A DNA stretch of 64,000 nt from Shigella phage vB_SdyM_006: sequence record MK295204; one strand, 5' to 3'. This document shows positions 1 through 64,000 of this stretch, piece by piece. The notes below the pieces were generated by a model that had not been told where the DNA came from, made no database searches, and was given only the letters and a program-made list of their open reading frames with translations. The position numbers were made by a program, and so were the translations under genes. Within the stretch, counting starts at the first letter, position 1, and each line of letters opens with the position of its first letter.

Positions 1-2046
1 TTATAGATCCTTTGGTTTTAAGTTATCATTTATAATTTTAACTTGTTCTGATGTTAATTCCGGTAAGTTAAAAATATAATAATACAATACAGGGTATTTA
101 TCGCGAATATTGTATTCGTTAGATTCAAAAATAGTTTCTGCTTGTAATTCTATTTTTTGTAATTCATCATATAATTCTGGGTCAGAATACATCGTAACAC
201 GTTTTAATTCATGATACTGACTTGGATTAATTTTGGGTTTATAATCTTTAATATTAGCAAGGTCTTTAATCCATGGTAATTTTTTAATTACATCACCATT
301 TAAAAATTTAGTTGAGTAATTAACAGGGATAGAATACGCTGTTAATTTTGCTTTTTTAATCTTTTCAGATACCAAATCTATAGCATTTGTTTCTTCGCAA
401 TAACGATATGCGGCTGGACGTATTACATGGATTTCTTTTATATCTAGATATTCACAAATTTTAACAGCCAAACGTTCTGCAATATATTTTCTATTATCAG
501 GTGAACATATAATGCTATTATCAAATGAATACAACACCGGCCCTTTTATTTCTCTGACTTCAGAAGCTGTCATAAATTTATCACGTTTAGAAAAATATTT
601 GTTCCATTTATCTTCTACTAATGACCATACTTGAACATTAGAAGCTTTAGGACGAGCTTCAGCAGGTTTTACTGATTTATACTTCTGTCTTAGTTCTGAT
701 AATTTATATAGTGTGACATCTTTACCCATAAATTCATTAATTGAATCTATAGCATATGTATCAGTATCTTTTACTACAACACATAATGAGTCAACACGAA
801 AATCAGTTGTCATGCCTCTAATAGTAGAAATTTTATTTTTACCTTTAGCGTCATCAATGATAACTACTAAATTGTCTACAGAAAAATTAAGGACTGAACT
901 TATATTCTTCTTATATTTTGTTGCTGTCTTGTATTGACCAATTCGTACTAATTTAGGAGCATTGCAAATATAATAACCTTGGAGTTCTAAGTTTGGAAAA
1001 TCATTATACTTTTTAACTAAGCCTGCAATTCGACCAAACTTTTCAGAAGAAAACCTTTGAGTAATATATGTGCTTAATGTGTATGGCTTATTATTAACGT
1101 ATCTAAGTAAAGCACGTTCGTCGTCAAAAGAATCAATATCCTTTTTAATTTCAGCAAATAGTTTATCTGTAACTTCTTTTATACGAGTTTTAATATTATT
1201 AGTTGTTTCTTCATCATAAGAAATTTCTTCACGAGAAGGAGCAATATCAAGTTCGCCTAATTTAAAACGTACAAATAACTTTTTATCATAATCTCTTAAG
1301 ACACGTATTCCAGAAAAATCGAAATGTTCACTTTTTAATGGATATCTAATTTTGCCCATAATAGCATAGACTTCAGTTTTATCATAGGCAATACCAGATT
1401 CACTAAAGAATGCTTCTTTATTAGGTAAATATTTAACATCTAATTGTTGACCAATAAAATTAGGCTTGATATCACAGAAAGTAGCAAATACGTAATGTGC
1501 TTCACCATACCATTTAGAAACATCTTTTTCTAAAACAGGAACAGTGACTTCTAATCCAGAAGGACTATCATCTTCAACATCAAATGTTGGAATTAATGAA
1601 GGTTCACCATTGTCTAAGCATGCTGTATATCCACGAGCTCGACCTTCAAAACGAGAAACAATAGAAAATGTTTCTGTATATCCAAATGGAGATTTAGAGC
1701 CAAGACCTAATGCTCCAATAAAATCGTTTGAATCAGATTTTGTTGATTCAAAATATGTTGTGTACATATGTGTAACATCTTCATCTGATAATCCAGGACC
1801 ATAGTCTCGAATAATAAAACGTGGGTCAATAGCAGAAGGAAGTGTAATGTCAAATGATTTAGTGTGCCCAGCTAAAAGATGAGCATCTGCAGCGTTACAA
1901 CTCAATTCACGAATAATTGCTCTAATCTGATTTGAATATAAGTTTTGTGATAAAACTTTAAATGCTTTAGCAGACGTGGCAATTGTAAATTTAGTGGAGC
2001 CTTTTTGGCTCCCTAACATGGTTTCATTAGTATTATGTAACTTCAT
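1..2046 (-). CDS. rIIA: rIIA protein (membrane-associated, GHKL-ATPase-like N-terminus)
   Basis: 681 aa; N-terminus MKLHNTNETMLGSQKGSTKFTIATSAKAFKVLSQNLYSNQIRAIIREL and DFIGALGLGSKSPF match remembered T4 rIIA; first gene of T4-type map; ATG at 2044-2046. Confidence 0.85.
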   Translation of the reverse strand: MKLHNTNETMLGSQKGSTKFTIATSAKAFKVLSQNLYSNQIRAIIRELSCNAADAHLLAGHTKSFDITLPSAIDPRFIIRDYGPGLSDEDVTHMYTTYFESTKSDSNDFIGALGLGSKSPFGYTETFSIVSRFEGRARGYTACLDNGEPSLIPTFDVEDDSPSGLEVTVPVLEKDVSKWYGEAHYVFATFCDIKPNFIGQQLDVKYLPNKEAFFSESGIAYDKTEVYAIMGKIRYPLKSEHFDFSGIRVLRDYDKKLFVRFKLGELDIAPSREEISYDEETTNNIKTRIKEVTDKLFAEIKKDIDSFDDERALLRYVNNKPYTLSTYITQRFSSEKFGRIAGLVKKYNDFPNLELQGYYICNAPKLVRIGQYKTATKYKKNISSVLNFSVDNLVVIIDDAKGKNKISTIRGMTTDFRVDSLCVVVKDTDTYAIDSINEFMGKDVTLYKLSELRQKYKSVKPAEARPKASNVQVWSLVEDKWNKYFSKRDKFMTASEVREIKGPVLYSFDNSIICSPDNRKYIAERLAVKICEYLDIKEIHVIRPAAYRYCEETNAIDLVSEKIKKAKLTAYSIPVNYSTKFLNGDVIKKLPWIKDLANIKDYKPKINPSQYHELKRVTMYSDPELYDELQKIELQAETIFESNEYNIRDKYPVLYYYIFNLPELTSEQVKIINDNLKPKDL

Positions 2047-2258
2047 TATTCACCTTTAGTATAAACTTTTTTAGTATAAACTTTATTTAATTCCCAGATA
2101 CATTTTTCGATACTATGTCCTTTAATATAATATTCTATGTCATTAATAGAAACTTCTAAAATATAGTATATTAAATCAGGATAAAAGCCAACAGAATAAA
2201 CCGGAGTTAATTCACCTTTATAAACTTTCCCTTCAATATCAATTCCAATATCAGCCAT
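2046..2258 (-). CDS. hypothetical protein (rIIA.1 position)
   Basis: 70 aa ORF, ATG start, 1-nt overlap with rIIA start; identity by position only. Confidence 0.4.
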   Translation of the reverse strand: MADIGIDIEGKVYKGELTPVYSVGFYPDLIYYILEVSINDIEYYIKGHSIEKCIWELNKVYTKKVYTKGE

Positions 2259-2267
2259 AATTCTACC

Positions 2268-2498
2268 TTAATCAAAAAAGTCTTGACGTTTTTCTAGTAG
2301 TTTACGAGCACCAAATAACGCATCTTCGATAGTAGTACCAAATTCTACCACGCATTCTTTGTTATCATTATAGACTTTAACTTCATATCCAATTAATTCG
2401 ACATAAAACGTCATCATTTCATAAATGGGAAGTACGGAGACTTCCCGTACTTTTCCTTTAAACCAAAAACCAACTTCACTTGTCATGATTTCATCCAT
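2268..2498 (-). CDS. hypothetical protein
   Basis: 76 aa ORF, ATG start, overlaps stop of topoisomerase gene (translational coupling). Confidence 0.35.
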   Translation of the reverse strand: MDEIMTSEVGFWFKGKVREVSVLPIYEMMTFYVELIGYEVKVYNDNKECVVEFGTTIEDALFGARKLLEKRQDFFD

Positions 2499-4306
2499 TC
2501 TTTTCTAAGCTCTGCATTATCACCAAATAACATTTCAAAAAGTTCTTTATAATTATCAGGCAGCTCAACAACGTCGTATACCGGTTTTTTAAGAACACGT
2601 TCGTATTCTTCAGAAGTTAATGACGCAAGCCCTTTAATATATCTAGGAGAACTCCAACCTTTTAATTTCGGTTTTTCTTTTTCGTATTCTTCAGCATTAT
2701 AATACCATTTTTGTTCTTTACCTTTTTGGATAATAATTAAAGGTGTTTTACAAAAACGGATTCTTTGTTCTTTATACAGTTCTGGCCATTTAGCAAAAAA
2801 TGCTAATAATGAAGGATAAATTGAACCTTGGCCATCGACATCGGCATCCGTCATAATAGCTATATTATCATACATTAAATTTTCAGGTTTTTCGCCAAGA
2901 ACAAGTCCTGTAATAGCCATGATATCAAATGCTTCTTTACTAGCCATAATATCAACATCTTTCATACCCCAAGTATTTAAAAATTTACCACGTAATGGAT
3001 AACCACCTTGTGTATCTTGGTCTCGAGATGTTAATAATTCATTTAAAGCAGAATCACCTTCTGTTAAAAACAGAGTAGTACCAGTTCCAGGTTTTCCATA
3101 TAAGTTAGCTTTAATATGTTTTGCAACTTTAGCCTTAGCAGCTTTTTTTGCTGCTTTTGTAGCCGCAGCCTGTTCAGCAGCAAGTTTACGTGCTAATACT
3201 GCTTCAATAATTGGCATTAAAACCGCTTCATTTCTCATTAACTGAGAAGCTAATTTTTTAACGTCAATATCGACATGGTTTTTAACTTCACCCCATGTAT
3301 TTGATAATCGTTCTTTTGTTTGACTATCAAACTTAAGATTACTCATATCACGAACAAATAAAAGTAGTGTCAAACATTCTTTAATTCGAGCTTTTGTGAT
3401 ATCAATTTTAAACTTACGCTTAATCATAGGCATAAGTTCAGTACATAATTCGTCCATCAACCAATCAACATGAGAGCCACCTTTTTTAGTATGGATATTA
3501 TTAACATAAGAGATATGTCTGAATCCATCAGGTGAGCGTCCAATGGCGACAGAGCAATTAGTTTGGTCTAAGACAATAGATTCTTCATCAAACTGTTTAG
3601 AATACTTCTTGAAGTTCCCTACGACTTTCTTACCATTAAATTTAAATTCAATATCAGGAAATACAACAGCTAGTGTCATTAAACGGTCAAGTGTCACATT
3701 TTTATATACATCAGATAAACTTGTATCATCAAAATGTTCAAAATCTGGAACAAATTTTACTTCTGTTCCGTGATAAGATGCTTTTTTAGTTTTCCATGAA
3801 ATATTTTCTGCACCGTCAGTACAATTAACTGTAATTTCTGTTTCGCCATTACAAGTCACACCAACAAATAATGTAGAGAAAATATTTGTTAACGCAGAAC
3901 CAACACCATTCATCCCACCAGTTTTACGTTCCGAGTCATCGCCAAAATTACCGCCAGCTCGAGGACGTGTCCATGCAGCAACAGGACCTGGGATTTCATC
4001 ACCTTCAGGAGTTAAGACTAAAGCCTGTGGTAATCCGCGACCATTATCTTTAACAGTTACAGTATCATTTTCGATAGAAACTTCAATTTTATTAGCGAAT
4101 TTAAAATTAGTTCTAATAGCTTCATCTACTGAGTTATCAATAATTTCGTCTATAATCTTAACAATACCAGGAACATATTTTATAGTGGTATACTCACCAA
4201 ACAAAAATTGTTCATTATTTTCTGATGATGAAGAACCAATATACATCCCAGAACGTTTAATGATATGTTCACGGTCACTTAAAATTTTAATTTCGTGTTT
4301 ATTCAT
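2483..4306 (-). CDS. 39: DNA topoisomerase II large subunit (gp39 with gp60-equivalent C-terminus fused)
   Basis: 607 aa; MNKHEIKILSDREHIIKRSGMYIGSS, GyrB-like ATPase motifs (DNGRGLP, GGMNGVGS), close to remembered T4 gp39; continuous ORF covering the region split into 39 and 60 in T4. Confidence 0.85.
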   Translation of the reverse strand: MNKHEIKILSDREHIIKRSGMYIGSSSSENNEQFLFGEYTTIKYVPGIVKIIDEIIDNSVDEAIRTNFKFANKIEVSIENDTVTVKDNGRGLPQALVLTPEGDEIPGPVAAWTRPRAGGNFGDDSERKTGGMNGVGSALTNIFSTLFVGVTCNGETEITVNCTDGAENISWKTKKASYHGTEVKFVPDFEHFDDTSLSDVYKNVTLDRLMTLAVVFPDIEFKFNGKKVVGNFKKYSKQFDEESIVLDQTNCSVAIGRSPDGFRHISYVNNIHTKKGGSHVDWLMDELCTELMPMIKRKFKIDITKARIKECLTLLLFVRDMSNLKFDSQTKERLSNTWGEVKNHVDIDVKKLASQLMRNEAVLMPIIEAVLARKLAAEQAAATKAAKKAAKAKVAKHIKANLYGKPGTGTTLFLTEGDSALNELLTSRDQDTQGGYPLRGKFLNTWGMKDVDIMASKEAFDIMAITGLVLGEKPENLMYDNIAIMTDADVDGQGSIYPSLLAFFAKWPELYKEQRIRFCKTPLIIIQKGKEQKWYYNAEEYEKEKPKLKGWSSPRYIKGLASLTSEEYERVLKKPVYDVVELPDNYKELFEMLFGDNAELRKEWMKS

Positions 4307-4320
4307 TATGTCTCCTTGAT

Positions 4321-4659
4321 TTAAGACGGCATCTTATCAAAAATAAAAACATAAGCATTATGTTCTTCTACCGAAAATGGTTTAACAGAAACTTCTAAAT
4401 ATTTTAAGTCTTCTTCATACATATAAGCAGAAAAATCTTTTATATCTCTTAAAGAATGTTCTTGATGTTTAAGAAGATCTCCTATTAATTTAGGATTCTG
4501 GTCCCAAACTTTAACTGGTTTTCTATATACATGAGTGATTCTAAAAGGTCTGTTATCTAACATCCATTGGTATTTGTTGAAAAGCTTCCACTGTTCAGTA
4601 TATTCTGGATTTAATCTATATAAACAATTTTGACTTAGTTCTTTTGCTGGCACCCACAT
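4321..4659 (-). CDS. hypothetical protein (goF position)
   Basis: 112 aa ORF, ATG start; position downstream of gene 39 as goF in T4; no motif recognised. Confidence 0.3.
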   Translation of the reverse strand: MWVPAKELSQNCLYRLNPEYTEQWKLFNKYQWMLDNRPFRITHVYRKPVKVWDQNPKLIGDLLKHQEHSLRDIKDFSAYMYEEDLKYLEVSVKPFSVEEHNAYVFIFDKMPS

Positions 4660-4673
4660 ATTGTCTCCATACT

Positions 4674-4694
4674 AAAAAGGACCCGAAGGTCCTT
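4674..4694 (-). terminator. intrinsic terminator hairpin (GGACC-UUCG-GGUCC plus U-run on minus strand)
   Basis: aaaaaggacccgaaggtcctt; 7-bp stem, tetraloop, A-run on plus = U-run after hairpin on minus; sits between two minus-strand genes. Confidence 0.6.
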
Positions 4695-4707
4695 AATTCA
4701 GATTAGA

Positions 4708-5100
4708 TTAGAAAAATGCTTCTAATAATTTACAAAGAGATTCTGCTTGTTCTTTTGTTTTAACTTCTAGATTCAATTTAATACTTTTACTAGAGACTTC
4801 AGTCACATCATCTTTTGGTTGTATTTCTAAATGAGAAGAATTATCTAAAGAAACACAGTATTTGTCTAAATCAAAATCAGATAGTACATAGGTGGGATAT
4901 TCTTTTGAATCAAAAATATAACCGCCACCCCAATAAAATTTTTCACATGAAATGACTTGGTCATAATCACGAAGAAATGGTTTTTCTATAAGGTCATTAT
5001 CAATTACATACTTTTTAAAATCTTTAGAAGCTTGATGATTTTTATTACTGGTAAAATCTAAAAATGCTGACATGGATTTAAATCTAAAAGTTTTAAACAT
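4708..5100 (-). CDS. hypothetical protein, member of 3-copy tandem paralog family
   Basis: 130 aa; shares FKFKS-like N-terminal motif and LLxxIEK-like C-terminus with the next two ORFs. Confidence 0.45.
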   Translation of the reverse strand: MFKTFRFKSMSAFLDFTSNKNHQASKDFKKYVIDNDLIEKPFLRDYDQVISCEKFYWGGGYIFDSKEYPTYVLSDFDLDKYCVSLDNSSHLEIQPKDDVTEVSSKSIKLNLEVKTKEQAESLCKLLEAFF

Positions 5101-5102
5101 TT

Positions 5103-5531
5103 TTAAGCCTTTTCAATATAATCTAAAAGTGTATTAATAAGTTCACGTGCTTCTTTAACTGATGTCACAGAAGATGATATTAATAATTCCTTTTTAGGTG
5201 TATCAGATTCTTTAAAATCACTTAGTTCTAAATATTCTAGAATACTCGAATCTAACTGAGACCCGATCATAGGAAAAACATAGCTTTCTTCGCCGAAATC
5301 GTCAAAAACTTGCCCATTAGAAAATACAAGTTTTAAACCTGGTAAAGGATCATCAACATTAGCTTGCTCTAATTCATAATCTTCAAAATGGAAAAGTTCA
5401 AATGGGGTGTCAAATAAATTATGATAATTAATAAACCGGATAAATCTTTGTCTAACTGGGATATCATGTCGCTCATAATGTCTAATCAACATATCAGAAG
5501 ATTTAATTTTAAATTTACCTAAACTAGTCAT
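5103..5531 (-). CDS. hypothetical protein, member of 3-copy tandem paralog family
   Basis: 142 aa; MTSLGKFKIKSSD... ...LLDYIEKA. Confidence 0.45.
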   Translation of the reverse strand: MTSLGKFKIKSSDMLIRHYERHDIPVRQRFIRFINYHNLFDTPFELFHFEDYELEQANVDDPLPGLKLVFSNGQVFDDFGEESYVFPMIGSQLDSSILEYLELSDFKESDTPKKELLISSSVTSVKEARELINTLLDYIEKA

Positions 5532-5533
5532 AA

Positions 5534-5947
5534 TTATTTCTCGATAAAATCTAAAAGTTTAATAATTAAAGCCTTTGCATCAGCTTTAGTAATAATAGGG
5601 CTGTCAACTACAATACCGTGACTTAAATTTAATTCAGCAGGACATATATAAGTGAGCATCACTGGATTTAAACGTGTGGCATTGTTTTCAAGATTAAAAA
5701 TATAGTAATCTAAATCTGCATCAGTAAATACCATGCCGTTTTCAAAAACAACTTCAATATCATTCAAATAATAGTCTTTAGATTCTACAATTCTAATATT
5801 AAAAGCAGAATCTCTAAGATTGTTTGACACTAAAAACTCGGCAAATTTAAGTCTTGAGATATTAAAAGTTTCTGCTCCAACATAATCTTTAATACTTTTT
5901 TCTGATTTGAACTTAAAAGTTCCTAGGTCTTTAATTAATTTGCTCAT
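5534..5947 (-). CDS. hypothetical protein, member of 3-copy tandem paralog family
   Basis: Track ORF 5534..5965; start moved to in-frame ATG at 5947 (AAGG Shine-Dalgarno, ATGA overlap with upstream gene); ...LGTFKFKSEK... ...LLDFIEK. Confidence 0.45.
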   Translation of the reverse strand: MSKLIKDLGTFKFKSEKSIKDYVGAETFNISRLKFAEFLVSNNLRDSAFNIRIVESKDYYLNDIEVVFENGMVFTDADLDYYIFNLENNATRLNPVMLTYICPAELNLSHGIVVDSPIITKADAKALIIKLLDFIEK

Positions 5948-6885
5948 AATACGGCCTTTGCCCATTTAGAAGTTTTGGATTTGATTTGTTGATTCAACTC
6001 ATCAATAACAACACACATTAAGTCTTTGTCATTAACCAGTTCATATTCAGGTTTACTACGATAATTCAGCCATAATGTATCGATTAAACAGTTAATAACA
6101 TCAGCTGCTTCACCAGTAGCGCATTCATCAACTTCATCTTGACGAAATGTAGCTTTAGAATATTCGCCAACTTCTTCTACTAAGTGTGCAAATACAATTG
6201 CTAAATCACGTTCAGGTGCTTTAATACACATTTTAACAGTTGGACTAATGTCTAAAATGGGTTCACAATCGAAAGATTCAATTGTCATTTTATCTAGCTC
6301 TTTTTGGTCTGCGTATTGAACAATGCTTAAATGTGTTAATTCAAAAAATTCTTTTTCGCGCTTATTGTATTGTTCTGTTCCAAAATCACCTAAATGGGCA
6401 AATGACCAAAACATTTCACCTTGGTTGTCAAAGTATTCGCCATTTAGACTAATAGATGTAGGATGACCATCTTTATCTGCTTCCAAAATAGTTAAAGTGT
6501 TAATACCTATTTTTGAATATTTTGCATTTAAAATAGGGTATAGCTCCTTTTGTTCACGTGTAATTTGTTGTGGAAGAGCTACAAAAGTATATGTACGTCC
6601 GGCCTGAAGTAATTTACGACGTGTGAATGCTTGTGCTAAACTAGATTTTGATAAAACACACCAAAACTGGTCTTTTTCATAGTCTTCTAATTCAATAATT
6701 TGATTATTGACAAGAATTTTAGACGCGCCTTCAAAGTCAATACCGTTTTGATTTATAGAAACGGTTTCTAAAATTTGAACTTCCATATTATCAAATAGCT
6801 CAATTCCACGTTCTTCTAAAATGTGTGAAAACGAACCAGTTGAAGCAGAAGAAAGATTTAATGTATATAATGCACCGTTATTCAT
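5944..6885 (-). CDS. hypothetical protein with C-terminal MazG-like NTP-pyrophosphohydrolase motif
   Basis: 313 aa; C-terminal segment LAIVFAHLVEEVGEYSKATFRQDEVDECATGEAADVINCLIDTL resembles MazG EExxE/ExxD helices; N-terminal 220 aa unassigned. Confidence 0.4.
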   Translation of the reverse strand: MNNGALYTLNLSSASTGSFSHILEERGIELFDNMEVQILETVSINQNGIDFEGASKILVNNQIIELEDYEKDQFWCVLSKSSLAQAFTRRKLLQAGRTYTFVALPQQITREQKELYPILNAKYSKIGINTLTILEADKDGHPTSISLNGEYFDNQGEMFWSFAHLGDFGTEQYNKREKEFFELTHLSIVQYADQKELDKMTIESFDCEPILDISPTVKMCIKAPERDLAIVFAHLVEEVGEYSKATFRQDEVDECATGEAADVINCLIDTLWLNYRSKPEYELVNDKDLMCVVIDELNQQIKSKTSKWAKAVL

Positions 6886-6889
6886 AATA

Positions 6890-7105
6890 TTATCCTCTTA
6901 AATTTTCAAAAAAGAACTCAGTTTTAGCATCAGTTCCAGTTGAACTGATAACACGTGTATAAACTTCAACGACTTTATTGTTTTCAAACACATAAAGATT
7001 TGTTAAATGAATCATATGAGAAACACAAGATTCTTTTTGGGTCACAGACATTGTATTTGAATATAAAACATCTTCAAATTGGTCACGACTAATTTCGATT
7101 TTCAT
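6890..7105 (-). CDS. hypothetical protein
   Basis: 71 aa ORF, ATG start. Confidence 0.3.
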   Translation of the reverse strand: MKIEISRDQFEDVLYSNTMSVTQKESCVSHMIHLTNLYVFENNKVVEVYTRVISSTGTDAKTEFFFENLRG

Positions 7106-7152
7106 TATAAACTCCGTTGTATTTGTTTTGATGTTTGTATAGTACTAAATAA

Positions 7153-7173
7153 AAGAGGTCTTGTAAACCTCTT
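7153..7173 (-). terminator. putative intrinsic terminator hairpin
   Basis: aagaggt-cttgtaa-acctctt followed by T/A-rich runs on both strands; intergenic after dexA stop. Confidence 0.4.
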
Positions 7174-7180
7174 TTTTGAA

Positions 7181-7861
7181 TTATTTTTTAATTGATACAG
7201 GATCGATATCTTGTTCGTCTGGGACTTCTTCTAATCCAAGAGCATATCGTTCTGCAGTTTTAAGCATAATAATGTCTTTAGCACAGTCATGAATAGAGTC
7301 ATGCAAAACAAACCCGTTTAAAACACCTTTACGAATAGGACACATTGTCATATCACGGTCTAATAAAAGCTTTCTAATAGAAGTTCTTGTGTCATTTTGG
7401 TTCCAGAAAACAATGAATTCTTTTTTAAATGTATCAATATCTTCGATCTTAACACCAGAATCAAGTTCACGTTGTGTTATCATGTGTTTTAAAATTGGAA
7501 AGTCAAAAGACATACCACGAGAATATCCTTGAGACTTCCAGAAATCAATTCCTTGAGAGTCTAAATATTCTTTTAATATATCTAAACCTTCATTAATAGA
7601 CACATCCTGTGGGGACCTGGCTAAATTCTTTTTAGCTTCTTGTGATTGTCCTTTCCACCATTCAACAGTAGATTTATAGAAAACTCTTTTTCCTTTTTGT
7701 GAAGCCAAATCAAATTTAATTCGGAGACCACGTTTAACTAAATCTTCAAACGATTCAACTATAGTTGGGTCTGAATTAAATGTTATAATAGAAAGGTCGA
7801 TAACAGCCGAATCTGGCTGATTACCAAAAGTTTCTAAGTCAAATACAAAATCAATTGCCAT
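7181..7861 (-). CDS. dexA: exonuclease A (DnaQ-like 3'-5' exonuclease)
   Basis: Track ORF 7181..7951 begins at an upstream alternative start; in-frame ATG at 7861 gives MAIDFVFDLETFGNQ (DnaQ exo motif I), 1-nt TAATG overlap with dda stop; T4 order dda-dexA. Confidence 0.7.
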   Translation of the reverse strand: MAIDFVFDLETFGNQPDSAVIDLSIITFNSDPTIVESFEDLVKRGLRIKFDLASQKGKRVFYKSTVEWWKGQSQEAKKNLARSPQDVSINEGLDILKEYLDSQGIDFWKSQGYSRGMSFDFPILKHMITQRELDSGVKIEDIDTFKKEFIVFWNQNDTRTSIRKLLLDRDMTMCPIRKGVLNGFVLHDSIHDCAKDIIMLKTAERYALGLEEVPDEQDIDPVSIKK

Positions 7862-9183
7862 TATATATACCACACATTTTTCTGAGCACGAGTTGTTCCA
7901 ACATACAATAACTGTGAAGCAACATCGACTTCTGCATATTTTATAATACAAGGAGTATAAAGAAAACTATTTTTTACAGTAACACCTTGTGCCTTATGAA
8001 TTGTACTACATGGTATTGGTTTAACTTTGGAAAATGCATCTTTGATTTCCCAGAAATCATCCCAATAAGCACGCCCATTTCCTGATTTATATTGTTGGGC
8101 AACTTTACCTAAAAACATCCAAAGTTGAGTCTGGTTTTCTTCACCATAAACAACGTTAATGTAATTCGTTGTACCTTCGTCAATAGATTGAACTTTTAAA
8201 AGAAAATATGGCAAACTGATTTTAAAATCAACACCACGACATTCTAGTTTACGGTTCATTTCTTTTATTTCTAGAACTTGTACAACTTCGCCGTTATTAA
8301 AGATGATTTCTTTCATCTTTTTACCTTCAAACTTAATAGTTTGCATAAACGGCTCTTGCATTACTAAAGATTCACCCACAATAAATGGTGCTTCAGACTT
8401 ATAAAAATTCTTACGAATGATCTGGTTTAATTTGTCAACAGATTTATTTGTGTATGCAAAAAATCTATTATCAAAAAAATCTTCTTGACATTTAATTTGC
8501 TTAAAATAATCCAGCATCATATCACGTAAAGACGATGGGTGGAAAACGCCTTCTCCATTCTGGATGTTTTCTCGAATCCACCCACCATTTCTAATTTCTG
8601 TAGCAACTTCAATAATAGGTTGATTAGAACGTTTTACTTCTGTTAGATGCATTTGTTTAAAACGCTGATCTGTAAAAAATCTTGATACACCTGGATCGTC
8701 TTGTGGCTTCAACTGGGCTTTATCACCAATAGCAATAACAAGAGTCCAAGGCATAATATTATTCATTAATAACTCAAAAAGCTTAGTGTCATAAAATGAA
8801 GCTTCTTCACAAATAAGAACACGAATTTTATCTAATTCTGGAGCCTTGCGTTGTTCAAAAATACGGTGCTCTTCGTATGTGACTGGGTTTATTTTTAAGA
8901 TACTATGAATTGTAGAAACTTCTCGGCCTGTAAAATCTGCAAGAACTTTTTTAGATGCGTGTGTTGGTGCAGCTAAAACAACCCCAGGAATACCTTCTTG
9001 TTCAATAAAGTCCATAATAAACTTCATTAACAAACTTTTACCTGTACCTGCAGGGCCATTAATAGTTAAATGCGATACTTTAGCTTTCCAATTTGATTCT
9101 TGTTCATAAGCTTGTGTTATTAAATCTGTCGCACATTCATACGCTTCCCTTTGACCTTTTGTCAAGTCGTCAAATTCAATCAT
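7861..9183 (-). CDS. dda: Dda DNA helicase (SF1)
   Basis: 440 aa; HLTINGPAGTGKS Walker A, AAPTHASKKVL, STIHSILKINPVTYEE match remembered T4 Dda. Confidence 0.85.
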   Translation of the reverse strand: MIEFDDLTKGQREAYECATDLITQAYEQESNWKAKVSHLTINGPAGTGKSLLMKFIMDFIEQEGIPGVVLAAPTHASKKVLADFTGREVSTIHSILKINPVTYEEHRIFEQRKAPELDKIRVLICEEASFYDTKLFELLMNNIMPWTLVIAIGDKAQLKPQDDPGVSRFFTDQRFKQMHLTEVKRSNQPIIEVATEIRNGGWIRENIQNGEGVFHPSSLRDMMLDYFKQIKCQEDFFDNRFFAYTNKSVDKLNQIIRKNFYKSEAPFIVGESLVMQEPFMQTIKFEGKKMKEIIFNNGEVVQVLEIKEMNRKLECRGVDFKISLPYFLLKVQSIDEGTTNYINVVYGEENQTQLWMFLGKVAQQYKSGNGRAYWDDFWEIKDAFSKVKPIPCSTIHKAQGVTVKNSFLYTPCIIKYAEVDVASQLLYVGTTRAQKNVWYI

Positions 9184-9473
9184 ACTATTTTCACCCTTTT
9201 AACATAAAGTGTATCTAACATTCTCTTATAGAGTGTCGTCAAATATTCCGGTTTGTTGATTATTGTTTTTTCCTCTCGTTTAAACCAAAGGAATCGATGA
9301 TATTTTATATTGTATTTTGGTTTAAGCTCTTTAGAAAGATATTCTTTAAAACGTTTAAAGGCCTCATTAGAGAGACCTTTTGTTTTATATATCATTAGAA
9401 CTTGAGTATCAGGGTCTTGACATATAACATCAAATCCTGAAGAGTCTTTGTAGACTATCGCATAATAATACAT
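9180..9473 (-). CDS. hypothetical protein (dda.1 position)
   Basis: 97 aa, ATG start, ATGA overlap with dda. Confidence 0.35.
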   Translation of the reverse strand: MYYYAIVYKDSSGFDVICQDPDTQVLMIYKTKGLSNEAFKRFKEYLSKELKPKYNIKYHRFLWFKREEKTIINKPEYLTTLYKRMLDTLYVKRVKIV

Positions 9474-10089
9474 AAAGTTCTTTTCCTACTCTTTTATAAG
9501 AAGAATCTAATGAAATACCTAAATATAATTTTAATTTATCTAATTTAGATAGCTTATTAAATCTTTCTCCAGACTTAATAATAGTTTTTAATATACTAAT
9601 ATCTTTATCTTTAGATTTAACACATTTTTTATATTCTTTATTAAGACGTTTCATTTGCGCTTCTTTTAATCTAACAGATTCTGCTAATTGTTTATCATTT
9701 GGACAACACGCTAAACGCTTTTTAAGTTGGTTCAATTTTATTTGAGCTCTATCAAGTCCAGCTTTTGTTGTCTCTTTTGAGTTTTCACGTGATTTAATTA
9801 TAGCTTTAAGACCTTCTATATCTCGGTCGCCTTTATATTGATTATAAATTCCTTTGATAGGAATAACATTCCCTTTAACATAACCTTTGGAATTATCGAA
9901 TCGTTCAAAAGTAAGAGCATTCGGGTCATTTCGTTTAAATGACACAGAAATCGGTTCATCTGAATAAGCACACTTTGTTTGCTCACAAATATTTTGAACG
10001 TATCGCTTGGATAAATTAAACTCTTTATTGCGGGCTTTAGCAGACTGTTTTAAGTGCTTGAATTTACTACTTAATTGTTTAGAATCCAT
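9430..10089 (-). CDS. hypothetical protein, basic, coiled-coil C-terminus
   Basis: 219 aa, ATG with strong AGGAGG Shine-Dalgarno; occupies the srd/modA/modB region of T4 but no ART or sigma motif recognised. Confidence 0.4.
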   Translation of the reverse strand: MDSKQLSSKFKHLKQSAKARNKEFNLSKRYVQNICEQTKCAYSDEPISVSFKRNDPNALTFERFDNSKGYVKGNVIPIKGIYNQYKGDRDIEGLKAIIKSRENSKETTKAGLDRAQIKLNQLKKRLACCPNDKQLAESVRLKEAQMKRLNKEYKKCVKSKDKDISILKTIIKSGERFNKLSKLDKLKLYLGISLDSSYKRVGKELYVLLCDSLQRLFRI

Positions 10090-10145
10090 TTTTTCCTCCT
10101 AGATTTGATGGAAAGAATAATATAATAATCTAGGAGGAATGTAAA

Positions 10146-10340
10146 CTAATTAATGTAAACTATTTTTCCATTGATAGAGTATGTGATGGAAATTTCTTTT
10201 TTAAATCTATCTTTAATGCTTTCCGGGTAAATAGGAAGAATAGAATCGACAATTCTTAATTGGTCTTCTACACTCATAGAAGGACTAACAGGAAAGCCTT
10301 GTTTTTGAAGGATTCTAGACATTTGCATTAATGTTAGCAT
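10146..10340 (-). CDS. hypothetical protein
   Basis: 64 aa ORF, ATG start, stop-start overlap with gene 56. Confidence 0.3.
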   Translation of the reverse strand: MLTLMQMSRILQKQGFPVSPSMSVEDQLRIVDSILPIYPESIKDRFKKEISITYSINGKIVYIN

Positions 10341-10864
10341 TAATAACCTCGGCTTTGACGATCAAAGTTCTCTGCATTTTTTAAATAATACAAAACAAAG
10401 ATTTCTTCTGAAGACATACCAAGTCCAATAAGTTTATTCATAAAGAAATGCACTTGGTCAATCAATTCAAATTTTACTTCAAGTTGATCTGCTTCCGATA
10501 ACTCATCAAAAGGTTTTTTAGACATTTCTTCATGGCGAGCTTTCCAAGGTTTCCATACTGCTGATGCTTCTTTATCGCCATTAGACATACCGCCTAAAGA
10601 TGTATATAATTCACGGGTTTCGTCGTTTAAATAGTCATCTTGACTACGCATCCATTTAAGGATATCGCCACAAGTTTTTAATTCATCAGGTGACTGATTA
10701 TTAAATGGTTTATTTTTTGCTAAAAACACTTGCAATGATTTTTGCATATCAAGCATAACTTGTAAAGGATCACGTCCTGTTGAAACAATATCAGAATATG
10801 CTTCACGTGCTTTTGATAAAGAGTCTTCATCTACTAAAGTTGAACATACATTAAAATGAGCCAT
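10340..10864 (-). CDS. 56: dCTP pyrophosphatase gp56 (MazG-like)
   Basis: 174 aa; MAHFNVCS...DPLQVMLDMQKSLQ...ETRELYTSLGGMSNGDKEASAVWKPWK...EEIFVLYYLKNAENFDRQSRGY closely matches remembered T4 gp56. Confidence 0.8.
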   Translation of the reverse strand: MAHFNVCSTLVDEDSLSKAREAYSDIVSTGRDPLQVMLDMQKSLQVFLAKNKPFNNQSPDELKTCGDILKWMRSQDDYLNDETRELYTSLGGMSNGDKEASAVWKPWKARHEEMSKKPFDELSEADQLEVKFELIDQVHFFMNKLIGLGMSSEEIFVLYYLKNAENFDRQSRGY

Positions 10865-10872
10865 AATTTTCC

Positions 10873-11436
10873 TTATTCATAATGGATTAAAGTTTTTTGT
10901 GGTTGAGTAACGTTAATAACAGAACAAATTTTATCACATGACGGGTCTAAAGCTGAAATCCAAAAACCTGAGTCGTTCCATAAAGGCTCTTCAGAATATG
11001 CATAGATATCACCGTTTCGGTTTGTAGCAATATAATTTTTATCCTTTTTTATAAAAAGGGTTTTGCCAAAATATTCAACTTGTTTATATATCTCTTCAAC
11101 ACAATGGTCCCAAATAATTGAAGGGTCTTCTTGTTTAATTAAAAAATCTTTTGCTTCTTGTTCGGTATCAAAATAAAGACCTTCTGGTTTATGTGAACCG
11201 ACATAATAAAAAATTCTGTCTGGTGTATTTACTTGTTCTAAATCTTTTAATCTGTATGTATTAAATGCACCATTATCCCAGTTCACTTTAACACAATATC
11301 CATTAGTACCTTGATATTCTTCAGTAATTGTCCCTTCGACATGTGGATTTTCACGTTCTGGATTGGTAGAGTACCATTCAGAAGTTTTAGAAATACGTAC
11401 ACGATTACCTGGATAAAGCTGGTTTTTCTCTAACAT
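10873..11436 (-). CDS. hypothetical protein, tandem paralog family (copy A)
   Basis: 187 aa; N-terminal GNRVRISKTSEW...NP..EGTIT motif and C-terminal NYIATNRNGDIY shared with next ORFs. Confidence 0.45.
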   Translation of the reverse strand: MLEKNQLYPGNRVRISKTSEWYSTNPERENPHVEGTITEEYQGTNGYCVKVNWDNGAFNTYRLKDLEQVNTPDRIFYYVGSHKPEGLYFDTEQEAKDFLIKQEDPSIIWDHCVEEIYKQVEYFGKTLFIKKDKNYIATNRNGDIYAYSEEPLWNDSGFWISALDPSCDKICSVINVTQPQKTLIHYE

Positions 11437-11651
11437 TATACTTTCCTTAAACTTTTAGTCCAATGCACATTAATAGAGCATTTATCAATATAAAATATAT
11501 CACCAGGTGTAACCCAAATATACCCAGGATTTAAATATGGCCTTTTAGTGAATCCATATAAACGCCCATCAGATTCCATAGCAACATATTTTACATCATC
11601 ATTAACAGATAACTGTAGACCTAAATAATCTACAGTTTTTGTATTAACCAT
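11436..11651 (-). CDS. hypothetical protein, truncated paralog (C-terminal domain only)
   Basis: 71 aa; DYLGLQLSVNDDVKYVAMESDGRLYGF resembles C-terminal halves of flanking paralogs. Confidence 0.35.
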   Translation of the reverse strand: MVNTKTVDYLGLQLSVNDDVKYVAMESDGRLYGFTKRPYLNPGYIWVTPGDIFYIDKCSINVHWTKSLRKV

Positions 11652-12201
11652 ATTCTACAAGAGAATTTTTAGCTGTAAACGGTGCAGCACTGTTAAAACT
11701 ACCAATCCAATAGCAATTTTTATCGTAGGCCCGCCATTTTTGTAATAGATTATCGTATTCTGGTTTATCCCAGAATCCATTTACAATACCATCGACATTA
11801 GTAGCAATATAATTAATTGATTCCGGGACTTCAAATTCTTTGCCTAAGTAGTTCAGAACTTTTGTTTTGTCTTTAGGTCTTTCAACAAAAGAGCCCCAAT
11901 CAATAGTTTTTAATTGCAAATTACGTAAATGTTCTTTTGCTTCTTGTTCGGTGTCAAATACTTGAAGTGTTTCATTATTAAGAACACCATACACAAACAC
12001 TGGGTTGTTTACTAAATACAGATCTTCTTCTTTGTATTCATTATAAGACCCAAGGTCCCATTTTACACCAATAGGAAGAGTATTTCCAACAACAATGTCA
12101 GTTATAGTTCCTTCACAATTTGGATTAGCCTCTGTATTACCAGCAGCAATCCAATTAGAATTAGAACTAATTTTTACACGATCGCCTTTTTTAAATTTCA
12201 T
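11644..12201 (-). CDS. hypothetical protein, tandem paralog family (copy B)
   Basis: 185 aa; MKFKKGDRVKISSNSNW...NPNCEGTITD; FDTEQEAKEHL shared with copy A (FDTEQEAKDFL). Confidence 0.45.
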   Translation of the reverse strand: MKFKKGDRVKISSNSNWIAAGNTEANPNCEGTITDIVVGNTLPIGVKWDLGSYNEYKEEDLYLVNNPVFVYGVLNNETLQVFDTEQEAKEHLRNLQLKTIDWGSFVERPKDKTKVLNYLGKEFEVPESINYIATNVDGIVNGFWDKPEYDNLLQKWRAYDKNCYWIGSFNSAAPFTAKNSLVEYG

Positions 12202-12776
12202 TATAATTCCACCAAAGAATTTTTAGGATTTTCGATAACTTCTGCTCTAATAAGCAGTTCTACTTCTATGTCGCCACACTCGTCAGACCAAATACCGTCA
12301 TCTTCGTCATAAGTAGGTTTATGCATAAACGAATAAATATCGCCATCTTCATCAGTAGCAATATAATAATGGTCATCTTTAACTAATAATTCAACACCAA
12401 GATAATTAACAGATTTATATCCAGGAATATGTTGTTTATACGAAACTTTAAGTTTTGGTTCTTTATATGTAAGTTTTTCTAATTCCAAATTAGCCGTATG
12501 TAGTGAAGCAAATGTGCCATTTTTAGGGTCACCAAAAAATCCAATAGTGTAAAGAATTTTAGGCTCTATATTTTTAGCAGAAACTAAATCTTCTCCACGA
12601 TAAGTATTCGTGTAGCCCGAGTCCCATTGAACCTTGATAAAATGAGTGTCTTCATCGATTTGAGGGTACAATTCAATAACTATTCCTTTTACATCAGATG
12701 GGTTGTGGTCTGACTTGCCAAAATATTGTGAGCCAGGAGCAAGTAATACTTTATCACCGATATTAAATTCGCTCAT
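12201..12776 (-). CDS. hypothetical protein, tandem paralog family (copy C)
   Basis: 191 aa; MSEFNIGDKVLLAPGSQYF...NPSDVKGIVIE; HYYIATDEDGDIYSF. Confidence 0.45.
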   Translation of the reverse strand: MSEFNIGDKVLLAPGSQYFGKSDHNPSDVKGIVIELYPQIDEDTHFIKVQWDSGYTNTYRGEDLVSAKNIEPKILYTIGFFGDPKNGTFASLHTANLELEKLTYKEPKLKVSYKQHIPGYKSVNYLGVELLVKDDHYYIATDEDGDIYSFMHKPTYDEDDGIWSDECGDIEVELLIRAEVIENPKNSLVEL

Positions 12777-12786
12777 TATGAGTCCT

Positions 12787-13239
12787 TTATTTTAAGATAT
12801 TTGAAGCTAATTGGATATCATAAAAGGATAACCCAATTAAGCCATTAACTTGAATGAAGTTGCCTTCTAGGCCATATACATAATGCTGAATAGAATCATC
12901 TAATACAACATATTTTTCGACTTTATGGTCTAAAACATACCTTAAGATACTTACACCGCGTGATCGTCCGCCACCAGTATAATCTATTGTATCATAGATG
13001 TCTATTCCTAGAGCTTCAGAGATTTCTTTTTCTCGCTCTTTGCATTTGGGGTCTCCAGACGGTCTGGCCCAAGAAGAAATTAAAACAACTTTAGCGTCGA
13101 CACACGATAATAGGTCATGGAAACGTTGCAATTCATAGTGTCCAATATAACCTAAACGTGTTCTAACTGCTAAATCATCGTCAAAACATGATCGTTGGCT
13201 ATTTAACACACCGTCAATATCAAGAAATATCACATTCAT
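12787..13239 (-). CDS. HAD-superfamily hydrolase-like protein
   Basis: Track ORF 12787..13254; start moved to ATG at 13239 (TAATG coupling); MNVIFLDIDGVLN = HAD motif I (DxDG). Confidence 0.45.
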   Translation of the reverse strand: MNVIFLDIDGVLNSQRSCFDDDLAVRTRLGYIGHYELQRFHDLLSCVDAKVVLISSWARPSGDPKCKEREKEISEALGIDIYDTIDYTGGGRSRGVSILRYVLDHKVEKYVVLDDSIQHYVYGLEGNFIQVNGLIGLSFYDIQLASNILK

Positions 13240-13424
13240 TAGTTTTCTTCCCATGCATCACATTCTGTTGTGTCATCACGAACTACGTCTTCGTCAATTA
13301 ACACACCACAACCGTATTCTTCAACATCTTTTAAAGCCTCTTCAATTGTTTCAGCTTCAACTTCATAAATCCGTCGTCCGCGAACATATCCTGAAAAGTT
13401 TACTCCAACTTTAAATTTGGCCAT
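13239..13424 (-). CDS. hypothetical acidic small protein
   Basis: Track start is TTG; first ATG at 13424 with GGAG Shine-Dalgarno; 61 aa. Confidence 0.3.
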   Translation of the reverse strand: MAKFKVGVNFSGYVRGRRIYEVEAETIEEALKDVEEYGCGVLIDEDVVRDDTTECDAWEEN

Positions 13425-13740
13425 ATTCTTCTCCAATTTTAATTAAAATTTTTGCCAATGCTTCTTGGTATGTTTTTCCTGCTAAACTAGAGTCAAAATT
13501 AGAACTTATTAAGCTATCACTTTCCGAAGTCCAAAAATCTCTATGATGTGTAACAGAAATTTTATGCTTCTCGATAACTTCAAAAATATTCTTAGGTGGA
13601 TTTTTAAAGAAGTCGAATTCATACCAATTATATCCATCACCCCAATGAATAGTATCACCAGAACCATCAGACACATCTTCCCAGTCAACAAACAAAGAAA
13701 GTAATTTTTGATTCATTTCTTTTTTAGTCATATCAGACAT
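13411..13740 (-). CDS. hypothetical protein
   Basis: 109 aa ORF, ATG start. Confidence 0.35.
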   Translation of the reverse strand: MSDMTKKEMNQKLLSLFVDWEDVSDGSGDTIHWGDGYNWYEFDFFKNPPKNIFEVIEKHKISVTHHRDFWTSESDSLISSNFDSSLAGKTYQEALAKILIKIGEEYGQI

Positions 13741-13742
13741 AA

Positions 13743-14762
13743 TTATCCCTTACAGTATTTTGCATGTCTAAGTTTAGCTTCCAATCCAGAACATATATTA
13801 TCTTTCATATATTGCTCTATTTCTTCTGCAGTAGCACCTTCTTTAACAATCATATCATTGACATCTTTGGATGTAAACTTTAATTTATCCCACATAACAA
13901 CTTTTTCACCGGCTTCAATTAATTTTTCCAGACGTTTTGATGTATCTGGATGTCTAGGTTCATTATCTAGTACCCACACACGAGTATGCGGGAATGGAAC
14001 AAAATCAAGACTTAAAGTACCGCCTGTTATTGCACAGGAATTAGGAATAAACAAAGAATCTAACGGCCCTTCAAACATAAAAACAGTTTTATTTGGGTCA
14101 ACTGTATCTTGTCCGTATATCTTAGTAGAACTCTCAGAAGCTTTTATTGTCACATATTTTGCATTAGATTTCTTTAAAGCCCTTCCTTGGAAACTTTCTA
14201 TCTCACCATCTTTATTGAAAATAGGAATAACTAATCTATATTCTTGTTTTGGCGTGTCGTAAGTCCCAGGAACAACACTGTTACATAATCCTTGCCAATC
14301 TGTAGTAAACCATAACCTTGACCATTTGTCTTTAGGAATCTTCCTGGCCTTAACATAAGATATAATAGGGTGCGATTCCGGTAATTTATCTAATCGTTCA
14401 GAAAAATTTAATTTTTCTATTATCTTTTTAGGGGCATGTTTGGGTTCGAATTTTTCTACGGGTTTATAAAAAACATTTTGTTCTTTTCTGCGCTCCATTA
14501 ATAAAGAAGGCCAGAGTTCAGGATGATGGTCTTTAACAAATTCAGTAAAAGGTCTGCTATAATCACAGTTAAAGCATTTTACCCAGAGACAATCCATTTC
14601 TTGGAGTTCTATAATCCAGAATCTAGCTTTAGTTTCAGAAACAGCCGAATCACCACAAATAGGACACCTACAGTTAACCCTAAATGGTGAATTACTAGTC
14701 TTTTTATACATTGGTTCAAATCTGACAATATTGTCAGCAAAATCATAATCAGCTAAAAACAT
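13743..14762 (-). CDS. 61: DNA primase gp61
   Basis: 339 aa; zinc ribbon CRCPICGDS...C..C, then VKARKIPKDKWSRLWFTTDW, ESFQGRALKK, RVWVLDNEPRHPDT, SKDVNDMIVKEGAT match remembered T4 gp61. Confidence 0.85.
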   Translation of the reverse strand: MFLADYDFADNIVRFEPMYKKTSNSPFRVNCRCPICGDSAVSETKARFWIIELQEMDCLWVKCFNCDYSRPFTEFVKDHHPELWPSLLMERRKEQNVFYKPVEKFEPKHAPKKIIEKLNFSERLDKLPESHPIISYVKARKIPKDKWSRLWFTTDWQGLCNSVVPGTYDTPKQEYRLVIPIFNKDGEIESFQGRALKKSNAKYVTIKASESSTKIYGQDTVDPNKTVFMFEGPLDSLFIPNSCAITGGTLSLDFVPFPHTRVWVLDNEPRHPDTSKRLEKLIEAGEKVVMWDKLKFTSKDVNDMIVKEGATAEEIEQYMKDNICSGLEAKLRHAKYCKG

Positions 14763-14775
14763 ATATCCTCTATAC

Positions 14776-14798
14776 CAAAAAAGGAGCCATGGCTCCTT
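14776..14798 (-). terminator. intrinsic terminator hairpin
   Basis: aaaaaaggagccatggctcctt palindrome with A-run (U-run on minus) between 123-aa ORF and gene 61. Confidence 0.5.
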
Positions 14799-14809
14799 TA
14801 TATCATAAT

Positions 14810-15181
14810 TTAATTAGTAGCATCTTTTTTCTTTTTCTTGCCTAATTTATTAGGGCCTTTTGAAGTAATAGAACCGGTGGTTTTTCCTGATGCAATGTTT
14901 TCTATACTTCCACCAGAATCGCCAGCTACCATTTCTTCTATAATCGGATGTTCTAAAAATGATTCATCCAAATTATAGTCATCCATTATCTCATATACTT
15001 TTTTAACCCGTTCAGCATAAATTTTTGAACCTTGCTTTAACCACCTTACATCTTTGTGTAACCGGGTATAAGAAGGGTCATGCATAACAAATTTAATAAC
15101 ATCACCGTTTTCATTAATGATGCCTTTTTTAAAGGCATCCCATTCAGTAAAAGGCATTTCTAATAATTCAATTATGCTCAT
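14810..15181 (-). CDS. hypothetical protein with lysine-rich C-terminal tail
   Basis: 123 aa, ATG start, ATGA overlap with gene 41. Confidence 0.35.
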   Translation of the reverse strand: MSIIELLEMPFTEWDAFKKGIINENGDVIKFVMHDPSYTRLHKDVRWLKQGSKIYAERVKKVYEIMDDYNLDESFLEHPIIEEMVAGDSGGSIENIASGKTTGSITSKGPNKLGKKKKKDATN

Positions 15182-16599
15182 AAAATTAATCCTTCTAAAC
15201 TATCTGCTAATTTATCAATCTTATCACGAGTATTTAATTCTGCTTGGTTAATCATTTTACCTTGGACTACATTAAGGTCTGGTTCTTCTTTGATAGTCGA
15301 ATCAGTTTCTACCCAGCGTTGATTACCCTTTTTAACAATTAAATTAAACTTGTTCCATTTATTTTTATCTCCATATCGAGATTTAATTTGTTTAATTAAT
15401 TGTTGTCCCATTTGGGCCAGTTCTTCTGTTTCTACAACACCCAACATAAAATCTGCTGTGGCTGGTAAACCTGCTGATTCAGCCACATCTGCCATTTCCA
15501 TATCAGACGCTGACCAGGCTTGTCTTCCGGTTTGAGCAGCTGTCCATAGTACTGTTTGGGTTTCAATAGCAAGACCACGTAATTCTTCAGCAATTGCTTT
15601 AATTAAAGTATAGCTATTTTCTGTGAATTTTAAACGAGTACTACCACAAATGCCAAGATAGTCGATAATAATAACATCTGGAATAAACCCATCTTTTAAT
15701 TTAAGTTCATTTAAAAGAGCTCGGAATGTATTAGCATTAGCGCCGCCAGTCGGATATTGTTTGAATTTTAATCTTCCTGGGGTTTTTCCACCGGAACCTT
15801 TTTTAAGGCGTTCCATTTTTGCCTTAAATTCCGCATAAGTAATATTATTATTATCAATGTCATCTAATGAGACATCCAGTAAATTGGCGTCAATACGTTT
15901 TGCACAGACATGCTCTGCCATTTCCATACTGATATATAAAACGTTATATCCAGTTTGTAAATAGTCTGCAGCTAAAGAACATAGACCAAGTGATTTACCA
16001 ACGTTAACACCTGCCATTAAAATGTTAAGTGTACCTTTTTCAGCACCACCTTTAGTTATTCTATTAAGAATAGATAGTTTAAAAGGAATCTTATTAGCTT
16101 TTGTTTGGTACAATAACCAGCGTTTTTCATAATCATCAAAATAATCATGACCAATATCAGAATCAAAGCAAATAGACAATGCTTCTTGAAGAATCTCAGG
16201 AATAATTCCTTTATCTGGGAGTCTTTTATCGCGTTTGGATTCTTCTAAAGTTGCATTAGTTTGAATTTCGATACTTTTAGACATAGCATTATAAAGAGCT
16301 ATATCTTGGACATACTTTTCTGTAGATTTGACCAGCCAATCAAAATCTTCAGGAGTATTTTTCATTTTCCCTAAAAATTCTTTAGCGGCTTTAAATTGGG
16401 CTTCACCAAGAGAACTATTATCAATAGCAATATCTAATGCTGTCATTGATGGGACAGATTTAAATTCTTCTACGTGTTTTTTAATAGTGTCAAAAACCGT
16501 TTTAGAAGACCCGTCAAAATATTCTTGTTTTAAATATGGCCATACTTTAATGAAATAGTCTTTATTATAAATTAGCTGAGATAATATTACATTAACCAT
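15178..16599 (-). CDS. 41: replicative DNA helicase gp41 (DnaB-like)
   Basis: 473 aa; NILMAGVNVGKSLGL Walker A, RecA-like core, size and position as T4 gp41. Confidence 0.85.
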   Translation of the reverse strand: MVNVILSQLIYNKDYFIKVWPYLKQEYFDGSSKTVFDTIKKHVEEFKSVPSMTALDIAIDNSSLGEAQFKAAKEFLGKMKNTPEDFDWLVKSTEKYVQDIALYNAMSKSIEIQTNATLEESKRDKRLPDKGIIPEILQEALSICFDSDIGHDYFDDYEKRWLLYQTKANKIPFKLSILNRITKGGAEKGTLNILMAGVNVGKSLGLCSLAADYLQTGYNVLYISMEMAEHVCAKRIDANLLDVSLDDIDNNNITYAEFKAKMERLKKGSGGKTPGRLKFKQYPTGGANANTFRALLNELKLKDGFIPDVIIIDYLGICGSTRLKFTENSYTLIKAIAEELRGLAIETQTVLWTAAQTGRQAWSASDMEMADVAESAGLPATADFMLGVVETEELAQMGQQLIKQIKSRYGDKNKWNKFNLIVKKGNQRWVETDSTIKEEPDLNVVQGKMINQAELNTRDKIDKLADSLEGLIL

Positions 16600-16961
16600 T
16601 AGTGTCCCTTAAAGATGTCAAAAATACTAAAACCTTTTTTAACTTCAGTATTTTCAATTTGTGTTTTAATACATTTTTCTATGTGAGGTTCTAAAATATC
16701 TTTAGGTAAATCAGAAAGCGTAGAATAATCATATTCTACTTTACCGTTTTTAATATCTATAGAATGGATATACACTAAGTGTGGAGTATTATTGATTAAT
16801 ACAATTATTTCTTGGATAACATTTTTCATAGATTCTTTAACAACTTCTAATGACTTTTCATATATCTCTTGGTCATTTCCGATGTCATCAAGAATCTTAA
16901 ATTCTTGGTCAAAGTTTTGCATAGATATAGTTTCCGCAGTCCCAAATTCGTCGAAGACCAT
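16599..16961 (-). CDS. hypothetical protein (gene 40 position)
   Basis: 120 aa, ATG start; lies between gene 41 and the uvsX side as gene 40 does in T4; sequence not recognised. Confidence 0.3.
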   Translation of the reverse strand: MVFDEFGTAETISMQNFDQEFKILDDIGNDQEIYEKSLEVVKESMKNVIQEIIVLINNTPHLVYIHSIDIKNGKVEYDYSTLSDLPKDILEPHIEKCIKTQIENTEVKKGFSIFDIFKGH

Positions 16962-18288
16962 TATTATAACAGTTTTCTACTTCAGTTAATTTAGGATTAA
17001 AATAGTTAAGTTTATCTTTTAATTTATGTTTCATAAAAGACGATCGATGATATAACTTATCCTTTACAACATAATAATAACATGGTTCTGTTGTTCCAAT
17101 ATAAGTAAGGGCTAGTTTATTATACACATTACCTTGAGACCATCGTCTATTGGCATAAGATATAAACGATAAACCATTAAGAAGTCTAGAAGCTCCGCCA
17201 ACAACAGTATGTCCTATTTTAGAACATAATCTAAGAAGTTCTAGGTCATAATTATTATTATATCTAGTTTTACCTAAAACAGCCACTTGGACTAGTTCAT
17301 TATTATAAAATAGGCCTTTGTATATCGAACCAGGGCATTTTCCTTGTAAATGATTCTGTTCAACGAACTCATTAGCAAGCTGCTTATCTATATCCTTTAA
17401 TTCACACTTACGAGCATAAATTCTTTTAGATAACCCAAGTTTGTTTTTTATGACAGATTTCCATATTTCTTTTTTAATAGGGTCAATCCATTCGCTTTCA
17501 AAAATATGAAGAAGATGTATTCCTTTAGATTCACATAATTCGGTTTTATCTAAATGATACTTAGATAATCGTTTATCATCTTCTTTTGTTCCTGAAGAAT
17601 GCCAATAAATGCCATTAAATTCTATTGCCAGGGAATGACCAGGAACATAAATATCTAATTCATATGGTAATATAACTTGTTTAGTGTTGTGTTCACAGGA
17701 CACACCTAGAGAACACACGTAGTCATATACTTCTTGTTCTAATTGAGATTTTCCTGATAATGATTTAATAGGATACCCATGTTTTTCCATGAACTTAAAA
17801 GCAGAGGAATGAGAATTTAAAGATAGTCCAAAATGCTCAGCAACATAAGTCCAATGTTTATTTGATAAAGATTCCATTATCTCTTTATTTTTTATGTCAT
17901 CCAGGTTTTTATATTCCAATTGTAGTGGATGTTCACCTAGATTATATTTCTTTCCTCCCCATTTTCGTTGTTTACCGTATTTAGAAACACACGTTGCTTT
18001 TGTTTTGTCTTGGACTTTTTTAGATTTAATAGAACATCTATTAGAACAGACTTCAAGAAGTTTATTTCTATATACAATAACTGGTTTACCACAATGGCAT
18101 TTAGGTATATCATTAGAACAATTTATTCCATTTTCAAGAAACACAACAACCTGGGGTAAAGACACCCCAGGAAAGTTTTTAGTTATTTCTTGAAATAAGT
18201 CTTTACGGTTCTTTTCTAGCCAGGCTAAATTTCTTTTAGAAACTAATCGCCCATTAGAATAGCATAAAGATTTTATTTCATTTATCAT
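16909..18288 (-). CDS. putative freestanding nuclease (homing-endonuclease-like), Cys-rich N-terminus plus Vsr/DUF559-like PD-(D/E)xK motif
   Basis: 459 aa inserted between uvsX and gene 40 (absent in T4 there); CHCGKP...CSNRC; ELDIYVPGHSLAIEFNGIYWHS resembles Vsr-type endonuclease core; ATGA coupling to uvsX. Confidence 0.4.
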   Translation of the reverse strand: MINEIKSLCYSNGRLVSKRNLAWLEKNRKDLFQEITKNFPGVSLPQVVVFLENGINCSNDIPKCHCGKPVIVYRNKLLEVCSNRCSIKSKKVQDKTKATCVSKYGKQRKWGGKKYNLGEHPLQLEYKNLDDIKNKEIMESLSNKHWTYVAEHFGLSLNSHSSAFKFMEKHGYPIKSLSGKSQLEQEVYDYVCSLGVSCEHNTKQVILPYELDIYVPGHSLAIEFNGIYWHSSGTKEDDKRLSKYHLDKTELCESKGIHLLHIFESEWIDPIKKEIWKSVIKNKLGLSKRIYARKCELKDIDKQLANEFVEQNHLQGKCPGSIYKGLFYNNELVQVAVLGKTRYNNNYDLELLRLCSKIGHTVVGGASRLLNGLSFISYANRRWSQGNVYNKLALTYIGTTEPCYYYVVKDKLYHRSSFMKHKLKDKLNYFNPKLTEVENCYNNGLRRIWDCGNYIYAKL

Positions 18289-19436
18289 AGTTCGTCCATA
18301 GCATTAAGTTCTTCAATAGTAGAACGAATACCAGATGAACCAAAAACGTGTTCTTCCACTTTTAGATTCATTAAGTCTTCAACTTCTTGTTCTACTGATT
18401 CGTCATTAATCATCTGTCCTAATTTATAACGTGTTTCAATAGCTTCACGGAACGGGCCATGTTTTAATAATGGTCCCCAGAATGCTACGCATCTTGTATC
18501 TTTAGCACGCCAATTCTTTTCTTCAGGAACGATTTCACCCGTTTCTGTGTCTAAAAATGCTTGAGTATACCAGCCATTTTTAGGTTTAACAACAAATCCT
18601 AATTCCAGACCCATATCAAGCAAACCAGAATAAGGGTCAATACCGCCATCAAATGTGACATCAATAAAGAATTTAGATTTTTCTTTAACTGTACGTGATT
18701 TTTCGACATTTAATACAAATTGATAACCTTGAAGATCTGTACCATCTTTAATTTGACGTCGACCAATAATATATACATTATCAGCAGAATACATTACACC
18801 TGTTCCGCCTGTCATAACAGTTTTACTAAACATTTCCATTGTTTCAATTGTATGGTTAATCCCGACACATGGAATATCTTTTAATGTAAAATATGGAGTG
18901 GCCATACGGAACAATGATTTTAACTGCTTGGCCCGTGTCATATCTGCAACAGATTTTTCATTTAATGCATCTTCAACTTCTTTCTTAGAAGCCAGGTTAC
19001 CAATAGAGTCGATAAATACAATAACCTTTTCACCTCGTTCAATAGTTTCTAATTGATTAATCATATCAATTTTAAGTTCTTCAACGTTTTTAACTGGTGT
19101 ATGAACAACACGGTCTGGGTCAACACCCATAGAACGAAGATAAGCACTTGTGATACCAAATTCTGAGTCATAAAATAAGCAAATTGCATCTTTATATGCT
19201 TTCATATAAGCAGCAACTAATGTTAAACCCATATTTGATTTAAAGTGTTTACTTGGACCAGCTAAAATAGTAATACCAGATTGAAGGCCACCTGTGATAT
19301 CACCGGACAATGCAATATTTAATGTTGGAATTTTAGTTCTTACAACAGACTTCTCATTAAAAAACTTTGATTCACTAAGTACAGAAGTCATTTTATTTGT
19401 TGAAGCTTTCATTAAACGTGTTTTTAAGTCTGACAT
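18285..19436 (-). CDS. uvsX: UvsX recombinase (RecA/Rad51-like)
   Basis: 383 aa; MSDLKTRLMKASTNK...ILAGPSKHFKSN...near-collinear with remembered T4 UvsX. Confidence 0.9.
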   Translation of the reverse strand: MSDLKTRLMKASTNKMTSVLSESKFFNEKSVVRTKIPTLNIALSGDITGGLQSGITILAGPSKHFKSNMGLTLVAAYMKAYKDAICLFYDSEFGITSAYLRSMGVDPDRVVHTPVKNVEELKIDMINQLETIERGEKVIVFIDSIGNLASKKEVEDALNEKSVADMTRAKQLKSLFRMATPYFTLKDIPCVGINHTIETMEMFSKTVMTGGTGVMYSADNVYIIGRRQIKDGTDLQGYQFVLNVEKSRTVKEKSKFFIDVTFDGGIDPYSGLLDMGLELGFVVKPKNGWYTQAFLDTETGEIVPEEKNWRAKDTRCVAFWGPLLKHGPFREAIETRYKLGQMINDESVEQEVEDLMNLKVEEHVFGSSGIRSTIEELNAMDEL

Positions 19437-19490
19437 TTTTTATCCTTTAAAAATGACAAACATAATATTTTACTCAAATCACAAATTAAT

Positions 19491-20405
19491 TTAGATTTCC
19501 CAAATTGGGCCTTGAACTATAATATCTTCGTATTTAGGTAATGCATAAATGCATTGTACATTACATTTAAAATATATAAATTCTGCTAAACCTGGATGGA
19601 ATACTTTTTCTGGGTTTTCTTCATATATGATAGTTGGTTTAGACTTCAATGCATGGTAATAATTAGGCTTATTTAATTTTAATAATTCACAATCAGGATA
19701 TTTTTCTTTATCCCAAGAATCATTAGGGTCTGTTATAACCAATTTCAAATCATATCTTTTACATAGTTTATACACATAATCAAAATCATAACATTTATCT
19801 GATATCCTAAACGGAAAGAATACTGTATTCTTCCAATCAAAGTCTATACAAGATTGTTGCATAAACTTCTCAGGAACACCAGGACGAATTACTTCTTGTG
19901 TGACAAGTATTTTATCACTATACGCCCCATAACTAACTAGAACGTCTTTCTGGCACTTATTTAAGACTGTTGTATAGATACTTGAGTTAACAGATTCAAC
20001 ATCAGTATAAATGAACTCGTCTATATATGATCTTGGATTCAAAGGGTCTTTAGTAATATTAAAATTATAAAATACTGGAAAGGTTCCTTTATATCCTGTT
20101 ATATCAGAAACTACTGCATCTAAATGGTAAAATTCGGCAATAGAATCGATAATAAATGTATTATATTCCCAGAAATATTTTCGAGTTTTATATGCATTTT
20201 CTTGATAAACAACTTCTTCAAAAATCACGTTAGGAAAATATTCTTTAAGTTCAGTTATATCTTCGCATTGTAAACTATGAGGAATTACAATTACATCTCC
20301 ATCTTGGTACCGATTTAAATGTAATTGAAGATTACCGTCTTTTAACAGGGAGTATTTCCCTGTTTTATAAGACCTCATAGAATAGATAGGCACAATTAAA
20401 TTCAT
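19491..20405 (-). CDS. hypothetical protein in beta-gt position (candidate transferase, unproven)
   Basis: 304 aa, ATG start; occupies the slot of beta-glucosyltransferase next to gene 42 but shows no resemblance to remembered T4 beta-gt. Confidence 0.3.
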   Translation of the reverse strand: MNLIVPIYSMRSYKTGKYSLLKDGNLQLHLNRYQDGDVIVIPHSLQCEDITELKEYFPNVIFEEVVYQENAYKTRKYFWEYNTFIIDSIAEFYHLDAVVSDITGYKGTFPVFYNFNITKDPLNPRSYIDEFIYTDVESVNSSIYTTVLNKCQKDVLVSYGAYSDKILVTQEVIRPGVPEKFMQQSCIDFDWKNTVFFPFRISDKCYDFDYVYKLCKRYDLKLVITDPNDSWDKEKYPDCELLKLNKPNYYHALKSKPTIIYEENPEKVFHPGLAEFIYFKCNVQCIYALPKYEDIIVQGPIWEI

Positions 20406-20415
20406 AATTATTCTC

Positions 20416-21108
20416 TTATAGAAATGAATTTACATATTCTATATCACGTTCAAAAATATGCGCAGAAACCATTGAATGTGTGTAATGGCCAATTTCTACG
20501 TTACATTCTGAAGCAATATATTCCATTAATTTACCTTGTAAGTAAATATCAAGTTGTAATACTATAGCACAATTTTGAGAACGCATATGAGTATGGGCAT
20601 ATAATTTATTATCACGAATATAATATGTGACAGAATCAGTACATGGATATTCCAATGTTTCGTCGTCAAGTGATAATAATGCTTGGTCTTGTTCTTGAAG
20701 AATTTGAAAAACAACACGTCTCGAACCAGGTTTTTCTTTAAGTTCTTTAAGTAAAACTGGAAGTTGAGCTACAATACGAGGACCATAGAATGTATTGAAG
20801 TTTTCTGGAAGGATATCGCTTTTAGGCTTATCAATAAATTTAGCAACATTAGGATATTCTTTAAATGCTTCAATAGCGTTGGTCCCACCAGAAATCATAA
20901 ATTGCCAGAAATCTTCTGCGTACTTATAATCAATACGGTTTATTTTTTCGTCACTAAATTTATATGTAGAAGGGTCCATTACACGAAATGTTAATGACCC
21001 TATTTCTCTACATGGCCCAATACGAGAATCTACTTTAAATTCATATAGATCAATAACGGTTTCATTAACAGCTTTAAAAGCTTCTTCAAAAGTATTTCTG
21101 ATAATCAT
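20416..21108 (-). CDS. 42: dCMP hydroxymethylase-like (thymidylate synthase superfamily) gp42
   Basis: 230 aa; EYPCTDSVTYYIRD (active-site Cys region) and RSQNCAIVLQLD resemble gp42/TS motifs; position as T4 gene 42. Confidence 0.7.
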   Translation of the reverse strand: MIIRNTFEEAFKAVNETVIDLYEFKVDSRIGPCREIGSLTFRVMDPSTYKFSDEKINRIDYKYAEDFWQFMISGGTNAIEAFKEYPNVAKFIDKPKSDILPENFNTFYGPRIVAQLPVLLKELKEKPGSRRVVFQILQEQDQALLSLDDETLEYPCTDSVTYYIRDNKLYAHTHMRSQNCAIVLQLDIYLQGKLMEYIASECNVEIGHYTHSMVSAHIFERDIEYVNSFL

Positions 21109-21479
21109 AACATTTCCTGTAATTTTTTAGAGTAATTCATTAAAAACACTAATAATGGTTGTGCCTCTGGTGGTGTTTGTTGTAATTTTTTAGATTCAAC
21201 GACACCATTATACACTGGAAATCCTTTAGCCTTTTTGGTTTGACCTATTTTAATGGCTAATTTATTACGTGCATTAAACAATTCGATCATTTGTTTATCT
21301 ATTTCTTGAATAGCTTTACGATCTTCGTCTAATGTGTCTTTAACATGCCCTTTTAATTGTTCTTTTAATTGTTCTTTGATTAATCTTTGATTACATTCTT
21401 TAATAAATCCTTTAGGAAACGGTGGTACTTCTATCCCAGGATAAATAGGCCAAACCGGTGCGCCATCTATATGATGCAT
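21105..21479 (-). CDS. chorismate mutase-like (AroQ class) protein
   Basis: 124 aa; residues ~45-124 DRKAIQEIDKQMIELFNARNKLAIKIGQTKK...YSKKLQE align to AroQ catalytic positions (R, R, K, E, S, Q); ATGA coupling with gene 42. Confidence 0.45.
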   Translation of the reverse strand: MHHIDGAPVWPIYPGIEVPPFPKGFIKECNQRLIKEQLKEQLKGHVKDTLDEDRKAIQEIDKQMIELFNARNKLAIKIGQTKKAKGFPVYNGVVESKKLQQTPPEAQPLLVFLMNYSKKLQEML

Positions 21480-21664
21480 TATTTCACCTCTATTGAAATG
21501 TTTATACGTTCTACAGGTCTAGGAAGTTCTAAATAAATATTATTTCCTTTAGACCTTACTTTATATCCTTGGGCTTTAAATGTATCTATAATGATTTGTT
21601 TACAGCTACTTGAATAAATCACACCATTTTTATTAGGAGTATCGGTCTCAATTAATTTTACCAT
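21479..21664 (-). CDS. hypothetical protein
   Basis: 61 aa, ATG start, 1-nt overlaps on both sides. Confidence 0.3.
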   Translation of the reverse strand: MVKLIETDTPNKNGVIYSSSCKQIIIDTFKAQGYKVRSKGNNIYLELPRPVERINISIEVK

Positions 21665-21873
21665 TATTTACCTACTATTTTGCCAGTTTCTGGTCCTTCA
21701 TACAAAGTGGACTTTACTATAAAGTCACTTAACCCTTTATTATATCTTTTAAACTTTGACACTTCAGAATCACATATTAATTGAGCTAGATTCTCTTGAT
21801 ACATCATTAAGCAGGGAATAACCCTGCTTAAAAAGGTTTTCTTTGTATTAATTTTCTGGATATCTTGATTCAT
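21664..21873 (-). CDS. hypothetical protein
   Basis: Track start is GTG at 21882; first ATG at 21873; overlaps 3' end of next ORF. Confidence 0.25.
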   Translation of the reverse strand: MNQDIQKINTKKTFLSRVIPCLMMYQENLAQLICDSEVSKFKRYNKGLSDFIVKSTLYEGPETGKIVGK

Positions 21874-23014
21874 CGTCAGCACCGTCTAAAACTTTAATTT
21901 CAATTTCGTCTGGACGACGATCATTTTTAGATAATTGACGTTTATAATATCGTTCACAATATTTACAAGTCGTTCCGCAGATTTCGTTAGCACAATCAAA
22001 ATCAGGGTGTTTAAACCATCGTTTCTCTAAAAATCCATCTAACAATGATGTTTCTAAATACACCTGGTGTTCATGATCTAATTCTGATTTACCATTATAA
22101 ATTGTTTCTAATGGTTTCCAAAGTTCAAGTAAATTACCTGTGAATTGTTCTGATGCATAGGCTTCTAGAACTTTAACAATATATTCTGTTGTGCCTGTAC
22201 GTCCAGAAACTTTAAATTGAGAAATACCAATAGAACGATATAACTCTAAATCTTGTGGACGAACAAATCGAGTTCTAAGCCAGTTAAACGGGTCTGTATC
22301 ACGGGCTTTAATACAATGTTGCATTGGATATCCACCTAAAGATTGAGCATCTTCAGCTGTTATATCTGTAGAATGGAAAATATAACAAGAATCTCTGTAA
22401 GAACAGTGTGTTGTATATCCTTTACCAGCATTAGAACAAAATTCATTAACTAAGACTTCAAAAATAATATTATTTTTATTACAGAACTCAGCTGCACGTT
22501 TTAAGAACGAAACACTTCGGTTTTTATGAATACCACAACAAACTTTTTTAATATTATATTGGTCATGAAGATATTTTATTTGTGTGACAGCATCAACGTG
22601 TAGAATAGTCGAAACTTCAAATTGAATATGTTTATTTACTTCACGGATGATTTCCATAATAATTGGATTGGCAACAGTCACACGATAAACGCCAATACTC
22701 CATAAATATTGAACATAATCTTGGATGGCTTTCTTTTTCCAATCCTGTAGTTCACGTTTAGAGCCAGGGTTAATCGTGTTCAAAGTATAGTTGAAACATA
22801 TTCCTAAATCATTACAACGTTGTACGTATATTTCTAGTTGTTCGTCTTTGACATCCGGTAATCTAAAATCTGGTCGTGCTGCAGCAAAAGCCATTGCACG
22901 TGTACTTCCATAAACTTCATTAATAACACTATTAGGATATTTTTCGTTTAATTCAACGATTTTATCAAGTAAAGCCAAATCAAAATTTGTTCCTACTTTA
23001 AATGTATTTTTCAT
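21848..23014 (-). CDS. peptidase U32-family-like protein (RlhA/TrhP/UbiU-type, candidate Fe-S hydroxylase)
   Basis: Track start TTG 23032 lies in terminator hairpin; ATG at 23014 has AAGGA Shine-Dalgarno; GISQFKVSGRTGTTEY resembles U32 signature G[VI]xx[FL]K[IV]EGR; EFCSNAGKGYTTHCS Cys motif; C-terminal CxxxxCxxxCxxC. Confidence 0.45.
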   Translation of the reverse strand: MKNTFKVGTNFDLALLDKIVELNEKYPNSVINEVYGSTRAMAFAAARPDFRLPDVKDEQLEIYVQRCNDLGICFNYTLNTINPGSKRELQDWKKKAIQDYVQYLWSIGVYRVTVANPIIMEIIREVNKHIQFEVSTILHVDAVTQIKYLHDQYNIKKVCCGIHKNRSVSFLKRAAEFCNKNNIIFEVLVNEFCSNAGKGYTTHCSYRDSCYIFHSTDITAEDAQSLGGYPMQHCIKARDTDPFNWLRTRFVRPQDLELYRSIGISQFKVSGRTGTTEYIVKVLEAYASEQFTGNLLELWKPLETIYNGKSELDHEHQVYLETSLLDGFLEKRWFKHPDFDCANEICGTTCKYCERYYKRQLSKNDRRPDEIEIKVLDGADDESRYPEN

Positions 23015-23030
23015 TTTAGTCCTTATTACC

Positions 23031-23049
23031 AAAAAGGCCTTTCGGCCTT
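23031..23049 (-). terminator. intrinsic terminator hairpin (AAGGCC-GAAA-GGCCUU plus U-run)
   Basis: aaaaaggcctttcggcctt; near-identical copy at 47483-47502. Confidence 0.55.
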
Positions 23050-23052
23050 ATA

Positions 23053-23259
23053 TTATTTTTTCTTTAACTGTGTTGCTGCGTCTTCTAATTTAAGAGACAT
23101 ATCTTTAAAATTAACATCTTTGCCTTGAATACCAGAAACAATGCCAGAAACAAGAATCATAAATGCTAATAATACCGCAAACAATAATACAAAAACCGAA
23201 CACGCTACACCAATAAGAATACCTAATACAAGATTTTTAAAATAGTTTAATACTTTCAT
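23053..23259 (-). CDS. small membrane protein (imm-like by position)
   Basis: 68 aa, hydrophobic LVLGILIGVACSVFVLLFAVLLAFMILVSGIV; lies between genes 42 and 43 as imm in T4. Confidence 0.35.
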   Translation of the reverse strand: MKVLNYFKNLVLGILIGVACSVFVLLFAVLLAFMILVSGIVSGIQGKDVNFKDMSLKLEDAATQLKKK

Positions 23260-23819
23260 AATTGTCCTAATTTCGTGTTAATATAATTTGTTACATCTGC
23301 ATAAGAATAACCAGATAGAACATTATTATTTGAATCATGTTCTAATAACTTAAAATTTCTAATACCAAATTCTTCATAAAACATGTCATACACCGTAATG
23401 ATATCATTGAACTGTTCTTTTGATAACTTAATTAAGTCATCTTCAAAATCAGAATTAATTTTATTTCTAGTTAATCCGATAACCAAACATTTGTTTTTTA
23501 AATTAATAAGGTCCATAACATAATTATTAAATGTTTCTTGAGTCTCTTTAATAACAAATGATTTACCATGGTGTTTACGATAGATATAATAAACCATATT
23601 ACTTAAAAAGCAACGGTCTAATATATACTTTTTAGATGGGTCTAAATGATTTAGCATTGTATCAAAAATTGCTACTTCATTACGAGTAGCAATAGTAAAT
23701 AATCCATCTGAAGTTTTCTTAGGGAACTCTAATAAAGTAAATCCTTCATTATTGATTAAGTGTTGTATTAGAGTTGTTTTACCAGTATTATCAGGTCCTT
23801 CAATAGCAACAATATTCAT
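23256..23819 (-). CDS. P-loop kinase (thymidylate/nucleoside-kinase-like)
   Basis: 187 aa; MNIVAIEGPDNTGKTTL Walker A at N-terminus typical of small nucleotide/sugar kinases; ATGA coupling. Confidence 0.5.
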   Translation of the reverse strand: MNIVAIEGPDNTGKTTLIQHLINNEGFTLLEFPKKTSDGLFTIATRNEVAIFDTMLNHLDPSKKYILDRCFLSNMVYYIYRKHHGKSFVIKETQETFNNYVMDLINLKNKCLVIGLTRNKINSDFEDDLIKLSKEQFNDIITVYDMFYEEFGIRNFKLLEHDSNNNVLSGYSYADVTNYINTKLGQL

Positions 23820-24193
23820 TTTATCTCCGGAGTATATGGTTTGGCCGATTCTAAAGTAGACATTCTAACATGGTTTTTAAATGTTTGTGGGTCCATTGCT
23901 TTGTCATCGATAATCCAGTCATAAGATGGTTTATGGGTCAAAAGCTCATGATATTTCAATCCAATTTTATTAAGATTAATAACGAGTCCAGGAACTATTT
24001 CTGATGCTATTTTACCAGGTCCAACAGAAGTCATACCACGAGAAGTATAAAGTGTGATATGATGGCCCTGGTCGTACAGGGCGTTAATCATAGCTACCAT
24101 TTCTTCATCAGGTACAAAGTTCTCATAATCTCTATTATTATTCCATAATGTGATTGTATTATCAATGTCAAAAAACAGTTTTAAAGGTTTCAT
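23816..24193 (-). CDS. HAD-superfamily phosphatase
   Basis: 125 aa; LFFDIDNTIT = HAD motif I DxDxT; ATGA coupling with flanking genes. Confidence 0.55.
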   Translation of the reverse strand: MKPLKLFFDIDNTITLWNNNRDYENFVPDEEMVAMINALYDQGHHITLYTSRGMTSVGPGKIASEIVPGLVINLNKIGLKYHELLTHKPSYDWIIDDKAMDPQTFKNHVRMSTLESAKPYTPEIK

Positions 24194-25839
24194 TTAATTA
24201 AAATCCATTGTTTATGCAATTCTGATTGAATATGATTCATCATATAAACTTGTCCGGTTTCTCTATCATGGAGTTCCCATTTAGAAGGACATTTAGTAAT
24301 AATAGAGGCTGTCACGGGTTCTTTTGTTTCAGGAACTATTGCTCCATCTGTAAGGACACGTGGAAGCCCTTTAACAAATGAAGTTAATAAGTACATTCCA
24401 TAAAAATATGCAGATACCGCTTTTAATGGATTATTTTTAAAATATCCACCTAATGCTATCCAGATAATTCCTAGCCATAATTTATGTTTTGGCGTAACAA
24501 AATCTTGGTCTAAATAATCTGTCATTAAAGGTTTAATATCAACTATTGCTGAATCTCCTTCAATAGATAGACCACCCCATAATGGGTCTGCATTAAACTC
24601 GTCATATCCACTTAAAGCATAGAGAATTTTAGCTTCGTCATAAGTTCGTGGACCATAAAGTTCAGTGTGTCCAAAATATCCTCGTGGGTCAATAAATTTT
24701 ATTTCATTATCATCACTAAGCATAATATTACTAAAATTTAAGTCACCATGAATTAATTGATATTCTGTTTCTTTTAAATGAGGTAAAACTCTTTTTAAAA
24801 GACGGTTCAATGAGCCAATTTTAACCCCGTTAACATATTTGATTCCAAAAGAATCAATCATGTCTTGAATAGATGCACACCGGTCAATAACTTTTGTATA
24901 AGCTTCTTGTTTAATGTCGGCATCAATCTGATTCTTTTCAGGAATATATCTATCCCCAAATACACTTTCTTTGAGAATTTTTGGCAATAATTCTGGTGTA
25001 AACTTTTCATACATAGAAGAACCGTAGATTCTTTCCATTGTCATGATATTACATGTTTCTGTAGGTGTCATATAAATCATAGGAACATTACGGACACCTT
25101 TTAAATTAAGATACCAATTAAGTTCCTTTTTCTGAAGTTCTTCACCTTTAGGGTTTAAAGCTTTTTTAATAACATAACCATCTTTTAATGTAATTTCATT
25201 AAACTCTCGATTTAATTCTTTACTATCATGGGCTTGCCTTAATTTAGGAATATCGCCAATATCAATTAAATCAAATAAACTTTCTTCTTGAAAATCTGAA
25301 GCTTTTAAAAACTCTACAAAATCATGCCCTTTAGTTATATAATCAGGAATAGGTTCTAAAAAATCAAAATTTGTTTGATAGATACCAACGATGTTTCCAC
25401 CTGTAGCACCAACGTTATCGATTTTTCCATCTTTAAAACTATATCGACATTTATCCCCGTAAGTATAAATTTTATTTTTACCCCATTCGAATTCACGTCG
25501 TCCGTAAAATTTAGGAATAACATCACACCAATTGTAAATGACATTATGTCCATCAACATCAGAATGGATTTTATTAATTGCATACATAGAACCGTATGCT
25601 TCATCAACACATCTAACAGTTATAGTTAAGCCCATAGTTTTTGCATAACCTTGAACAAGGTCTTTAAATTTACTATGGACTACAACAATAATTTCTTCTG
25701 CCCCAACATTAGTATACAAATCATATAAATGTTTTAAAACAGTATGTTGTTTATAATTGACTAAGACTTTTGGAATATGTGATGTAATAGGATAAAGTCT
25801 GGTCGCAAGACCAGAACCAAGAATAACAACTTTCTTCAT
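24190..25839 (-). CDS. bifunctional sugar-1-phosphate nucleotidyltransferase / APH-choline-kinase-like kinase
   Basis: 549 aa; N-terminal VVILGSGLATRLYP (G-x-G-T-R-L NTP-transferase motif); C-terminal LIHGDLNFSNIML...IDPRG (Brenner kinase motif). Confidence 0.6.
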   Translation of the reverse strand: MKKVVILGSGLATRLYPITSHIPKVLVNYKQHTVLKHLYDLYTNVGAEEIIVVVHSKFKDLVQGYAKTMGLTITVRCVDEAYGSMYAINKIHSDVDGHNVIYNWCDVIPKFYGRREFEWGKNKIYTYGDKCRYSFKDGKIDNVGATGGNIVGIYQTNFDFLEPIPDYITKGHDFVEFLKASDFQEESLFDLIDIGDIPKLRQAHDSKELNREFNEITLKDGYVIKKALNPKGEELQKKELNWYLNLKGVRNVPMIYMTPTETCNIMTMERIYGSSMYEKFTPELLPKILKESVFGDRYIPEKNQIDADIKQEAYTKVIDRCASIQDMIDSFGIKYVNGVKIGSLNRLLKRVLPHLKETEYQLIHGDLNFSNIMLSDDNEIKFIDPRGYFGHTELYGPRTYDEAKILYALSGYDEFNADPLWGGLSIEGDSAIVDIKPLMTDYLDQDFVTPKHKLWLGIIWIALGGYFKNNPLKAVSAYFYGMYLLTSFVKGLPRVLTDGAIVPETKEPVTASIITKCPSKWELHDRETGQVYMMNHIQSELHKQWILIK

Positions 25840-25886
25840 TTCAAATCCTTATTAATTTAGTGTATAAGAATAGTATCATTAAATTC

Positions 25887-26519
25887 TTATAAGCTCTCAC
25901 TTTTAAGGGCTTTACCTAATGACCCACCAGGATGAAATGTTAAAAAGTCTTGACGTGTAAATCCACGTTCTGCAGATAGATTAATAGCAAAGGTGTCAAT
26001 TAGTGCTAAAAGAACTGTTGTGCTTGTAGTTGGAGCGAGATTGTTCTCATCTGATTCTACAACGTTACCAGTACAAAAATCATAGTCAAAAATAGAACGT
26101 GTACCTTGGTATAGGTCTTCATTACAATGTAACAAGATTTGTTTAACATTTGGTCTAATCTGACGTAGATGTTGAGCAGCATATAAAAGTTCTTGTGTTT
26201 TACCAGAACGAGAAATATGAATAATAACATCATTAGGACCAATAAAACCTGCATCGCCGTGAGAATAATGAGCTGTATTTAAATACATACTTGGAATTCC
26301 AAGTGAAGCAAATGTTTCTGAAGCCTTAGTGGCGATATTAGCATTTTTACCAATGCCTGTTATGATTACTCGACTTTCATAGTTAGATAAACCAGGCGCT
26401 CTTAGAACGTCTAATATTTGATTATACTTATCGGCATCCATTGTAATAGTAAGTCCAAGCGCATGTAAAGTTTTAGCTTGAATCATAATAGAACTACAAG
26501 CTCTTTTAATTGGATTCAT
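25887..26519 (-). CDS. SIS-domain sugar-phosphate isomerase (KdsD/GutQ-like arabinose-5-phosphate isomerase)
   Basis: 210 aa; VIITGIGKNANIATK...HISRSGKTQEL...APTTSTTVLLALIDTFA...HPGGSLGKAL aligns with KdsD SIS domain. Confidence 0.65.
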   Translation of the reverse strand: MNPIKRACSSIMIQAKTLHALGLTITMDADKYNQILDVLRAPGLSNYESRVIITGIGKNANIATKASETFASLGIPSMYLNTAHYSHGDAGFIGPNDVIIHISRSGKTQELLYAAQHLRQIRPNVKQILLHCNEDLYQGTRSIFDYDFCTGNVVESDENNLAPTTSTTVLLALIDTFAINLSAERGFTRQDFLTFHPGGSLGKALKSESL

Positions 26520-26969
26520 TTATTTTTTCTCGCAAAGTTTCTTTAATGTAGGAATGTCATACTTAACAACCTGAGAATAATCACCAGTTGTCATTGCATT
26601 TTGTTGCATAACACGGTATGTGATAACAGCTCGTTGATAACAATTGAGCTCAACTTTTTTAGGTTGTTCCATTGGAGGAAGATTTCTATCTTTAGCTAAT
26701 TGAGCGTCAACTCGTGCTGAAGCTTCTGCGATTTCAGCACGAACACGTAATCTGTCTGCTTCTCTTTTGGCATCAAGTTGACGTTCTAATTCAGCTCTAG
26801 ATTGATATTGTGGATTTTTATTAAAATAAGCGATTCCATTAGATGTTGATGCTAACTGCCCAGATTGTTGCATTCTAGCTTCACGTTTAGCTTTATAAGC
26901 TTCGTATTCAGCTTGGCTCATACATCCAGTCATAGTTAAACAAATAAGGCCGATTAAAATGTGTTTCAT
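26520..26969 (-). CDS. predicted lipoprotein
   Basis: Track start TTG; ATG at 26969 with GAGGAG Shine-Dalgarno; MKHILIGLICLTMTGC signal plus lipobox; Ala/Arg/Gln-rich mature part. Confidence 0.45.
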   Translation of the reverse strand: MKHILIGLICLTMTGCMSQAEYEAYKAKREARMQQSGQLASTSNGIAYFNKNPQYQSRAELERQLDAKREADRLRVRAEIAEASARVDAQLAKDRNLPPMEQPKKVELNCYQRAVITYRVMQQNAMTTGDYSQVVKYDIPTLKKLCEKK

Positions 26970-27024
26970 AATATGTCTCCTCAATAAATTTAATCGGAAC
27001 TATATCACTTATTTTGTGTCAGCA

Positions 27025-29736
27025 TTAAAAATCAAACAAATCAGCTAAAGAAGATTTTTTCTCATAATCGATTTTAGCGGCTGATGTAAATGATGTTAAA
27101 GGTTTAACAAAAGTTTTATTAAACAATTCTTGATAGTCAAGATTCCGTTTAACAAATTCTTCAATTTCTTGTGGTAAATCAGATCCAGATGGCCAAGAAA
27201 TACATTTTTCATTGAACGGATTGCCTTCTTTTAATGGAAGAACTTTAACTTTCTCACCTTCAAAAATAGGAGGAGCACCATCAACATGTTTTGTTGCTCG
27301 ATTATATGCTAATACACCTTTAACATGATAAGGACATCCTTTAGTAGGAAATCCTTCTGCATCAGAATACTTCATAAGATTATTAGCACTTGATACAGAA
27401 GCTATTGAGCTATAATCGTTTTCTCTGAATTGTTTTTCAAATTCTTTATAATATTCTTGTAATGATTCTTCACCTTCTTGAAGCATTCTTCGAATACATT
27501 CTTTTAACGCAACTTGACAACTTTTTGGTGTACTAGATTTTTGTGTTTCTAGACCCATGATTTTTAATTCTGGTGTTTCGTATCTGGTACCTTCCATATC
27601 CCAGACATTTAATGCATATCGTTTCTTAGCAGTCCAGAATCCACCAAGACCTTTTGTTCCTAGAGGAGGACCAGCAATGGCTTCTCGGTCCATGAACATC
27701 AAATGTTCTCTGTTGTTCATGTATTCTTTTAATTCACGATACGCTGTATCAATTGCAGGTTCCATTTTCTTAGAAGCAAATTCTGATAAGAAATCTACTA
27801 ATTTTTGTGTATCATTATTAAATTTGTGTTCAATTTTATCAACTAAATTATCAACACACACATAAACAGAATCCGTGTCACCTGCAATGACATAAGAATG
27901 ATTTTCTGTTCCAAGTGTTGCATTTAAATATTCGTTAATTTTACGTTCAATCCATTGGATTGCTAGTTGTCCAAATAATGTAATAGCTGATGCATTTCGT
28001 AAATCATAGTAACGGAAGTAAATATTACCTAAAGCGCCATAACAAGAGTTAATCAATAATTTTCTGTTAATTTGGGCTGTATTAGATGTTACAATAACCC
28101 ACTCGCAGTATTCTAATAATTTCTCTAAAGATTCTTTAGAAGCAGTATTTAATAAAGCTTTAAAGTCTTCATTAAAATCAAATCTGCCGTCAACTTCTGG
28201 TAATGTTAAGTTACCAAATTGATCTTTATGAATTGCAGCTTTTACTAATTCTGCATTACGTTTAGCTGCTAACATATATCCTTTATGTTCTTTACGCTGT
28301 AAGAATACTTTTTCTACTTCTTCAGGAATAACGCCTTTATATGTTTTATCATACATCCAACCATTAGGAGAACATGAATAAACATCACTTGGTCTTGGAG
28401 CAGTTTTATTAATATAATCCGACATTGGCGAAACAGGGAAGCTTCCTACTAATGTTTCTGGACTAATATTACCTTGTCTAATGATACTTGGGTACAGACT
28501 TGTAAGGTCAAAACTTAAGACCCAACGATACGCATTAGGAATAGGTTCTTTAACATAAGCACCTGGATAACTCTGTCTGATATGTTGTTTTAATTCAGGA
28601 ATAACTTTCTTTTTATCTTTAAGTGAGTTAAAGATAATTGCATCCCAAGTTTTAATAGGACTAAACACTGATTGAATTTGCATTTTAGAATAATATCCAA
28701 GAGATAATGCAAGTTCAATAAACTGACGTTTCTTATCAATTGCCTGTACACGATTAACGTCTTCGATGTTATAACTAATATATCGGTTATGATTTAACAT
28801 CCTTAATTTATTAATCGCCCCGTCATATTTTAATTTACCTTTACCAGTTTCGTATTCAGCAATAAAATCTAAATTATAAGCTGGCTGATTAGTAAAACTA
28901 AATTTCTTATATAAGTCTAAATAATCAAGAATAGAAACACCCATGATATCAAAAATTTGTTTATCACCATAAATGTTTTGAATTACTTTAGAACGTATTT
29001 TACGACATGGAGACATTCTCTTTGCAACTCGTTCACCTAAAACATTAGTGATTCTATTAATGATATAAGGAATATCAAAACCTTCTACGTTCCAACCAGT
29101 AAAAATAACAGGAGGTTTTTCTTCCCATAATCGAACATATTCTAATAATAATTCTTCTTCTGTTTCGAAAGGAAGATAAACAACTTTATCAATAATTTCT
29201 TGAGATAATTCGTCACCACCTTGATTTTCTGGTAACGCAGCTAATTTAGAGTCCCATTTAGAGACACTGCCAAAAGCAGAATTTAATAAGTCAAATACAT
29301 AAAACTTATCATCAATCGAATCGTAATGGGTGATTGCATCTATTTCGTATAGAGCTAGTTCTGGTTTAGGAAAATCAGTACCAGTAACTTCGATATCACA
29401 GTTTGCAATACGAATGTATTTTCGATTATACATAACATCGTAAGCATAATTATCGCTGATGTACGCTAATTTAAAATCATCCATACCCATGACTTCTTGG
29501 CCTACATCTTTCATTCGTTTAGACCAATCACGTGCATCTTGGATAGTCTTAAATTTTTTACGTGTACAATACTTTCCATAGATATCTTTATATTTTGTTT
29601 CAGTTCCTTCTACTGTGTGCCAAAACAATGATGGTTCATATTGTACCGTTCGACGTCGTTCTTTACCATCTGAATCGATATATCGTTCAAAAATGTTATT
29701 ACCAATTTGTTCTACATTTAAATAAAATGGTTTCAT
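27025..29736 (-). CDS. 43: DNA polymerase gp43 (family B)
   Basis: 903 aa; MKPFYLNVEQIGNNIFERYID..., exo and pol motifs (FDIE, YGDTDS-like GDTDSVYV, SLYPSII) collinear with remembered T4 gp43. Confidence 0.9.
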   Translation of the reverse strand: MKPFYLNVEQIGNNIFERYIDSDGKERRRTVQYEPSLFWHTVEGTETKYKDIYGKYCTRKKFKTIQDARDWSKRMKDVGQEVMGMDDFKLAYISDNYAYDVMYNRKYIRIANCDIEVTGTDFPKPELALYEIDAITHYDSIDDKFYVFDLLNSAFGSVSKWDSKLAALPENQGGDELSQEIIDKVVYLPFETEEELLLEYVRLWEEKPPVIFTGWNVEGFDIPYIINRITNVLGERVAKRMSPCRKIRSKVIQNIYGDKQIFDIMGVSILDYLDLYKKFSFTNQPAYNLDFIAEYETGKGKLKYDGAINKLRMLNHNRYISYNIEDVNRVQAIDKKRQFIELALSLGYYSKMQIQSVFSPIKTWDAIIFNSLKDKKKVIPELKQHIRQSYPGAYVKEPIPNAYRWVLSFDLTSLYPSIIRQGNISPETLVGSFPVSPMSDYINKTAPRPSDVYSCSPNGWMYDKTYKGVIPEEVEKVFLQRKEHKGYMLAAKRNAELVKAAIHKDQFGNLTLPEVDGRFDFNEDFKALLNTASKESLEKLLEYCEWVIVTSNTAQINRKLLINSCYGALGNIYFRYYDLRNASAITLFGQLAIQWIERKINEYLNATLGTENHSYVIAGDTDSVYVCVDNLVDKIEHKFNNDTQKLVDFLSEFASKKMEPAIDTAYRELKEYMNNREHLMFMDREAIAGPPLGTKGLGGFWTAKKRYALNVWDMEGTRYETPELKIMGLETQKSSTPKSCQVALKECIRRMLQEGEESLQEYYKEFEKQFRENDYSSIASVSSANNLMKYSDAEGFPTKGCPYHVKGVLAYNRATKHVDGAPPIFEGEKVKVLPLKEGNPFNEKCISWPSGSDLPQEIEEFVKRNLDYQELFNKTFVKPLTSFTSAAKIDYEKKSSLADLFDF

Positions 29737-29790
29737 GTATTTTCCTAGTTTTAATTCCGAGTGATTAGAATATTAAAAGGGACGTTGTCC

Positions 29791-29988
29791 CTATATTTCG
29801 ACTACTGTTCTTTCCCAGTTTGGAAATCTATCTGCGTTGTATGTAAAAACCGATATACATTTTATTTCTGGGTTAGTTCGAACAGCTTTAGATACTTGTG
29901 TTGCTATTTGTTGGGTCATTGATTGTGATTCGAAAAAAGAAGGGCCTCTAGAGGCCACATTCCAAAATTCTTTATTATAATAATCCAT
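29791..29988 (-). CDS. hypothetical protein
   Basis: Track start GTG; first ATG at 29988 immediately after regA stop; 65 aa. Confidence 0.3.
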   Translation of the reverse strand: MDYYNKEFWNVASRGPSFFESQSMTQQIATQVSKAVRTNPEIKCISVFTYNADRFPNWERTVVEI

Positions 29989-29989
29989 A

Positions 29990-30355
29990 TTAATTACCAA
30001 TTCGATATTTGTGGATAAGTTTCCAATCTTCTTTTTGTTTAAAAGAAATAACACGGAAATTATGTTCTTCTGGAAGGTCTAAACTTTGTCCTTTAATAAT
30101 ATCACAAAGTTCCCAAGACTCTAATAAAGTTGCGATAGAATCTCGACGTTGAATGTCTTCTTTAGAAATATCAACTTTACGTCCGTCTAATTTTAATAAT
30201 TCTTTAAAATGGACAATAAAGTATTTTCCTTGTTTTTGGAGAATATGACAGCTTTGATATAGTTCTTTTTTAGAATTATTCGCAATACCAATTCGAGTTA
30301 ATGTTTCACGGATTTTTAGAAAATCTTCAGGAGTTTTTAATTTAATTTCAATCAT
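29990..30355 (-). CDS. regA: translational repressor RegA
   Basis: Start moved from TTG to ATG at 30355; MIEIKLKTPEDFLKIRETLTRIGIANN...NFRVISFKQKEDWKL matches remembered T4 RegA (122 aa). Confidence 0.8.
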   Translation of the reverse strand: MIEIKLKTPEDFLKIRETLTRIGIANNSKKELYQSCHILQKQGKYFIVHFKELLKLDGRKVDISKEDIQRRDSIATLLESWELCDIIKGQSLDLPEEHNFRVISFKQKEDWKLIHKYRIGN

Positions 30356-30357
30356 AA

Positions 30358-30930
30358 TTACCAAGCCTTTACAAGTTTATTGATTTTTGTTCTATCGGTT
30401 TTATTTTTAATAACTGTTTTTAAGAAATCTTCAGTTACCATAGCCTTAGTTTTCTTTAAAAAATTAGTTAAAGTTCCTTTGGCTTTCATTATTTTATAAT
30501 ATTCATCTGCATCTCTTGTATTAATTACAAAATAATTAGAGATTAATTGTAATATTACTTTATATTCGGAATCATCATTATATTTTGCCCATTTTCCATA
30601 GCGTTTTCCAGCTTGTATCGATGCACGATAATAATTATAATGGGCCTCATCTGATAATTCAGAACCATATAGATTCATATAATGAACTGGGATAATACAA
30701 TCTACATGTTGACTCAAAGCATTGTCAACCCAATGCTTTGAGTATTGTTCAGATTGCTCAATTGTTAAATCATTTTTTGATACGGTTATCCCATTTAAAA
30801 TAGAAAACATAACATTTTCGGAATCTTCTTTAAAGGAATCTGCTAGTTTCTTAACAGTGTCCCAATCTTGATTCATCCATGCTAATTCGTGTTCGTTTAA
30901 ATCAGGTTCGTCTTCAAATAAATTATACAT
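30358..30930 (-). CDS. 62: clamp loader small subunit gp62
   Basis: 190 aa; LNEHELAWMNQDW...GKRYGKWAK resembles T4 gp62; position between 44 and regA. Confidence 0.8.
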   Translation of the reverse strand: MYNLFEDEPDLNEHELAWMNQDWDTVKKLADSFKEDSENVMFSILNGITVSKNDLTIEQSEQYSKHWVDNALSQHVDCIIPVHYMNLYGSELSDEAHYNYYRASIQAGKRYGKWAKYNDDSEYKVILQLISNYFVINTRDADEYYKIMKAKGTLTNFLKKTKAMVTEDFLKTVIKNKTDRTKINKLVKAW

Positions 30931-31885
30931 TCCATGTTAATCCCACAGCTAAGCTGACAAAAGTTGACATTAACAAAAGTTCTGTATTAGATGCTAGGCC
31001 AAAAAATTTATTAGCATCACCTACGGTCTCATACATATGGACAACACCTACTGGTTTTAATAGTGGGTATAATTCATTAGCTAGTTGAAGTATAAAGGTT
31101 TTAAAGTCTGGGGCATATTTTATTGCAAGAACTCGTAAATCTTTTATATTTTTATTCTTTAATGCTGTTATCACATCATCAATTTGTGATTTTTTGTCTA
31201 CAATACGACTTAAAATACCAGTATCAATTTTACCGTTTACAGAATAGATATCAAGTTCATTAACGGTTTTTCTTAAATCAGGAAAATTCTGTTTAACTAA
31301 ATGAGCCAAGATCTTAATATCTTCTATTTCAATATTTTCGGCTTTACAAATTTCAGTACAACGTTTAATCATGTCCTTCATCATCGTGATTTTATCTTCA
31401 TCTGATGGGTCAGTGAATTTAATAACACGAGCACGAGACTGAAGTGGTTTAATAATACCTTCTAAATTATTTGCCGTAATAATAATTGAGCAATTTTTAG
31501 AATAGGTTTCCATAAAAGACCGTAAATGACGTTGTGCATCACCTAATCCAGCTCTATCAAATTCATCAATAATGATAATTTTATTGCGTCCTTCTAAAGA
31601 ACCAGATGAAGCAAAAGGTGTTAATTGTGTTCTAATAAAGTCAATCTTACAGTCTGCACCATTAACAAACATATATTCAGAATTAGTTTGTTTAGCCAGG
31701 ATTAAAGCTGTTGTAGTTTTACCTGTTCCTGGGCTAGGTGATGTTAAAATTAAATGCGGAATACGGCCCTTATTAATAAGGGCATTAAACGTTTCTTTAT
31801 CATGTTTAGGTAAAATACATTCATCAATAGTTTGAGGGCGATATTTCTGCTCAAACATAAACTCGTCTTTATTAATAGAAATCAT
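30923..31885 (-). CDS. 44: clamp loader large subunit gp44 (AAA+)
   Basis: 320 aa; FEQKYRPQTIDECILP, SPSPGTGKTT Walker A, IIIIDEFD Walker B. Confidence 0.85.
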   Translation of the reverse strand: MISINKDEFMFEQKYRPQTIDECILPKHDKETFNALINKGRIPHLILTSPSPGTGKTTTALILAKQTNSEYMFVNGADCKIDFIRTQLTPFASSGSLEGRNKIIIIDEFDRAGLGDAQRHLRSFMETYSKNCSIIITANNLEGIIKPLQSRARVIKFTDPSDEDKITMMKDMIKRCTEICKAENIEIEDIKILAHLVKQNFPDLRKTVNELDIYSVNGKIDTGILSRIVDKKSQIDDVITALKNKNIKDLRVLAIKYAPDFKTFILQLANELYPLLKPVGVVHMYETVGDANKFFGLASNTELLLMSTFVSLAVGLTWNV

Positions 31886-31899
31886 AACATTAGTTTACC

Positions 31900-32580
31900 T
31901 TAAAATGTGTGAGATGATTCTTGTTCCAGTACAATAACGTATTTAAATGTAGGTGTTTCGAATTTAATTGCGCCTTTACTTGAAATCATAATTTTATAAT
32001 CAGCCATCAGTAACTTCATGTTATTCATGTTGATAACAAATTTAAATGTTTCTGAAGATTCCCATTCACCTACTTCGATGGAAAATAAAACTTTTTCTAA
32101 ACTAGAATCCACAGCTTTATTATAACCGTTAATCACAATTTTATTGTCTAATGATTCAATAGCAATAGTATCAGCACCAACAGCACGAGTCATTTTAGTG
32201 ATTTGCTGGAGATCTTCAGCTTTTAATTCAAAAATAACGTCAGCAACAGGAAAACCAATCGGATTTTTCGGAACAACAATCGTACTTAAATCTGCTGTAG
32301 CAAAAAATACTTCAGTTCGATCATTTTTAATGACAGCCACACGTTCGCGTTCATTATGGGTAATTGTCGCATCTTCACCAACAAGACTCAAAATAGATAA
32401 AAATCCAGGTAAATCATAAATAGGCATTTCTGAATCGATTTCATCAGCAATAGTTGCATCAGCATAAATTGTCTTGTTAATAGCTCGGGTCATGATAAAA
32501 TTGCCTGGTTTTAAAACAATACCAGGATTAATAGAACTAAAGTTTTTAAGAACAGTTAAAGTGTCTTTACTAAATTTCAT
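31900..32580 (-). CDS. 45: sliding clamp gp45
   Basis: 226 aa; MKFSKDTLTVLKNFSSINPGIVLKPGNFIMTRAIN collinear with remembered T4 gp45. Confidence 0.85.
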   Translation of the reverse strand: MKFSKDTLTVLKNFSSINPGIVLKPGNFIMTRAINKTIYADATIADEIDSEMPIYDLPGFLSILSLVGEDATITHNERERVAVIKNDRTEVFFATADLSTIVVPKNPIGFPVADVIFELKAEDLQQITKMTRAVGADTIAIESLDNKIVINGYNKAVDSSLEKVLFSIEVGEWESSETFKFVINMNNMKLLMADYKIMISSKGAIKFETPTFKYVIVLEQESSHTF

Positions 32581-32589
32581 TATATTACC

Positions 32590-32910
32590 TTATTTCAAAT
32601 TTTTAATTACTATTGAGGCTGCTTTTAATAATACATCAGAAGTATCGATTTGATATTTCTCTTCAAGAATATCAGTTCCTGGAATTAACTTTGCGCCGTT
32701 AGCAATGGCTGTTGTTTTATAATCTTTTAACCATTGAACATATTCTTTAGATACTTTTGAATCAAGGTCTTTATATAAAGAAAACCGTTGTTCTTTTGGT
32801 AAAGAGAGGAATTTTGTTTTATGTTTTTCCGGTAATTGTGATACCCATGCTTGACGAATTGCATTTTTAAAATCTTTATCTTTGAGTTTAGTTTCTTTAA
32901 TCATATACAT
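32590..32910 (-). CDS. hypothetical protein (rpbA position)
   Basis: Track start TTG; first ATG at 32910; position as rpbA after gene 45. Confidence 0.35.
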   Translation of the reverse strand: MYMIKETKLKDKDFKNAIRQAWVSQLPEKHKTKFLSLPKEQRFSLYKDLDSKVSKEYVQWLKDYKTTAIANGAKLIPGTDILEEKYQIDTSDVLLKAASIVIKNLK

Positions 32911-33079
32911 CCTCAACAGTCCAGTAATTGTGTCTGTTATTCATAATTTTAGGAAGTTCGTCTCCGAACTTCTCTTCAAGTTGTTGTTTTGTAACCAGTA
33001 TTATATCATCTGAGTATCTATTGCAAAGATAATATTTTTTTATTTCTGGATAAGTTTCTAAATCTGTAAATAATCTCAT
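32897..33079 (-). CDS. hypothetical protein
   Basis: 60 aa, ATG start, ATGA coupling with gene 46. Confidence 0.3.
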   Translation of the reverse strand: MRLFTDLETYPEIKKYYLCNRYSDDIILVTKQQLEEKFGDELPKIMNNRHNYWTVEDVYD

Positions 33080-34761
33080 TGTTCTTCTTTAACTGTAAAT
33101 CGGCCAACTTTATTCATTATAATATGTCTATCATAATCTTGTGGATTATGGTCACTATGAGAAATAATAAACACGTTATGATCTTCCATTGAATTAAGAA
33201 TTGACATGATTCCTTTAGAAGCCTCAGAATCCATACTACCATCAAAAACTTCATCTAAAAACAACGTTTTTATATTAACACCAGATATCATCGATGCAAT
33301 ATCATGCCATGTAAATAAAATTGCCGAATCAATTCTTGCCTTTTCACCTTCACTAAACGAAAAATAAGAAAATGTTTCTCGTCCACGAGAATTAATAGTT
33401 TCTACAAATTCTTCGTTTAAAGTGACTTGATAATCAGCACCTAATTTAGATAAATGTTTATTCAGTTGTTTATTAAACAAAGGAATATATTTAGAAATTA
33501 TGGCGCCTTTAATACCAGAATCTTTTAACATCTCTGTTAAAATACCTCTATGATATTTTTCCATAACCATATCGGTTTTAAGTTTAACAATTTTATCAAG
33601 ATCTTTTAGTAAAGCTTCGATTTTATCTGTGTTATCGATTTTTTCTTTTGATGCTTGCTCTATTGCTGAATTTAATTTATCAACATTGCTTGACGCCTTT
33701 AATATTGATTCTGTAATAGACCGGATTTCCATGTTCAGTTCAGAAACTTTTCGTTCTTGCTGTCTAAACATATCAAGTTTGTGTTCAACGTCTTTAGACA
33801 TATCAGAAAGCTTATTTAAGGCATTATCACACTTAGTAATAGATTCTTTAATGACTGGGACTTTAGACGTTCCTTGAAGTTCCTGCATACATGTAGGACA
33901 TGCACCACCTTTATCATATAATGATACAACTCGTGTGTAATTATCCTTTTCAGCCTTGACTTTAGAAATAGCTTGAACAATTTTAGTCATAGATAATTGT
34001 GGATTATCGCCTAAAACTATTTCTGATAATTGTTTTTGCAATTCTTCTATTTTAGCTTTACCTTCTTGTATTTCAGAAAGTTGTTTATCTTTTAATTCTT
34101 GGTACCGTTCAATATTAGCAGAAGACATTTTTTCTTGAGATTCTGCAAATTCTTTTTGGACCTTTAATTGGGCATCAATAGAATCTTTTTTAGTATCAAC
34201 AATAGCAAGCTTTTGATTTAATTCTCTGATGTAAGTTTTATTAAGTTTATCCATCACCCCTAATGTGTTTACATTTAAAAGGTCTTCTACTAACCTACGT
34301 CTTTCCGGGGTCTTTTGTTGCATAAAAGGAATAAAGCCTGCAGTACCAAGGACAATTGTATTTTTAAACGTTTCCATATTCATTCCAATCATTTGTTCAA
34401 ACTTTTCTTGGAAATCTTTTACAGAAGCATCTTCGTCTAAAGGTTGTCCATTAACTTGGATTTCAAATACAGTTGGCTTTTGTCCTCGTTTAACATAATA
34501 TTCATCAGAGCCGTATTTAAACCACAAGTCAACTAATAATTCTTTTTTATTAAATGTGTTAACTAATAAACCCTTTTTAATAGGTCTAAATGGTTTTCCG
34601 AATAATGCAAAACATACTGCTTCTAGCATAGTACTTTTACCAGCACCATTTTTACCTGTAATAAGTGTTTTATGGTGTTGGTCTAATGAAATATCAATAG
34701 GAGATTGTCCTACTGATAATATGTTTTTGTATTTTACTCTAATTAATTTAAATTCTTTCAT
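33076..34761 (-). CDS. 46: recombination endonuclease subunit gp46 (SbcC/Rad50-like ATPase)
   Basis: 561 aa; TGKNGAGKSTMLEA Walker A, long coiled coil, C-terminal LFLDEVFDGSMD signature/Walker B. Confidence 0.85.
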   Translation of the reverse strand: MKEFKLIRVKYKNILSVGQSPIDISLDQHHKTLITGKNGAGKSTMLEAVCFALFGKPFRPIKKGLLVNTFNKKELLVDLWFKYGSDEYYVKRGQKPTVFEIQVNGQPLDEDASVKDFQEKFEQMIGMNMETFKNTIVLGTAGFIPFMQQKTPERRRLVEDLLNVNTLGVMDKLNKTYIRELNQKLAIVDTKKDSIDAQLKVQKEFAESQEKMSSANIERYQELKDKQLSEIQEGKAKIEELQKQLSEIVLGDNPQLSMTKIVQAISKVKAEKDNYTRVVSLYDKGGACPTCMQELQGTSKVPVIKESITKCDNALNKLSDMSKDVEHKLDMFRQQERKVSELNMEIRSITESILKASSNVDKLNSAIEQASKEKIDNTDKIEALLKDLDKIVKLKTDMVMEKYHRGILTEMLKDSGIKGAIISKYIPLFNKQLNKHLSKLGADYQVTLNEEFVETINSRGRETFSYFSFSEGEKARIDSAILFTWHDIASMISGVNIKTLFLDEVFDGSMDSEASKGIMSILNSMEDHNVFIISHSDHNPQDYDRHIIMNKVGRFTVKEEQ

Positions 34762-35780
34762 TATGAGTTAACCGATTCAACATGTAGGCTTAAGGCATAT
34801 TTAAATAATATTTCTTTTTCGTCTTCAGACAAGCCTTCTAATGCATTGATATATTCTCGAATGATAGTTTCTAAACTTTCAACAACAATATCATCAGAGT
34901 CATCAACTTCAGGTCCATCTGTAGCTACTTTAGAAACAACCTTTAATGAATGGACTACGGATTCTAATTTAGATTCAAATTCTGTAAATTTATCATCCAT
35001 TTTATTAACAATAACACGAACAGCGATATCTTTATAATCTTCAGGGTTAATATCTGAAGGATATTGAACACGTTGGTGCCACATTGTTTTATTTTGAACA
35101 AACTCTACACTAGAATCTTTAGGGTTAAATATCCATACACCTCTAGGGTCATCCTCATCGCCAGCAGTAATTGAATATGGAGTTCCAATATATAATACAT
35201 TACCAGCTTCAGAAATCGTATGGAAGTGGCCTGAATAGACTTTATCATATTTTTTAAGAAAGTCTGGTTCTAGTCCATGGGATTTCATTCCTTTATAAAA
35301 ATAAAATCCGTTTAATTCCCAATGTCCAATACATATTTTAGCATTAGACTTTTTAATATGGTCTAAAATCTCTTTAGTGTTTTCATCGCACATCCAAGGA
35401 ATTAAATCAATTAATGTTCCTTCTATTTCGACTGTTGTTGGTTTATCATAAATTGTTATATTATCATGTTTTGATAATAATTCCGAAACCGAGTTAGGAT
35501 GGATTTTATTTTTGAAATGTAAATCATGATTACCAATAATAACATGCAAGTTAATACCAGCTTCTTTAAGTAAATCCACATTTTCTCTACTAAATTCCAT
35601 TGTGACATGTGTAATGGCTTTACGTACATCGAACCAATCACCAAATTGAATAACTTCTGTGATTTTGTTTTGTTTACAAATTTCGATAATTTGTTTTATT
35701 GAATCTCTTTGGATATTTTGAATCCAAGGGTCGTCTTTAGCGACCCCATAATGTAAATCACCTACAAATAAAATCATCAT
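34761..35780 (-). CDS. 47: recombination endonuclease subunit gp47 (SbcD/Mre11-like phosphoesterase)
   Basis: Track start is GTG at 35810; ATG at 35780 with AAGGA Shine-Dalgarno gives MMILFVGDLHYG (Mre11 motif I), GNHD motif present. Confidence 0.8.
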   Translation of the reverse strand: MMILFVGDLHYGVAKDDPWIQNIQRDSIKQIIEICKQNKITEVIQFGDWFDVRKAITHVTMEFSRENVDLLKEAGINLHVIIGNHDLHFKNKIHPNSVSELLSKHDNITIYDKPTTVEIEGTLIDLIPWMCDENTKEILDHIKKSNAKICIGHWELNGFYFYKGMKSHGLEPDFLKKYDKVYSGHFHTISEAGNVLYIGTPYSITAGDEDDPRGVWIFNPKDSSVEFVQNKTMWHQRVQYPSDINPEDYKDIAVRVIVNKMDDKFTEFESKLESVVHSLKVVSKVATDGPEVDDSDDIVVESLETIIREYINALEGLSEDEKEILFKYALSLHVESVNS

Positions 35781-35794
35781 AATATCCTTGTCAA

Positions 35795-35989
35795 TTAAAA
35801 TTGATACCACTTTTTAATTCGTGCATTATCAGCAATAACTTCTTCTTTACCAGAGAAATTATAAGGAACCTGTGTAGATATCATCTTTGCACTTTTTTTA
35901 TTAAGCTTTACAAAATAATCATTGCCAAATTCAAATAAAGAATCAGGCTTAAGTTTTTTAAATGTCGTCTTTAGTATCATTTTTAGCAT
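35795..35989 (-). CDS. hypothetical protein
   Basis: Track start TTG; first ATG at 35989; 64 aa. Confidence 0.3.
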   Translation of the reverse strand: MLKMILKTTFKKLKPDSLFEFGNDYFVKLNKKSAKMISTQVPYNFSGKEEVIADNARIKKWYQF

Positions 35990-36287
35990 CTTCAATTATT
36001 TTAAATAAGGCTTTTCTTGATGTTTCATAACAATAGTCAAGAACTGCTTTATCTGTTGATTGTTTATAAATTTTACGAAGTTTACCTAAAGCATAAACAA
36101 ATTGTTCTTTATTACCTTTAAGTAAAGAATCTTCATAAAGTCCTTTTAAACGTTTAATTTCTCGTCGTTCTTTACGAAGAATAACGTCGGCCCGTTTTTT
36201 AGCTTCTTCAAAAAGTTTTTCTTCATAGTCTTTAACTTCAGGGTCTAATTGAGATAAAGAATCAATTTTTATTTCTTGATTAGTCAT
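35958..36287 (-). CDS. hypothetical protein
   Basis: Track start TTG; first ATG at 36287; 109 aa. Confidence 0.3.
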   Translation of the reverse strand: MTNQEIKIDSLSQLDPEVKDYEEKLFEEAKKRADVILRKERREIKRLKGLYEDSLLKGNKEQFVYALGKLRKIYKQSTDKAVLDYCYETSRKALFKIIEDAKNDTKDDI

Positions 36288-36483
36288 TATATTTCCATTC
36301 AAAATCAAAATAAATATTAAAATCCTCTATAGTATAGAAATAAGAAAACTCTCCCTGTTCAACAGAGATTGTCTCATCATATACATTAGTCGGATCAATT
36401 AAAACTGGTATATTGTACTTCTCTTTTAATAGAAGCTTAATAAGATATGGTAATGCATTTATATCGTTATATTCTTCAATCAT
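36280..36483 (-). CDS. hypothetical small protein
   Basis: Full track ORF (to 36588) overlaps gene 55 by >100 nt; internal ATG at 36483 avoids overlap; weak call. Confidence 0.2.
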
Positions 36484-37024
36484 CGGGGTTAGATTGAGTT
36501 TCTGCTTTAAGTAATTCATAAAAATCATCCAATGTCGGTCCTGTATCATCAGCCTTTTTTGACCCGCTAGATTTAACAGAACTTTCATAAGAGTTTAATT
36601 TATCATATATGTCTTGTATAAACGTTTCGTCTGCAATTTGAGATAAATCTGTATCAAATTCATCATAAACGTTATGGACAAAGTAGCTATATTTTATTGC
36701 CATTTCTTTTCGTTCTTTTTTAATACGCTGAACAAATGCATTAAAACAAGCCTTAGTGATGTAAGCATGTGGATTATTATATTTCTTCTCATCAAAGCCA
36801 TATAAACCTTTTATAGTAGCTTCAATACCGTCCCAATACATTTCTTGTTTCCAATCAGGTGTATATCCAGAAAAGTTATAACGATAGGAAAGGCCTTCAG
36901 CTATAAGCATAATAGCGCGTCCAATAGAATCAGGGATTTTTACCTGATAACCAGCATCATAACAGTCTTGTTTCCACTTACAAATTTCTTTATATAATTC
37001 TTTATTGTTAATATAATTATTCAT
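36476..37024 (-). CDS. 55: late-transcription sigma factor gp55
   Basis: Start moved from TTG to ATG at 37024 (GGAGG Shine-Dalgarno 6 nt upstream); [22 protein letters not shown]...[24 protein letters not shown] matches remembered T4 gp55. Confidence 0.85.
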
Positions 37025-37073
37025 CAAGAACCTCCAAGTTAATTATATACAAAAATAATATTTTGCATTTGCA

Positions 37074-37096
37074 ATCAAGGAGCTGCGCTCCTTGAT
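37074..37096. terminator. GC-rich perfect hairpin with T-run on plus strand only
   Basis: atcaaggagc-tgc-gctccttgat (10-bp stem) followed by atatttttattatttt on plus strand; on minus strand no U-run follows. Confidence 0.35.
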
Positions 37097-37129
37097 ATTT
37101 TTATTATTTTATTAAGTTCTTTATATATT

Positions 37130-37232
37130 ATATATAACTATTAAGTAATAAATTAGTAACTCTAGTAAATTAATTTATTAAAAGTCTAGTATATTCTATA
37201 TAACTATTAAGTAATAAATTAATAACTCTATG
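37130..37232. repeat. two ~34-bp direct repeats (1 mismatch) spaced ~67 bp in intergenic region
   Basis: tatataactattaagtaataaatta[g/a]taactcta at ~37131-37164 and ~37197-37230; minus-strand reading contains GTTACT...17 nt...TATATAAT-like sigma70/T4-early promoter elements. Confidence 0.6.
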
Positions 37233-37235
37233 TTA

Positions 37236-38657
37236 CTATTTTCTGGTATGTTCTATCCAGTCTTTTACTATTTTTTGATCTTCTATATTATCAGGGTCTA
37301 ATTTTCTACCTAGTTTTCTTAGAAGATACATATAACGATATTTTTCTTTAGTAGTCATTTCGTATTGTTTTTGAAATGATAATCGCTTTCTTGTTTGTTT
37401 TGCTTTAGGAACTTCTAACATGTAATCAGTACAGATAGTAGCATTTTTAAAATACTTATCTTTTATATACTTTGCTAATCTCATATCAGGAACAAATAAA
37501 TTAACTTTTTTATTGCTTTTATTGACCCGGATATTAGTTCTTGCACATAATTGAAAAGCCGGTTCAAGATATTTTGATACTATATAAGCGTTAACTAATT
37601 CATCTTCTTCTAACCCTGCTGATATAGCAAGTTCTTTTAGTATAGGAATTTGCCATGGTAATGGGTTAAAGCTAAACATGACTACAACGTTCCTATAATC
37701 CGTATAGGAGTTTAATCCATGTGGGTTATATGGAACTTCAAGTCCTTTATTAAAACGCGCCCTGTATGAATTCCTGGTGTATATAAATGGCTCATCTCCA
37801 ATTAACCCGTCAAGAATATTTTTGATTCTGGAATAATTGGTTAAACCATCAATTTCTTTATCAGCATTATGTTTAGACCAAGAATTTTCAAACATAACGT
37901 TTATTTGGATTCTTGAAGTATTAGAATATTCTTTAAATACGAGTTTATCTTCTAGAGGTGATTTAACAAAATCCCATTTGTTAAAATATTTTAGAATTTT
38001 ACCAGTAAAAGTGTCTTCTATATTTGCTGCAGAAATAGTTACTTTATCAAAAACTTCCCAATCTTTACTAGACACGTCATTAATAAAATAGCATGTTGCG
38101 CCAGATTCCGTTTTAGATATTTTTGTTGGAATACCTTGTAATAAAGCTTTGTATAAAGGGAGTAAACTCACACAGATATCATCTAATTGGTTAATACCCT
38201 GTAATGCAAGTTCTTCTATTTCTTCTTTATATTTTTCATCTAAAATAAGATCTGATAATCCATCACTTATAGGAAGACAATATTTAAGGATTTCTTCTAA
38301 ATTATGAGAAAACGTAAATTTATTAAATGACACTAATTCTGGGACTTCATCAATATATAGACTAAATCCTTTGAACTTACTAAAATCCGTAATTGATAAC
38401 AATGCAGAATGAGTTATAAACAAAACATCTGCTTGTGTTTCTTCAATAGCTTTATTAACAGACTTTGAGCCAAGTTTATTGTCAGAATCAATTAATACCC
38501 CTTGTCCGCCCAACGAGCAAAAATAATCAAAGGATTGCTTAGACAAAAGCCTCGATATCGAGGCTATAATTGATTTTTCTTTTTTATTGACAATATTTTC
38601 TACAATGGCTTTAGTCTTTCCAGCAGCTGGAATTGCTTTTAAGACTTCAATTTTCAT
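37236..38657 (-). CDS. P-loop NTPase (Walker A and B), function unknown
   Basis: 473 aa; KAIPAAGKTKA Walker A near N-terminus, LYIDEVPE Walker B; no counterpart of this size remembered between nrdH and 55 in T4. Confidence 0.45.
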   Translation of the reverse strand: MKIEVLKAIPAAGKTKAIVENIVNKKEKSIIASISRLLSKQSFDYFCSLGGQGVLIDSDNKLGSKSVNKAIEETQADVLFITHSALLSITDFSKFKGFSLYIDEVPELVSFNKFTFSHNLEEILKYCLPISDGLSDLILDEKYKEEIEELALQGINQLDDICVSLLPLYKALLQGIPTKISKTESGATCYFINDVSSKDWEVFDKVTISAANIEDTFTGKILKYFNKWDFVKSPLEDKLVFKEYSNTSRIQINVMFENSWSKHNADKEIDGLTNYSRIKNILDGLIGDEPFIYTRNSYRARFNKGLEVPYNPHGLNSYTDYRNVVVMFSFNPLPWQIPILKELAISAGLEEDELVNAYIVSKYLEPAFQLCARTNIRVNKSNKKVNLFVPDMRLAKYIKDKYFKNATICTDYMLEVPKAKQTRKRLSFQKQYEMTTKEKYRYMYLLRKLGRKLDPDNIEDQKIVKDWIEHTRK

Positions 38658-38968
38658 TATTTAAATCCATTTGCACGTAATTTTTTATATTTACGAATAC
38701 CTTTTGTAGTAATTTCTGTAGGACCTTGGATATTAGGCTCGACACCAAATGCCTGAATACCAAAGTTATTTAGAATAGACTCTACCATAATTTCTCTAAT
38801 ACCTGTTTTAGAAATTTGGTGATGGTCTTTGTTAAGAGAGGAATGAAGCTTTTGTTCATGTATATCTAAAAATCTTGGAGTTACAATTTTATCTTCACTT
38901 AATAATTCTTCAGCGATAGGAAAAATATAATTTTTAATTTCATTGCGAAGTAACTTACTCATAATCAT
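38657..38968 (-). CDS. hypothetical protein
   Basis: Track start TTG; ATG at 38968; 1-nt overlap with ATPase gene. Confidence 0.3.
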   Translation of the reverse strand: MIMSKLLRNEIKNYIFPIAEELLSEDKIVTPRFLDIHEQKLHSSLNKDHHQISKTGIREIMVESILNNFGIQAFGVEPNIQGPTEITTKGIRKYKKLRANGFK

Positions 38969-39233
38969 CTCCAATATATTTTTTTAATCCAGATAAACCA
39001 CCAACTGATTTATCATTAATGAATATTTGTGGGTATATAATACTAAGGTTTTGTTTATTAAGCATTTTTGCTAGAGAAATAATTGTTTCTCTGTGATAAT
39101 CAAATCCTTCTGGTGTATTATATAGAACCGGGATAAAAGTGTACTCTAATTTATGTTCTTCACATAATCTAACAGCTTCTTTACATGAATAACAACGACC
39201 AACTTCTTCAGGAATGCCATAAATTATTATCAT
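38955..39233 (-). CDS. nrdH: glutaredoxin-like protein NrdH
   Basis: 92 aa; CYSC redox motif near N-terminus, thioredoxin-fold length; adjacent to nrdG/nrdD. Confidence 0.6.
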   Translation of the reverse strand: MIIIYGIPEEVGRCYSCKEAVRLCEEHKLEYTFIPVLYNTPEGFDYHRETIISLAKMLNKQNLSIIYPQIFINDKSVGGLSGLKKYIGDDYE

Positions 39234-39466
39234 AAAAATTTAGTAAGGCCAACATTCATATAAAATCTATGTTTGATATTAGGACCTTTAACTTCAATTG
39301 CCATTTTGTCATAAATTATCCAAATATACTGATAATCTACATCAGAAGGGAGATTGAACATATTATTGTCTTCTAATTTAGCATTTAAAAATTTAATGCT
39401 TAAAAAGCCTAATCCAAAGTCACATTCTTCCCAACTTCGGATTCCTAGTTGTTCTTCAATTGTCAT
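39230..39466 (-). CDS. hypothetical protein (paralog of next ORF)
   Basis: 78 aa; GIRSWEECDF...NMFNLP similar to GIESWESDWF...NIFGLP in neighbour. Confidence 0.35.
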   Translation of the reverse strand: MTIEEQLGIRSWEECDFGLGFLSIKFLNAKLEDNNMFNLPSDVDYQYIWIIYDKMAIEVKGPNIKHRFYMNVGLTKFL

Positions 39467-39467
39467 A

Positions 39468-39710
39468 TTATTCTCTTTCTAAAATAAATTTTTTAATATT
39501 GTAATCTATACCATCAGATTCTTCAACGTCTTTAACATTGAAGCCATCGCCATAATAAGTTATAGAATAATAATTAGGCAAATTTTCTGGTTTAGGAGGC
39601 AATCCAAATATGTTATTTTCTTTTAGGACAACACCACAAAAACATTCTTGTTCTCTATCAAACCAATCAGATTCCCAGCTTTCAATACCATAAGCATCAT
39701 CTAAAATCAT
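39468..39710 (-). CDS. hypothetical protein (paralog of previous ORF)
   Basis: 80 aa, ATG start. Confidence 0.35.
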   Translation of the reverse strand: MILDDAYGIESWESDWFDREQECFCGVVLKENNIFGLPPKPENLPNYYSITYYGDGFNVKDVEESDGIDYNIKKFILERE

Positions 39711-39718
39711 AATAACCC

Positions 39719-40195
39719 CTAGTTATAGTTAACCCATTTATTATTAATTTTTCTATACATTTTTTGATTATCTGAACCACGATAAGGCTTATCAGTTGGT
39801 TTAGTATAGTCATACTTTCCATCTATAATAACATCAACATACTCTAAAAGCTCTAAGGCTTCTTCTGGGATATCATTAAATTCATATCCGGTCCAAAGCC
39901 ATACATCTTTCCCTGTTTGTTCTTTAACTTTTTTACAGATATCAATAACGGATTTAATGTTAGAACGATACAAAGGGTCGCCGCCTGTGATTGTTAAACC
40001 TTTAATATATGATTTATTAACCATAGAGATTAAATCGTCTAGAGTTGATTCTGTGAACTCCTGTCCATTACGCTGGTTCCAAGTAGACTTGTTATAGCAT
40101 TGTTCACATTTATGAGAACATCCAGTAACAAAAAGGACCGTTCTAAATCCTTCGCCGTTTAAAGAATCACATGGGACAAGTGATGCATAATTCAT
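39719..40195 (-). CDS. nrdG: anaerobic ribonucleotide reductase activating protein NrdG (radical SAM)
   Basis: Start moved to ATG at 40195 (GGAG Shine-Dalgarno); MNYASLVPCD...FVTGCSHKCEQCYN (CxxxCxxC), GGDPLY; matches T4 NrdG. Confidence 0.8.
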   Translation of the reverse strand: MNYASLVPCDSLNGEGFRTVLFVTGCSHKCEQCYNKSTWNQRNGQEFTESTLDDLISMVNKSYIKGLTITGGDPLYRSNIKSVIDICKKVKEQTGKDVWLWTGYEFNDIPEEALELLEYVDVIIDGKYDYTKPTDKPYRGSDNQKMYRKINNKWVNYN

Positions 40196-40209
40196 TTTAT
40201 TCTCCATAC

Positions 40210-40231
40210 CAAAAAGGACCCGAAGGTCCTT
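40210..40231 (-). terminator. intrinsic terminator hairpin (identical to 4674-4694 element)
   Basis: aaaaaggacccgaaggtcctt; U-run on minus strand; upstream of nrdG start. Confidence 0.6.
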
Positions 40232-40233
40232 AA

Positions 40234-40566
40234 TTAACAATAAGCGTAGCATTCATTAGATTTTTTCTTATATACAGAATCACTATTTGTCCAGTCAACA
40301 TCTTCGGGGTCAAAATAACATTCTGCATCTTCATATGAACTTTCTAATCTAAGAGCTTTATGGGCAATTAGACGTTTGTCAGAACGAGATATTTTAGCTT
40401 GAACATTTTTAACTTCGGAAGAGATTCCTTTCCAACGTTTAGGTTTATCAGAGTGAAAAATATTATTTGATACTTCTGTTTGACAGATATTACCACGTGG
40501 TTTTCTTGAAGTAACATCATAATAACCATTATTTTTAACAGTTTTTCTTCTAATAGTTTTACCCAT
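40234..40566 (-). CDS. hypothetical basic protein
   Basis: 110 aa, ATG start. Confidence 0.35.
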   Translation of the reverse strand: MGKTIRRKTVKNNGYYDVTSRKPRGNICQTEVSNNIFHSDKPKRWKGISSEVKNVQAKISRSDKRLIAHKALRLESSYEDAECYFDPEDVDWTNSDSVYKKKSNECYAYC

Positions 40567-40575
40567 ATTAATTCC

Positions 40576-40839
40576 TTATGCTAAATGTCTACTCAAATGC
40601 GAAAACCCATTATCTTCTAACTTTTTAATATTTCTTTCTAAAGAATCTTTGTCGTATACAAAATACCCATCATCGGCTTTTATAATAGTACTTTGGCCAG
40701 TTTCAGGGTCTCTTGCAATAGCCAAACCAATATGATGAAGGACTGTTGTATTAATAAAATACAAAAGACCTAAATCCGACATATCATTCCAGTCTAATTC
40801 TGGTTTTTCTGGAATAATATTAATTCCTCTTTGTTGCAT
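40576..40839 (-). CDS. hypothetical protein
   Basis: 87 aa, ATG start. Confidence 0.3.
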   Translation of the reverse strand: MQQRGINIIPEKPELDWNDMSDLGLLYFINTTVLHHIGLAIARDPETGQSTIIKADDGYFVYDKDSLERNIKKLEDNGFSHLSRHLA

Positions 40840-40849
40840 ATATTAATCC

Positions 40850-41041
40850 TTAAAACAATTGGATTCGTTCTTCTAAAATATTTTCATATTCTATCATAGT
40901 GTTTAATTGAACTGTTAATAAAGCTTGTTCTTTTTCACTTAAAGAGTTAAACATGTCGGTCGTTCTAAAAGATGATAATTTATAAATTTTATCACTTAAT
41001 TCGGTCTTTTCATCAATTACTCGTTGTTGATGTGGTTGCAT
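40850..41041 (-). CDS. hypothetical protein
   Basis: 63 aa, ATG start. Confidence 0.3.
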   Translation of the reverse strand: MQPHQQRVIDEKTELSDKIYKLSSFRTTDMFNSLSEKEQALLTVQLNTMIEYENILEERIQLF

Positions 41042-41084
41042 ATATTAATCCTTTATCAAATCCAGTGGCAGGATGCCATGGTAA

Positions 41085-42956
41085 TTAGTCTAATTTATCA
41101 TTTAATATTGGTTTAGCAATATGTTTTGTTCTATGGATAACTTCTTTTTGTTTACCTTCGTTAAACCCACGAGAAGCAGGATTTCCAAGATATCCACAGG
41201 TACGACGGACAACAGACATTTTCTTTACATCCATTTCACCACATTTTGGACATTTAAACCCATTTTCTGTAGGAATAAATTCTCCATGGAATTCACATGT
41301 AAAGCATTGGTCAACAGGAGTATTTGTTCCAAAATAATCTAGATTTTCTACAGCATAATCCCAGACCTGTTCTAATGCATCAAGATTATCCTTCATATTA
41401 GGGAGCTCAACATAAGAAATATGACCACCAGATGCAATACGGTGATAATCCTTTTCAAATTCAATTTTCTCAAATGGATTAACTTTACGTTCAACATCAA
41501 GATGGAAACTATTTGTGTACCAACCTTTATCTGTAATTCCTTTAACAGAACCAAATTCTGCTTTATCTAATTTGCAGAATCTGTGACATAAACTTTCTGC
41601 GGGAGTAGAATAAAGACTAAATGCATATCCAGTTTCTTCTTTCCATTTAGAAAGATAATAATTTATTTCTTTAAGAATATGTTTACCAAATTCTTGGGCT
41701 TCTTTATTATCAAATGGTTCATCATTAAAAATCAGTTTTAATGTTTCGTGTAAACCAATATATCCTAGCGAAATAGAACTTCGTCCATTTTTAAATAATG
41801 ATAATATTTCGTCATTAGGGTTCATACGAACACCAAAAGCGCCACCACAATATAAAATTGGAGCTACAGAAGCTTTTGCACCACGTAAAGAATCAATTCT
41901 AGTCATAAGAGCAGTATAACAGAGGCCAAGACGATCTCTCAATGATTGGATATATGATTCTTTAGATAAATTGTCACTACCTAATTCCAGGGCTATTCTA
42001 GGAAGATTTAATGTGACTACACCTAGATTATTGCGTCCATCTAAAATTTCTTTGCCATTTTCTTTATAGACACTTAAAAAAGATCTACACCCCATAGGAG
42101 AAACTGGGACCGAACTACCGGTTATTTCTTTATTAATTTTAGACGAAATAATATCTGGGTACATTCTTTTAGCTGAACATTCTAATGCTAATTTTTTAAT
42201 AAAATAATTAGGGTCTTCAGGTTTAAGATTAATTCCTTCTTCAATAAAGAAGACTAATTTAGGAAATATCGCAGTTACTTCATCTTTGCCTAAGCCTTTA
42301 ATTCTATTTTTAAGAATAGCTTCTTGGATAACTGTGCCGGCCCATGAAGTAGAAGTTCCAAAAGAAATAGTCACAAATGGCGTTTGTCCATTAGAGCTAA
42401 AAAGCGTATTTATTTCATATTCATACGCTTGGAAAGCGTCATAAACATCTTTTTCTGTCTTCTTCATAGCATAATCTTCCCAATCAGGAATACGCCATTC
42501 AAAAGCTTCATTAAGATGTTTTTGGTATGTAGCTTCTACGTAAGGCTCAAGAACAACATCAACATTTGCAAATGTTGTTCCACCATATTGATGAGAAGCA
42601 ACTTGGGCTGTGACTTGGGCCATAATTGCACAAGCTACACCAATTGATTTAGGTGTTTCTATTTCCGCGTTACCAAGCTTAAATCCATTTTCAAACATGC
42701 CTTTTAAATCAACTAAACAACAATTTGTAAAAGGCAGTGATACACTATAATCTAAGTCATGATAATGAATAATACCTTTGTCGTGTGCTTCTACGACATT
42801 AGAAGGCAATCTACTACGAGCCACGTACTTGGAAGCAATTCCGGCCAGTAAGTCACGTTGAGTAGGAAAGACACCATAGGGCTTGTTTGCATTTTCTGTA
42901 GAAAGTTCATTTGATTCACGATTACATACCTCATTAATTTGAGAAATTAAGTTCAT
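41085..42956 (-). CDS. nrdD: anaerobic ribonucleoside-triphosphate reductase NrdD (glycyl radical enzyme)
   Basis: 623 aa; C-terminal zinc ribbon CFTCEF...CPKCG and glycyl radical motif RRTCGYLG; continuous ORF (no intron). Confidence 0.85.
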   Translation of the reverse strand: MNLISQINEVCNRESNELSTENANKPYGVFPTQRDLLAGIASKYVARSRLPSNVVEAHDKGIIHYHDLDYSVSLPFTNCCLVDLKGMFENGFKLGNAEIETPKSIGVACAIMAQVTAQVASHQYGGTTFANVDVVLEPYVEATYQKHLNEAFEWRIPDWEDYAMKKTEKDVYDAFQAYEYEINTLFSSNGQTPFVTISFGTSTSWAGTVIQEAILKNRIKGLGKDEVTAIFPKLVFFIEEGINLKPEDPNYFIKKLALECSAKRMYPDIISSKINKEITGSSVPVSPMGCRSFLSVYKENGKEILDGRNNLGVVTLNLPRIALELGSDNLSKESYIQSLRDRLGLCYTALMTRIDSLRGAKASVAPILYCGGAFGVRMNPNDEILSLFKNGRSSISLGYIGLHETLKLIFNDEPFDNKEAQEFGKHILKEINYYLSKWKEETGYAFSLYSTPAESLCHRFCKLDKAEFGSVKGITDKGWYTNSFHLDVERKVNPFEKIEFEKDYHRIASGGHISYVELPNMKDNLDALEQVWDYAVENLDYFGTNTPVDQCFTCEFHGEFIPTENGFKCPKCGEMDVKKMSVVRRTCGYLGNPASRGFNEGKQKEVIHRTKHIAKPILNDKLD

Positions 42957-43423
42957 TTTAAAGATTTCCTTAAAGCTTTTTTGTATCTTTTAGTTAACTC
43001 GGTTTTTGTATCTGTTTCTAGATATTCAAATCCGTGTAATACCATTTCTTCTATCATTTCTTCTTTAGACAACCGAGAAAACTCTTTAGATTTGTCTATT
43101 ATATACTGTGGATGGATAGGATTTTCACTGCTGTCTTTTTTTAAGTAAAATAAAAGGTTCTCCATCCAATTAATATATTCTACTTTAGATTTTAGTCCTG
43201 AACGATTAAATTTATGCTTCAACTGTCCTTCTGCTGCATTACATAAAGGGCATAATAATCCACGAACTCTTCCAGCTTCAGGACCAGATAACGCATGGTC
43301 ATGGTCCAAATGATTTTTTTGAACATCTTTATCTAATTCTAAACGACAAATACAACAAAGGCCCTTTTGGGCCTTATATAATTTTTCTTTTTCTTGTTTA
43401 AATGATTTTCCGGATAATAACAT
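42953..43423 (-). CDS. 49: recombination endonuclease VII gp49
   Basis: 156 aa; GLCCICRLELD...NHLDHDHALSGPEAGRVRGLLCPLCNAAEGQLKHKFNRSGLK closely matches remembered T4 endo VII. Confidence 0.85.
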   Translation of the reverse strand: MLLSGKSFKQEKEKLYKAQKGLCCICRLELDKDVQKNHLDHDHALSGPEAGRVRGLLCPLCNAAEGQLKHKFNRSGLKSKVEYINWMENLLFYLKKDSSENPIHPQYIIDKSKEFSRLSKEEMIEEMVLHGFEYLETDTKTELTKRYKKALRKSLK

Positions 43424-43462
43424 TATAACCCCTATAATTTATCATATAGAGGTATTTATTAA

Positions 43463-43717
43463 TCACCAAACCAAATATTGTGGAGTCAGCTTTTTAGTAT
43501 ACTTAATAAGATTTCTTATTTGTTTTCTTGTAGGTTTAACATCAAAAACATTTAAAGCCACACGTTCATGTGGATATTCACCCACTTTAACTTTTAATGT
43601 CCATCCTAAAACTATATGTGGAGCCATTTTACAATAAGAAATTTGTACCTTTACCGGATTTTTAGCATCATTACTTGAATACTGTATAATTGATGGTGTA
43701 TTAATTTCATAGCTCAT
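43463..43717 (-). CDS. hypothetical protein
   Basis: 84 aa, ATG start. Confidence 0.3.
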   Translation of the reverse strand: MSYEINTPSIIQYSSNDAKNPVKVQISYCKMAPHIVLGWTLKVKVGEYPHERVALNVFDVKPTRKQIRNLIKYTKKLTPQYLVW

Positions 43718-43720
43718 AGC

Positions 43721-43876
43721 TCATAGTTCACCTGTCTCATACCATTTTTGTTCTTGCTCATCTGTATCAAAGAAACCTTCAAGTCCAGTAGGAAGAGCAC
43801 CCGAAATTCTACTTAGAAGGCTATATAATTTTTCGTTTTGGTCTTCTAAATAAGCAATACGATCTTTATCGTTCAT
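43721..43876 (-). CDS. hypothetical small protein
   Basis: Track ORF extends to 43924 overlapping nrdC; ATG at 43876 follows nrdC stop with AAGGA Shine-Dalgarno. Confidence 0.25.
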   Translation of the reverse strand: MNDKDRIAYLEDQNEKLYSLLSRISGALPTGLEGFFDTDEQEQKWYETGEL

Positions 43877-44138
43877 TAATATATTCCTTAAATTTATCAA
43901 ATCCACCAATAGATTTATCATCAATAAAAATCTGTGGCATTGTTAATCCAACTTCTGAGCGTCGGTTTAAACGTTGTACTAATTCATCAATAACTTGTTT
44001 ATTAAGAACAGGTCCTTCAGATTCTGAAACAGGAATAAAAGTATATTCGAGTTTTTTAACATCTGCTAATCGTTTAGCGTTAATACATGGAACACATTTA
44101 AAGTGTTTAGGGTCAAATCCGTAAATTTCTATTTTCAT
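43866..44138 (-). CDS. nrdC: glutaredoxin NrdC
   Basis: 90 aa; MKIEIYGFDPKHFKCVPCINAKRL...GLTMPQIFIDDKSIGGFDKFKEY matches remembered T4 NrdC. Confidence 0.75.
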   Translation of the reverse strand: MKIEIYGFDPKHFKCVPCINAKRLADVKKLEYTFIPVSESEGPVLNKQVIDELVQRLNRRSEVGLTMPQIFIDDKSIGGFDKFKEYINER

Positions 44139-44404
44139 TTAGATACTGCCATTCTTGTTAATACTGCAGGTAAAGTGAATAATGTAATACTTGGGTGGTC
44201 GACCCAATCGATTTCTTCTACTTCGCCATCATCATCTACAATAGTTTCTTTAAAGAAATCGGCTTCACGAAAATATTGACCTGCAACAGAAGAAAATTGT
44301 TCGCGATTAAGGCCATATTTAGCTAGGGTTTCATCAGAAACTTCTTCATTAGTTAAAACATCAATAGAATGAAAATATTTAGATTTTGTTCTTGTTACTT
44401 GCAT
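44135..44404 (-). CDS. hypothetical protein
   Basis: 89 aa, ATG, ATGA coupling. Confidence 0.3.
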   Translation of the reverse strand: MQVTRTKSKYFHSIDVLTNEEVSDETLAKYGLNREQFSSVAGQYFREADFFKETIVDDDGEVEEIDWVDHPSITLFTLPAVLTRMAVSK

Positions 44405-44414
44405 ATAAATGACC

Positions 44415-44639
44415 TTATTTAATTAAAAAATTGACATAACGTTTACACACGGTATGGATAAAAATAAACACATTTGAAATGATAGTGAGAGTAAAAATTA
44501 ATGGCCACAACAATAAAAGTATAACAAAAGCCTGTACAGGGCTCTCGATATCCATTGTTTTTAATCTAGAATCAAATTTAAAACAAGCAGAAGCTATAAC
44601 GAAAGATACTACAATATAACTAATAATATACAATAGCAT
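44415..44639 (-). CDS. hypothetical membrane protein
   Basis: 74 aa, two hydrophobic segments. Confidence 0.3.
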   Translation of the reverse strand: MLLYIISYIVVSFVIASACFKFDSRLKTMDIESPVQAFVILLLLWPLIFTLTIISNVFIFIHTVCKRYVNFLIK

Positions 44640-44652
44640 TTTATTTCCTCAA

Positions 44653-44832
44653 TTAAAAAGTCATTTTGCAATGTCGACATTTATATTTTAAGTCTTTATA
44701 TTGCCATGATACTAATTGCACCTGGTTTGTCCCACACCCCGGACAGTGCGGAATATTTTTAGAAGCATCTTCACGACGCTTCACCATTTCTTCTACTTTT
44801 TCCCAATTAATAATATCTTTATGAAGAACCAT
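44653..44832 (-). CDS. small zinc-ribbon protein (not in ORF track, 59 aa)
   Basis: Hand-translated: MVLHKDIINWEKVEEMVKRREDASKNIPHCPGCGTNQVQLVSWQYKDLKYKCRHCKMTF; CPGCG...CRHC four-Cys ribbon; fills gap between flanking genes. Confidence 0.35.
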   Translation of the reverse strand: MVLHKDIINWEKVEEMVKRREDASKNIPHCPGCGTNQVQLVSWQYKDLKYKCRHCKMTF

Positions 44833-44834
44833 TA

Positions 44835-45830
44835 TTATTCCTTAAAATTGTAGTAGCTTTTTACTTCTTGTAAATAAACATCATGGATAAACTTATTCCA
44901 AAATTCTGTATCAACCTGTTTAGGCATACCATTTTTAGCAGCAATTATTGCTTTCTTTTCAACATCATCTACAATTGCTTCTAAATTCTGTTGAACGAGT
45001 TTAAAATCGATTTTACCTTGTTTGATATCTAATATTTGTCCTGACATTTTTAATGGCATAACTAAATCGCCAGTATCATAGATTTCGGCTAATTGTACAC
45101 CTGCTCTATATGCATGGCTTAAAGCTTTCCAATCAATACCTTCATTAGCTTCTGCTTTACGAGCTCGTTCGCCATAATTTTGTTCTAGTTTAACAAGAAC
45201 TTTGTTGAATTCAGCATTAGTGAGTGTATCTTGGAATTTTCGGTCTAATAGGCTATAAAATGTTTGTTTACCCGTTTTTTCATTTTCTGTGCTTGTCCAG
45301 AATGCAACACTTGATTTAGGAAGAGCACCTTTCATATGTTCTAAACGAATTGGTGCTCCATTATCAAACACAGGACCCCAGTCATTTGAAACTTTTAACG
45401 CAGCTCTTAACGCAGCTAATCTTGAACCTTTTACACCGTATTTCGATGCCTGTTTACGAACATATCCTAAATAGGCCTTCATATTAGTTGTATAAAATCT
45501 CGAACGATTATCTCTAATAAACCGCCATACTTCTGGTAAATCAGAATGAATGACCATTTGGTCTGGTGCATGGATTAAATCAAGCGCTACGGTTTCACCA
45601 GATGCCGCTAGGTTTAAAAAGTATTTTAACGAATATAATTCATGATCAACATCATCTGAAGTGTTCTTAGATGACCCAGGATTGGTATTCATGTTAAAAT
45701 GCTCTTTAACACGACATGAAATAATACTTTTGGCATCTGGAATATAAATTTCTTTATAATCTAAATCCGATTCTGGAGTACTAGTTCCATATAAATGAGA
45801 ACCAAATAAAATTTTTGCTACAGATTTCAT
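44835..45830 (-). CDS. hypothetical protein with Pol-beta-type nucleotidyltransferase-like N-terminal motif
   Basis: 331 aa; FGSHLYGTSTPESDLDYK resembles G[SG]x(9-13)DxD NTase signature. Confidence 0.35.
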   Translation of the reverse strand: MKSVAKILFGSHLYGTSTPESDLDYKEIYIPDAKSIISCRVKEHFNMNTNPGSSKNTSDDVDHELYSLKYFLNLAASGETVALDLIHAPDQMVIHSDLPEVWRFIRDNRSRFYTTNMKAYLGYVRKQASKYGVKGSRLAALRAALKVSNDWGPVFDNGAPIRLEHMKGALPKSSVAFWTSTENEKTGKQTFYSLLDRKFQDTLTNAEFNKVLVKLEQNYGERARKAEANEGIDWKALSHAYRAGVQLAEIYDTGDLVMPLKMSGQILDIKQGKIDFKLVQQNLEAIVDDVEKKAIIAAKNGMPKQVDTEFWNKFIHDVYLQEVKSYYNFKE

Positions 45831-45832
45831 TA

Positions 45833-46306
45833 TTATTCCTGTTCTTGTAAAGAATTAATAGTATCATTATAAATTCGTTTAGCTTTTTCTTTGTCCGAAA
45901 CGTATCCAAAAAGATAATCTAAAGCTTCTTTCGAAATATCTTGATACTTCACTTTCCACTCTTTGTAGTATTCGGTCAATTGCTGGTCTTTTTTAAACAA
46001 TTCATCTAATAAAGGAATGACTTTTTTATAATGGAAAATACAGGTTCCAATAACTTCCGAAATGTATTCATCTTTAACAGGAGTGCCAGACGTAATTAAA
46101 TTATCTGTGATTTGTAAATTAAAGAACGCTGTTTTGCAATCTGATAACACTGGATTGTTAAAAGCATACAAGTCTTCACATAATTCAGTTATTCGTTTTT
46201 CTGCTTTCTTTTGTTTTGCTGACGGGTTAACAAGCCCACCGAATAATTGGATTGGAGGATATTTTGCAATATTAGAAATAAAAGTTCTTTGTAATTGTAA
46301 AGACAT
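45833..46306 (-). CDS. hypothetical protein
   Basis: 157 aa, ATG start. Confidence 0.3.
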   Translation of the reverse strand: MSLQLQRTFISNIAKYPPIQLFGGLVNPSAKQKKAEKRITELCEDLYAFNNPVLSDCKTAFFNLQITDNLITSGTPVKDEYISEVIGTCIFHYKKVIPLLDELFKKDQQLTEYYKEWKVKYQDISKEALDYLFGYVSDKEKAKRIYNDTINSLQEQE

Positions 46307-46315
46307 ACTTTATCC

Positions 46316-46534
46316 TTATAATAAAACCCATTTGCCATTGTAGTTATTATCATCATTATCTGTAGACACAATAAGATGATCACCGTCAGTCCAAAGTTTA
46401 ATTTTGTAAAGATCATCGCATATACGCCTAGCGTAGTAAATTCTGTTTTCTTCAATGCCATTAACTAAGTTATTATGGTCATCTTTATTACTAATACAGC
46501 CTAATTTAACTAATTGTGTCATTCTTTCATCCAT
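46316..46534 (-). CDS. hypothetical protein
   Basis: 72 aa, ATG start. Confidence 0.3.
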   Translation of the reverse strand: MDERMTQLVKLGCISNKDDHNNLVNGIEENRIYYARRICDDLYKIKLWTDGDHLIVSTDNDDNNYNGKWVLL

Positions 46535-46752
46535 CCATACACAGAATATTTAATTTTAAAATCCATTTCTTCAGAATATGTATATGACTGTGTCATTCTA
46601 TTATACTCAACAACTATATCTTTAGCGTTTGGATTTGAAAAAATAGCTACAGGATTTAATCCCATAGCAGAATAAACAACATCACTTTTAAATTTATAAT
46701 CTAAGCCATTAACTTTGTATACTTTATTTTCTTTTAACATTGTGGTTCCCAT
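46519..46752 (-). CDS. hypothetical protein
   Basis: 77 aa, ATG start. Confidence 0.3.
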   Translation of the reverse strand: MGTTMLKENKVYKVNGLDYKFKSDVVYSAMGLNPVAIFSNPNAKDIVVEYNRMTQSYTYSEEMDFKIKYSVYGWMKE

Positions 46753-47312
46753 TTTAAATTAAAGGCGTCCATTGCTGTGTTATCGGAGCTGCGAATAAGA
46801 ATTGGTTCTTTATCGTCTTCTTGTATTAATACAGTCTTATCTGTTAAATACAAAACTTTAAATTGTTTGCCTTTATTCGAAGTGATAACATCATCTTCTT
46901 TAAGTTGTACCCAAGAATAGCCTTTAGTTTCTTTTGACCAGGTCATATCGGATAAATTAATCGGATTATTATTTTTATAAACTGTCAAAATCATATTTGC
47001 AGGAATTATAATAGACCCTGAAGAAATAAACTCATATAAATTGACACCTTTAAAAGATGACATGATGTTCCCAAGAACAGCACCAGAGCTAAATTGTTTA
47101 GAAATCACGCTTATTGTATCTCTTAAAGGACTTACATAAATTACTTTGGCCTTAAGACGAAATGGAAGAGCAGTGTTTTGATATAAAGGGGCCCACATAT
47201 CTATAGGGTCTTTAATTGGCTTTTCTGATAAAATAATTTCAATTTGATCATCTTCTTTTAAATGAACCGCTGTTTTAGTTGTAGTTCCGTATTTACTTTG
47301 TAAAATAGCCAT
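46734..47312 (-). CDS. hypothetical protein
   Basis: 192 aa, ATG start. Confidence 0.35.
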   Translation of the reverse strand: MAILQSKYGTTTKTAVHLKEDDQIEIILSEKPIKDPIDMWAPLYQNTALPFRLKAKVIYVSPLRDTISVISKQFSSGAVLGNIMSSFKGVNLYEFISSGSIIIPANMILTVYKNNNPINLSDMTWSKETKGYSWVQLKEDDVITSNKGKQFKVLYLTDKTVLIQEDDKEPILIRSSDNTAMDAFNLKWEPQC

Positions 47313-47482
47313 TATGCACCTTGATATACTTGTTCAATAATTAATTTAAGTTTTAATGCATCTTCTTTAGATAAAACAACAAGGTCATCATCTTGTTCAA
47401 TAATAAAATTATCGGTTTTATCTGAAATGCCTGCTTTAAAATCATCACTAATAAATTTATTTCCAATCCACATAATTTCTCC

Positions 47483-47502
47483 AAAAAAGGCCTTTCGGCC
47501 TT
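47483..47502 (-). terminator. intrinsic terminator hairpin (AAGGCC-GAAA-GGCCUU plus U6)
   Basis: aaaaaaggcctttcggcctt immediately downstream of stop at 47506; same element as 23031-23049. Confidence 0.6.
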
Positions 47503-47505
47503 GTA

Positions 47506-48228
47506 TTATTTAAATTCGATAAAGTTACAATGTTTGCCTTTAAAAGATTCATGGATTTCTTCAGTTAAAGATTTCTCACGTAATTCAATATCTTTTTTGA
47601 TATTAGTATGTTCTAAACGAGCTTTAAGTTTTCTTTGTGCAATCTTTTTAGGGATATAATCACAGAATAGCCAAACACCGCCAACAATAATGACAAACAC
47701 AAGACAACATACAACTGCAAATAGAATAGCACCTAGAATATAAGCACCGATTGTTAATCCAGTTCCAAGAGTAATACCATAATAAGTAAGAATATTAATT
47801 AATGCTGTTCCACCTAAAGAACCAAAAGCACCACATAAAGCAGCAATAAGGAATGTAAAGAACAAACTTCGACCTAATAAATTCCAGAAATACCCACAGA
47901 TGCTTTTTGGCATACTAGCTTTAGGTGTAATTAATTTAGTTAATTTATAGTGCCAAGTATCTTTTTTAATTTCAATTTTCGGTGCAACAGAAGATAATCT
48001 GATGTCAACAATATCATTACCCCAGATATGATACTCATTATCAATAACTTTAAAATCTGTATTAACAATATAGCCATTTGAAAATACAAAGATATCGTGT
48101 TTATTAGATTTAGCGAGTTCAATTAAATTATTTGCAATTATAGATGCTTCTTCTTTAGTGGCCCATTCAGAATTAATACGGTGCCATTTAGGAGTTTCGG
48201 TATTAATTAAAAGTTCAATAGTATACAT
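47506..48228 (-). CDS. hypothetical membrane protein
   Basis: 240 aa; central Gly/Ala-rich transmembrane block (FFTFLIAALCGAFGSLGG...VFVIIVGGVWL). Confidence 0.35.
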   Translation of the reverse strand: MYTIELLINTETPKWHRINSEWATKEEASIIANNLIELAKSNKHDIFVFSNGYIVNTDFKVIDNEYHIWGNDIVDIRLSSVAPKIEIKKDTWHYKLTKLITPKASMPKSICGYFWNLLGRSLFFTFLIAALCGAFGSLGGTALINILTYYGITLGTGLTIGAYILGAILFAVVCCLVFVIIVGGVWLFCDYIPKKIAQRKLKARLEHTNIKKDIELREKSLTEEIHESFKGKHCNFIEFK

Positions 48229-48446
48229 TATATTTCCTTAAAAGAGTTTAGTAAAGCTTTAAATCTACGAAGTTCATCAATATCTGCACCAGAAGTTATA
48301 ACACCACTAAATTCAAAAGCATAGTCAAATTCGTCTTTATATTTGTGTTGAATTAAAACTGTTTGACGACGATTTAACGGTCCATAATTAATAATGCGTT
48401 TTGTTCTAACAGGAACACCTTCGGTAATTTCAGTTTTTATTTCCAT
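48228..48446 (-). CDS. hypothetical protein
   Basis: 72 aa, ATG start. Confidence 0.3.
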   Translation of the reverse strand: MEIKTEITEGVPVRTKRIINYGPLNRRQTVLIQHKYKDEFDYAFEFSGVITSGADIDELRRFKALLNSFKEI

Positions 48447-48708
48447 CTCGGTTCTCTAGCTCTGTCTCTGGTAAACAAGAAATGCCAGAAGAAGCGTTTT
48501 GATATGAGGCCATGACCCAACATGTCACTTTATACTCAGAATCTTTAATTTTAAAAATAGTTGGCTCATACTCAAACTTGTACCAGCCGGATTTAGATTT
48601 AAGGCTGATTGATGTTGTCTTTACATCTAAGACATCTAATGTTTTTTGTTTATCTTCGGCATAAGCACTAACAGATAAAGCAACTAACAAAGCAATTAAG
48701 TACTTCAT
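48430..48708 (-). CDS. hypothetical secreted protein
   Basis: 92 aa; MKYLIALLVALSVSAYA signal peptide. Confidence 0.35.
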   Translation of the reverse strand: MKYLIALLVALSVSAYAEDKQKTLDVLDVKTTSISLKSKSGWYKFEYEPTIFKIKDSEYKVTCWVMASYQNASSGISCLPETELENRDGNKN

Positions 48709-48915
48709 TTAAAGCCCTTTATTCTTAATAAAATGAGTATTCCATGTATTTGAATTGAATGCCCAGATTAAAATAGCAAGCCATCCAAAAACAGTCCATC
48801 CAAAAACAAAGTTAGCAATAAAAATAGAAGTCTTTGCACAATGATCTCTGTACCATGCCACAAAGAATGGTAAAAAATAAACAACAACTAAAGCTATCAG
48901 AGTTAAAAGTTCCAT
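48709..48915 (-). CDS. hypothetical membrane protein
   Basis: 68 aa, hydrophobic. Confidence 0.3.
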   Translation of the reverse strand: MELLTLIALVVVYFLPFFVAWYRDHCAKTSIFIANFVFGWTVFGWLAILIWAFNSNTWNTHFIKNKGL

Positions 48916-49109
48916 TACTGTTCCTTTTTAATTAAACGAGATGCATAAGGAATTTCGTCATTAAATTTAATAAAACGTTCTTTTTCAATGAGAAGTCCAA
49001 GACCATAAACAACTATACCAGTTAAACCAGTATACATAACAATATACTCCATAGATTCAACAATAATTGTATCACCTATGTTAATAAGACCTAATTCTGA
49101 TAGCTTCAT
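48915..49109 (-). CDS. hypothetical membrane protein
   Basis: 64 aa, hydrophobic core. Confidence 0.3.
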   Translation of the reverse strand: MKLSELGLINIGDTIIVESMEYIVMYTGLTGIVVYGLGLLIEKERFIKFNDEIPYASRLIKKEQ

Positions 49110-49110
49110 T

Positions 49111-49296
49111 TTAACCTCTATCTTTTAAAGATTGACGACGTTGGTCGTATTGATATTCTTGAACAAGACGTTCTATTTGTGACTGTGACAGAACTACACA
49201 ATCATGACCTTGGTCTAGCATATACGAACCAGATTCGGTAGATGTTACTCTTACATCTAAGTTTCTGTTTTTATTATCAACCAAATAAAAATGCAT
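49111..49296 (-). CDS. hypothetical protein
   Basis: 61 aa, ATG start. Confidence 0.3.
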   Translation of the reverse strand: MHFYLVDNKNRNLDVRVTSTESGSYMLDQGHDCVVLSQSQIERLVQEYQYDQRRQSLKDRG

Positions 49297-49422
49297 TAAT
49301 CCTCCAGAAACTGCTTTTTATGTTTTTGTTTACGATTTGAATCTTGTTCACATTTCTTTTTATCTTTGTGAACTGAAGCACGATTAAAGTCGTGTTTAGC
49401 TACAAAATTATTTTGTTTCATA

Positions 49423-49686
49423 TTACCTCAACTGTGAGTCTTTAGAACCACGTCTGTTGTAATAAGATGTGGTTATAATATCATGACTTTCTTGACAAGT
49501 ACAACAATAATTACAATTTTTTATTATTTGTCTACGACGTTCAGGGATCTCTTCACCACAATCAAGACAGTATATATCATTATTTGAAGAAGAATTGAGC
49601 AGGCTTAACCTGGCCCACTCAATAGCATCTTTTATGATAGCTTCTTTAGTTGCAAAACTATCATCTGAAGGACCCCATCCGTTCAT
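49423..49686 (-). CDS. DksA/TraR-like C4 zinc-finger protein
   Basis: 87 aa; CLDCGEEIPERRRQIIKNCNYCCTCQ resembles DksA/TraR C4 finger. Confidence 0.4.
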   Translation of the reverse strand: MNGWGPSDDSFATKEAIIKDAIEWARLSLLNSSSNNDIYCLDCGEEIPERRRQIIKNCNYCCTCQESHDIITTSYYNRRGSKDSQLR

Positions 49687-50001
49687 TTAAGCACCTATAA
49701 AAACCATCATTGCAGCAATAAGAACATTTTCATGAGAAGCCGATAAATCAAAAGTAAATGTAGTAGGGCCTACATGTTTAAGATTTTTATACGCAGCTGG
49801 GTTAAGATGTTCTTCAAAATTAATAGAAATATTGTGTTTGCTCATAATAGGTAAAGCTTGTTCAACGTTAAAACACGGATTAAAAATAATCCAAGAATCA
49901 CGAAGACGGATTTCAAAATTGTGCTTAAAGCAAACCACTTCCAGGCCTAATTTTTCTGCTACTTTTTTATTAAGATAAAATACATTTTCTGCACTAATCA
50001 T
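49687..50001 (-). CDS. hypothetical protein
   Basis: 104 aa, ATG start. Confidence 0.3.
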   Translation of the reverse strand: MISAENVFYLNKKVAEKLGLEVVCFKHNFEIRLRDSWIIFNPCFNVEQALPIMSKHNISINFEEHLNPAAYKNLKHVGPTTFTFDLSASHENVLIAAMMVFIGA

Positions 50002-50570
50002 TTCTGCACCATAAAATTGTAAATAAATCGATAAACATCATCAGGGTTTTTCTGTTCCCAGATATCTAATTTTGGCTCATGGGAGACAATCTTCTGATAA
50101 TGATTGTGCACATTTAAATGATTTTGATGAAGCCAATTAACAAATGCTTGGCCAATTCGCTGAGTACCCTTATCAGCTTCTTTATCCCAATACATGTACC
50201 AATCATGCATGTCACAGTAATTTAAAAGTTTAGGGATGTCTTTTTGAAGAGAATCAATAAATTTTTGTTTTTCATGCGCAGATAATGCTTCGTAATCATC
50301 AAGAGTCATTGTGGGCTCACATTTTGTATTGCTGAATTTTAAAGCATCTACATACATATTAAAGGCTTTAACATTTTTATTTCCATTAAAACCTAAATCA
50401 TCAATGCAGACGGTTTTGACTTGTAGGTTATTAGTCAGAACAGAAATACTTCTGTTAGATGGATTCCAATGACTAACAACTTCATATTCAATAACATTTT
50501 TATTTTGGCCTGAAACACCAACATAAAACTTTTTACCGATATTTAAATCAGTCAGTTTAATACTAGACAT
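49998..50570 (-). CDS. hypothetical protein
   Basis: 190 aa, ATG start. Confidence 0.35.
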   Translation of the reverse strand: MSSIKLTDLNIGKKFYVGVSGQNKNVIEYEVVSHWNPSNRSISVLTNNLQVKTVCIDDLGFNGNKNVKAFNMYVDALKFSNTKCEPTMTLDDYEALSAHEKQKFIDSLQKDIPKLLNYCDMHDWYMYWDKEADKGTQRIGQAFVNWLHQNHLNVHNHYQKIVSHEPKLDIWEQKNPDDVYRFIYNFMVQK

Positions 50571-50573
50571 AAA

Positions 50574-50738
50574 TCACCGTTTAAAGTTTTTAGAATGATA
50601 AGATTTATCTTGAGCAACTGGTAAGTCAAGAACGTCAGAAATACCAATTTTAGCTGGGCGAGCTGTCAGCCTATCTTGGACATCAACTTTCTTTTCAAAC
50701 TGACCAGCTAACAGGTAATATAAACGATCATTAGACAT
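50574..50738 (-). CDS. hypothetical small protein (not in ORF track, 54 aa)
   Basis: Hand-translated MSNDRLYYLLAGQFEKKVDVQDRL...; ATG with GGAGAG Shine-Dalgarno. Confidence 0.25.
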   Translation of the reverse strand: MSNDRLYYLLAGQFEKKVDVQDRLTARPAKIGISDVLDLPVAQDKSYHSKNFKR

Positions 50739-50803
50739 AATTCTCTCCATTTGTTTTAATGAGGCTATACTATTACAAAATATAGCCTTTGTACACTTAT
50801 TTT

Positions 50804-51226
50804 TTAGATTTTTTCAAAACCTGATTCGTCGCAATCATTTTCATCATAAAACACGGTGTACCCAAGTTTTATCATAGCTTGTAGAGTAGCATTCATGATA
50901 TCAATATTTTCTTCAGAATGGTTCATATTTAAATAAACATAAGCAGAATCACCTGTATGCTCTTTATACTCGTCTTCATTAATTGTCACAACAAAAATAG
51001 ATTTTGGTGATTTGTTTCGTGTAAAATACAGTCGAAAGCACTCTAAATTGTAAGCAATAAGTTCACAAATGGAATTAGTTTTATTTCTCACATTTAAAGA
51101 TTCAAATGAATCTTTAAAAATAGATGAATTTAATTCTTTAGATTCTAAATTGATGCAATCAATAATATCGTTTACTGCTTTGATTTTATCATCACAAAGA
51201 ATCAAAGCTCTAGAACACATTCCCAT
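50804..51226 (-). CDS. hypothetical protein
   Basis: 140 aa, ATG start. Confidence 0.3.
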   Translation of the reverse strand: MGMCSRALILCDDKIKAVNDIIDCINLESKELNSSIFKDSFESLNVRNKTNSICELIAYNLECFRLYFTRNKSPKSIFVVTINEDEYKEHTGDSAYVYLNMNHSEENIDIMNATLQAMIKLGYTVFYDENDCDESGFEKI

Positions 51227-51227
51227 T

Positions 51228-51839
51228 TTATTGTCCCTCTACTTTTTTAGTCATGGAATCAAAAACTAAACCAACACTTTCATTCAAAACAGATTTTAAA
51301 GAATTAAACATCTGTCCATCATTCATATGACTCAACCGATCATAAGCGACCCAACCTGCATCATTAGTAAATGTACCCCATTCAGATTCAAAAAATGCAC
51401 GAACTTTCTCGATTTCTTCTTTAGTTGGCACTTTTAATCCAACAAAAGTGTCTTCTAATTTTTGTTCCAAGTTACGAGACGTTTCTCTGTATACTGCTTC
51501 TAAAGAACCAATAAGAATTGACGGATCACGAGTATACGCTAAAGCTTCTTCATAAGTATAAAATGAAAAGTGATTATTGTAACGAGAACGATCAGGATTA
51601 GGCATAATGATGTTCATATCTTGTAAAGAACGCTTAACAATTTGGTCTGGGTCATAAGGCGATTTACAATCTACCCACCAGGCCCATGCCTCAGTATATC
51701 TGAATTTTTCATTGTATGGCAAAGAAACAACGGTCAATTTAACTGCATTATTAATATTAGAACCACTAATAGTTTGACCATACCCAACATAAAAAGTAAA
51801 TCCAGGAACAAGGTCTTCAAACTTAACATTCTTAATCAT
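51228..51839 (-). CDS. hypothetical protein
   Basis: 203 aa, ATG start. Confidence 0.35.
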   Translation of the reverse strand: MIKNVKFEDLVPGFTFYVGYGQTISGSNINNAVKLTVVSLPYNEKFRYTEAWAWWVDCKSPYDPDQIVKRSLQDMNIIMPNPDRSRYNNHFSFYTYEEALAYTRDPSILIGSLEAVYRETSRNLEQKLEDTFVGLKVPTKEEIEKVRAFFESEWGTFTNDAGWVAYDRLSHMNDGQMFNSLKSVLNESVGLVFDSMTKKVEGQ

Positions 51840-51916
51840 GATAATTCTCCTTTGATTTGATAAAGCTTATAATATCATAGACCAAGGCAAAGTAAACAAT
51901 TATTTTCATTTAAAAC

Positions 51917-51941
51917 CAAAAAAGGAACCTTTTGGTTCCTT
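51917..51941 (-). terminator. intrinsic terminator hairpin overlapping stop codon
   Basis: aaaaaaggaaccttttggttcctt; U-run on minus; same stem as 63721-63746 element. Confidence 0.55.
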
Positions 51942-52314
51942 ATGATAACGATAACAAATACTTAGTCTTTTTACAAAGTGTCATAATTTCATCTAATGCA
52001 GATTGTCCTGCACTACAAGTCGAGTCGTAGATTTCTTCTCCTAAAGAAATTATTTTATCTAATATTTCTGTAGATGATTCTATTTTTGTTGGGAAATTTC
52101 TAGTGTAAGCACCACCACTCCCTAGATATATCTCAACAAATGTGTCTATTAATTCTGGCATATCTTCATAGAAATCTTCATATACTTTATGATGCGCATA
52201 GCTTTTTGTTTCGAAGTGATATGAGTGCATGTAAGAAGAACTTATTAAACATAATCCAATAAATTCACTATGCCTTGTAGACTTGGGTTTTACAAACGTA
52301 GAAAAATCATTCAT
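51940..52314 (-). CDS. hypothetical protein (rI.-1 position)
   Basis: 124 aa, ATG, overlaps rI stop. Confidence 0.3.
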   Translation of the reverse strand: MNDFSTFVKPKSTRHSEFIGLCLISSSYMHSYHFETKSYAHHKVYEDFYEDMPELIDTFVEIYLGSGGAYTRNFPTKIESSTEILDKIISLGEEIYDSTCSAGQSALDEIMTLCKKTKYLLSLS

Positions 52315-52609
52315 CGTGTACTAATTCCTTTTTAAGATTGTATACGTATTCTTGTGCTGCTGTTTTGCCATCTTCACTACATTTGTTATTTTGACAGTTT
52401 GTTTCTTCCCATTTGGTTCTAATGAAAGCATAAAACTGCTCAGATTCTTCTTTAGAAGGTTCTTTCAATTTACTGTACACAGACATGGCACCTTCAGCGT
52501 ATACATTAAAATATTTATCGTCTGATGCATACGCGCTAGAAAACCCAATGCATAGTGTTAAAACACATGCAATTATGCCAGGTGAAAAGTAATTTTTGAA
52601 CTCGGCCAT
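52307..52609 (-). CDS. rI: lysis-inhibition regulator rI-like (signal-anchored periplasmic protein)
   Basis: 100 aa; N-terminal hydrophobic anchor GIIACVLTLCIGFSSAYA; EQFYAFIRTKWEE resembles remembered rI segment; located just 5'-distal of tk as in T4. Confidence 0.5.
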   Translation of the reverse strand: MAEFKNYFSPGIIACVLTLCIGFSSAYASDDKYFNVYAEGAMSVYSKLKEPSKEESEQFYAFIRTKWEETNCQNNKCSEDGKTAAQEYVYNLKKELVHDE

Positions 52610-52636
52610 AAGGCCTCCATTATTCTAGTAAATCAT

Positions 52637-52849
52637 TTAATGACTTATAATCTTAAATTTATAAATCATCTTGACTTCAGAGAAATAGTTGAGTAGCTTT
52701 TTATACTGCAAATAATCAGCATGACTTTGGGTTTTATCAAACTCAAGCTCTGCCATTTTTAAACACGGCTTAAATTCTCTTATATGAATACCTAGTTCTA
52801 ATGCTGACATATTTCTTAAAGTTTTTTTAGAAAGCATATCAATAGTCAT
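52637..52849 (-). CDS. hypothetical protein
   Basis: 70 aa, ATG start. Confidence 0.3.
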   Translation of the reverse strand: MTIDMLSKKTLRNMSALELGIHIREFKPCLKMAELEFDKTQSHADYLQYKKLLNYFSEVKMIYKFKIISH

Positions 52850-52870
52850 AAAATCTCCAGTCAGTTTATA

Positions 52871-53437
52871 TTATTTATTAAATTCAAAATAATGCTTACG
52901 ACAAAATGATTTGTACTTATCATCACCTCCTATTTCAATTGTGTCTCCTTCTTTAACTGCTTTTCCTGAAGGGCTACACTTTGCTGTATGGGTTGCTTTT
53001 CTTCCACACCAACAAACTGCTTTTAGTTCTTCTAATTTATCAGCCCAGGCTAATAAAGCAGCTGAGCCTTCAAACAATTCACCTTTAAAATCAGTTTTTA
53101 ACCCAAAGCACATAACTGGGATCTGATGATTGTCGACAATTTTTGTCAATTGAAGAACCTGAGCCTTTGTTAAAAATTGACATTCATCAATAAGAATAGC
53201 TGCATTGTTTGTACCAATACTTAAATAAAGATTATACAAATCAGTTTCTTTAGAAAATAAAATACACTGTTCTTTTATCCCAACCCTACTAGAAATAACA
53301 CCTTTATCACGAGTATCAATATCGGGTTTAAGAAGTAAACAACTCATTTTTTGCTCTTTATAATTATTATTAACGGATAACAATTTTAAAGATTTACCAG
53401 CTGCCATAGAACCATATACAAAATACAATTGAGCCAT
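52871..53437 (-). CDS. tk: thymidine kinase
   Basis: Start moved to ATG at 53437 (AAGGA Shine-Dalgarno); MAQLYFVYGSMAAGKS Walker A, ILIDECQFL, C-terminal zinc site CWCG...CRKH; matches remembered T4 Tk. Confidence 0.8.
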   Translation of the reverse strand: MAQLYFVYGSMAAGKSLKLLSVNNNYKEQKMSCLLLKPDIDTRDKGVISSRVGIKEQCILFSKETDLYNLYLSIGTNNAAILIDECQFLTKAQVLQLTKIVDNHQIPVMCFGLKTDFKGELFEGSAALLAWADKLEELKAVCWCGRKATHTAKCSPSGKAVKEGDTIEIGGDDKYKSFCRKHYFEFNK

Positions 53438-53438
53438 A

Positions 53439-53651
53439 TTATTCCTTAATCCATTTAACCCAAAGAACACATTCTGCTTCTTTAGGTTTACCTGTTTTTG
53501 TTTTATAAGTATATACTACTTTGTGTTCTAAAAATTTAATAGGGTCTGTTAAGCCTACCCATGTCTTAGTTTCTCTAATAGATTCATGATGACTCAGAGA
53601 AATAAGGCGTCCTTCTTTTTCCATTTTAAATGGATGCGGTAAATGTGTCAT
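53439..53651 (-). CDS. hypothetical protein
   Basis: 70 aa, ATG start. Confidence 0.3.
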   Translation of the reverse strand: MTHLPHPFKMEKEGRLISLSHHESIRETKTWVGLTDPIKFLEHKVVYTYKTKTGKPKEAECVLWVKWIKE

Positions 53652-53767
53652 TCAAATGTACCTCTAAAAGCAAAAAATATACAAATAGCCAAAACTGGAA
53701 AAAGAATAACAGAAACTAAGGTATTAATAAACAATTCGCTAAGTAAAAATTCCATATTTGTTCCAAA

Positions 53768-54208
53768 TTATTTTAATTCTTTAAATCTCATTTTATCATG
53801 ACCATCTATTCGATAAGTCCCGTATTGTCCAACATTATCCACTATATTAACAACAATTTCACCATTGCAAACTCTAAATAGTCTAGCAAGTTTAGTCACT
53901 TCATACTTATTGATAATAAACTGGGGACCAAGAATGTCCCCATGAACTGCTCGATTACACCCAGAAACAAAAAATTTACCATTAGGAATAGATATAGAAT
54001 CAGAATGGTCAATTAAAGAATAAAATGTTGCTCCAAAGACACGTTTTTTAGGTTGCCAAACAATTTCTATATTTGACTTTTTGAGACCTGCATTTTCTAT
54101 CAAAGACCCAGATATTCCGTATAATTTAGGATTTACATATCCTGGGACTTCATACCATGAGAAAGTGCAAGAACTAAAAAATATAAGACATGCTAATAAG
54201 TATTTCAT
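53768..54208 (-). CDS. hypothetical secreted protein or lipoprotein
   Basis: 146 aa; MKYLLACLIFFSSCTF signal/lipobox-like. Confidence 0.35.
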   Translation of the reverse strand: MKYLLACLIFFSSCTFSWYEVPGYVNPKLYGISGSLIENAGLKKSNIEIVWQPKKRVFGATFYSLIDHSDSISIPNGKFFVSGCNRAVHGDILGPQFIINKYEVTKLARLFRVCNGEIVVNIVDNVGQYGTYRIDGHDKMRFKELK

Positions 54209-54519
54209 TGATTTATCCCTGCAATGTATTTGTCCATTAATGCTCCTCTATATGTTTCACATATTTCGCTATTAGGCGCCTTTTCGCATAAAGAAGATAG
54301 TGAATTTGCTTTATTTTTTAAAGCAGATATTTTGTACTCCGCATCTTTTTTTGATTGTAAAAATCCTTCATGAAAAGAAGTGCTCAATTCAACAGATAAA
54401 ATATTGATACATTCTATATCATCACCACAAAAGTATTTTGCTACATCTATAGATTCTGACATATTATTAGATGCAATCACCGGAAATGTTACTAAAAATA
54501 ACAATAAAAGTTTTTTCAT
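54205..54519 (-). CDS. hypothetical secreted protein
   Basis: 104 aa; MKKLLLLFLVTFPVIAS signal peptide. Confidence 0.35.
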   Translation of the reverse strand: MKKLLLLFLVTFPVIASNNMSESIDVAKYFCGDDIECINILSVELSTSFHEGFLQSKKDAEYKISALKNKANSLSSLCEKAPNSEICETYRGALMDKYIAGINQ

Positions 54520-54522
54520 AAC

Positions 54523-55083
54523 TTACTCCATTGTGTTTCCTACAATAGAATTAGATTTAAGATATTCTGCAATTGTTCGAACTTCATAAGAATATGTTTG
54601 TCCAGGTTTATATTTCCAATTATAGCCGGCATTGTAGCTTGCCAAAGCTTTATTGATATCTCCTTTATGGACTTTTAACCAACTTTTAAGTTCTACATGG
54701 CTCCAATATGCAGAATTTCCTCTATCTAATAGTTCTTTAATTATATCAGAATCTGGCTTAGGAGTTCCGGCTAATTTAAGACGGTTCCTAACAGTTTTAA
54801 TATAATTTTGGAACATACCATAAGCATGGTGGTTTTTCCGGTAAACTACCAAATTTGGGTTCTCGTACCCAGAACTTTCTTTAAATGCTATAGCAGCAAA
54901 TATATACCCAAGATGCTCTTCATCTTTTTCAAAGTCTCTTGGTTCTCCGTTTTTGTTAAATTGTTGTCCAAAATGGTATGCATAATTTAGATTATCATAT
55001 TGTTCGTATGATAAATTATTAGGCAAATAAACTGCACTACAAGAAACCGAGACAAATAATAAAGCGATTAATAAATATTTCAA
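54523..55083 (-). CDS. secreted lytic transglycosylase (SLT domain)-like protein
   Basis: 186 aa; signal peptide; AIAFKESSG (catalytic E-S), AYGMFQ, SYNAGYN SLT-like motifs; apparent TTG start overlapping regB stop. Confidence 0.5.
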   Translation of the reverse strand: MKYLLIALLFVSVSCSAVYLPNNLSYEQYDNLNYAYHFGQQFNKNGEPRDFEKDEEHLGYIFAAIAFKESSGYENPNLVVYRKNHHAYGMFQNYIKTVRNRLKLAGTPKPDSDIIKELLDRGNSAYWSHVELKSWLKVHKGDINKALASYNAGYNWKYKPGQTYSYEVRTIAEYLKSNSIVGNTME

Positions 55084-55499
55084 AATTTAATTACCTTTGT
55101 TGAAATTTTAGATGATAAACGTGTTGGATTAACTATAGCCATACGACATGTTAATCCATATGTTCCCTGTGTTCCTTCAGATGAAGTGAATCCAATCCAT
55201 AGTTTCCCATCTGTAATTTCTAACCTAGTAGGTCTATATTCGATATTAGGGTCTGGATTTTCTATAGGCATATCAGGCAATTTACAGTAGTCTAAAATAG
55301 ATTCCTTTGCCTGATATAATTTATTTAATAGACTAAAAATATCACTTAACGGAATTCCACGTTCTAAAGTCCTGTCAATAATATGACTTTGGAATTTAAT
55401 ATGGAACCCAGCGTTTTCTTGATTTAATTTTGAGTTAATTTCTGAGAAAGCATCAGCGAACTTCCTACGTGCTTTGGCTCGTTCTACATGAATGTTCAT
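55080..55499 (-). CDS. regB: endoribonuclease RegB
   Basis: 139 aa; ...IEYRPTRLEITDGKLWIGFT...CRMAIVNPTRLSSKISTKVIKF matches remembered T4 RegB. Confidence 0.75.
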   Translation of the reverse strand: MNIHVERAKARRKFADAFSEINSKLNQENAGFHIKFQSHIIDRTLERGIPLSDIFSLLNKLYQAKESILDYCKLPDMPIENPDPNIEYRPTRLEITDGKLWIGFTSSEGTQGTYGLTCRMAIVNPTRLSSKISTKVIKF

Positions 55500-55897
55500 T
55501 AAATAGTCTCCAATTTTTTACCATAAAACTTATACCAATCAGGTTTTTGAGCGATTTTTTCATCTAATCTTGATTTAGATAAAGATATATCGTCTTCAGA
55601 CGGTGTATAATCATTATACCATTCTTTAGGAAAAATGAAATCAATTTTTTCAAAAGAAATGTTAAAGCCACGTTTTTTACATTCTTGGACTATCTGTTGT
55701 TGGCGAATTTCTAAAAATTTGAGTTTGTTATAAAAGAATTTGACATGACCTGTACCAAGGACGTAGTTGGCAGGAATTTTGACTGGTTTACCAAAAGCTT
55801 TTAAAGCCAAAGTAAACACACGTGGAAGTTCGCGATATTCAGCGATGAGATGTTGATCGGTAAGAAGTGCTGGGTCTAAAAGATTAATACGTGTCAT
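55499..55897 (-). CDS. denV: endonuclease V (pyrimidine dimer DNA glycosylase) DenV
   Basis: 132 aa; MTRINL...DQHLIAEYRELPRVF...GTGHVKFFYNKLKFL...RLDEKIAQKPDWYKFYG matches remembered T4 DenV. Confidence 0.85.
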   Translation of the reverse strand: MTRINLLDPALLTDQHLIAEYRELPRVFTLALKAFGKPVKIPANYVLGTGHVKFFYNKLKFLEIRQQQIVQECKKRGFNISFEKIDFIFPKEWYNDYTPSEDDISLSKSRLDEKIAQKPDWYKFYGKKLETI

Positions 55898-55949
55898 ATA
55901 TCCTCCATTAATTTAAGAATATACTAACACGTATTTTTATTAAAGTAAA

Positions 55950-56318
55950 CTAAATTGTATCAGTAAATGTTCTGTTAATTACATCTTCTTTCTGTTCATC
56001 AGTTAAAGAATTAAATCTAACAGCGTATCCAGAAACTCGGATAGTTAACTGTGGGTATTTTTCTGGATTTTCTCTTGCGTCTAATAACATTTCTTTGTTC
56101 AATACATTAACATTTAGATGCTGGCCACCTTCGATTCGTGGAGCAAATTCTAAAGCTAAATCTTTTTGAGTAGAATTACCAAATGAAGTCATTGGAACAA
56201 CTTCATCTTCTTTAAAATATTTTGATGCTAAAATTCTACAATTATTTGTTTCTGTATCTACTAAAAAGATTGTTCCATAAAAAGGACCAGAAACAAGTTG
56301 TCTTGCTTGAATTGACAT
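55950..56318 (-). CDS. autonomous glycyl radical cofactor (GrcA/YfiD-like; T4 Y06I-type)
   Basis: 122 aa; [11 protein letters not shown]...[34 protein letters not shown] nearly identical in pattern to E. coli GrcA glycyl-radical domain. Confidence 0.85.
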
Positions 56319-56482
56319 TATTTTACCTCGTACATGTATGGATTAGTATCGTTAATATCTTTAACAAATCCATAGAATTTTTTATTGACATATAATGCAA
56401 TAGCATTTTTATGTTGGACCCATGCTAAATTATATAACTTATCAGAATTACCAAACGCACCTTTAGCTTCATTTAAAATCAT
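56318..56482 (-). CDS. hypothetical small protein (not in ORF track, 54 aa)
   Basis: Hand-translated [54 protein letters not shown]; TAATG coupling to GrcA-like gene. Confidence 0.25.
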
Positions 56483-56484
56483 AA

Positions 56485-56973
56485 TCAACACCCAATAAAA
56501 TATATAATAGGATAATAGCCAGTAAAAGCTATTGTACTTGTTAAAGCATCAATAAAATCAAAAGTGTTAAGTCCCATAGGTTCTTCAATAATAAAAATTG
56601 GAGAATTTAAACAACGGCCTCTAAAACGATTATGCCAACTTGGATTGGATAATGCTCTTCTGGAAGCTTTAATAAACTCTACACTTTTAATAGGTTTAAT
56701 GCCTGTCTTTTCAACATGGCCATTATATTTTAGTTTTGTGTCTAAAGCAGTATGCCCGATAATAAAAATATCTCTATGTGGATTTCTTAGTTTTTGTTCT
56801 AAAGCAAATTCTGATATTTGAGTAGATTTGTAAGTTTGACGTCCAAAATCAAGTTTGCATTGACGATATTCATAAACTACACTAAATATTGAACGTGTTA
56901 CCGTCCTCATTTTATTAGTATCATTTGCTTCACATTTATCTAAAAATTGTGTCATTAAATCATAGTAGTTCAT
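56485..56973 (-). CDS. hypothetical protein
   Basis: 162 aa, ATG start. Confidence 0.35.
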   Translation of the reverse strand: MNYYDLMTQFLDKCEANDTNKMRTVTRSIFSVVYEYRQCKLDFGRQTYKSTQISEFALEQKLRNPHRDIFIIGHTALDTKLKYNGHVEKTGIKPIKSVEFIKASRRALSNPSWHNRFRGRCLNSPIFIIEEPMGLNTFDFIDALTSTIAFTGYYPIIYFIGC

Positions 56974-57164
56974 TTGTTTCTCCTAATGGCCTTACTAGAT
57001 GAAATAGTAAGGCGTAGTGATAATTTAAGTTAAAATAGCCTTTTCTAATATTTCTGCTTTGGTCCAAGTAATGCCAAAACATTCCATTGGCGTTTTATCG
57101 TTAGTAAATAAATTGTTTACTAGTTGTTTGCACTCAATTTCTATGAGTTTTAAATCGGTTTCTG

Positions 57165-57347
57165 TCATAGATTTACTTCTTTAATTACAATTTTTTCGCT
57201 ATACCCAGGATAATCACATTTAATATAACTATCTTGGGATAATTTACTTTCAAACATCCAATCTTCTAATTGTTGTTCACCAGAACATGACATAAAGGCC
57301 ATAAACGATTCGGCTAAATGGTCATCAATCTCTATAGTAATTTGCAT
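57165..57347 (-). CDS. hypothetical acidic small protein
   Basis: 60 aa, ATG start. Confidence 0.3.
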   Translation of the reverse strand: MQITIEIDDHLAESFMAFMSCSGEQQLEDWMFESKLSQDSYIKCDYPGYSEKIVIKEVNL

Positions 57348-57348
57348 A

Positions 57349-57720
57349 TTATCTCTTTAATTGGAAATGAGGACCATCTTTAAATGTTTTCCAATCACCA
57401 CCCCATTCTATAGCAATACCAAGTTCATTTGCTGCTTGTTTCATTGCTTTGGCAACGAGTTCAAATTTAGACCAATCTTGCCATGGGATAGCTTTATTAA
57501 CTAATGGTCCTAAGTCTACGGCTTCACCTGTCAAATGATAAGAATTCATAGTTTTAGAAACGCCTTTTCGGACATTTTCTTTTTGCTGTTCTACCGAACG
57601 TAGGCCTTCAATAACCATAAAATCTATCTCGGTTATTTGAATTGCTCGCTCTACAACTTTAACAAGCTCAGGTTTAACGCCTTTTAATCTATCTTTTGAT
57701 CTTTGTGATAATACGTACAT
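57349..57720 (-). CDS. endolysin, L-alanyl-D-glutamate peptidase (peptidase M15C)
   Basis: 123 aa; NSYHLTGEAVDL (SxHxxGxAxD) and DGPHFQL (zinc ligands) as in T5-type M15 endolysin; replaces T4 e-lysozyme in this region. Confidence 0.65.
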   Translation of the reverse strand: MYVLSQRSKDRLKGVKPELVKVVERAIQITEIDFMVIEGLRSVEQQKENVRKGVSKTMNSYHLTGEAVDLGPLVNKAIPWQDWSKFELVAKAMKQAANELGIAIEWGGDWKTFKDGPHFQLKR

Positions 57721-57759
57721 AAGTTTCTCCTTTGTTTGCTTATGTACGTATTTATTAAA

Positions 57760-58209
57760 TTAGAAATCCTTATATCCTGGTGATAATTCACTAAGCATGT
57801 CTAAAAAGTGTTTAGAATCTGCAGCTAGCTCATCTTTGTTAACAGCCAATAGAATTGGTTCATTAAGTAGATTATACTTTTTAACCATTGCTTTAAAATA
57901 TGCTAAAAGATGATTATCAGTTTTTACTGATACATGGATATCGTCATCATAAGAATCAAACCCGTCATCATAAGTAGTATATCCATAAATGGTAAATACA
58001 ACATTTTTTAATTCTTCTAAAGGATTTTCTACATCAGGGAAATGCTTAGTTAATAAAGGTTTTAGACTTTCGCCATAAGAAGCAAGCACTTTATCTGTTA
58101 GTTCTAAAGTAATCTCACATTCAACCATGTCGTGTTTAATTCGTCCACCTTCTTCAAAATCACCAACTTCAGCAATTAAATCAAATAGTTCTTTATCGTT
58201 AATAATCAT
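57760..58209 (-). CDS. hypothetical acidic protein
   Basis: 149 aa, ATG start. Confidence 0.3.
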   Translation of the reverse strand: MIINDKELFDLIAEVGDFEEGGRIKHDMVECEITLELTDKVLASYGESLKPLLTKHFPDVENPLEELKNVVFTIYGYTTYDDGFDSYDDDIHVSVKTDNHLLAYFKAMVKKYNLLNEPILLAVNKDELAADSKHFLDMLSELSPGYKDF

Positions 58210-58450
58210 TTTGTTTCCTTAAAATAGATGTACCATAATTAATATAATAAACATCATCTTTGTCTAAGCAACAGGTTCCAATAAAAATCTTATGGGTACA
58301 AGATTGCAATGAAGCTAATGCTTCTTTAAATGTTATTGCATTAACTACAGCAAGTTCATTTGTTAAGATGGTATGATTGCCTACATAAGCAAAATCATAT
58401 TCACTATTATTGATGACCCTAATAATAGTTGTTGGATGTATTTCGGTCAT
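58199..58450 (-). CDS. hypothetical protein
   Basis: 83 aa, ATG start. Confidence 0.3.
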   Translation of the reverse strand: MTEIHPTTIIRVINNSEYDFAYVGNHTILTNELAVVNAITFKEALASLQSCTHKIFIGTCCLDKDDVYYINYGTSILRKQNDY

Positions 58451-58740
58451 TGAATTTTATCCTTAAACCGTTCTTGTGTCCATTCGTCAAGTCGTATAAT
58501 AAAGTCGTTATCAGTAGGGCCTATATATTTTTCTACTGCTAAAATATGAAGTTCTACTACAGAAGACGTATCATTATAAACAGCTTGGGCCAATTCTTCT
58601 AGAGACCCTTTAAATGCTCTAGAATAACATTGACCTAAAACACCTGAACTAATAAAAACTGGCTCAGTTTGTCGTTTTACAGATAAATTAGGATAAAAAT
58701 ATTTTACAAGATTAATAAACTCTTCAGTTAAGTCTGTCAT
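58447..58740 (-). CDS. hypothetical protein
   Basis: 97 aa, ATG, ATGA coupling. Confidence 0.3.
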   Translation of the reverse strand: MTDLTEEFINLVKYFYPNLSVKRQTEPVFISSGVLGQCYSRAFKGSLEELAQAVYNDTSSVVELHILAVEKYIGPTDNDFIIRLDEWTQERFKDKIQ

Positions 58741-59147
58741 AAATCTAGTACCTTAATTAACAATTTAGCCTGGGATTTTGAGCAATATTTAGAGATATCA
58801 TTCAAATCAACCCATTTAAATTGGTCGTTTTCTGGGAATGTTTTACCATATTTAGTATACATACTAGTACATACACAGGTCTCAGCATCAGGAAAGTGTT
58901 CACTATCATATAAAAACAAATGCATGTTTTTGCCTTTATAATAAAAGTGTTCGCCCAAATCAATTAGTTCTTCAGGGTCTTTAACATCAAAATTTGTTTC
59001 TTCTTTAACTTCTCTTAAAGCGGCTTCTAATGCTGTTTCACCTTCATCAATATGGCCTTTAGGAATACCCCAATAAGGAGTATTTGTTGCATGGCATAAA
59101 AGGATTTGTTCGTTTTTTATAAAAATAATTCCAGATGAGATTTCCAT
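58737..59147 (-). CDS. nudE: Nudix hydrolase NudE
   Basis: 136 aa; Nudix box GHIDEGETALEAALREVKEETN. Confidence 0.7.
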   Translation of the reverse strand: MEISSGIIFIKNEQILLCHATNTPYWGIPKGHIDEGETALEAALREVKEETNFDVKDPEELIDLGEHFYYKGKNMHLFLYDSEHFPDAETCVCTSMYTKYGKTFPENDQFKWVDLNDISKYCSKSQAKLLIKVLDL

Positions 59148-59155
59148 TTTTATCC

Positions 59156-59377
59156 TTAATATTCAGCGTTATATAATCGAGACATAAGGTCTCTTAACAT
59201 TTTTGCTTCTTCATTAGATAGACTTAATGATTCGCGATAATTAATGTCACTTGGGATATCTGAATTATTTTTTAAAGTGTCAAATAAAACATCCATGCCA
59301 TGTTCTGTAAATTCTACATCCTCACAGAACAAATAATGATCACTAGATTCGCTAGTGATATGAAAAGCTATATACAT
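59156..59377 (-). CDS. hypothetical protein
   Basis: 73 aa. Confidence 0.3.
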   Translation of the reverse strand: MYIAFHITSESSDHYLFCEDVEFTEHGMDVLFDTLKNNSDIPSDINYRESLSLSNEEAKMLRDLMSRLYNAEY

Positions 59378-59637
59378 TTTATATCCTCTATAATTGAAAG
59401 AGTGTAATTAAGACTATATTTAAATTGTGTGGATTCACTCCATGAGACATCTCCTCGATATCCATACATAGTATCATAAACTATAAGAACACGGTCAGCA
59501 CCATTATCTAATAAAAAGCCATAATAAATTGTAAATTGACGGTCTTTAACACTATTATAGATATAGCAGTCTTTATATCCTAAAGTGGTTTTTATTTTTA
59601 AGGTGCTTCCAATTTCAATTACTAAATTAGGGTTCAT
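59368..59637 (-). CDS. hypothetical protein
   Basis: 89 aa. Confidence 0.3.
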   Translation of the reverse strand: MNPNLVIEIGSTLKIKTTLGYKDCYIYNSVKDRQFTIYYGFLLDNGADRVLIVYDTMYGYRGDVSWSESTQFKYSLNYTLSIIEDIKCI

Positions 59638-59897
59638 TTTCTTTTGGCCTTTATATAATCGTTTATATTTTCTATGCGTTCTAATTCTTTTTCTTTTTTA
59701 ATAGACCTGTAATTAAACACATATTTTATGCCTTCATAAATGAAAATCATAATAGGTATAACTACCATTACAGAACTACATAGTAAAAATATTTGTCCTT
59801 TATTAAAATCTTCTGATAAAGTCTCGTCAATTAGTCCGGATATTAAAACTGCTATGCATGACCACATAAGCCAGATTACTAAAATTGTCTCAACCAT
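59634..59897 (-). CDS. hypothetical membrane protein
   Basis: 87 aa; two hydrophobic helices. Confidence 0.3.
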   Translation of the reverse strand: MVETILVIWLMWSCIAVLISGLIDETLSEDFNKGQIFLLCSSVMVVIPIMIFIYEGIKYVFNYRSIKKEKELERIENINDYIKAKRK

Positions 59898-60163
59898 TAT
59901 AAATGTCCTCGCTTAGAGTTAATGTATGTCTCGACTTCTCTTTTTGTACGGTCAAAAGCTTCTTTTTGCTCATATACTTCTTGAGATTTTTTATATTGCT
60001 TATTAGCATTGATTTCTTTATAATTAGCAGCATATACGTAAATATAAAAGGCCCAGACCATAGGACAAATCATGGATGTAAATTTAGTATAAAACGGTTT
60101 GTTTACAATAGGATATAAACACCAAAAGAAGAACGTAAATATAATATAATTAGCCCAAATCAT
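59897..60163 (-). CDS. hypothetical membrane protein
   Basis: 88 aa; hydrophobic N-terminal half. Confidence 0.3.
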   Translation of the reverse strand: MIWANYIIFTFFFWCLYPIVNKPFYTKFTSMICPMVWAFYIYVYAANYKEINANKQYKKSQEVYEQKEAFDRTKREVETYINSKRGHL

Positions 60164-60639
60164 TTTGTGTCTCCTTTAATTTCATCAAGAAAGTCAAAAT
60201 AAGCGTTAGGATAAAACAATAGAATAAATGGTGTCATTGCTAGCCCAATAGAATACAATATCATACTCAATAAATCTGTAGAATAATGTATAAAGAAAGG
60301 CCAAACTATTAAAATATACATCATTATCATAAAAATAGTGTTCATCATATAAATATTGGACAATTTATGCGGTACACTGTAATACCCGTTTTGGTATCTA
60401 TTGTTATTATTACTTAATGAAATTACAATATCACCTACCGTCTCTTTATCGAAACCTAAATTTATTGTTTCAAACATGACAAAGAGTCCTAAAACTATAC
60501 AACTTATTAAAAATAATAATGAATATGCAAACCCTGCTCCTGTGTTTGCCCACATATCAAATGAGAACAATGTATTTCCAGATAACACAAGTAAAAATAT
60601 AAAGACAACTTTGTTGATTTGAGATAATAAATAATTCAT
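60160..60639 (-). CDS. hypothetical polytopic membrane protein
   Basis: 159 aa; several hydrophobic segments. Confidence 0.35.
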   Translation of the reverse strand: MNYLLSQINKVVFIFLLVLSGNTLFSFDMWANTGAGFAYSLLFLISCIVLGLFVMFETINLGFDKETVGDIVISLSNNNNRYQNGYYSVPHKLSNIYMMNTIFMIMMYILIVWPFFIHYSTDLLSMILYSIGLAMTPFILLFYPNAYFDFLDEIKGDTK

Positions 60640-61127
60640 AATTTTTTCCTACATTGCATAATATATTCTTCAAGAAAAGTTAATTTATTTTCCAGAACGT
60701 CTAAATATTCTTTTTCAAAATTAAAAACAAATTCAATAAGGTCAACATTAGTATTAAAGCATTTTCTATAAGATTCAAAAGATGAAAAATAATGTGCATT
60801 ATCTACGCCAACAAAAAAAGTAATGGCTATATCATCCTTTTTAAAACCAAATAACACATTTGATGATTTTAATGTATCTTCAATTTGGTCAAACTGTATA
60901 ATTGTTTTATTTTTGTCGTCTTTATAAGAAGTAGAATAACACCATATGGATTTAAATGGGTACACTATATCATTTAAAGAACAGTGATTCAACAAGATAT
61001 TTTTTATAGCATTAGCTTTAGCTTCAGGCATATTAAATAGTGGAATCACATAAGAAGTATCGCTTAGTTTTGAATATTTAGAAATAGGGTCTACTAATCT
61101 TAGTACTTCATTAAGCCATTGTTGCAT
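60636..61127 (-). CDS. hypothetical protein
   Basis: 163 aa; ATG with GGAGG Shine-Dalgarno. Confidence 0.35.
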   Translation of the reverse strand: MQQWLNEVLRLVDPISKYSKLSDTSYVIPLFNMPEAKANAIKNILLNHCSLNDIVYPFKSIWCYSTSYKDDKNKTIIQFDQIEDTLKSSNVLFGFKKDDIAITFFVGVDNAHYFSSFESYRKCFNTNVDLIEFVFNFEKEYLDVLENKLTFLEEYIMQCRKKL

Positions 61128-61144
61128 TATAACCTCCTAGTAAA

Positions 61145-61162
61145 ATGGGCCTTTCGGCCCAT
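61145..61162 (-). terminator. putative terminator hairpin
   Basis: atgggcc-tttc-ggcccat followed on minus strand by TTTT then Shine-Dalgarno of next gene. Confidence 0.4.
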
Positions 61163-61177
61163 TAATCAGTTTACTGA

Positions 61178-61774
61178 TTATTTGTTAAAAGTATCAACAT
61201 ATAATTCGAGTTCAGACATATTAACCGAAACATTAGAGCTTTCTGTAAATGTGTCAACTTCTGTAATAATAGTATCAACATCTACTAATACATGGTCTGT
61301 AGAAGCCATTACATCTTCAGGTAATTTGATACCTAATGCATCAGTTTCTTTGTTCAATTTAATAACTTCTAAATTAGCTTTAATTTCTTCTAATTTATCA
61401 GCAAGTTCAACAACTTTTTCTGCGATCGTAATAATAGATTTTTTACGATTTTCAACTTCGGTTTCTAAAGCTTCACCCAATTTTTTATATTGCAAAGCAG
61501 CGATAAAATATGCTTTTGGCACGGCTTGTTCTTTGCTTTTTAAGAGACGAATATGGTCTTCTTTTAGTTTACTGTTTTTAAAGTGGTCTTGAGCCTTGGC
61601 TTTTAAGTGCTCAATGCTTTGAGTTGCAGTAATTTCAGCATGACGTAAACTGTCAATTTTATTGATGATTAACGTCGCAGCTTGGGTATAACGTTCTTCA
61701 GCAGATAAATTGCTTTTGAAGAAAGAAGTTAATTTAGTAGATACGAAGTTTTTAGCAGTTTTTAATAAGCTCAT
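61178..61774 (-). CDS. hypothetical coiled-coil protein
   Basis: 198 aa; heptad-rich, Lys/Glu-rich. Confidence 0.35.
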   Translation of the reverse strand: MSLLKTAKNFVSTKLTSFFKSNLSAEERYTQAATLIINKIDSLRHAEITATQSIEHLKAKAQDHFKNSKLKEDHIRLLKSKEQAVPKAYFIAALQYKKLGEALETEVENRKKSIITIAEKVVELADKLEEIKANLEVIKLNKETDALGIKLPEDVMASTDHVLVDVDTIITEVDTFTESSNVSVNMSELELYVDTFNK

Positions 61775-61965
61775 TTTATTTCCTTACATGTATTAGTTTC
61801 AAAATCAACAATAATATTTTTACGTTCAATGCCAAGATTAATTAATTTAGAAATACATTGACCTTGGATTTTTTGGTCTTCTAAACCTTTAGAAACACTT
61901 TTAGATAATGCACTCCATGAAAAACAAATAACTATTAAAATAACACATCCAATTAAATATTTCAT
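61771..61965 (-). CDS. hypothetical secreted small protein
   Basis: Track ORF to 62025; ATG at 61965 with GGAG Shine-Dalgarno gives MKYLIGCVILIVICFSWSALS signal peptide. Confidence 0.3.
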   Translation of the reverse strand: MKYLIGCVILIVICFSWSALSKSVSKGLEDQKIQGQCISKLINLGIERKNIIVDFETNTCKEIK

Positions 61966-62031
61966 GATATACTCCATTTGTTTTGATGTGTCTATAGTAT
62001 TATAGATTTTTTGTGTTGTAAACATTTATTT

Positions 62032-62487
62032 TTAATTTTTTGAAATTAATTTTCGACATTGGTTTATGTATGCTTTGCGCTGGTTGTCCTCTAATTTTTC
62101 TAGATACGCAGCTTTTTGATCTTTAAAATTAACTAATCTTTCACTTATCTTATTAAATGTATCAGATTTAAGATAAAATACAGATCTTTTAGATTTAAAT
62201 TCAAAATAAGCTATAACAGTTCTTGACACATTTTCTCCTGGCTTCACTTGTGTCCTAGTACTTAATGGAAAATTCAAGTACATTGCAGCTGTGTATTCAG
62301 CCAAGAAGAAAGTCACTTTATCGACGTTATATAAGAGCCAGGACAATATATCATCTTCATTGATATATCTAAATTCAGATTCAATTAAAAGCCTATACCG
62401 AAGATCTGAGACTTGACATTTGCCAGCTTCATAAGAAGGCTCAAAACTTTCTGTGATGACAGAAAGTTCATCTAAATTATAATTCAT
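62032..62487 (-). CDS. hypothetical protein, tandem paralog family (copy 1)
   Basis: 151 aa; shares YxxxxxxVxFxxAEYTAAMYLNFPL and C-terminal AYIxxCRK with next two ORFs. Confidence 0.4.
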   Translation of the reverse strand: MNYNLDELSVITESFEPSYEAGKCQVSDLRYRLLIESEFRYINEDDILSWLLYNVDKVTFFLAEYTAAMYLNFPLSTRTQVKPGENVSRTVIAYFEFKSKRSVFYLKSDTFNKISERLVNFKDQKAAYLEKLEDNQRKAYINQCRKLISKN

Positions 62488-62914
62488 TTAGAGATTCCTT
62501 TATTTTATTTCTACATGATTCAATATAAGCTAAACGTTCAGAAGTTTTGATGGCTTCAATAAATTTGGTTCTTTTATTTTTAAAATCGTCAAACTCAGAA
62601 TATACACTATTGAAAAAATCAGCATCTAAATATACTACGTATTTTTTGTCGTCAAGCATAAATTCAGCTATAACCATACTAGTATATTTTGGGGCTTTTG
62701 AGCCAAGATATATTTTATTTAAACCTTTTAATGGAAAATTCCCGTATGTAGCATACTCGTAGTCAGCGCAATAAAATCTAACAGAACTTACATTATGGTA
62801 CATCCAATTGACAAAGTACTTAGTATACTGTTTATTTTTTCTACGTAAATCAGCAACTAAATATCCTGCTTCTTCTTCATCAAATAATGCAATAAAGTCA
62901 AAATTATTTTTCAT
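62477..62914 (-). CDS. hypothetical protein, tandem paralog family (copy 2)
   Basis: Track start TTG at 62950; first ATG 62914; YCADYEYATYGNFPL, AYIESCRNKIK. Confidence 0.4.
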   Translation of the reverse strand: MKNNFDFIALFDEEEAGYLVADLRRKNKQYTKYFVNWMYHNVSSVRFYCADYEYATYGNFPLKGLNKIYLGSKAPKYTSMVIAEFMLDDKKYVVYLDADFFNSVYSEFDDFKNKRTKFIEAIKTSERLAYIESCRNKIKESLNEL

Positions 62915-63374
62915 GGGTATGACCTTTAATTTTACGACGACATTTTTCAATATAGAAGTCTAATTCATTGGTATACTTAGAATTTACATAAATTTGTTTA
63001 TTTTTACTAAAACCTGAAATACCTTTTAAAACACCTTTGGCTTGATTATAGTCTATAAAGAACACATGTTCTTTATTATCGTACATAAATCTTAAAGCAA
63101 AAGTATCTTTATAGATATTAGATTCTTTTGTAACGATAGAATTAGTAGATTTATCAAGTGGCAAATTACATGCAAGAGCACAAGTATACTCACACTCATA
63201 TAATGTCACATAATTTGTATTAGTATACAAAAAATCTAGAATCTCATCAGAGGTCCAAGCTTTCTCAATATCATTTCCTAGAACACGTAGTTTCCAAAAA
63301 GTGGATTGACGTATATCAGCCCAGATAACATTATTATCTTTGCCTGCTTCAGGTCCTTTAAAAATATCAATCAT
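62904..63374 (-). CDS. hypothetical protein, tandem paralog family (copy 3)
   Basis: 156 aa; ECEYTCALACNLPL, FYIEKCRRKIK. Confidence 0.4.
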   Translation of the reverse strand: MIDIFKGPEAGKDNNVIWADIRQSTFWKLRVLGNDIEKAWTSDEILDFLYTNTNYVTLYECEYTCALACNLPLDKSTNSIVTKESNIYKDTFALRFMYDNKEHVFFIDYNQAKGVLKGISGFSKNKQIYVNSKYTNELDFYIEKCRRKIKGHTHEK

Positions 63375-63664
63375 TATATCCTCTCACAAAAAGCCCAATT
63401 AGCATGATAAACTGAAGCGCCTTTAGTATCATTCATGCACACTAAGTCTACAGGAGACACCACTCTATATAAAACAGGTTCTCCACCTAATGAACGCGCA
63501 GCTCTTCCGGCATAAATTTTAGCCAAACCTAAATCTTCAGTAAAGAAAACTCGGTCTAAATTTTTCTTACGTCCTTTTTCAGAAATAGTCTCAGTTGTTT
63601 CTGGTGGAAGTAACATATGTTCAATACCACATACAGAAGAAGAACCATGATAAAAAGTTTTCAT
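63374..63664 (-). CDS. small protein with Arr-like (rifampin ADP-ribosyltransferase-type) motif pattern
   Basis: 96 aa; FYHGSSS near N-terminus, then RVFFTEDL and GGEPVLYRV resemble Arr H-G-T / Y-F-S / Y-I-Y-x-V-E pattern; weak, by eye. Confidence 0.3.
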   Translation of the reverse strand: MKTFYHGSSSVCGIEHMLLPPETTETISEKGRKKNLDRVFFTEDLGLAKIYAGRAARSLGGEPVLYRVVSPVDLVCMNDTKGASVYHANWAFCERI

Positions 63665-63720
63665 TATAGACTCCGTTTTTAAATTATGTAGCTATTATAC
63701 ACACAATTTTTAATTTGTAC

Positions 63721-63746
63721 ATACTATAAACGAAAAAAGGAACCAA
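63721..63746 (-). terminator. intrinsic terminator hairpin (bidirectional-looking)
   Basis: cgaaaaaaggaaccaaaaggttcctt; U-run on minus strand; follows stop of partial gene at 63752. Confidence 0.55.
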
Positions 63747-63751
63747 AAGGT

Positions 63752-64000
63752 TCCTTTAATTTTAGATACATCCACCACAAGAACTATGTCGCCAATCTTC
63801 TTCGTTAATATGTGGATAAAGAGCATATAAGATTTTTTCGATATCTTTAAATCCATGTCTTTTTAAAGACGAAACTAATGAGTTAGTATCGTGTTTCAAC
63901 ATTAATTGGACCCAACTTTCTGGACTTAACCCTGCTGTATAAGAATCCCATTCTTCAGACCAATTATCGTCAAAACGCCAGGTGTCATAAGATTTACGTG
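63752..64000 (-). CDS. hypothetical protein, C-terminal fragment (N-terminus beyond window end)
   Basis: Hand-translated open frame ending ...HINEEDWRHSSCGGCI-stop at 63752; no start inside window. Confidence 0.35.

What the first reader, a model, noticed from the sequence alone, without database searches (positions are those of the whole stretch)
37074..37232. Intergenic region with two 34-bp direct repeats and a plus-strand-oriented terminator hairpin
Seen in sequence: a near-perfect repeat (one mismatch) spaced ~67 bp, each reading on the minus strand like a GTTACT-N17-TATATAAT early-type promoter, so possibly tandem promoters for gene 55. Next to them is a 10-bp GC-rich perfect stem followed by a T-run only on the plus strand, although all flanking genes are on the minus strand; it could stop antisense transcription or be an RNA processing/structural element.
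Basis: seen in the sequence. Interest (0 to 1): 0.4.

Follow-up and report, generated by a model that had tools for sequence, protein, structure and literature searches.

The report
Repeated promoter-hairpin cassette before gene 55
The two repeats and the hairpin upstream of this T4-like Proteus phage's late sigma factor gene are one of four genome-scattered sites of a conserved promoter-plus-terminator cassette; here its terminator has lost the signal that would stop transcription into the gene.

Summary
There are two 34-nt repeats, one mismatch apart and spaced 66 bp, which extend to 62 nt. There is also a perfect 10-bp hairpin (37074-37096) with a T-run on the + strand only.

The window is a Bragavirus, a T4-like Proteus phage. 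The region is the 211-bp spacer between a conserved 473-aa ORF and gene 55.

The repeats are not private to gene 55. They are two tandem copies of a cassette with these parts:
- an invariant box, TTAYTTAA-N3-TTATA;
- a -10-like TAKAAT;
- an A-rich tract;
- a GC hairpin.

The cassette occurs 8-10 times per Bragavirus genome, always at four junctions (ORF473|55, 2|3, 25|uvsY, 35|36) and always pointing at the downstream gene. Gualtarvirus and Muldoonvirus have it at the same four sites. Copies within a genome evolve in concert.

At sister loci the hairpin scores as a bidirectional terminator. At gene 55 the sense U-tract is missing in every genus, and an invariant leader with its own -10-like element follows.

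Best reading (about 0.6): tandem promoters without a -35 requirement, plus a read-through hairpin, in a variant of PeSL (promoter-early stem-loop) cassettes. The + strand "terminator" is the leftover half.

The GTTACT -35 is not conserved, and no source of antisense transcription was found.

Minority reading: these are promoter-plus-unwinding-element replication origins. The cassette is the least stable duplex in the 64 kb.

The parts
37236..38657 (-). Upstream gene: a 473-aa conserved ORF with an N-terminal P-loop (weak DEAD/DEAH match). Its stop codon defines the 5' edge of the intergenic region.
   Evidence: 241 phage records hold a homologue; PF00270, E 5e-4, below the curated cut-off
37166..37235 (-). 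Cassette copy B (upstream copy). It contains GTTATT, the box TTACTTAATAGTTATATA (37214-37197), the -10-like TAGAAT (37198-37193), and then ATACTAGACTTTTAATAAATTAAT.
   Evidence: the same B-type unit precedes gene 3 directly, and lies upstream of uvsY, in phiP4-3 and Pm5461
37097..37165 (-). Cassette copy A (downstream copy). It contains TTTACT/GTTACT, the box TTACTTAATAGTTATATA (37148-37131), the -10-like TATAAT (37132-37127), AAGAACTT (37121-37114), and an A-rich tract (37113-37097). The A-rich tract is the complement of the + strand T-run.
   Evidence: 37097-37136 is the least stable 40-mer duplex of the window; the A-tract is the most variable part among five Bragaviruses (11 of 17 columns, plus indels)
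37074..37096 (.). GC-rich hairpin (10-bp stem, 3-nt loop). It is the gene-55 variant of the cassette terminator. It has an A-tract 5' and no U-tract 3' on the sense (-) strand, and a U-run on the + strand.
   Evidence: stems invariant and loop variable; sister copies score as bidirectional terminators; compensatory stem changes among loci and genera
37025..37073 (-). Invariant gene-55 leader. It contains the TTGCAAATGCAA repeat/palindrome (37073-37062), TGCAAAA-N13-TATAAT as a proximal promoter-like element (37067-37042), and the SD GGAGG (37035-37031).
   Evidence: 0 of 49 columns vary among five phages whose flanking genes differ by 3-13%; many T4-like phages have a MotA-box/TGnTATAAT promoter at the equivalent position; the pattern occurs 2 times on the - strand and 0 times on the + strand in the window
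36476..37024 (-). Gene 55 (late sigma factor). The ATG at 37024-37022 is preferred over the TTG at 37027 because of the SD spacing.
   Evidence: annotated as late sigma transcription factor in relatives

Best explanation
The two repeats are the cores of two tandem copies (types B and A, 66-bp period) of a dispersed promoter-stem-loop cassette.

Cassette anatomy (shown): an invariant box TTAYTTAA-N3-TTATA abutting a -10-like TAKAAT, then 25-45 nt of A-rich leader, then in many copies a GC-rich hairpin.

Distribution (shown): the cassette sits at four fixed junctions (ORF473|55, 2|3, 25|uvsY, 35|36) in Bragavirus, Gualtarvirus and Muldoonvirus. It is always co-oriented with the downstream gene. 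Its copies are kept alike within a genome by recombination.

Promoter function (inferred): each copy is a sigma-70-type promoter that does not depend on a conventional -35. It may be helped by a factor that reads the box. It gives pre-late transcription of genes that lie behind or inside late clusters.

Hairpin function (inferred): the hairpin is the cassette's intrinsic terminator or attenuator. At sister loci it has an A-tract 5' and a U-tract 3', so it is bidirectional. At gene 55 the sense U-tract has been replaced by the invariant gene-55 leader. Transcripts from the tandem promoters can therefore read through, at most attenuated, into gene 55. Gene 55 also keeps its own proximal promoter-like element (TGCAAAA-N13-TATAAT).
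For: Identity and synteny.

Repeats and hairpin are real.

The box plus a hairpin is conserved upstream of gene 55 in four genera, although the flanking protein is only 62-76% identical.

The box occurs at exactly four loci in each of Pm5461, MP1, Muldoon, PS2 and phiP4-3, and its strand flips with the gene strand. BLAST finds 8-10 places per Bragavirus genome. The Pm5461 annotation identifies the loci as 2|3, 25|uvsY and 35|36.

In Muldoon and PS2 the box lies between a terminator hairpin and GGAG-N9-ATG of gene 3. That leaves room for a start about 7 nt after TAGAAT.

Hairpins lie 24-46 nt after the box in 22 of 35 copies. In Bragavirus, T counts in the 10 nt after the stem are 5-7 at non-55 loci and 2-3 at gene 55. 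In the other four genomes examined, the 10 nt after the gene-55 hairpin hold 4-5 T and form no clear U-tract.

The same scan calls the sister hairpins terminators on both strands and the window copy on the + strand only.

Stem covariation: 98% of cells are paired and 7 of 8 pairs change on both sides.

Concerted evolution: the gene-55 and gene-36 dimers are 96.4% identical within phiP4-3, and Pm5461-specific variants are shared among its loci.

Purifying selection: the stems and the 49-nt leader are invariant while the flanking genes differ by 3-13%.

T4 has hairpin-TTTTTCTTTATAAATA at 35|36, so that terminator plus late promoter is ancestral and the cassettes were added upstream of it.

The PeSL concept is described in PMC2839356 and PMC4122927.
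Against: No transcription start or 3' end has been mapped.

The consensus scan does not score the box as a sigma-70 promoter, because no acceptable -35 sits at 16-18 nt. Several overlapping TA-rich hexamers could each serve as the -10.

At 35|36 the cassette is followed at once by a terminator and a late promoter, so there it expresses no gene. That hints at another or additional function.

The cassette precedes late genes (3, 36) as well as pre-late genes (uvsY, 55), so its timing class is unclear.

The covariation test is partly circular, because the hairpins were picked as perfect stems.

Read-through of the gene-55 hairpin is inferred only from the missing U-tract.
Confidence: 0.6

Rival explanations
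1. The cassettes are replication origins of the T4 oriF/oriG type. [quoted passage not shown] The A-rich transcript stays annealed as an R-loop and primes leading-strand synthesis. The GC hairpin/terminator bounds the element. On this reading, gene expression from the cassette is secondary.
For: T4 minimal origins are about 100 bp, made of a promoter plus an A+T-rich DUE (PMC3016281).

One cassette locus (25|uvsY) is the exact site of T4 oriF, whose downstream tract is likewise A-rich.

The 2|3 and 35|36 loci lie about 3 kb from T4 oriE and oriG.

37096-37235 is the least stable duplex of the whole 64-kb window at every window size tested (z up to 5.3). The cassette is also the local stability minimum in 12 of 12 Bragavirus and MP1 loci.

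At 35|36 the cassette transcript is terminated after about 50 nt and serves no gene.

The four sites are spread around the genome (about 38, 70, 114 and 150 kb of 162 kb).
Against: Only one of the four loci coincides with a T4 origin, and gene 55 is not near any T4 origin.

T4 oriE and oriG primer RNAs run antisense to the local genes, unlike these cassettes.

At uvsY the homologue of the T4 oriF promoter is the separate proximal TGGTTATAAT, not the cassette.

Low duplex stability follows trivially from a TA-rich promoter sequence. It holds in only 4 of 8 Muldoon/PS2 loci.

There are no replication data.
Confidence: 0.15
2. There are two ordinary early promoters (GTTACT-N17-TATATAAT) for gene 55, plus a dedicated + strand terminator whose job is to stop antisense transcription entering from the gene 55 side.
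For: GTTACT/GTTATT lies 17 nt before TTATAT in Bragavirus and MP1. The + strand hairpin plus T-run meets terminator criteria. The A-rich tract is retained upstream of the gene-55 hairpin in all genera.
Against: The proposed -35 is not conserved in Muldoon, PS2, PSTRCR_121 or Cronus, although the box is.

The genuine early-type promoters of this phage are GTTTACW-N17-TAYWAT.

The only TATAAATA on the + strand is at 60348, downstream of the hairpin. Sigma-70-like hits occur at chance level (89 found against 85 expected).

The A/T-run is the least conserved part of the region, and it is present in every cassette whatever its context.
Confidence: 0.1
3. The cassette is mainly a recombination or mobility module, a selfish or neutral repeat spread by gene conversion. 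Its box is a protein-binding or crossover site rather than a promoter. The hairpin is merely the carried-along gene-35 terminator.
For: Concerted evolution occurs among loci. Muldoon and PS2 copies at uvsY and gene 36 carry a copy of the gene-3 leader. The sister hairpins share TTTCTTTAGAAA with the 35|36 terminator. RB49 PeSLs recombine within the stem-loop (PMC2839356).
Against: The same four loci are kept across genera that differ by 24-38% in the neighbouring protein. The 15 specified bases of the box are fully conserved, and orientation relative to the genes is strict. These features indicate selection for a directional function. The -10-like hexamer is positioned correctly before the SD of gene 3.
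Confidence: 0.1
4. A cis-antisense small RNA starts at promoter-like hexamers inside the first codons of gene 55 (+ strand, about 37005 or 37024) and ends at the + strand terminator. It would cover the gene-55 SD and start codon and repress translation.
For: The + strand carries TTTCCA-16-TATAAT (36971-36998) and TTTATA-17-TATAAT (36989-37017). A good + strand terminator lies 80-100 nt downstream.
Against: The hexamers come from N-Y-I and L-Y-K codons. They are absent from the gene-55 5' ends of MP1 and Muldoon, although the hairpin and A-tract persist there. Promoter-like hits occur at chance frequency in this AT-rich DNA.
Confidence: 0.04

Closest known systems
PeSLs (promoter-early stem-loop cassettes) of T4-like phages RB49/phi1, PST/T4 and nt-1/KVP40 (Arbiol et al. 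2010, PMC2839356; Comeau et al. 2014, PMC4122927)
   Same: Both are short intergenic composites of a promoter and a stable stem-loop terminator/attenuator. Both end at the SD/ATG of the downstream gene, are repeated within one genome, have lineage-specific consensus sequences, and show signs of recombination between copies. In Muldoon the stem-loop sits just upstream of the box, as in PST PeSLs.
   Different: There are only four sites, all at conserved core junctions shared by several genera, not dozens in hyperplastic regions flanking ORFans. There is no near-consensus -35/-10 pair; instead an invariant box abuts the -10. The stem-loop is usually downstream of the promoter. Copies are tandemly duplicated. 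Promoter and terminator activity and mini-circles are untested here.
T4 replication origins oriF (uvsY) and oriG (gene 34): middle-mode promoter plus downstream unwinding element (Kreuzer & Brister 2010, PMC3016281)
   Same: Both are about 100-bp units of a promoter followed by an A+T-rich, easily melted tract with an A-rich non-template strand. One locus (25|uvsY) is identical in position to oriF. At 35|36 the cassette makes only a short non-coding transcript.
   Different: T4 origins share no common sequence motif, whereas these four sites share one. There is no canonical MotA box at 12+/-1 nt. The gene 55 site has no T4 counterpart. The 2|3 and 35|36 sites are about 3 kb from oriE and oriG and have the opposite transcript orientation.
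Bidirectional intrinsic (rho-independent) terminators
   Same: The sister copies have a GC stem with an A-tract 5' and a U-tract 3', and score as terminators on both strands.
   Different: The window copy keeps only the antisense U-run. On the strand that is actually transcribed into gene 55 it lacks the U-tract.
The gene-55 middle promoter of T4 and relatives (MotA box plus TGnTATAAT, often inside a covarying stem-loop)
   Same: The proximal element TGCAAAA-N13-TATAAT lies at the same place before the gene-55 SD. A hairpin is associated with the gene-55 promoter region across T4-like phages.
   Different: The box is TGCAAAA, not TGCTTTA. The Bragavirus hairpin lies upstream of the promoter instead of enclosing its -10.

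Membership tests
PeSL (promoter-early stem-loop cassette) | Composite of a promoter-like element and a stable stem-loop within about 100 bp of intergenic DNA, ending at the SD/ATG | tested here: met
   Box plus TAKAAT, then a hairpin 24-46 nt later in 22 of 35 copies, followed by an SD/ATG or a second copy
PeSL (promoter-early stem-loop cassette) | Several near-identical copies dispersed in one genome | tested here: met
   8-10 BLAST places per Bragavirus genome; 8 exact boxes at 4 loci in both Pm5461 and phiP4-3
PeSL (promoter-early stem-loop cassette) | Sigma-70-like -35 and -10 hexamers with about 17-nt spacing (TTGACA/TTTACW ... TATAAT/TAYWAT) | tested here: not met
   The consensus scan does not call the box. 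The TTTACW-N17-TAYWAT regex misses it although it finds 7 others on the - strand. The candidate -35 GTTAYT is absent in four of the genomes.
PeSL (promoter-early stem-loop cassette) | Preferential location in hyperplastic regions next to ORFans and indels | tested here: not met
   All four sites are junctions of core genes (55, 2/3, 25/uvsY, 35/36) and are conserved across genera
PeSL (promoter-early stem-loop cassette) | Recombination between copies | tested here: met
   Indirect evidence: 96.4% identity between non-orthologous loci within a genome, and lineage-specific variants shared across loci. Mini-circles are not testable here.
PeSL (promoter-early stem-loop cassette) | Measured promoter and terminator activity | not testable with these tools
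   Needs reporter fusions or transcript mapping
Intrinsic terminator acting on the - (coding) strand, as annotated in the Pm5461 and MP1 records | U-rich tract immediately 3' of a GC-rich stem on the transcribed strand | tested here: not met
   The 10 nt after the stem are TGCAAATGCA, with 2 T. The scan calls the + strand only.
Intrinsic terminator acting on the + strand | GC-rich stem-loop followed by a U-run | tested here: met
   10-bp stem with 5 GC pairs, tail ATTTTTATTA; -16.8 kcal/mol, z -4.5
Intrinsic terminator acting on the + strand | Transcription arriving on that strand | tested here: inconclusive
   No TATAAATA on the + strand below 37074. Only chance-level sigma-70-like hits. No RNA data.
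T4-type R-loop origin (oriF/oriG) | Promoter followed by an A+T-rich unwinding element | tested here: met
   Least stable duplex of the 64-kb window (z up to 5.3); the local minimum in 12 of 12 Bragavirus and MP1 loci
T4-type R-loop origin (oriF/oriG) | MotA-dependent middle-mode promoter (TGCTTtA 12+/-1 nt before the -10) | tested here: not met
   The box TTACTTAA lies 8 nt before TAKAAT. The TGCTTNA pattern shows no strand bias in the window (4 against 4). MotA homologues do exist in PS2 and PSTRCR_121.
T4-type R-loop origin (oriF/oriG) | Synteny with a mapped T4 origin | tested here: inconclusive
   The uvsY locus coincides with oriF. The 2|3 and 35|36 loci are about 3 kb from oriE and oriG. 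The gene 55 locus has no counterpart (PMC3016281).
T4-type R-loop origin (oriF/oriG) | Origin activity (autonomous replication, R-loop, initiation peak) | not testable with these tools
   Needs wet-lab replication mapping
Described RNA families (Rfam 15) | Covariance-model match at or near the gathering score | tested here: not met
   Best hits have E of 1 or more and lie far below the gathering scores

The most novel reading that the evidence does not exclude
The four cassette sites are the replication origins of these phages. They would be R-loop origins built from a shared promoter box plus an extreme unwinding element bounded by a GC hairpin. Unlike T4, whose origins share no motif, this clade would then have a recognisable origin consensus that is homogenised by recombination. 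The copy at gene 55 would couple origin firing to expression of the late sigma factor.
Probability: 0.15. Interest if true: 0.75.

Novelty: new variant of a known kind. Interest (0 to 1): 0.45.

Why it matters
It turns a local curiosity into a genome-wide regulatory element. One conserved box marks four fixed junctions in at least three genera of T4-like phages, where pre-late and late transcription units abut.

If the box is a promoter read without a -35, it defines an unrecognised promoter class, or a box-reading activator, in phages that have diverged MotA homologues. It would also explain how uvsY, gene 1/3 and gene 55 are expressed from inside late clusters.

The natural series of hairpins with and without a sense U-tract is a ready-made experiment on how a bidirectional terminator becomes a read-through element.

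If the sites are origins, they would give T4-like phages their first shared origin motif.

It also corrects database annotation: the Pm5461 and MP1 records call this hairpin a coding-strand terminator in front of an essential gene.

Tried and rejected
1. T4 itself as a guide. T4 has only about 35 nt between 55.1 and 55, and no equivalent element.

2. Rfam. Nothing meaningful was found.

3. T4 early-promoter and MotA-box regexes. The repeats fit neither. TGCTTNA-N11-13-TAnnnT shows no strand bias in the window, and neither do relaxed variants.

4. A third box copy inside the 473-aa ORF (37581-37599, 1 mismatch). It drifts with synonymous changes in SJ_PmiM and is absent in Pm5461 and PM2, so it is a chance resemblance.

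5. Small ORFs in the spacer. There are none of 30 aa or more. The 9-codon ATGCAAAAT... frame has no counterpart in other genera.

6. Leads from published papers. The Morganella Mecenats66 "preferred pac site" paper concerns an unrelated 86-kb phage. The MP1 paper, searched for these terms, gives only counts of MEME-found promoters and predicted terminators and no description of the cassette; the promoter features in the Pm5461 record are 7-8 nt long.

7. A Cronus-specific box search. It found only the gene-55 copy, so the four-locus pattern is unconfirmed for Roskildevirus.

8. The other roughly 100 IMG/VR hits to the 15-base pattern. They lack the flanking cassette features and are chance matches.

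9. Long-range pairing of AAGAACUU (37121-37114) with the SD region AGGUUCUU, seen in the MFE fold. It is invariant within Bragavirus, AAGAACTT belongs to every A-type copy, and other genera show no counterpart. It is left as unverified.

Full report
**What the window is.** The window is 31% G+C. The region matches Proteus phage phiP4-3 at 96%, and other Bragavirus genomes (SJ_PmiM, PM2, Pm5461) at 88-91%. Of the ORFs of at least 90 aa, the few on the + strand overlap longer - strand ORFs. The finding lies in the 211-bp spacer between a conserved 473-aa ORF (37236-38657) and gene 55, the late sigma factor (36476-37024). The ORF has a P-loop and a weak DEAD-like match, and homologues in 241 phage records.

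**Observation.** Both features are real.
- The repeat is a 62-nt, 84%-identical tandem pair with 66-nt spacing.
- Its 34-nt core occurs only at 37131-37164 and 37197-37230 in the 64 kb, with 0 and 1 mismatch. None is expected by chance.
- The hairpin at 37074-37096 has a perfect 10-bp stem and a 3-nt loop.
- It folds at about -16.5 kcal/mol on either strand, z -4.5 to -5.8.
- The scan classes it as a terminator on the + strand only.

**Local conservation.**
- Across five Bragaviruses whose flanking genes differ by 3-13%, the hairpin stems are invariant and only the three loop bases vary.
- The 49-nt leader from the hairpin to the start codon has 0 variable columns.
- The A-rich tract, which is the + strand T-run, is the most variable segment: 11 of 17 columns vary, plus indels.
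- The leader contains TGCAAAA-N13-TATAAT (37067-37042) and the SD GGAGG.
- In many other T4-like phages gene 55 is preceded at the same place by a MotA box plus (TG)nTATAAT, often enclosed in a covarying stem-loop.
- Gene 55 therefore probably has its own proximal promoter, independent of the repeats.

**Other genera.** Upstream of gene 55 in Providencia PSTRCR_121, Morganella MP1, Serratia Muldoon and Erwinia Cronus there is a single copy of ATTAYTTAA-N3-TTATATA-[G/T]A. It is followed 24-36 nt later by a GC hairpin whose stem sequence differs but still pairs: CTGGAGC/GCTCCAG, CTGGGCC/GGCCCAG, CTGAGAGC/GCTCTCAG.

**The key result: the box is not private to gene 55.**
- An exact-pattern scan of IMG/VR found the box at exactly four loci in each of Pm5461, MP1, Muldoon and PS2. 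It is usually doubled in Pm5461 and MP1.
- A more specific pattern showed the same four doubled loci in phiP4-3, the window's closest relative.
- BLAST with the window's cassette finds 8-10 places per Bragavirus genome.
- The Pm5461 annotation identifies the other loci as gene 2|gene 3, gene 25|uvsY and gene 35|gene 36.
- The cassette always points the same way as the downstream gene, on either DNA strand.
- In Muldoon and PS2 it is all that lies between a terminator hairpin and GGAG-N9-ATG of gene 3. This fits TAKAAT as a -10, with a start about 7 nt later.
- Only the gene-55 pair lies inside the 64-kb window.

**Two cassette types in Bragavirus.**
- Type B reads box-GAATATACTAKACTTTTAATAAA.
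- Type A reads box-TAATATATAAAGAACTTAATAAA(A-rich)-hairpin.
- Gene 55 and gene 36 carry B then A. uvsY and gene 3 carry A, hairpin, then B.

**The hairpin belongs to type A.**
- At the uvsY, gene 3 and gene 36 loci it is (T)CTGG(G)AGC-nnn-GCT(C)CCAG(A), flanked by AATAAAAT... on the 5' side and (A/T)TTTCTTTAG on the 3' side. The same scan calls it a terminator on both strands.
- At gene 55 the outer stem has changed with compensation (CAAGGAGC/GCTCCTTG) and the 3' flank is TTGCAAATG.
- In Bragavirus, T counts in the 10 nt after the stem are 2-3 at gene 55 and 5-7 at the sister loci. In the other four genomes examined, the 10 nt after the gene-55 hairpin hold 4-5 T and form no clear U-tract.
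- Across 15 distinct hairpins, 98% of cells pair and 7 of 8 pairs change on both sides. The caveat is that these hairpins were selected as perfect stems.

**Origin of the cassette layout.** T4 has hairpin-TTTTTCTTTATAAATA between genes 35 and 36. That terminator plus late promoter is therefore ancestral, and the cassettes were added upstream of it.

**Concerted evolution.**
- The 137-nt dimers at gene 55 and gene 36 are 96.4% identical within phiP4-3. That is as close as orthologous gene-55 dimers between phiP4-3 and the window.
- Pm5461-specific variants (ACTATAC, AATAGTTTACTATAGTTATT) are shared by its different loci.
- The N3 of the box is TAG in all Bragavirus copies, TCC (once TTC) in MP1, and GCC in Muldoon and PS2.
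- Muldoon and PS2 copies at uvsY and gene 36 even carry the gene-3 leader.
- This is the behaviour described for PeSL cassettes, which recombine with one another (PMC2839356, PMC4122927).

**Mechanism proposed.**
- Shown: the anatomy, the dispersal to four fixed loci, the strict orientation, the conservation, the concerted evolution, and the difference in U-tracts.
- Inferred: each copy is a promoter that does not need a conventional -35. The hairpin is its terminator or attenuator. At gene 55 the loss of the sense U-tract lets the tandem promoters read into gene 55, alongside the proximal promoter. The + strand "terminator" is then the surviving half of a bidirectional terminator rather than a device built against antisense RNA.
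- I found no source for antisense RNA. The only + strand TATAAATA is at 60348, and sigma-70-like hits are at chance level.

**Promoter class is unresolved.**
- The box is not the phage's T4-type early promoter, GTTTACW-N17-TAYWAT, which occurs 7 times on the - strand and once on the + strand.
- It is not a canonical MotA box.
- MotA homologues of 42-47% identity exist in PS2 and PSTRCR_121.
- At MP1's gene 36 locus the cassette has acquired a near-consensus late motif, TATAAATT. This suggests that the generic cassette is not itself a late promoter.

**Minority reading: replication origins.**
- T4 oriF and oriG are about 100-bp units of a promoter plus an A+T-rich unwinding element (PMC3016281).
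- The 25|uvsY site is exactly where T4 oriF lies, and oriF's downstream tract is also A-rich.
- The cassette at 35|36 makes only a short terminated transcript.
- 37096-37235 is the least stable duplex of the whole 64-kb window at every window size tested, with z up to 5.3. The same holds locally for 12 of 12 Bragavirus and MP1 loci, but for only 4 of 8 Muldoon and PS2 loci.
- Against this: only one locus matches a T4 origin. T4 oriE and oriG lie about 3 kb away from the 2|3 and 35|36 sites and have antisense primers. The true homologue of the oriF promoter at uvsY is a separate proximal element.
- I give this reading about 0.15.

**Comparison with known systems.** The closest family is PeSL.
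- Features met: a composite of promoter-like element and stem-loop, dispersal within a genome, and recombination between copies.
- Features not met: consensus -35/-10 hexamers, and location in hyperplastic regions next to ORFans.
- I therefore call it a PeSL-like variant, not a member.
- As a coding-strand intrinsic terminator, which is how the Pm5461 and MP1 records annotate it, the gene-55 hairpin fails the U-tract criterion.

**Verdict.** The element is a new variant of a known kind. It is of moderate interest, and higher if the origin reading or a new box-reading factor is borne out.

Noticed in passing
window 37236-38657 (-): The 473-aa ORF upstream of gene 55 has an N-terminal P-loop (AAGKTKA) and a weak, sub-threshold DEAD/DEAH match. 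It is conserved next to gene 55 in 241 T4-like phage records (RB43, RB49, Aeromonas 25/Aeh1 and others) but is absent from T4. Its function is unknown.
   Followed up: partly
L014-L066 (upstream of gene 55 in other T4-like phages), e.g. L018, L020, L038, L047: Gene 55 is widely preceded by TGCTTTA plus (TG)nTATAAT, at 11-14 nt spacing in some phages (mostly 12-13) and 22-23 nt in T-evens. An inverted repeat often brackets the -10 and covaries (GGTCC/GGACC, GATCT/AGATC). In some phages its 3' arm includes the SD. This suggests that read-through transcripts hide the ribosome site while promoter-proximal transcripts do not.
   Followed up: partly
window 37121-37114 and 37033-37026 (-): The MFE fold pairs AAGAACUU, just after the type-A -10, with AGGUUCUU, which covers the gene-55 SD and spacer. 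This would hide the ribosome site only in transcripts from the cassette. It is invariant in Bragavirus, and no covariation is available.
   Followed up: partly
window 37073-37062 (-): TTGCAAATGCAA is both a 5-bp palindrome (TTGCA/TGCAA) and a tandem TGCAAA repeat. It sits in the -35/-30 region of the proximal gene-55 promoter-like element and is invariant in five phages. A similar TTTGCAATA-N12-TGATATAAT occurs at 33025-33000 (-). This may be the local version of a Mot box.
   Followed up: partly
window 62022, 51896, 48255, 44874, 26469, 10145, 7167 (-): T4-type early promoters GTTTACW-N16-18-TAYWAT occur 7 times on the coding strand and once on the other strand. The one at 7167 overlaps a stem-loop (AGAGGTTTACAAGACCTCT), as in PeSLs.
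   Followed up: no
window 43358-43375 and 40214-40231: AAGGCCC-nnnn-GGGCCTT scores as a terminator on both strands. AAGGACCTTCGGGTCCTT-TTTGG is a classic UUCG-tetraloop terminator on the coding strand downstream of nrdG.
   Followed up: no
window 9505-9644: This is the second least stable duplex of the window (z about 4). It lies inside or at the edge of a 219-aa ORF (9430-10089). It was not examined.
   Followed up: no
L107-L109, L068-L070 (Muldoon, PS2): Cassette copies at uvsY and gene 36 carry the gene-3 leader (CCTGGAGTGTAATAAA, that is SD plus spacer) without a following ATG. This is a footprint of copying from the gene-3 locus.
   Followed up: partly
L088 (MP1, 35|36 locus): Both cassette copies at this late-gene locus read TTATATATAAATTATAT, which embeds TATAAATT (7 of 8 of the late-promoter consensus). 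MP1's copies at other loci do not. The cassette appears to have been adapted locally to late transcription.
   Followed up: no
window 37022-37027 (-): The mechanical ORF call starts gene 55 at a TTG (37027). The adjacent ATG (37024), 6 nt after GGAGG, is the likelier start.
   Followed up: yes

What the first reader, a model, noticed from the sequence alone, without database searches (positions are those of the whole stretch)
44653..44832. Unannotated small ORFs below the track size cutoff, including a 59-aa zinc ribbon
Gaps in the ORF track contain well-positioned small ORFs: a 59-aa CPGCG...CRHC zinc-ribbon protein (44653-44832), a 54-aa ORF with GGAGAG Shine-Dalgarno (50574-50738) and a 54-aa ORF coupled to the GrcA-like gene (56318-56482). 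Small zinc-ribbon proteins in phage early regions are often regulators or anti-defence factors.
Basis: seen in the sequence. Interest (0 to 1): 0.3.

Follow-up and report, generated by a model that had tools for sequence, protein, structure and literature searches.

The report
Known T4 NrdC.2-type zinc-ribbon gene
The 59-codon reading frame is a real, strongly conserved small zinc-ribbon gene, but it is already annotated in the phage's public record and belongs to the long-known, still function-less T4 NrdC.2 family, so it is an ordinary finding.

Summary
The window is Proteus phage phiP4-3, a T4-like Bragavirus (99.8% identity). All three "unannotated" ORFs are annotated CDSs in GenBank and RefSeq (phiP43_199, _183, _169).

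The 59-aa ORF (44653-44832, minus strand) is genuine. It has an AAGGA Shine-Dalgarno 6 nt upstream and starts 2 nt after the stop of the nrdC.11 orthologue. Against Pm5461, dN/dS is 0.06 and the antisense frames are broken. It is the short orthologue of T4 NrdC.2 (PHROG 1474, E 1e-26), which has translated matches in 1,090 phage records.

In 126 divergent representatives the four Cys are present in 125-126, and Q37, Q39 and R53 are also near-invariant. The knuckle spacer is 18 residues in 83 of 86 aligned members. AlphaFold gives a helix plus a C4 zinc ribbon (pLDDT 80). Structure and profile searches find only generic zinc ribbons. The common "thioredoxin" label is wrong.

Published T4 data show that NrdC.2 protein is detected and that the gene is dispensable, with no defence phenotype reported, although its neighbours NrdC.1 and Gp49.2 are anti-defence factors. 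Function remains unknown. My best guess is a zinc-stabilised binding module for nucleic acid or a conserved host factor.

The only truly unannotated gene nearby is a 74-aa membrane ORF (44415-44639).

The parts
44653..44832 (-). 59-aa CDS, the orthologue of T4 NrdC.2 (PHROG 1474): an alpha-helix (residues 10-25) followed by a C4 zinc ribbon. Annotated as phiP43_199 / KNT81_gp214, 'hypothetical protein'.
   Evidence: ORF and annotation; phrog_1474, E 1.2e-26; 65% identity to T4/T2 NrdC.2; dN/dS 0.057; AF2 model, pLDDT 80.
44839..44843 (-). Shine-Dalgarno AAGGA, 6 nt upstream of the ATG. It lies inside the 3' end of the upstream nrdC.11-like gene, whose TAA stop is 2 nt before the ATG.
   Evidence: Read directly from the sequence (minus strand ...AATTTTAAGGAATAATAATG).
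44734..44745 (-). First zinc knuckle, C30-P-G-C33. It is followed by the near-invariant motif G-T-x-Q37-V-Q39-L.
   Evidence: C30 and C33 are present in 126/126 representatives, Q37 in 124/126 and Q39 in 123/126.
44668..44679 (-). Second zinc knuckle, C52-R53-H-C55.
   Evidence: C52, R53 and C55 are each present in 125/126 representatives; the spacer between knuckles is 18 residues in 83/86.
44835..45830 (-). Upstream 331-aa nucleotidyltransferase, the orthologue of T4 NrdC.11. The nrdC.3-nrdC.10 block of T4 is absent here.
   Evidence: 55% identity to the T4 nrdC.11 region, none to nrdC.3; Pfam RlaP E 4.5e-13; phrog_388 E 6e-113.
44415..44639 (-). 74-aa ORF with two hydrophobic segments and a GAGGAAA Shine-Dalgarno, 13 nt downstream of the zinc-ribbon stop. 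It is NOT annotated in either phiP4-3 record.
   Evidence: annotation gap at record 121305-121554; phrog_31444, E 5e-16; 44.6% identical to Pm5461_068, 'putative membrane protein'.
43866..44138 (-). NrdC glutaredoxin/thioredoxin (90 aa), the conserved downstream landmark of the locus.
   Evidence: weak, sub-cut-off glutaredoxin-family hits, best E 8e-10; 48% identity to T4 NrdC.
50574..50738 (-). 54-aa CDS (phiP43_183) with a GGAGAG Shine-Dalgarno; a narrow-range hypothetical protein.
   Evidence: 17 phage records: Proteus, Providencia, Morganella and Cronobacter phages; phrog_15157, E 4e-32.
56318..56482 (-). 54-aa CDS (phiP43_169) whose stop overlaps the start of the GrcA-like (vs.6-type) gene in a TAATG; found only in Proteus phages.
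   Evidence: 7 records, all Proteus phages; phrog_22759, E 1e-38.

Best explanation
The ORF at 44653-44832 (minus strand) encodes the Bragavirus version of T4 NrdC.2. This is a small, dispensable accessory protein of the T4-like early gene region. Shown here: it is a real gene under strong purifying selection, and it is a minimal form of the family, with a short N-terminal motif, one alpha-helix and a C4 zinc ribbon. It lacks the ~45-residue acidic linker that T4 carries. Inferred: C30, C33, C52 and C55 chelate one zinc ion, which holds a beta-hairpin in shape. The near-invariant polar and basic residues around that hairpin (R20 on the helix; Q37 and Q39 on strand 1; K51, R53 and K56 at knuckle 2) form a fixed binding surface. 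Their invariance across phages of Escherichia, Klebsiella, Proteus and Aeromonas, and in ~45-kb siphoviruses, suggests an equally conserved ligand. I think the most likely ligand is nucleic acid or a core nucleic-acid-handling host machine, so that the protein acts as a small regulatory or adaptor module after infection. It is not a thioredoxin and has no demonstrable link to ribonucleotide reduction beyond gene order.
Confidence: 0.55

Rival explanations
1. NrdC.2 is an anti-defence or host-takeover factor. In this reading the zinc ribbon binds and blocks a host immune protein or a housekeeping protein, as neighbouring accessory genes do.
For: In T4 the adjacent gene nrdC.1 inhibits Septu (bioRxiv 10.1101/2025.11.20.689424), and gp49.2, three genes further on, inhibits OLD (PMC13096335). 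nrdC.2 is dispensable on laboratory hosts. The N-terminal part of the family is highly variable, at 16-103 residues. The family is spread patchily across unrelated phage groups. There are weak hits to a domain of the PADLOC candidate system PDC-S64 (E 3e-4) and to the Lar restriction-alleviation family (E 0.014).
Against: T4 nrdC.2 is not among the anti-defence genes that HIDEN-SEQ reports. The one conditional comparison I saw was not significant (log2FC -0.87, q = 1.0). It lay outside the gp49.1-nrdC.1 segment amplified by OLD escapers. The near-total invariance of surface residues across phages of very different hosts is unusual for proteins locked in an arms race with fast-evolving defence proteins. 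The PADLOC and Lar hits are at the level of generic zinc-ribbon noise. The phiP4-3 gene at the nrdC.1 position is not detectably homologous to T4 NrdC.1 (different PHROG; no tblastn hit), so the T4 neighbourhood argument transfers only loosely.
Confidence: 0.25
2. It is a thioredoxin-like redox protein that works with the neighbouring ribonucleotide reductase genes, as the 'thioredoxin' or 'NrdC-like thioredoxin' labels in many records imply.
For: UniRef and GenBank name many members 'thioredoxin'. phrog_9774, labelled 'NrdC-like thioredoxin', hits at E 9e-12. The protein has two CxxC motifs and sits next to nrdC.
Against: No thioredoxin or glutaredoxin family hit appears in Pfam or NCBIfam even at E <= 1. 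hhalign of the family profile against the phage's own NrdC gives probability 0.3%. At 59 aa the protein is too short for a thioredoxin fold, and the model is a helix plus beta-hairpin. Members also occur in siphoviruses without nrd genes. The label is best explained as spread from the gene name 'nrdC.2'.
Confidence: 0.02
3. The ORF is a chance open frame, or the true gene is one of the antisense ORFs (44666-44824 or 44716-44853, plus strand).
For: ORFs of 54-65 aa are as frequent in random sequence of this composition as in the window (22 against 20.6). Two plus-strand ORFs overlap the region.
Against: dN/dS is 0.057 with third-position-biased substitutions, and the antisense frames carry stops in Pm5461. 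Conservation extends to phages with only about 31-37% protein identity. The T4 orthologue is detected as a protein.
Confidence: 0.01

Closest known systems
Bacteriophage T4 NrdC.2 (NP_049700.1, UniProt P39253; PHROG 1474)
   Same: Homologous over the whole helix plus zinc-ribbon core: 65% identity and the same near-invariant motif RRE-x8-CPxCG-[TS]-x-QVQL-x2-W-x8-KCRxCK-x2-F. It occupies the same position upstream of nrdC in the early region and has the same short N-terminal 'L-x-x-D-I' motif.
   Different: 59 aa rather than 104 aa: the ~45-residue acidic segment between the N-terminal motif and the helix is missing. The upstream neighbour is the nrdC.11 orthologue rather than nrdC.3. The downstream neighbour is a 74-aa membrane ORF rather than nrdC.1.
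Classical C4 zinc ribbons of nucleic-acid machinery (ribosomal L37Ae/eL43, TFIIS/TFS C-terminal domain, NrdR N-terminal domain, IS1/IS1595 transposase N-terminal domain)
   Different: All matches fall below family thresholds. There is no ATP-cone, transposase or ribosomal context. The invariant Q-V-Q-L strand and R20 are specific to this family.
Lar (Rac prophage restriction-alleviation protein) and other small prophage zinc-binding proteins (YnfU, ECs_2282 families)
   Same: Small, standalone, phage- or prophage-encoded, dispensable Cys4 proteins, with weak profile similarity (P0163).
   Different: Scores are far below the curated cut-offs (15.7 bits against 39.6 for Lar). No restriction-alleviation phenotype is known for NrdC.2.

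Membership tests
T4 NrdC.2 family (PHROG 1474) | Significant sequence match to the family profile and to T4 NrdC.2 itself | tested here: met
   phrog_1474 at E 1.2e-26, covering profile positions 35-91 of 99. tblastn to T4 and T2 gives 65% identity at E 1e-21.
T4 NrdC.2 family (PHROG 1474) | Conserved CxxC-x18-CxxC core with invariant Q-V-Q-L and C-R-x-C | tested here: met
   All signature residues are present in the window protein. Across the family: Cys 125-126/126, Q37 124/126, Q39 123/126, R53 125/126.
T4 NrdC.2 family (PHROG 1474) | Syntenic position in the early region, same strand, shortly upstream of nrdC | tested here: met
   phiP4-3, Pm5461, T4, T2 and Aeromonas phage 31.2 all show zinc ribbon, then 1-2 small genes, then nrdC.
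T4 NrdC.2 family (PHROG 1474) | Long acidic N-terminal extension as in T4 (about 45 residues before the helix) | tested here: not met
   Absent in phiP4-3 and Pm5461. This segment varies from 16 to 103 residues within the family, and 58-aa members exist, so it does not define the family.
C4 zinc ribbon fold | Two Cys knuckles flanking a beta-hairpin in the 3-D structure | tested here: met
C4 zinc ribbon fold | Score above the curated threshold of a named zinc-ribbon Pfam or NCBIfam family | tested here: not met
   The best hits are Zn_ribbon_SprT at 18.0 bits (cut-off 28.1), IS1595 at 17.6 (25.4) and FmdB at 17.5 (31.3).
C4 zinc ribbon fold | Stoichiometric zinc binding | not testable with these tools
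   Needs metal analysis of purified protein.
Thioredoxin/glutaredoxin (the label carried by many database entries) | Thioredoxin fold or profile match | tested here: not met
   No Trx or Grx hit at E <= 1. hhalign against the phage's NrdC gives probability 0.3%. The model is a helix plus hairpin.
Known anti-defence proteins (Lar family; PADLOC-related domains) | Profile match above threshold, or a defence-specific loss-of-function phenotype | tested here: not met
   Lar TIGR03655 scores 15.7 bits against a cut-off of 39.6. PADLOC PDC-S64 hits at only E 3e-4 and 18 bits. T4 nrdC.2 is not among the HIDEN-SEQ anti-defence hits. A phenotype in phiP4-3 is not testable here.
NrdR-type regulator | Zinc ribbon followed by an ATP-cone domain | tested here: not met
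   The protein ends 4 residues after the last Cys. Only 1 of 86 members touches the Zn_ribbon_NrdR model, at E 0.003.

The most novel reading that the evidence does not exclude
The NrdC.2 helix-plus-zinc-ribbon module, with its invariant R/Q-x-Q/R face, could be a widespread phage 'plug' for one conserved host target. That target might be a core nucleic-acid enzyme, or a conserved domain of a defence system not yet included in screens. If so, NrdC.2 would be a third counter-defence or host-takeover gene in the gp49.2-nrdC.1 accessory island, and one shared by T4-like myoviruses and ~45-kb siphoviruses.
Probability: 0.2. Interest if true: 0.5.

Novelty: already known. Interest (0 to 1): 0.15.

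Why it matters
As a discovery it matters little. The gene is annotated, its family has been catalogued since the T4 genome papers, and the other two ORFs are narrow-range hypothetical genes.

The work has three modest uses. First, it shows that the widespread 'thioredoxin' label on this family is an annotation error spread from the gene name. Second, it defines a precise signature, [RK]-R-[ED]-x8-C-P-x-C-x-[TS]-x-Q-V-Q-L-x2-[WY]-x8-[KR]-C-R-x-C, and a 58-59-aa minimal unit. Together these make NrdC.2 a tractable candidate for functional study, next to two proven anti-defence genes. Third, it points out one truly missing CDS in the phiP4-3 records.

Tried and rejected
- **Word-indexed protein search, single sequence:** found only 4 relatives. 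A profile query and the exhaustive HMMER search were needed to reach the rest.
- **PDB sequence-profile search:** only generic C2H2 and zinc-ribbon noise, with the best hit at E 0.001 to a designed zinc-finger array.
- **Promoter and terminator scan:** no enrichment over shuffles (25 sites against 22.5), so no transcription-unit claim is made.
- **Functional link to the upstream 331-aa gene:** rejected. It is the NrdC.11 orthologue, brought next to the ORF by the absence of nrdC.3-nrdC.10, and other phages have different upstream genes.
- **Domain fusions:** mostly uninformative, apart from one Rep3 fusion and one protein with a possible helix-turn-helix tail.
- **PADLOC and NCBIfam:** sub-threshold hits only.
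- **tblastn of the 74-aa membrane ORF:** found only phiP4-3 itself, probably because of the low-complexity filter. Unfiltered local tblastn found the Pm5461 homologue.

Full report
**What the window is.** The region 44000-46400 is 99.8% identical to Proteus phage phiP4-3 (MG696114.1 / NC_055737.1; Straboviridae, Bragavirus), in reverse orientation, so window position x corresponds to record position 165958 - x. The finding lies in the T4-like early region. All genes here are on the minus strand and run tk ... nrdC.11-like, zinc ribbon, nrdC, endonuclease VII, nrdD.

**Observation check.**
- The three ORFs exist exactly as described. 44653-44832 (minus strand) encodes MVLHKDIINWEKVEEMVKRREDASKNIPHCPGCGTNQVQLVSWQYKDLKYKCRHCKMTF.
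- Its ATG lies 2 nt after the TAA of the upstream 331-aa gene and is preceded by AAGGA at a 6-nt spacing. No other in-frame start is possible, because a stop lies four codons upstream.
- For 50574-50738, GGAGAG lies 4 nt before the ATG.
- The 56318-56482 ORF ends in a TAATG overlap with the GrcA-like (T4 vs.6-type) gene.
All three are CDS features in GenBank: phiP43_199, _183 and _169. The zinc-ribbon CDS is also in RefSeq as KNT81_gp214.
- ORF length by itself is not evidence. The window has 22 ATG-ORFs of 54-65 aa, while composition-matched random sequence gives 20.6.

**Evidence that the zinc-ribbon ORF is a gene.**
- Against the Pm5461 orthologue (83% protein identity), the 58 aligned codons differ at codon positions 1/2/3 by 7/2/23. 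dN is 0.082 and dS is 1.44, giving dN/dS of 0.057. The antisense frames that are open in phiP4-3 carry stops in Pm5461.
- tblastn finds the protein in 1,090 phage records, mostly Escherichia, Klebsiella, Shigella, Aeromonas, Enterobacter, Yersinia and Salmonella T4-like phages. A few ~45-kb siphoviruses also carry it, such as Kagunavirus phiEc3 gp58.
- A profile search of 5.8 billion proteins finds 255 clusters at 90% identity. An exhaustive HMMER scan of 1.84 billion representatives finds 127 clusters at 50% identity.

**Which family it belongs to.** The protein hits PHROG 1474 at E 1.2e-26. PHROG 1474 is the PHROG assigned to T4 nrdC.2 (PMC11879866 supplement). It is 65% identical to the C-terminal half of T4 NrdC.2 (104 aa, T4 48622-48936) and occupies the same slot upstream of nrdC.1/nrdC. 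NrdC.2 was listed as a conserved T4-like ORF with a weak TFIIS_C match in 2006 (PMC1524935). The phiP4-3 and Pm5461 proteins are minimal versions: they keep the N-terminal "L-x-x-D-I" motif and the helix plus ribbon, but lack T4's ~45-residue acidic linker. The upstream 331-aa gene is the NrdC.11 nucleotidyltransferase orthologue, 55% identical to T4, with an RlaP Pfam hit. Bragaviruses therefore lack nrdC.3-nrdC.10, and the adjacency has no functional meaning.

- In 86 cluster representatives, C30, C33, C52, C55, R20, Q37, Q39 and R53 are invariant. The inter-knuckle spacer is 18 residues in 83 of 86. The N-terminal region ranges from 16 to 103 residues.
- In 126 more divergent representatives (32-86% identity to the query), C30 and C33 are present in 126/126. 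C52, C55 and R53 are present in 125/126, Q37 in 124/126 and Q39 in 123/126. The single exception for C52, R53 and C55 is P0129, whose match to the query stops at residue 47.
- The family signature is [RK]-R-[ED]-x8-C-P-x-C-x-[TS]-x-Q-[VI]-Q-[LI]-x2-[WY]-x8-[KR]-C-R-x-C-[KR]-x2-[FW].

**The "thioredoxin" label.** Many GenBank and UniRef entries, and PHROG 9774, call these proteins thioredoxin. That is not supported. There is no Trx or Grx profile hit. hhalign against the phage's own NrdC gives probability 0.3%, and the predicted fold is different. The label most likely spread from the gene name.

**What is known experimentally (T4 orthologue, from papers).**
- NrdC.2 is classed "early-RNA_middle-Protein" in time-resolved omics, so the protein is detected (PMC9697503 supplement).
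- Knock-down has no fitness effect in CRISPRi-ART ("Not Fit", score -0.63; PMC11879866 supplement).
- Transposon insertions are tolerated at 20 of 21 TA sites, and the gene is classed non-essential. The one conditional comparison I saw was not significant (bioRxiv 10.1101/2025.11.20.689424 supplement).
- The viable tk2 deletion extends to nrdC.2 (PMC3014915).
- In T4, NrdC.1 is a Septu inhibitor and Gp49.2 is an OLD inhibitor (PMC13096335), so the T4 locus is an accessory and anti-defence island. NrdC.2 itself is not among the reported hits.
- The phiP4-3 gene at the nrdC.1 position belongs to a different PHROG and shows no detectable homology to T4 NrdC.1.

**Mechanism (inference).** The four Cys most likely hold one zinc ion that stabilises the hairpin. 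The invariant R20, Q37, Q39, K51, R53 and K56 would then form a fixed recognition surface. Several observations lean towards nucleic acid, or a core nucleic-acid machine, as the ligand:
- The core is basic, with pI 9.5.
- The weak neighbours are nucleic-acid-binding ribbons.
- One member is fused to a Rep3 WH1+WH2 replication initiator.
- One member (P0114) has what looks by eye like a helix-turn-helix tail; this was not tested.
- Non-T4 members sit in replication/early modules.
- The surface is invariant across phages of very different hosts.

I put this at roughly 0.35 on its own. The anti-defence or host-protein-binding alternative stands at about 0.25, and the rest is unknown. The identity claims (real gene, NrdC.2 family, C4 zinc ribbon, not a thioredoxin) are near certain.

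**The other two ORFs.** 50574-50738 (phrog_15157, E 4e-32) is conserved in 17 records of Proteus, Providencia, Morganella and Cronobacter phages. 56318-56482 (phrog_22759, E 1e-38) is conserved in 7 records, all Proteus phages. Both are annotated hypothetical proteins with no family or domain match.

**Verdict.** These are already-annotated small genes, and the zinc ribbon is the known, uncharacterised T4 NrdC.2 family. Novelty: already known. Interest: 0.15.

Noticed in passing
window 44415-44639 (minus strand): A 74-aa ORF with two hydrophobic segments and a strong GAGGAAA Shine-Dalgarno, 13 nt after the zinc-ribbon stop. It is missing from both phiP4-3 records (gap at record 121305-121554). 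It is nonetheless 44.6% identical to Pm5461_068 'putative membrane protein' and hits phrog_31444 at E 5e-16. This is the only truly unannotated gene in the neighbourhood.
   Followed up: partly
database entries for the NrdC.2 family (e.g. P0006, P0008, P0017; phrog_9774): Hundreds of NrdC.2 homologues, and also the NrdC.11-type nucleotidyltransferase (phiP43_198), are labelled 'thioredoxin' in GenBank and UniRef. For NrdC.2 the label fails every test made here (hhalign probability 0.3%, no Trx/Grx profile hit). It looks like an annotation error spread from the 'nrdC.x' gene names.
   Followed up: yes
L009 489-1469 (metagenomic contig SRR34261239_2897, protein P0138): A 326-aa protein joins Rep3_N and Rep3_C replication-initiator winged-helix domains to a C-terminal copy of the NrdC.2 zinc-ribbon module (RREFLSKNMPVCPDCTTRQVQLIDY...KCRHCQKVF). 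A 60-aa ClpX-type C4 zinc-finger gene follows it.
   Followed up: partly
window 44835-45830 versus T4 nrdC.3-nrdC.11 (L003): Bragaviruses (phiP4-3 and Pm5461) lack the whole T4 nrdC.3-nrdC.10 block. As a result the nrdC.11 orthologue directly abuts the nrdC.2 orthologue.
   Followed up: partly
window 42953-43423 (minus strand): A 156-aa ORF between nrdD and the nrdC cluster is annotated as recombination endonuclease VII (the gp49 position). Its N-terminus carries CxxC...CxxC and HNH-like motifs. I did not examine it further.
   Followed up: no
window about 50762-50790 (minus strand): An intergenic hairpin, GGCTATA-N11-TATAGCC, lies between the 140-aa gene (50804-51226) and the 54-aa ORF. No T-run follows it, and its function is unknown.
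   Followed up: no
window 44525-44547 (minus strand): A terminator-like G+C-rich palindrome (CGAGAGCCCTGTACAGGCTTTTG followed by a T-rich tail) lies inside the coding sequence of the unannotated 74-aa ORF. It may be chance or an internal attenuator.
   Followed up: no
proteins P0064, P0075, P0100 (Klebsiella-phage-like metagenomic contigs): Some family members carry an extra C-terminal Cys-rich segment (PVGCEAYCxCPACxGPGHEEWY...TRPGYP). This may be a fusion with the downstream gene or a second metal site.
   Followed up: no

Follow-up and report, generated by a model that had tools for sequence, protein, structure and literature searches.

The nucleotidyltransferase (NTase) family PF10127 was reportedly named 'RlaP' by Burroughs and Aravind in 2016 for its linkage to RNA ligases, as later papers have it. 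Members of the family were predicted to restore nucleotides lost to RloC-type nucleases ahead of ligation (Iyer et al., 2021; PMC7824862), and two short RlaPs from Pseudomonas, PfRlaP and PaRlaP, have now been characterised (Carruthers, Fatma and Huang, bioRxiv, December 2025; PMC12776372). Both extend the 3'-OH of RNA by one or two NMPs (or dNMPs), are inactive on DNA and protein, prefer Mn2+, act preferentially on the 5' half of a nicked-tRNA mimic, and partly rescue aminoacylation of a tRNA without one anticodon-loop nucleotide; the crystal structure of PfRlaP comprises an NTase domain and a helical domain (PMC12776372). The same preprint, which places NrdC.11 of phage T4 in cluster 5 of a PF10127 sequence similarity network, concedes as a weakness that untemplated addition would mostly put in the wrong nucleotide (PMC12776372). 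Viable genome-reduced T4 mutants without nrdC.11-mobD.3 have been described (PMC9825161), which fits the expectation for an accessory counter-defence gene. The assignment as an NTase was made in 2006; Nolan et al. are among the prior literature on nrdC.11, and a search for functional work on this gene turned up the RlaP preprint and otherwise mentions in comparative genomics only.

The gene analysed here lies in a 64,000-nucleotide stretch of Shigella phage vB_SdyM_006 (MK295204; the window), whose ORF listing contains it as a single minus-strand ORF (Table 1) that opens with ATG and encodes 331 residues with the N-terminus MKSVAKILFGSHLYGTSTPESDLDYKEIYIP / MKSVAKILFGSHLYGTSTPESDLDYK. The motif quoted in the original prediction, FGSHLYGTSTPESDLDYK, falls inside this ORF and reads as G10-S11, ten residues, and then D22-L-D24. 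The upstream ORF ends with a stop codon (45833-45835) that sits between an AGGA Shine-Dalgarno sequence and the ATG of the NTase gene, and the gaps to both flanking ORFs, from the upstream stop to the ATG and from the NTase stop to the next start, are of 2 nt, so that the NTase gene is part of a tightly packed minus-strand gene row. Its upstream neighbour codes for a 157-aa protein of PHROG 3576, and downstream lie the genes for an NrdC-type glutaredoxin (43866-44138; Pfam Glutaredoxin, E=7e-8), endonuclease VII (42953-43423) and NrdD (41085-42956); with nrdC and nrdD both nearby, the placement of the gene in the nrdC region, part of the original prediction, is borne out.

Two further proteins encoded on the same strand can be described briefly. 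The ORF 2 nt downstream of the NTase gene (44653-44832) codes for a 59-aa zinc-ribbon protein (CPGC...CRHC) of PHROG 1474, function unknown, and another (47506-48228) for a 240-aa predicted membrane protein of PHROG 944, with weak, sub-threshold Pfam matches to Saf_2TM (SAVED-fused 2TM effector) and PspB. A scan for promoters and terminators around the NTase gene gave a count of promoter-like sequences not above that in shuffled sequence, and no tRNA genes were found in the 64-kb window.

In tblastn searches of phage records, the NTase proved 100% identical to phiP43_198 of Proteus phage phiP4-3 (MG696114.1; Bragavirus, Straboviridae), to whose genome the window DNA is 99.1% identical over 10 kb. 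With T4 NrdC.11, the product of the gene that lies between mobD and nrdC.10, the NTase shares ~60% identity over 99% of its length. Matches were present in 1,559 phage records, 1,444 of them with at least 80% query coverage, and T4-like phages that infect enterobacteria, Aeromonas, Acinetobacter or Vibrio make up the overwhelming majority. Judged by sequence, the gene is an ortholog of T4 nrdC.11. The GenBank product name of phiP43_198 is 'thioredoxin' and that in RefSeq (NC_055737.1) is 'nucleotidyltransferase'; the former label seems to derive from the gene name nrdC.11. The same mislabel was found for the NrdC.11-type NTase in many records of T4-like phages.

Between the window and phiP4-3 there is a 7-bp indel at 43707-43714, and ~27 mismatches are packed into 43745-43838. 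This patch (43707-43838), which falls in small ORFs between endonuclease VII and nrdC, looks like local recombination or a hypervariable spot. No nrdC.10 homolog adjoins the NTase gene at the T4-equivalent position in the window. T4 NrdC.10 itself (locus L001, 6126-7094) was considered as a diverged second RlaP that would mirror the bacterial tandem described below, an idea that we rejected, since its only matches are weak ones to AAA/STAND NTPases (AAA_14, E=6e-5; nSTAND3, E=5e-4).

The NTase almost certainly belongs to the RlaP family. It matched PF10127 ('RNA repair pathway DNA polymerase beta family') with 49.9 bits against a gathering score of 23 (E=4.5e-13), over residues 8-134 only, equivalent to profile positions 25-142 of 249, and PHROG 388 'nucleotidyltransferase' from end to end (E=6e-113). 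A phmmer search of 1.84 billion cluster representatives yielded 3,274 clusters at E<=1e-3, of which 723 remained at E<=1e-30, and nearly all of the best 150 listed matches were full-length proteins of 300-370 aa. Conservation was assessed by aligning the query with 146 phmmer relatives (147 sequences, 33-51% identical to the query), every one of which matched PF10127. Seven residues (G10, S11, S21, D22, D24, Y131 and R242) were invariant, and ~48 positions were conserved in at least 85% of the sequences, among them D60, D62, D84, K130 and R137 as well as Y219, G220, R222, D233, W234, K235, H239, P259 and K270. No Pfam match at E<=1 was obtained to the head domain of CCA-adding enzymes and poly(A) polymerases (PF01743).

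An AlphaFold2 model computed from the 147-sequence alignment (mean pLDDT 94.4, pTM 0.86) consists of an alpha/beta NTase core (~1-115), a basic helical segment (116-152), a three-stranded sheet (176-200) and five more helices that extend to residue 326. The basic segment is a candidate NTP/RNA-binding surface. Foldseek found nothing in the PDB at E<1e-3 with this model, and no PDB sequence matched the protein or, even at E<=10, the family profile, in a set that apparently lacked the PfRlaP crystal structure. The features that define the Pol-beta fold can all be traced in the protein, namely hG[GS] followed by [DE]h[DE]h, a third carboxylate on a later strand and an alpha/beta core in three dimensions. 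With the PF10127 and PHROG 388 scores given above and the invariance of the residues involved, the G[SG]-x(n)-D-x-D signature from which the original prediction set out is far beyond chance, and the Pol-beta-type NTase-like protein that it proposed is supported by PF10127, by the conserved catalytic residues and by the predicted fold. The gene is thus predicted to encode a nucleotidyltransferase of the Pol-beta superfamily with intact catalytic residues. This identity is correct and was already known: the protein is a recognised ortholog of T4 NrdC.11, and its family has both a name and short members that were recently characterised.

The original prediction had left the rest of the protein unassigned. 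We compared it, profile against profile (hhalign), with 14 canonical RlaPs of the short form (255-290 aa), all from bacterial loci. The intact protein aligned over residues 8-99 only (probability 92.9%), whereas after deletion of residues 136-230 the alignment began in the NTase core, continued through the helical domain and comprised 168 columns (probability 96.3%, E=1.7e-9). That the deletion restores the alignment indicates that the NrdC.11 clade is RlaP with a ~95-residue insertion in its helical domain, which also explains why Pfam covers only the N-terminal half. Hence 'unassigned' holds at the Pfam level, where residues 8-134 alone are matched, but no longer after profile and structure analysis: the C-terminal two thirds are, as far as these predictions go, the helical domain of RlaP with a conserved insertion dividing it, a modest addition of the present work. 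The insertion is made up of a helix, the three-stranded beta sheet 176-200, which is poorly conserved, and a second helix (205-227) that carries the conserved Y219-G220-x-R222.

Table 1. Features of the NTase gene and its predicted product (coordinates in the window) and bacterial loci in which the long form and short RlaP are neighbours (L numbers designate loci).
Feature	Coordinates	Strand	Remarks
CDS, NrdC.11 ortholog, predicted long-form RlaP (PF10127)	44835..45830	-	331 aa, 37.7 kDa, pI 8.3; coordinates include the stop codon
AGGA Shine-Dalgarno	45837..45840	-	6 nt 5' of the ATG; read off the sequence
N-terminal Pol-beta-type NTase core, residues 1-115	45486..45830	-	strands 2-9, 23-30, 44-48 and 61-67, plus helices
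G10-S11, hG[GS] motif	45798..45803	-	invariant in 147 sequences
D22-L-D24, DxD, two metal-binding carboxylates	45759..45767	-	invariant in 147 sequences; aligned with DxD in short RlaP, where it is also invariant
D62, third catalytic carboxylate, strand 61-67	45645..45647	-	conserved in 96% of 147 sequences; aligned with an Asp that is invariant in short RlaP
Basic helical segment, residues 116-152	45375..45485	-	8 K/R against 1 D/E; conserved motif G-Y123-x3-Q127-x2-K130-Y131-G-x-K-G135-x-R137
Clade-specific insertion of ~95 residues (~136-230) in the RlaP helical domain	45141..45425	-	hhalign and secondary structure
K235-x3-H239-A-x-R242 motif	45105..45128	-	counterpart in short RlaP: K-x3-Y-A-x-R, invariant there
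C-terminal helical bundle, residues 231-331, KNTase_C/HEPN-like type	44838..45140	-	helices 234-253, 263-270, 276-299 and 308-326
Long/short tandem loci L009, L012, L017, L022, L025, L029, L030, L049, L050, L056-L058, L060, L062, L069, L080	match ~6001-6970		short RlaP is neighbour +1
Operon L022 (Nitrosospira)			RtcB-RtcA-long-short-Hen1
Operon L025 (Asticcacaulis)			Hen1-Pnkp-long-short
Operon L080 (Chlamydiales)			Hen1-Pnkp-long-short-Rnl

Relatives outside phages were sought in 100,044 bacterial and archaeal species, each represented by one genome. They occurred at 78 loci, of which 73 were analysed as full-length orthologs by calling ORFs, clustering the neighbours and identifying the clusters by Pfam. 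The loci belong to Desulfobacterales, Nitrospirae, Rhizobiales, Chlamydiae, Dependentiae, CPR bacteria and some archaea. The commonest neighbour was a short canonical RlaP encoded immediately downstream of the long form, at 16 of the 65 loci with enough flanking sequence. Catalytic residues were intact in both members of these tandems, and the start of the short gene often overlapped the stop of the long one. Six of the 16 tandem loci additionally carry RtcB, Pnkp/Hen1 or an Rnl-type ligase. Across the whole set, RtcB, Pnkp, Hen1 and the PF09414 RNA ligase were found at four loci each, and any one of them within 6 kb at only 11 of the 73. Such RNA-repair neighbours (see the operons in Table 1) provide independent gene-association evidence for the long clade in RNA repair. 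Bacterial RNA-repair operons thus contain long/short RlaP tandems, again a modest addition, for which priority over Burroughs and Aravind 2016 is not claimed.

For this phage, the link of the NTase gene to RNA-repair genes is genome-wide only and not one of adjacency: the phiP4-3 genome encodes RNA ligase 1 (rnlA) and Pnkp (pseT), ~90 kb from the NTase gene and outside the window. T4-like phages have the long form only, short RlaPs among phages being confined to jumbo phages. In the jumbo Vibrio phage vB_VmeM-Yong XC31 (L083, 2608-3888 and 3890-4924), a gap of 2 nt separates an annotated CCA tRNA nucleotidyltransferase gene from the NrdC.11-like gene downstream of it, which hints at a link to tRNA-end repair.

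By analogy with the short RlaPs, we consider it reasonably probable that the phage enzyme would add NMPs to the 3'-OH of damaged RNA and that tRNA would then be resealed by Pnkp and Rnl1. D22, D24 and D62 would hold two divalent metal ions (Mn2+ is preferred by the characterised enzymes) and the NTP, as in the short RlaPs; broken RNA would be bound in a basic cleft between the NTase and helical domains; and one or two untemplated NMPs would be transferred onto its 3'-OH, an activity known from short RlaPs only. During infection, the enzyme would in this way replace nucleotides excised from host tRNA by RloC-type 'smart' anticodon nucleases, and the phage Pnkp and RNA ligase 1, whose genes are at other places in the genome, would subsequently reseal a full-length anticodon loop. 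We infer from the short enzymes that the long phage form may have the same activity as they do, and its substrate in vivo would presumably be cleaved tRNA. The presence of long and short forms side by side, both catalytically intact, argues against redundancy, and hence the long form may differ; together with the insertion, the tandem advises caution in transferring short-form biochemistry to the phage enzyme.

The main rival to nucleotide addition at anticodon breaks takes up this last point. It holds that the long form has a role distinct from that of the short one, at another RNA end (for example the 3' CCA of tRNA), with a specific nucleotide, or as one subunit of a long/short heterodimer in bacteria, so that results with short RlaPs would not transfer directly. 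We regard this as possible but rather doubtful. The bacterial tandems of two catalytically intact genes, with their often overlapping stop and start, point in this direction, as do the Y219-G220-x-R222 motif of the insertion, which is absent from short RlaP, and the distribution among phages, with the long form alone in T4-like phages and the short form in jumbo phages. The neighbouring gene for a CCA-adding enzyme in Yong XC31 would fit as well, but is a single case, and the catalytic core and the K-x3-[HY]-A-x-R motif are common to both forms, as is their occurrence in RNA-repair operons. Put tentatively, the insertion with its YGxR may give long RlaP another RNA-end or nucleotide specificity, or allow it to pair with the short form, and T4-like phages may have kept it against a particular host ribotoxin.

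Other readings of the same fold are unlikely. HalB of the Hailong system (PDB 9dbh/9dbj) synthesises oligodeoxyadenylate and has the HalA channel as its partner (PMC13276650), and a similar synthase in the phage might produce short oligo(deoxy)nucleotides as a decoy or signal against host defence such as Hailong. This is very improbable: the similarity to HalB is at the level of the fold only (15% identity), HalB is among the PDB sequences left unmatched by the family profile at E<=10, and the PADLOC models for CD-NTases and other anti-phage defence NTases returned zero families at E<=1. Moreover, the characterised RlaPs stop after one or two additions and do not extend DNA, the bacterial neighbours of the long form are RNA-repair genes rather than HalA-type channels, and no such partner or context was found for the NTase here. 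There is just as little to recommend a nucleotidylyltransferase that acts on protein or small molecules, whether an antitoxin of MNT/MntA type with a HEPN toxin as the target of AMPylation or an enzyme of KNTase/Lnu type. The only NCBIfam match was to MntA, over the GS...DxD motif, and remained below threshold (NF047752, 14.5 bits against a cut-off of 60), as did the Pfam match to PF01909 (E=0.15); no HEPN toxin gene was found among the scanned neighbours of the NTase gene, and PfRlaP left E. coli proteins unlabelled. Kanamycin nucleotidyltransferase/ANT(4') and the 3c18-type NTase-like proteins, which modify small molecules or are uncharacterised, showed no family-level sequence match and global TM-scores of 0.25-0.31, values that are low because the domain arrangement differs and the insertion is present. 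That the gene might be an inactive or vestigial NTase-like remnant, functionless in the phage, could be argued from its position in a variable accessory region and from the deletion of nrdC.11 that T4 tolerates, but is hardly credible, given invariant catalytic residues, the ~48 positions conserved in at least 85% of sequences, and the spread of full-length orthologs, which were present in 1,444 phage records and, at E<=1e-30, in over 700 protein clusters.

If addition of NMPs followed by resealing is indeed the role of the long form, T4-like phages would own a third RNA-repair enzyme beside Pnkp and Rnl1, and could repair tRNAs from which a nucleotide has been removed by RloC-type anticodon nucleases, damage that is regarded as hard to repair. 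The hypothesis of nucleotide restoration is already published. For the window, the practical value of the analysis is that it corrects the GenBank annotation 'thioredoxin' and that it assigns the phage enzyme, on the strength of profile comparisons, to a distinct long subfamily.

Set beside the described systems, the NTase is closest to T4 NrdC.11 (38.9 kDa), with which it has in common the nrdC-proximal early-gene region, a strand shared with the neighbouring genes and a partial match to PF10127 (in T4, residues 7-134, E=2.1e-11). The flanks differ, in T4 being mobD upstream and the AAA-like nrdC.10 downstream, and here the genes for the PHROG 3576 protein upstream and the zinc-ribbon protein downstream. 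Relative to the short RlaPs PfRlaP and PaRlaP, the NTase is ~60 residues longer and contains the insertion (helix, beta sheet, helix) with conserved motifs of its own, which the characterised enzymes do not have; at the Pfam level only the N-terminal core is common to the two forms, and in the PF10127 network the characterised enzymes are in cluster 1a, apart from NrdC.11 in cluster 5. Alike in both are the NTase core with GS, DxD and third Asp, the order of NTase domain and C-terminal helical domain, and the K-x3-[YH]-A-x-R motif, and bacterial members of both forms are found in RtcB and Pnkp/Hen1 operons.
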